Source: Desulfurococcaceae archaeon (GTDB lineage Archaea > Thermoproteota > Thermoprotei_A > Sulfolobales > Desulfurococcaceae). Taken from it: 10,216 nucleotides of DNA. This document shows, one piece after another, positions 1-10,216 of this stretch. Each line of letters opens with the position of its first letter. Within the stretch, counting starts at the first letter, position 1. The notes under the pieces are model-generated. The model did no database searches. It worked only from the letters and a program-made list of their open reading frames with translations, and was not told the DNA's origin. The stretch spans positions 1 to 10,216 of the forward strand of contig JAWAJB010000038.1 of NCBI GenBank assembly GCA_038888155.1, given 5' to 3'. A program made the translations under genes and the position numbers.

Positions 1-462
1 GATCACGCGCATTCTTGTGGAGTTCCAGTAATTCACCTGGTCGACAGCCACTTACCGACAGATCATGAGTTAAAGATATGGGGGCCTCATGCAATTAAAG
101 GCTCTCCAGAAGCTAAGATAATTGATGAATTAATGCCTATGGAAAACGACTTAGTGTTATTTAAGAGAAGCTATAGTGGTTTTAGAGGCACAGGTCTCGA
201 CGTACTTCTACGAGATCTTGGCGTTAAAACAGTGCTCTTAACAGGCATACATACGCACATATGCGTATTACATACTGCTTGGGATGCATTCTACTACGGC
301 TATGACATTTATGTCGTTAAGGACGCTGTAGCCGCGTTCAGTGAAGAAGATCACGAGTATGCGCTTAACTACATGGAGAAAACTTATGGAGCAAAACTCA
401 TTACAACACAAGAAGCAATAGAATTTATGAAGGCTACAGTAATTAAAACTGGTTCTACATAG
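1..462 (+). CDS. Cysteine hydrolase, isochorismatase/nicotinamidase (PncA-like) family; 5'-truncated by window edge
   Basis: Frame 1 is open from base 1 (DHAHSCGVPVIHLVDSHLPTDHELKIWGPHAIKGSPEAKIIDEL) into the listed ORF at 133. It has D-x-H and WGPH metal-site-like motifs, a catalytic Lys in FKRSYSGF, a catalytic Cys in TGIHTHICV, and VVKDAVAA. Stop TAG at 460-462. Confidence 0.9.
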   Translation, partial: DHAHSCGVPVIHLVDSHLPTDHELKIWGPHAIKGSPEAKIIDELMPMENDLVLFKRSYSGFRGTGLDVLLRDLGVKTVLLTGIHTHICVLHTAWDAFYYGYDIYVVKDAVAAFSEEDHEYALNYMEKTYGAKLITTQEAIEFMKATVIKTGST

Positions 463-679
463 AAAAACCTATGGAATACAATATATAAGACTTTAGACTC
501 TTCATAGAATCGCTGACCCACTGATTAATGTCTCGAAGATCGAATTATGACTAAGTTTATGAACTAAGAATTTTAAGGTTACATTGCATGCATCATTAAA
601 ACTTATTTTTTAAATATGAAATGTAAAGAAATGCATCAAAATTTTTAGATATAAGGACCCCAATGTATGATATCCACAT

Positions 680-2140
680 TTATTGGTATGTCTTTTGAGC
701 TCTTTCCCTAATCTCCTTAAGCATTTTCCTAACATCCTCTTCTAAAGGTTCAGGTCTATGAGTCTTAAGTATTTCTGCAACTTTCTCTCTCGCCCTCATC
801 AAGATATCTTTTGCACCTCCACTCTCCCATGATTCTCTAGAGAGTCTATCACTTATTTTTGGTATGTAGTGTTCTTTTCGTAAGTATTTTAATGTATGTT
901 TTTGTGTTAGAAAGTTTCCTCTTGGACCAACATTCATTATAACATCTAACGCCAAAGTTTCTTCATTTACATTAATACCCTTTAAGCTGTGAAGAATCAT
1001 TCCGATAATTTCATCATCAATAACCATTTGCTCAGGGCTTATACTAAGTATAAAATCGAGCATTCCGGTGGCAAGGTGAATTAAATTGGCTCCACCTAAA
1101 GCATTATATAATGCAGTGATAGCCTTCTCATACCCTGCTTGCTCATCTGGAACTTTAGAGTCACTTATTCCTCCCGCCCCTACATAAGGTATACCATAGA
1201 ATTCACGGAAAATTTGTGCAGCTCCAGCACACATTAAACCGGTTTCAATAGAGCTTAAGACAATGTTCGCCGTTCTCATATCCATAATAGCGGGAAGAGT
1301 ACATGCTATTGTTGGTGCCCCCTTCTTCAATAATTGAGCTAATACTAGACCGCTTATAACTTCGGCACACTGTTGAACTAATGAACCAGCAAGCGTTATA
1401 GGTGCTGTAGCTCCAGAAATAGTTTCACTTGATATTATGGCTGGAACGCTCTTCTCAGCGCATGCCTTTAACACTCCCAACGCGCTTTCACTCCATGTAA
1501 ATGGGCTTGTAATGCATGGTGCGAGTGAAATTATTGGGCATTTTCGAAGATTGTCCTCTCCTCCAACAACTATTGAAGCCATTTTAATTTGATCAAGAGC
1601 GCCTTCATAGCCTTCAGCGTCATGATAGAAATGTTTCTCAGTATAGTTTAACGCGATTTCACACTTAACACGATCTACCCCTCTTGGAGGCACATCTTGA
1701 GGATAGACTGGTGCTAAATAGCAATGTACATTTTCAAGTGCATCAGCTAATATAGTCAATTTTATTAAATCATCGGTTAGGGCCTGTCTACTTTTAAATT
1801 TTGTTCCATCAAACTCTACAACTCTAACAGCGTTAGCTCCTCCAGCAAAGTATACTCTAGTGCCTTCGAGCTTTAAGTTATACTTTGGATTGCGTCCACA
1901 TAGTTTTATTATTCTTGGAGAATTATTTATGGCCTCGTTTACTAAATGTTCAGGGATATAGGCTCTTCCAGTTTTGTAATCTACGTGACACCCATTCTCA
2001 TTAAGCAAGTCTAAAGCCCATTTACTTTCATAAACTACTCCAGATTTTTCTAAAATTGTAAGAACTGCGTTATGTATCATGTGTATTTCATCCATGTCTA
2101 AGAGTCTTAAAGGCTTGTGAACGATCATGCCTTCTTGCAT
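680..2140 (-). CDS. mttB: MttB-superfamily (trimethylamine methyltransferase family) corrinoid methyltransferase MT1, non-pyrrolysine
   Basis: Family motifs IHNAVLTILEKSGV, LCGRNP, SGATAPITLAGSLVQ, DMRT and SDSKVPDEQAGYEK...GGANLI...GML...SPEQMVIDDEI. No in-frame TAG. ATG at 2140 is preferred over the ORF-track TTG at 2158 because GGAGAGTGA (SD-like, containing the upstream stop) lies 7 nt before it. The symbol denotes the family, not TMA specificity. Confidence 0.92.
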   Translation of the reverse strand: MQEGMIVHKPLRLLDMDEIHMIHNAVLTILEKSGVVYESKWALDLLNENGCHVDYKTGRAYIPEHLVNEAINNSPRIIKLCGRNPKYNLKLEGTRVYFAGGANAVRVVEFDGTKFKSRQALTDDLIKLTILADALENVHCYLAPVYPQDVPPRGVDRVKCEIALNYTEKHFYHDAEGYEGALDQIKMASIVVGGEDNLRKCPIISLAPCITSPFTWSESALGVLKACAEKSVPAIISSETISGATAPITLAGSLVQQCAEVISGLVLAQLLKKGAPTIACTLPAIMDMRTANIVLSSIETGLMCAGAAQIFREFYGIPYVGAGGISDSKVPDEQAGYEKAITALYNALGGANLIHLATGMLDFILSISPEQMVIDDEIIGMILHSLKGINVNEETLALDVIMNVGPRGNFLTQKHTLKYLRKEHYIPKISDRLSRESWESGGAKDILMRAREKVAEILKTHRPEPLEEDVRKMLKEIRERAQKTYQ

Positions 2141-2147
2141 TTTTATA

Positions 2148-2804
2148 TCACTCTCCAATGTTAAGAAGCTTCTTTACTTTAACTAGAGCGTCTTTCGCGT
2201 CAGCCCCCCAAGCATCAGCCCCTATGCTCTTAGCAAAGCTCTCACTTGTCGCAGCACCACCAATAATGATCCTAACCTTGTCTCTCAATCCAGCTTCCTT
2301 TAATTTTTCAATAACTTCCCGCATTTTTTCTGCAGTTGTTGTCAGTAAAGCCGACATTCCTAAAACATCAGGTTTAAGTTCCTTTACTTTTTCTACAAAA
2401 GTGTTCACTGGCACATCAACTCCTAAATCAATAACTTCAAAACCATTTGCCTCAAGAAAGGCCTTAACTATATTCTTACCTATATCATGTATGTCTCCTT
2501 CAACTGTACCTATGAGAACTCTTCCAAGCATAATAGGCCTTCCCCCCTCTTTACCAGCAATAAGAGGGACTAAGATCTCCATACAGGCTTTCACAGCTTC
2601 CCCAGAAATTATAAGTTCTGGCAGAAAAACCTCTTGTTTGGCGAACATATCGCCAATTCTATTTAATGATCTAATAAGTGACTCCATGATTTTATTGGGA
2701 TCAATGCCTTTTTTTAAAGCCTCTCTTACTAGAGAAATGACTTTATCTGAATCAAACTCAAAAAGTGCATTCTCGATGCTACTTATGACCTGCCTTTCAT
2801 CCAT
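2148..2804 (-). CDS. Methyltransferase cognate corrinoid protein (MttC/MtbC/MtaC-type B12-binding protein)
   Basis: N-terminal cap with VFLPELI, B12 motif GTVEGDIHDIGKNIV (D-x-H-x-x-G), then DLGVDVP, MSALLTTT and IIGGA. The ORF-track GTG at 2813 is part of the SD GAGGTG (2811-2816), so ATG at 2804 is the likelier start. Confidence 0.95.
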   Translation of the reverse strand: MDERQVISSIENALFEFDSDKVISLVREALKKGIDPNKIMESLIRSLNRIGDMFAKQEVFLPELIISGEAVKACMEILVPLIAGKEGGRPIMLGRVLIGTVEGDIHDIGKNIVKAFLEANGFEVIDLGVDVPVNTFVEKVKELKPDVLGMSALLTTTAEKMREVIEKLKEAGLRDKVRIIIGGAATSESFAKSIGADAWGADAKDALVKVKKLLNIGE

Positions 2805-2839
2805 GAAAGACACCTCAATTCCTTTGACTCCTAGCGAAT

Positions 2840-3487
2840 TTATTCCCCGTAAGGCTTTAAGTCCCCTTTCTTGAAGTTTTCAAATGATCTTAGCTTTTCA
2901 TAAGCATGCTCTGAGCCTTTAACAATGAAGTCAACCATTTCGCAGTAGCCATAATCATAAGGGTCTCCTCTGCACATAGCTTTTTCTTGTACAAACCTTA
3001 GTCTAGGATTGATCTTGCGTAAGTAAGCATCGGCATTCTTTGCACACCATGCTGCTAAATCTATTTTCTTCTCTAACCCGAGCTTTATAGCCACGTCAAG
3101 AACAATGCATCGACCGCCTTCGGATGGACCGAGCCCCTTTATTGCCGTACGTGTTGGAGTATATTCAGTCACTTCATCAATGTAGCCGGGCCATGCATTT
3201 ACTCCAGCAAAGGCCTCTGTGGAAGCCCATATTCTTGCATCATTAAATTGAAGGTTTGCTACCTCTAAGGCTCTTAAAACACCAGGCCATCCTTCATCAG
3301 CGCTTTTAAGCAAAGCTTCATTAACTTTATCCCATCCTAAGCCCATATCCTCAGCCATAGTCTTACATAGTCTAAGAAAGATTTCTATCCAAAATTCAGT
3401 CGAATACCTCCATTGCTCTTCAGTAGTTAACTTAATTTTTGAAATCACATTTTGAGAAAGCTTCGCGCTGTTCAAGCACAACACCAA
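2840..3487 (-). CDS. Hypothetical protein resembling the L-2-amino-thiazoline-4-carboxylic acid hydrolase-like / V4R-HNOX fold family
   Basis: Helical N-half followed by RC127IVL...KLG...WC148...INPRLRF...MC172RGDPY, matching the remembered C...C...NP...GD pattern. It abuts the cupin stop (TAA-TTG). The start is uncertain because only TTG/GTG codons occur at 3475-3487. Confidence 0.6.
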   Translation of the reverse strand: MVLCLNSAKLSQNVISKIKLTTEEQWRYSTEFWIEIFLRLCKTMAEDMGLGWDKVNEALLKSADEGWPGVLRALEVANLQFNDARIWASTEAFAGVNAWPGYIDEVTEYTPTRTAIKGLGPSEGGRCIVLDVAIKLGLEKKIDLAAWCAKNADAYLRKINPRLRFVQEKAMCRGDPYDYGYCEMVDFIVKGSEHAYEKLRSFENFKKGDLKPYGE

Positions 3488-3865
3488 TTATTCTTCCTTA
3501 TTAAGGTAATAGACTTTAGCTATTTCAGAGTGTGGAGGGACTGTAACATAAAGGTATCTCATTGGTTTTTTAACAGTTATAGTAACTTTTGCGCCTTTCT
3601 TCAGAACTATAAGATCCCCTTTACTAATGTTGTATTCTTCCCCCGTTCTTCTTTCTTTTACTGTCGCCTCACCATCAAGGATTAAGAGAACTTCGTAATA
3701 CTGCATTTCAGGCCCTATGGTTTTACCACTTAAAATGTCAGCTATACCGGCTGATAGAATGCCTGGGATATATATGTAGTCATCCCATGCCACTTCAGCC
3801 GTAGGTGCTTCCTTCTTTGACAGTTTACTTTCTATAACATTTTTATATACTTCAACAAATGACAT
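3488..3865 (-). CDS. Cupin, EutQ-like / DUF861 (cupin_3) type
   Basis: LSAG...YYEVLLILDGE...KGDLIVLKKG...RYLYVTVP parallels the EutQ pattern (AG...YDE..vLEGE...GD...PKG...FLYV.WP). It lacks the His-rich metal motif. SD GGGGAG at 3874-3879. Confidence 0.8.
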   Translation of the reverse strand: MSFVEVYKNVIESKLSKKEAPTAEVAWDDYIYIPGILSAGIADILSGKTIGPEMQYYEVLLILDGEATVKERRTGEEYNISKGDLIVLKKGAKVTITVKKPMRYLYVTVPPHSEIAKVYYLNKEE

Positions 3866-3911
3866 ATATGCTTCTCCCCAAATGTTTTCTAGATATTGAA
3901 TAAAGACGAAG

Positions 3912-3926
3912 TATAAAAAGTTTAAT
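3912..3926 (-). promoter_or_regulatory. Putative archaeal BRE/TATA internal promoter for cupin-to-mttB genes
   Basis: Minus strand reads ATTAAAC-TTTTTATA about 46 nt upstream of the cupin ATG, in the largest gap of the cluster (76 bp), followed by SD GGGGAG. Confidence 0.55.
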
Positions 3927-3941
3927 TACTATAATTGTAAG

Positions 3942-4898
3942 TCAAAGAAAGTGACATGCCACAAAATGGCCTGGTCGGGCTTCTACTAGATCTGGTGCTT
4001 TCATTTTACACAACTCCCTAGCAAATGGACATCTGGTGCTAACCACGCACCCTTTTATATGGTTCATTGCTGCTGATGATACGTCTTTCAAAACTACTCT
4101 CTCTTTTGGTACAAAGCCGGGCTCAAGGATGGCTGAATGTAGGGCACGTGTATAAGGATGCAGCGGATCTACAAATATGTCCCTTTTTGACCCCATTTCC
4201 ATTACTTTACCCATATAAAGTACGACGACCTTATCGCAAATGTATTTTACAACTGCTAAATCATGAGAGATAAAGATCAGCGTAAGGTTAAGTTGAGTCT
4301 TTAAGTTTTTAATTAGTTCTAATATTTGGGCTTGAGTAGATACATCTAGTGATGAAGTTGGTTCATCGGCTATAACAAGCTTAGGACTGGTGATAAGAGC
4401 TCTAGCTATTGTGACCCGTTGCTTTTCTCCACCGCTAAGCTCATGCGGATACCTATCTAAATATGAGGGAGGTAAAGCAACTAGATCTAGAATTTCCCTT
4501 GCTTTTCTAAACATCTCTCTTTTCTCTAAATTCTGAAGTTTTAATGGTTCACTGACTATTTCTGCGATTGTCATCTTAGGATTTAATGCCGAAGAAGGAT
4601 TTTGAAAAATCATACCCATTTTTTGACGAACCTTTCTTAACTCTTTCTTACTCAACTTAAACATGTCATAATTCATAAAGCGAACAGTTCCTCCGTTGGG
4701 CTTCATTAATCCCATGATCAGTTTCGCAATAGTAGATTTCCCTGAACCTGATTCCCCAACAAGACCTAAGGCCTCACCTTCATTAACGGTAAAGCTCACG
4801 TCATCTACGGCTCGGATATACTTCTTAGCGAATATCCCTACTTTGATAGGGAAGTATTTCCTCAATTTTATGACCTCAAGAATTGGTGCCTGATGCAT
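3942..4898 (-). CDS. oppF: Oligopeptide/dipeptide/nickel ABC transporter ATP-binding subunit (OppF/DppF)
   Basis: Walker [21 protein letters not shown], Walker [21 protein letters not shown], and C-terminal Cys motif GC-x5-C-x6-C...HFVACH. Confidence 0.95.
4296..4388. repeat. 93-bp near-identical direct repeat, copy 1 (inside oppF)
   Basis: 89/93 identical to 5275-5367; 4330-4388 is a perfect 59-bp match to 5309-5367. Confidence 0.95.
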
Positions 4899-4914
4899 AT
4901 TTTCAACACACTCA

Positions 4915-5895
4915 CTAAGTTTTTATACGAAAGCACGCAACTGCGTGTTCAGAATTGACGTTCGTCAGCGGCGGCTCCTCTTTTTTACAAATACTTTCAG
5001 CGCAACTACATCTTGGGTGAAATCTGCATCCAGGAGGAGGATTACTTAAATCCGGTGGTTTTCCTTGGATAATGAATAATTTATCAACATCCCTATGTAA
5101 GTAAGGCACAGCATTCAAAAGACTTAATGTGTAAGGGTGGCTTGGATTCTTCAATAATTCTTCTCTATTAGCAATTTCAATGATTTTCCCCCCATACATC
5201 ACAGCAATCCTATTACATATTGAAGACGCTACACCTATATGGTGTGTTATAAGGATCATTGAGAAATTTATATAAGTCTTTAAGTTTTTAATCAATTCTA
5301 ATATTTTAGCTTGAGTAGATACATCTAGTGATGAAGTTGGTTCATCGGCTATAACAAGCTTAGGACTCGCGGCAAGTGCCATGGCTATCACTACTCGTTG
5401 TCTCATGCCAATGCTAAGTTCGTGGGGATAGCTTGAAAATCTATGTTTCGCATCCATTATACCGACTTTATTAAGAAGATCAATCACTTTTTCTTTAATT
5501 TCTGCATTAGATTGTACATCTTTACAATGCTCTTTTATTACCTCAGCTATCTGTTCACCTATTGTTAAACACGGATTTAGTGAGGAGGATGGATCTTGAA
5601 AAATCATGGAAATTTTTCCACCTCTAATTTTCCTCATTTCTTTCTCATCCTTTCTAACAATGTCCTCCCCTTCGAAGAATATTTTTCCAGAAACTATTTT
5701 GGCATAGGGAGGTAAAAGTTTAATTATAGCTCGTCCAAGCGTGCTTTTTCCAGAACCTGATTCACCTATTAAACCTAAAACATCTCCTTCTTCTAAGTGT
5801 AAGTTCACTCCATCAACAGCTTTAATTACGTTTTTTGGGAGATTATAGTAAACCTTTAGATCTCTGATTTCTAATAAATTTGATGTTCCATTCAT
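4915..5895 (-). CDS. oppD: Oligopeptide/dipeptide/nickel ABC transporter ATP-binding subunit (OppD/DppD)
   Basis: [43 protein letters not shown] and PPPGCRFHPRC...C...HAVAC. SD AGGTG upstream. Confidence 0.95.
   Translation of the reverse strand: MNGTSNLLEIRDLKVYYNLPKNVIKAVDGVNLHLEEGDVLGLIGESGSGKSTLGRAIIKLLPPYAKIVSGKIFFEGEDIVRKDEKEMRKIRGGKISMIFQDPSSSLNPCLTIGEQIAEVIKEHCKDVQSNAEIKEKVIDLLNKVGIMDAKHRFSSYPHELSIGMRQRVVIAMALAASPKLVIADEPTSSLDVSTQAKILELIKNLKTYINFSMILITHHIGVASSICNRIAVMYGGKIIEIANREELLKNPSHPYTLSLLNAVPYLHRDVDKLFIIQGKPPDLSNPPPGCRFHPRCSCAESICKKEEPPLTNVNSEHAVACFRIKT
5275..5367. repeat. 93-bp near-identical direct repeat, copy 2 (inside oppD)
   Basis: Pairs with 4296-4388 at an offset of 979 bp. 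Confidence 0.95.
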
Positions 5896-5897
5896 AA

Positions 5898-6743
5898 CTA
5901 CACCTTTATAGCTAATAAATCTGAGAGAGCATCACCAATAATATTTAAGGAGAGAACTGTTAGAAAAATAAAAACTCCTGGAAAAATAGAAATCCATGGA
6001 TAACTTGATAAAAATCCTCTACCGATATAAAGAAGTCTCCCCCATGAAGGTATAGTTGGATTTCCAAGACCGATGAAGGAAATAGTCGCTTCATAGAGAA
6101 TGAACCAAGCGGCATCAAATGTTAGTACAACAATTATGGGCGATGTAATATTTGGTAAAATATGCTTGAAAATTATATACATGTCACTGAAACCCATTGC
6201 TTTTGCAGCTATTACAAAATCCTCTTCTCTAACTCGTAAGGATTCACCTCTAATAATTTTTGCTAACCAAGGCCAATTGATAAACCCCATTACTAATATT
6301 ATAGATAATAGTGATTGAGCTCTAAGTAATGTAACAGCAACTATTAGTAGGACTATGGTAGGTAAAGTTAGTACAGCATCAGATATTCTCATTAATAGCT
6401 GATCGATATATCCGCCAAAATAGCCTGCGAAGAGACCTATGGGTAAGGCAATTAGTAATTCTATTACTATAGCTCCACAAGCTATCATGAGAGAAGTCCT
6501 AGTGCCCCAAACGATTTGACTAAAGATATCGCGCCCAACGTGGTCTGTACCCATGAGAAAATCTAAAGAAGGCGCCATACCAGCTTTTCCTGAAAAAACT
6601 CTATTGGGATCGTAAGGTGCTATAAGAAATGGGAAAAAAGACATTACAACTATTATAGAGACCCATATATTTGCAAACATCAACAATTTATTCTTCTTTA
6701 TGTGATAAAAATAGAGCTCTACAGCTTCACGAATACTCTTCAT
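5898..6743 (-). CDS. oppC: Peptide/nickel ABC transporter permease (OppC/DppC)
   Basis: APYDP, GTDHVGRDIFS...GTRTSL, EAA loop DFVIAAKAMG, HILPN, PSWG, and multiple hydrophobic segments. TAATG overlap with oppB; SD GGAGG at 6753-6757. Confidence 0.95.
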   Translation of the reverse strand: MKSIREAVELYFYHIKKNKLLMFANIWVSIIVVMSFFPFLIAPYDPNRVFSGKAGMAPSLDFLMGTDHVGRDIFSQIVWGTRTSLMIACGAIVIELLIALPIGLFAGYFGGYIDQLLMRISDAVLTLPTIVLLIVAVTLLRAQSLLSIILVMGFINWPWLAKIIRGESLRVREEDFVIAAKAMGFSDMYIIFKHILPNITSPIIVVLTFDAAWFILYEATISFIGLGNPTIPSWGRLLYIGRGFLSSYPWISIFPGVFIFLTVLSLNIIGDALSDLLAIKV

Positions 6744-7720
6744 TAGTATTTGCCTCCTTCTAATTTTATTTGAGGATTAAGGTATATGTACAAAACATCT
6801 ATCATTATGCTTGAAGCAATGACCATTACTGCTGTAATAAAAGAAACCCCCATAACTACCCAATAATCTCTAGCAATAGCTGCAGATACTAATAAAGAAC
6901 CTAGACCTGGCCAAGCAAAAACAACTTCTACAACGTAACTTCCACCAAATATTAATCCTAGGGACGTTCCTATTGCAGTAACTGTAGGAGCAAGGGCATT
7001 TCTTAGAGCATGCTTATAAACTATTACTTTCTCACTTAAACCTTTAGACTTAGCTGCGAGTATATAGTCTTTTTTCGAAACTTCTGCCATGCTTGCTCTA
7101 AGTAATCTAAAGTAGTAAGGCGTAAATCCAATTACAAGGACTGTTGTAGGTAATACCAAGTACTTCAAGTGATCAAACGGAGTAGATAGTGCTGTTTCTA
7201 ATCCCATGGTAAATGCTCCAACGGGGAACCACTTAAGAGACACGGAAAACACTAGTATAAATATTAAGCCTAGCCAAAAGTCAGGAATAGAGTAGCCTAC
7301 TAAAGCCAATAACGAAAGAGTTTTATCTAGCATAGAGCCATGTTTATATCCGGATATAGCGCCGAATATTATTGCAAGGGCTGCTGAAATCGATTGGGAA
7401 AGCAACATGAGTTCCACGGTATACCAAATCCTTGAAGAAATCAGTTCAACAACAGGTCTACCCGAGACGGAGAAGCCTAAATTGCCAGTAAATACATTGT
7501 AAAGCCATAGAAAATATTGCTCATGCAATGGTCTGTCAAACCCAAATCTTTGAATTAAAATTTCTCTTATTTCTCGCGAACCTTTCGTAGTTGCTAACAT
7601 AATGTCAATCGGATTACCAGGCGCTACATGGAGGAGGAGAAAAATTATAGATGTTACTATAACTAATGTTGGAAAGGTAAGCAAAATTCTTATTAGCAAA
7701 TATCTCCTTAAGCCAGGCAT
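6743..7720 (-). CDS. oppB: Peptide/nickel ABC transporter permease (OppB/DppB)
   Basis: PGNP, GFDRPLHEQY, GNLGFS, SIPDFWLG, EAA loop DYILAAKSKG, KHALRNAL, VEVVFAWPGLG, LNPQI. SD AGGTG at 7731-7735. Confidence 0.95.
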   Translation of the reverse strand: MPGLRRYLLIRILLTFPTLVIVTSIIFLLLHVAPGNPIDIMLATTKGSREIREILIQRFGFDRPLHEQYFLWLYNVFTGNLGFSVSGRPVVELISSRIWYTVELMLLSQSISAALAIIFGAISGYKHGSMLDKTLSLLALVGYSIPDFWLGLIFILVFSVSLKWFPVGAFTMGLETALSTPFDHLKYLVLPTTVLVIGFTPYYFRLLRASMAEVSKKDYILAAKSKGLSEKVIVYKHALRNALAPTVTAIGTSLGLIFGGSYVVEVVFAWPGLGSLLVSAAIARDYWVVMGVSFITAVMVIASSIMIDVLYIYLNPQIKLEGGKY

Positions 7721-7733
7721 GTAGCTTATACAC

Positions 7734-9488
7734 CTATTTTCTCCGCCTTGATTCTACAATATGCATAGATATAGCGCCTACAGCTAGACCTCCTATGAAT
7801 GTTGTACCAACGTATAAGTACACTCGTTCAAGCGGCACGCCATAAGTCCTTAAGGTGTACCCTGCTTTTGCAAGATATTCAAGCGCTTTTTCAGGATTAT
7901 ATTGAGCTAATGGCGGTATGTCAGCATTGTATGCCCAGCTGCCAGGATATATCGGACCATTAGCAGGTCTTCCATGGCCTTTTAGAACATCATTAATGAT
8001 TGTGTCTATAGGAATTAAATTAGCTATAGCAAGCCGCACATATCGATTATTTAATATTGGATGGTTAAGGTTAAAACCTAAGTAAGCCACTGCTGGAAAC
8101 GGGATAAATGTTGCATTAATATTTGGATTAGCTTGTAGCGATGGAAGTTCAGCATAAAGTTCGGGCCCGGTATATTCTGATATTATTATGTCAACTTCGC
8201 CAGTTTTAAGGGCTGAAATGGCGGTTGCAACTTCAGGAATCACAACTATCTCTATTCGATCTACGAATGGTTTACCTTTCCAGTAGTTGGGGTTGGCTTC
8301 TAAAACTACTCGTTGATTAGGTACAAACTCTACAATTTTATAAGCACCTAAGCTTACAATTTGTTCGGGACGAGACCAATAACCCCTCCACTGCTCATAC
8401 GGTACTTTACCGAATATGTGTGCAGGGACTATGCCTCCAGTACAGTACCCTCCAAGCGCAGCTAAGATTAAAGCATTTGGCTCTTTTAAATGGAATACTA
8501 CCGTGTAGTTATCAGGCGTTTCTATACGCTCTATCTCCTTTAAGTCTGCAAGTGCCGGTATACCTGTAGCTGGGTTAAGCATTCCTTCATAAGTGACCTT
8601 TACATCTTGTGCTGTGAACGGCTGACCATCAGACCATGTAATGTTTTTCCTAAGATGAAATGTTATGGTTAAGCCATCCTTAGATATTTCATAAGATTCA
8701 GCTAGGTCAGGTATAAGCGTGTAAGTTCCATCGGGTAACCGCATACTTCTCAATAAATTGGGGAAGACGGGAGCTATTGCCACATATTGAGGTATGGAAG
8801 TTGTCATACCAAATAGCGGATCAACATAATTCTCCATGAAAGGAATAGCAACTCTTATTACAATGTAATCCTCCTCAGTTTTACCCCTTACTCTCCATTC
8901 ATCGGCATTTTGTGTCCACAGGATGGGGTCGTAGTTTTCGAGATCGGCTCTAGCACATGTGCAAACGTCAAAATAATATAGAGGAATGAAAGGTGGATCT
9001 TGCTGAAACTCTATTGTAAATTGTGAATAGTACTTTACTCGCTCATTTTTATCATACGTTTTTCTAGCTTTCTCTAATAACTGAGCAACAACTGCATTAT
9101 TGTAGCTCCATTCATTCCAACCTCGAGGGGGAAAGCCGTCTGGAGTAAAGCTTGAAAAGAAAAGCATGTCCTCAGGTCTCCAATACCACCAGTAAGAATC
9201 TGCATCAAACCCTCCTTCTTCATAAGTAAGTCTAAATGTTTCTGCTCCCCAAACCTTACTAAAGAAGGTACCTGCGTCTTCACGAACTATGTCCATTTCG
9301 ATGCCAAACTTAGCCAGAGAGTCTTTGATTACTAGCATGGCGGCATATTCTCTTTCATAACCGATTGGCACAGTAACTGTAAAGCGGAATAAAGTTTCAG
9401 TACTTGTTGCATTAAGACTTGGCACAAACGGAAGAATAAGGCATAGAAGTACTAGAAGTAGAGCTGTGAGTGTTTTAGTTTTCCTCAT
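7734..9488 (-). CDS. oppA: Family 5 (OppA/DppA-type) ABC substrate-binding protein, apparently circularly permuted, with signal peptide and C-terminal TM anchor
   Basis: Basic plus hydrophobic N-terminus; PDLAESYEISKDGLTITFHLR...WSDGQPFTAQDV; GAYK; ANPNYW; LNNRYVRLAI; YNPEKALEYLAKAGY; hydrophobic C-tail ending RRRK. Confidence 0.92.
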   Translation of the reverse strand: MRKTKTLTALLLVLLCLILPFVPSLNATSTETLFRFTVTVPIGYEREYAAMLVIKDSLAKFGIEMDIVREDAGTFFSKVWGAETFRLTYEEGGFDADSYWWYWRPEDMLFFSSFTPDGFPPRGWNEWSYNNAVVAQLLEKARKTYDKNERVKYYSQFTIEFQQDPPFIPLYYFDVCTCARADLENYDPILWTQNADEWRVRGKTEEDYIVIRVAIPFMENYVDPLFGMTTSIPQYVAIAPVFPNLLRSMRLPDGTYTLIPDLAESYEISKDGLTITFHLRKNITWSDGQPFTAQDVKVTYEGMLNPATGIPALADLKEIERIETPDNYTVVFHLKEPNALILAALGGYCTGGIVPAHIFGKVPYEQWRGYWSRPEQIVSLGAYKIVEFVPNQRVVLEANPNYWKGKPFVDRIEIVVIPEVATAISALKTGEVDIIISEYTGPELYAELPSLQANPNINATFIPFPAVAYLGFNLNHPILNNRYVRLAIANLIPIDTIINDVLKGHGRPANGPIYPGSWAYNADIPPLAQYNPEKALEYLAKAGYTLRTYGVPLERVYLYVGTTFIGGLAVGAISMHIVESRRRK

Positions 9489-9519
9489 GCTCTACCCCCA
9501 TGTACTAGTAAGTATCCAC

Positions 9520-9534
9520 ATTAAAAACTTTTTC
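9520..9534 (-). promoter_or_regulatory. Putative archaeal BRE/TATA promoter of the transporter operon
   Basis: Minus strand reads GAAAAAG-TTTTTAAT about 31 nt upstream of the ATG at 9488, followed by the G-rich SD-like GGGGGT. An alternative box, AAACTTTAAAA, lies at 9573-9583. Confidence 0.5.
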
Positions 9535-9760
9535 AACTACGTCAAAATAATTTTTATAGTAAAAATCGGGTGTTTTAAAGTTTATGCATTAAAATTTACA
9601 TAAGATAATTAATACAAAAGCGATGCATAATAAACTACTATCTATACACTGTTCAACATTCATTTCAGAGTCCAGTAGTGTTGGATGTAGTGAAATCTAG
9701 GATAATCTAAGGCTAAGGTTAGCTAAAAGAGATCTTAACGTAAACTTCAATTTCGTTAAA

Positions 9761-10216
9761 TTAGTAGATAGGGATTGGCATCACAGTTTCCTCGACATTT
9801 AAAACTCTAAATTTAACTCCATATACTTTTGAGAGTACTTCCTCCGTTAGTACTTCTTTCACGCTTCCTAAGGCCACCCCCTCTCCATTGTTTAATATAA
9901 GGACTTTAGTAGCTGTGTTTGCTGCAAACACTACGTCATGTGTAGTGAATATTGTCAACACTTTGTCCTTAAGTATTTTTAGAGTCTTTGAGAGTTCTAC
10001 CTTGCTCTTAATATCTATGTGCGCATCGGGTTCATCCAATAGCAGTATTTTCGGGTCTTTGGCTAGTGCCATAGCTAACAACACCTTCTTCAGTTCGCCA
10101 GCGCTTAATTCACTCAACTTTCTGTTCTGTAAACCAAGTACTCCAAGCATCTTCATTACTTCATGCGCCCTATAGAAGTCCTCGCTGCTTTCAAGAAAGC
10201 TCTTTGAGATAGGGTA
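9761..10216 (-). CDS. ABC transporter ATP-binding protein, FepC/BtuD (iron-chelate/cobalamin) type; 5'-truncated by window edge
   Basis: The frame is open to 10216 (YPISKSFLESSEDFYRAHEVMKML). It has ELSAGE, ILLLDEPDAHID, TTHD and the C-terminal EVLTEEVLSKVYGV typical of this subfamily. Confidence 0.85.
   Translation of the reverse strand, partial: YPISKSFLESSEDFYRAHEVMKMLGVLGLQNRKLSELSAGELKKVLLAMALAKDPKILLLDEPDAHIDIKSKVELSKTLKILKDKVLTIFTTHDVVFAANTATKVLILNNGEGVALGSVKEVLTEEVLSKVYGVKFRVLNVEETVMPIPIY

Follow-up and report, generated by a model that had tools for sequence, protein, structure and literature searches.

A strain-variable island from a hot-spring archaeon joins an Opp-type importer with a non-pyrrolysine MttB methyltransferase, a corrinoid protein and two rare small proteins

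A stretch of 10,216 nucleotides from a Desulfurococcaceae archaeon (contig JAWAJB010000038.1; hereafter the window) contains nine co-oriented genes that encode a binding-protein-dependent ABC importer of the Opp/Dpp/Nik type, a non-pyrrolysine (non-Pyl) member of the MttB methyltransferase superfamily, its putative cognate corrinoid protein, a EutQ-like cupin and a 215-aa protein, here designated X215. The set recurs in related loci in three gene orders, and we consider it somewhat probable that the nine genes constitute one horizontally mobile catabolic unit in which import and MttB-type demethylation are combined with accessory proteins. Under this model, the importer would take up an N-methylated compound (transport direction and substrate class both being presumed here), the MttB protein would, as its family membership suggests, move a methyl group from this compound or a derivative to the Co(I) of the adjacent corrinoid protein, and the cupin and X215 may be accessory proteins dedicated to binding or pre-processing substrate or product. 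The methyl group would then pass to an acceptor via a second methyltransferase encoded outside the window. The earlier note had stated that it knew of no characterised system with this gene set; similarly, we found no description of the nine-gene set, or of an Opp/Dpp/Nik importer linked to a corrinoid methyltransferase module, in the accessible portions of the literature searched.

Gene content and layout

Open reading frame calling on the window placed all nine genes on the minus strand within positions 680-9488 (Table 1), with intergenic distances from a 1-nt overlap (at 6743) up to 76 nt (3941-3866) and with SD-like purine-rich motifs located 4-12 nt 5' of most starts; ORFs and coordinates thus agree with the layout previously described, i.e., nine co-oriented genes with gaps in this range, most of them with an SD site. 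For the MttB gene, the ATG at position 2140 is the likelier start. The 76-nt spacer 5' of the cupin gene contains a TATA-like TTTTTATA as well as an SD-like GGGGAG, and in other loci the cupin and X215 genes form a separate unit; these two features were counted against co-transcription. RNA-library contigs with 99-100% identity cover X215 and the SBP5/permease junction, but are a weak hint only, as such a library can contain DNA. Neither a cobalamin riboswitch nor another RNA element was found at the locus.

Table 1. Features of the window and the family matches on which their assignment is based
Feature	Position	Strand	Basis
Non-Pyl MttB-superfamily methyltransferase, 486-492 aa	680..2158	-	MTTB PF06253 2.7e-102
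Cognate corrinoid protein, 221 aa	2148..2813	-	B12-binding PF02310 7.5e-30 (103.7 bits), B12-binding_2 PF02607 60.5 bits
X215, divergent ATC_hydrolase-like, 215 aa	2840..3487	-	Fold and transitive profile homology
EutQ-like small cupin, 125 aa	3488..3865	-	Cupin_3 PF05899 1.3e-7, EutQ PF06249 3.5e-5
OppF-type ABC ATPase, 318 aa	3942..4898	-	ABC_tran 2.3e-37, oligo_HPY 1.2e-12
OppD-type ABC ATPase, 326 aa	4915..5895	-	ABC_tran 5.6e-33, oligo_HPY 6.1e-19
OppC/NikC-type permease, 281 aa	5898..6743	-	BPD_transp_1 2.1e-26, OppC_N
OppB/NikB-type permease, 325 aa	6743..7720	-	BPD_transp_1 2.3e-35, BPD_transp_1_N
Family-5 substrate-binding protein (SBP), 584 aa	7734..9488	-	SBP_bac_5 PF00496 7e-88
Strain-variable island, all nine genes and outer spacers	418..9797	.	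About 9.38 kb, read contigs
Isochorismatase-family hydrolase, 3' part, outside the system	1..462	+	PF00857 5.7e-38; beyond island boundary
Unrelated ABC ATPase, 3' part, outside the system	9761..10216	-	ORF; beyond island boundary

Conservation through rearrangement and island status

The gene-neighbourhood search proposed in the earlier note, carried out here with tblastn, found the set conserved elsewhere, so that the first of that note's refuting conditions does not hold; all nine genes were present in 4 of 23 related loci (L002, L003, L006 and L007) and most of the set in 6 further loci. Among the latter, L005 has eight genes and L011 has seven (the cupin and corrinoid genes are missing), while contig ends truncate the partial sets of L008 to L010, and L004 has a transporter remnant. 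Three gene orders were observed, i.e., all genes codirectional, the transporter divergent, or the corrinoid and MttB genes divergent with the transporter convergent, and adjacency of the set was maintained through these orders in at least nine loci. Since identical partners recur in three different gene orders, the arrangement is beyond chance, and this recurrence through rearrangement argues for a functional unit. The membership of the cupin and X215 in this unit, as initially assumed, was borne out.

Contigs from three DNA runs of other studies, all hot-spring metagenomes, join position 417 to position 9798 with 197 other letters in between. The depths of this island-free allele were 17.2, 167.7 and 284.2, as compared to approximately 0-9 across most island bins. 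As an abundant allele in three other hot-spring metagenomes lacks the block, the block is a strain-variable island, and it is gained or lost as a single unit. The best same-genus match of the flanking ABC ATPase is 48% identical. Neither RamA nor McrA was found in the genome bin; as the bin looks composite, this says little, and assignment of a host is unsafe.

The methyltransferase and its corrinoid protein

With 342.8 bits against PF06253 (cut-off 25; residues 15-484 aligned to profile positions 29-492 of 500), the island MttB belongs to the superfamily, while its score against TIGR02369, the Pyl-MttB equivalog, was 472.8 bits and thus under the cut-off of 525. The residue aligned with the X (Pyl) of 7xcl and with the UAG of PYLIS_3 is Ile331, encoded by AUA (1168-1166), which confirms the initial classification as non-Pyl. 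The island enzyme shares its fold family with the Pyl-dependent trimethylamine methyltransferase of the Methanosarcina MttB/MttC system, as well as a PYLIS_3-like sequence whose alignment begins with the Pyl-equivalent codon, but differs from it in carrying AUA instead of UAG and in the TIGR02369 score. The PYLIS_3 match was rejected as a Pyl signal; it is an echo of coding sequence that is present in other non-Pyl genes too.

PDB matches included MtgB (278 bits) and Pyl-MttB 7xcl (276.5 bits). According to the accessible text of PMC13080624, MtgB binds glycine betaine through Y97 and F356 (pi-cation) and through R312 and H348 (carboxylate). When mapped by hand on the phmmer alignment against 9yce/2qne, Y97, R312, H348 and F356 of that residue list correspond to A108, V326, L362 and I370 in the island MttB, i.e., none of the four is kept. 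A108, V326, I331, L362 and I370 are common to the MttB clade, where MtgB has Y97, R312, L, H348 and F356, and the residues at the four betaine-binding positions are retained in the 23 closest homologues. The clade is rare, with 25 rows at 52% identity or more. Judged by these aligned residues, the island MttB is not a glycine betaine enzyme of the MtgB type. As in the MtgB/MtgC systems of Desulfitobacterium hafniense and Methanolobus vulcani, the gene for a non-Pyl MttB-superfamily enzyme adjoins that for the cognate corrinoid protein; unlike these systems, the island also encodes a cupin, X215 and an Opp-type importer, and no pterin-type MT2 is found beside the block.

The corrinoid protein combines a B12-binding_2 cap with a Rossmann B12-binding domain carrying the DxHxxG motif (DIHDIG in the translation), as is characteristic of methyltransferase-cognate corrinoid proteins. 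It scored 209.8 bits against TIGR02370, slightly under the cut-off (215.3), and 200 and 181 bits against MtgC-type models (cut-offs 370 and 310, respectively).

The cupin and X215

The cupin is rare (only 6 clusters in a database of 5.8 billion clusters), with a mean column identity of 80% across 8 loci. It scored above the gathering cut-offs of both Cupin_3 (31.6 bits; cut-off 23.5) and EutQ (24.1 bits; cut-off 21), and the best Foldseek matches of its predicted model (pLDDT 67.9, i.e., moderate) were EutQ 4axo, EutQ 2pyt and DUF861 1o5u, with E values of approximately 3e-5; both lines of evidence support its earlier description as EutQ-like. The HxH metal motif is absent from its translation and from the alignment of loci.

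X215 showed no Pfam or NCBIfam matches, even at E 10, and stayed below the PF14196 HMM threshold (28.1 bits); when the bin was searched with PF14196 in six frames, C3 was recovered but C38 was not. A profile from the X215 alignment A1 retrieved 34 representatives among 1.84 billion and matched P0167, P0168 and P0175 (E 3e-20 to 5e-9), which are themselves above the PF14196 cut-off, and 7 of the 10 distant representatives scanned matched PF14196 at E 0.01 or better. The top ESM Atlas cluster for X215 was an ATC_hydrolase lead (score 0.91; 186 of 256 features). Profile evidence and common Cys positions indicate remote homology, with X215 as a divergent relative of ATC_hydrolase (PF14196); the label "ATC-hydrolase-like" of the earlier note is thus upheld by transitive profile homology and the language-model lead, but received no direct HMM support.

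X215 has four invariant residues (C127, C148, C172 and H194) and a near-invariant D178 (alignments A1 and A4); over alignment A4, C127 and C148 are near-invariant. The AF2 model of X215 (pLDDT 92.5) matched Bet3 in Foldseek (E 1e-4, prob 1.0, TM 0.48-0.62) as well as DmpR/MopR. VIA Z values were 8.8 for DmpR (162 aligned, rmsd 5.2), 8.4 for both Bet3 and PoxR, and 5.7 for MJ1460 V4R, the best of these barely exceeding the caution line of 8. The predicted structure has a V4R/Bet3/XylR-DmpR phenol-sensor/H-NOX-type fold over most of the domain, and X215 is probably a metal-binding protein with a ligand-sensor fold. Overall, X215 resembles the PF14196 (AtcB) family and this fold group in that its profile retrieves PF14196 members and in common Cys positions and fold; it differs from PF14196 members by the missing HMM match, by Asp178 where canonical members have a fourth Cys, by a C-terminal extension of 30 residues with an invariant His, and by its linkage to MttB.

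This linkage extends beyond the island. The X215 family is itself rare (29 clusters among 5.8 billion), and among 11 distant homologues (48-67% identity) 5 adjoin MttB paralogues of 25-34% identity, 1 adjoins a corrinoid protein and 2 adjoin Pterin_bind, DUF1638 and MTHFR genes. MttB or corrinoid neighbours were found at 0 of 30 canonical PF14196 loci. X215 is thus linked to MttB paralogues generally, and not to the transporter of the island alone; the more distant X215-MttB loci carry another importer, of the SBP_bac_1 type.

A precedent for pre-modification is the choline system MthB/MthC/MthA/MthK of Eubacterium limosum, in which, according to the accessible text of PMC12155760, MthK must phosphorylate choline before MthB acts. 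As described there, an accessory gene beside an MttB member makes the real substrate and a transporter gene is part of the cluster, but the accessory protein is a kinase of another family, the transporter is EamA-type and a THF methyltransferase serves as MT2. Among the systems compared, this one is the closest parallel in function to the cupin and X215. More tentatively, MttB-type corrinoid methyltransferase systems may have in X215 an accessory subunit that is both new and rare. It would be a metal protein of the Cys3-Asp kind, built on a ligand-sensor fold, and would present or pre-process those substrates that MttB enzymes cannot take directly. If this is true, the island would encode uptake and demethylation of a novel methyl-donor class (e.g., an N-methylated peptide, opine or Amadori-type amine) and would have spread horizontally among thermophilic archaea.

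Neither the cupin nor X215 need be an enzyme, as the cupin lacks metal ligands and the fold of X215 is a sensor-domain fold. One could regard both as regulators or ligand sensors rather than parts of the pathway, and the transporter as an ordinary peptide importer travelling with an MttB/corrinoid module of unrelated function. Opp-type systems are frequent in peptide-fermenting thermophiles, the X215 fold is of the phenol-sensor domain/Bet3 type, the cupin resembles AraC/BgaR sensor domains besides EutQ, and a promoter-like internal spacer precedes the cupin gene. We nevertheless judge this reading unlikely, given that adjacency is kept in all three orders, that the entire set comes and goes as one island, and that in L004, L005 and L007 a URO-D methyltransferase-like gene follows the transporter genes immediately and in their orientation; in addition, HMM scans found no DNA-binding domain in X215 or the cupin.

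AtcB acts as a thiazoline hydrolase, and EutQ has acetate kinase activity. Slightly less likely still is that X215 is an AtcB-like hydrolase with a ring-opening role, acting on a heterocycle or an amidine-type ring in either the imported compound or the demethylated product, with the cupin as a EutQ-like kinase or EctC-like cyclase/hydrolase and a methylated heterocycle as substrate. While the solved structures most similar to X215 are binding domains without catalytic function, a His motif for metal binding is missing from the cupin, X215 has no direct PF14196 match, and our search turned up no solved structure or mechanism for the PF14196 family, such a role would be consistent with the transitive homology of X215, its top ESM Atlas cluster, the weak cupin matches to EutQ and ectoine synthase, and Asp178, which in place of a fourth Cys could open a metal coordination site.

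The importer

The importer has the five components of the Opp/Dpp/Nik (PepT) family, i.e., an SBP_bac_5 protein, two BPD_transp_1 permeases and two ABC_tran ATPases, both with oligo_HPY tails. Unlike in known importers of this family, the SBP shows a circular permutation when compared with classical SBP5 proteins (phmmer against PDB 4oet; query 252-545 corresponds to chain 40-317, and query 59-184 to chain 356-471), and it is anchored C-terminally by a hydrophobic segment, while its N-terminus resembles a signal peptide. None of the importer genes reached a substrate-specific Opp, Nik, Dpp, Gsi or Cnt equivalog in NCBIfam, all matches being far below the cut-offs. Best scores for the SBP were 121.8 bits for nikA (cut-off 393) and 121 bits for Opp4A (cut-off 650); the OppB/NikB-type permease scored highest with Opp2B, a nickel permease (270.7 bits; cut-off 350), and the OppC/NikC-type permease scored about 262 bits with Opp4C (cut-off 350). 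NikC, at 229.5 bits, was another of the top rows. The substrate is not readable from any component; the SBP scored about equally for nickel (NikZ 4oet, 114 bits, its top PDB match), peptide (AppA, DppA), heme and opine binders.

That the importer serves the cofactor side, through uptake of a cobalt or nickel chelate or of a corrinoid, with a different entry path for the methyl donor, appears improbable, for although a B12-dependent module requires a cobalt cofactor and the nickel-related 4oet, nikA, Opp2B and NikC are among the top matches, peptide, heme and opine binders score within a few bits, no cobalamin riboswitch accompanies the genes, the tie of one such importer to a narrow MttB clade across three rearrangements would be unusual, and the SBP_bac_1-type importer at distant X215-MttB loci better fits substrate uptake.

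Candidates for the second methyltransferase

Pfam and NCBIfam scans found no MT2, RamA-type activase or regulator encoded within the window, which thus does not hold a complete MT1-CoP-MT2-activase system; this, together with the missing cupin and corrinoid genes of L011, was counted against the model of one catabolic unit. In relatives, a URO-D-family gene directly adjoins the block in L003, L004, L005, L007 and L009 and adjoins X215 in L013 and L014. This gene is divergent and MT2-like, and is the candidate for the second methyltransferase. The genome carrying L002 has two copies of RamA.

Gene content of the block

The nine co-oriented genes that the earlier note had described, with spacings between a 1-nt overlap and 76 nt, were recovered in full as head-to-tail reading frames running on the minus strand from 9488 to 680, and most of their starts are preceded by purine-rich, SD-like motifs. 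A combined sigma-70 and terminator scan was uninformative (35 sites as compared to 30.3 expected), and no cobalamin riboswitch was found in the window. The antisense reading frame listed below can almost certainly be discounted as a shadow ORF of the corrinoid gene.

Features of the window with the searches on which their assignment is based
Feature	Position	Strand	Basis
Family-5 substrate-binding protein (SBP)	7734-9488	-	Pfam and NCBIfam
Two permeases, OppB/C-type		-	Pfam and NCBIfam
Two ABC ATPases with oligo_HPY tails		-	Pfam and NCBIfam
Cupin_3/EutQ-like protein, 125 aa	3488-3865	-	Pfam and NCBIfam
X215, 215 aa, between cupin and corrinoid protein	2840-3487	-	ORF without Pfam or NCBIfam match
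Corrinoid protein, 221 aa, motif DIHDIG		-	Pfam and NCBIfam
MttB-family protein, 492 aa		-	Pfam and NCBIfam
Flanks: 3' ends of an isochorismatase-family gene and an unrelated ABC ATPase gene			
Antisense ORF, 238 aa, Ser/Pro/Ala-rich, opposite the corrinoid gene, in no family cluster	2158-2874	+	

Conservation of the gene set and gene order

X215 is rare (29 clusters in 5.8 billion). An alignment of X215 used as a probe recovered 22 metagenome loci and, from 185,579 species genomes, the single locus L002 (in a MAG with the title Candidatus Methanomethylicia archaeon); these 23 loci were searched by tblastn with the nine window proteins, and all of their ORFs were clustered. The earlier note's reading depended on the gene set recurring elsewhere, and it does: the full nine genes are present in L002, L003, L006 and L007. 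By tblastn, eight genes are present in L005 and seven in L011 (without the cupin and corrinoid genes), while L008, L009, L010, L012 and L021 hold partial sets ended by contig edges and L004 holds a transporter remnant. Amino-acid identity to the window proteins ranges from 53 to 79%, with one corrinoid-gene match at 46%.

The genes are all codirectional in the window. The transporter diverges from the cupin-X215-corrinoid-MttB genes in L002 and L004-L007; in L003 and L008-L011 the corrinoid and MttB genes are divergent from cupin and X215, with the transporter convergent on X215. Retention of the same partners across these three gene orders is a classical mark of functional coupling. In the decayed locus L004 (9055-9946), all that is left between the URO-D-family gene and the X215-corrinoid-MttB genes is an ATPase fragment of 162 aa and half of the cupin, the C-terminal one; this decay indicates that the methyl-transfer genes can persist after loss of the transporter.

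The block as an insertion/deletion polymorphism

DNA nearly identical to the window is present in hot-spring metagenomes from several studies. In three DNA runs from three studies other than the possible source study, contigs join window position 417 to position 9798, with 197 other letters between them; their flanks differ from those of the window at 4 of 836 positions, and their depths are 17, 168 and 284, as compared to about 0-9 in most bins within the block. As both flanks meet at one site in an abundant form, the block represents a real 9,380-bp insertion/deletion polymorphism rather than a chance chimera. Its boundaries fall within the 3' ends of two convergent genes, and searches for a tRNA, an integrase or a direct repeat at the boundaries found none in the window. 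At 37.9%, the GC content of the block lies below that of the flanks (40-42%). X215 was found in only one of the 351 genomes of the bin's class (none of the 350 others) and in one of the 62 genomes of the class of the L002 genome, a patchy distribution that fits horizontal transfer.

At the right-hand junction, a third flank variant is suggested by one DNA contig from run X2, which matches the window up to position 9824 and then continues into unlike sequence. A read joint from 2510 to 4432, with sides of 26 letters each, was set aside as cross-matching. Long tRNA matches (92-112 nt as compared to the 71-nt model) lie about 0.1-4 kb from related loci, i.e., at L002 8339-8448 (directly 3' of MttB), L003 14836-14927 and L011 11411-11522; these matches possibly contain introns, and the tRNAs could bear on movement of the island.

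Contigs from one RNA-library run match X215 (2808-2996 and 3071-3405), the SBP/permease junction (7643-8081) and the SBP gene (8871-9109), with 2 mismatches in all four together, and give no more than a hint of expression; such cover is lacking over the flanks and most genes, a gap that was given no weight.

Host and genome bin

The window is the entire 10,216-bp contig C38 of a bin of 134 contigs and 2.42 Mb, as compared to 1.2-1.5 Mb for most genomes of the same genus (one incomplete genome has 0.9 Mb). The bin looks composite: its contamination is 6.4%, its GC content is bimodal among 10-kb pieces (modes near 42% and 47%), and GC lies below 40% in 36 contigs (343 kb). The flanking ATPase has no close orthologue in the genus, where its best match is 48% identical. 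Neither McrA nor the activase RamA was found in the bin, which says little given its composite appearance; the L002 genome contains two RamA genes, and McrA was not found there.

One partial URO-D-family gene lies on contig C32 of the bin. A second methyl-transfer cluster (G000:C4:30423-33083, i.e., 6424-9084 of L036, the piece taken from contig C4) encodes a weak MetE-like protein, a corrinoid protein and an MtrH homologue, with radical-SAM genes nearby, one of which carries an HMPTM zinc ribbon. Given the size and GC distribution of the bin, the absence of X215 from the 350 other genomes of the class and the lack of a close same-genus orthologue of the flanking ATPase, neither was relied on as pathway context. 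An archaeal origin is supported by the record title of L002, the 92-112-nt tRNA matches, the hydrophobic anchor at the C-terminus of the SBP and the nearest named MttB relatives (Bathyarchaeota, 55%; Thermofilaceae, 46%).

The MttB-family protein

Alignment to the pyrrolysine-containing MttB structure 7xcl bears out the assignment to the non-Pyl group, as the pyrrolysine position is occupied by Ile331 (AUA). The protein is equidistant from the solved structures (278 bits for D. hafniense MtgB and 276.5 bits for 7xcl). In MtgB, glycine betaine is bound by Y97, R312, H348 and F356 (PMC13080624); these residues align to A108, V326, L362 and I370 of the window protein, which are conserved in its 23 closest homologues. 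Judged by the Ile at the pyrrolysine site and the replaced betaine residues, the protein is not a trimethylamine enzyme and not a glycine betaine enzyme either.

The clade comprises about 25 database rows with at least 52% identity, after which the next falls to 48%. Other MttB genes occur in 31 of the 351 genomes of the bin's class; five that were examined are 33-43% identical to the window protein and have an adjacent corrinoid gene in four cases, and a transporter, cupin or X215 was found near none of them. An Rfam PYLIS_3 match (46.2 bits, above the gathering score; 1069-1168, minus strand) begins exactly at the Ile331 codon. It was rejected as a working element, as several pairs are broken and the model also matches six non-Pyl mttB genes (L002, L003, L009, L011, L013 and L072); the match is an echo of the coding sequence.

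Importer, cupin and X215

None of the importer components attains a substrate-specific NCBIfam cut-off, and the PDB matches of the SBP to nickel, peptide, heme and opine binders differ by few bits. The SBP is circularly permuted: its residues 59-184 correspond to the C-terminal segment (356-471) of a classical SBP5 protein (4oet), and its residues 252-545 to the N-terminal part (40-317). This layout is shared by the SBPs of L002-L011, whose alignments cover residues 31-584.

The cupin has only six clusters, all at least 66% identical, and a mean column identity of 80% across eight loci. It is without an HxH metal motif, and its model (moderate, pLDDT 67.9) is closest to EutQ (4axo, 2pyt) and DUF861 structures.

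X215 had been labeled "ATC-hydrolase-like", which holds as remote homology but not as family membership. No Pfam or NCBIfam match was obtained even at E 10, and a PDB sequence search gave no useful match. On the other hand, a profile search of 1.84 billion representatives found only 34 proteins at E <= 0.001, and among ten distant matches that were scanned seven contained PF14196 (ATC_hydrolase), three of them above the cut-off; the top ESM Atlas cluster was likewise ATC_hydrolase (0.91; 186 of 256 features). In Foldseek, the confident AlphaFold model (pLDDT 92.5) matched TRAPP Bet3 at E 1e-4 as well as the DmpR and MopR phenol-sensor domains. An independent structure search gave Z values of 8.8 for DmpR, 8.4 for Bet3, 8.4 for PoxR, 5.7 for MJ1460 (V4R) and 5.5 for H-NOX, the top values barely exceeding the caution line of the search.

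C127, C148, C172 and H194 are invariant across the X215 family, the near-invariant Asp178 takes the position of the fourth Cys of canonical relatives, and a C-terminal extension of ~30 residues reaches beyond these relatives. A metal site would fit by likeness to the sensor domain of MopR, where zinc is held by three Cys and one Glu. Complex prediction for MttB with X215 returned a score of 0.00 ("no answer") and counts neither way.

Methyl acceptor side

[quoted passage not shown] Neither a URO-D gene nor an activase gene is found in the window island. Among related loci, divergent URO-D-family genes directly follow the transporter genes on the same strand (L004, L005, L007), lie beside MttB (L003, L009) or directly follow X215 (L013, L014); their products score 36-68 bits on MtaA/MtbA-type models, as compared to model cut-offs of 235-600 bits.

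Proposed function

The block, which is real as well as conserved and mobile and includes two rare dedicated partners, is best read as a self-contained uptake-plus-demethylation island. The importer would act first, followed by MttB-type methyl transfer to the corrinoid protein, from which the methyl group would pass to an MT2 encoded outside the island; the cupin and X215 may bind or pre-process the substrate. A precedent for such an accessory step is provided by MthK/MthB, where choline phosphorylation is required before demethylation (PMC12155760). Consistent with the earlier note, which knew of no characterised system with this gene set, no description was found in the literature searched, nor any link between ATC_hydrolase-like proteins and corrinoid systems; similar clusters could be mentioned in published gene-neighbourhood tables for Culexarchaeia and Brockarchaeota.

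To our knowledge, each characterised MttB-superfamily member has represented a new anaerobic methyl donor (trimethylamine, glycine betaine, proline betaine, carnitine, gamma-butyrobetaine, phosphocholine), and most clades are still orphans. The importer and the two rare partner proteins make this orphan clade experimentally tractable, as the clade's own binding protein is open to direct ligand screening. The presence/absence polymorphism in hot springs also represents a natural experiment on the share of the island in high-temperature methyl-group cycling.

X215 homologues in other loci

Among 401 genomes sampled from the phylum, 55 carry canonical PF14196 genes; of 30 such loci (+/-1.5 kb), none was next to an MttB or corrinoid gene and one was next to a URO-D gene. 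Among 11 loci with distant X215 homologues, MttB paralogues (25-34% identity) adjoin in five (L013, L014, L015, L017, L022), a corrinoid protein in one (L016), and Pterin_bind, DUF1638 and MTHFR genes in two (L023, L024); no methyl-transfer neighbour was seen on the three short contigs L018-L020. From these neighbours, X215 is a general partner of corrinoid methyl-transfer systems, and its occurrence with other MttB paralogues may explain why some recombinant MttB homologues are inactive on the usual amines.

Two or three MttB paralogues accompany sugar-amine-type genes in L017 (1-13088), L013 (1-9167) and L015. L017 encodes a PfkB kinase, a GntR/UTRA regulator, a SIS-domain protein, an aldo-keto reductase with an Fe-S domain and an M24 peptidase, L013 and L015 an SBP_bac_1-type ABC importer, and L013 a fucose/arabinose-isomerase-like protein. 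We take these gene sets to resemble fructosamine (frl) operons, a likeness hinting that some MttB paralogues could act on glycated or sugar-linked amines. At 48% identity, the X215 homologue of L023 and L024 (1753-7155) is the most distant one; it lies on a bacterial-looking contig and neighbours a DDE transposase fragment, a Pterin_bind methyltransferase, DUF1638, a fused MTHFR and an aldehyde dehydrogenase, with a histidine kinase/LuxR pair downstream.
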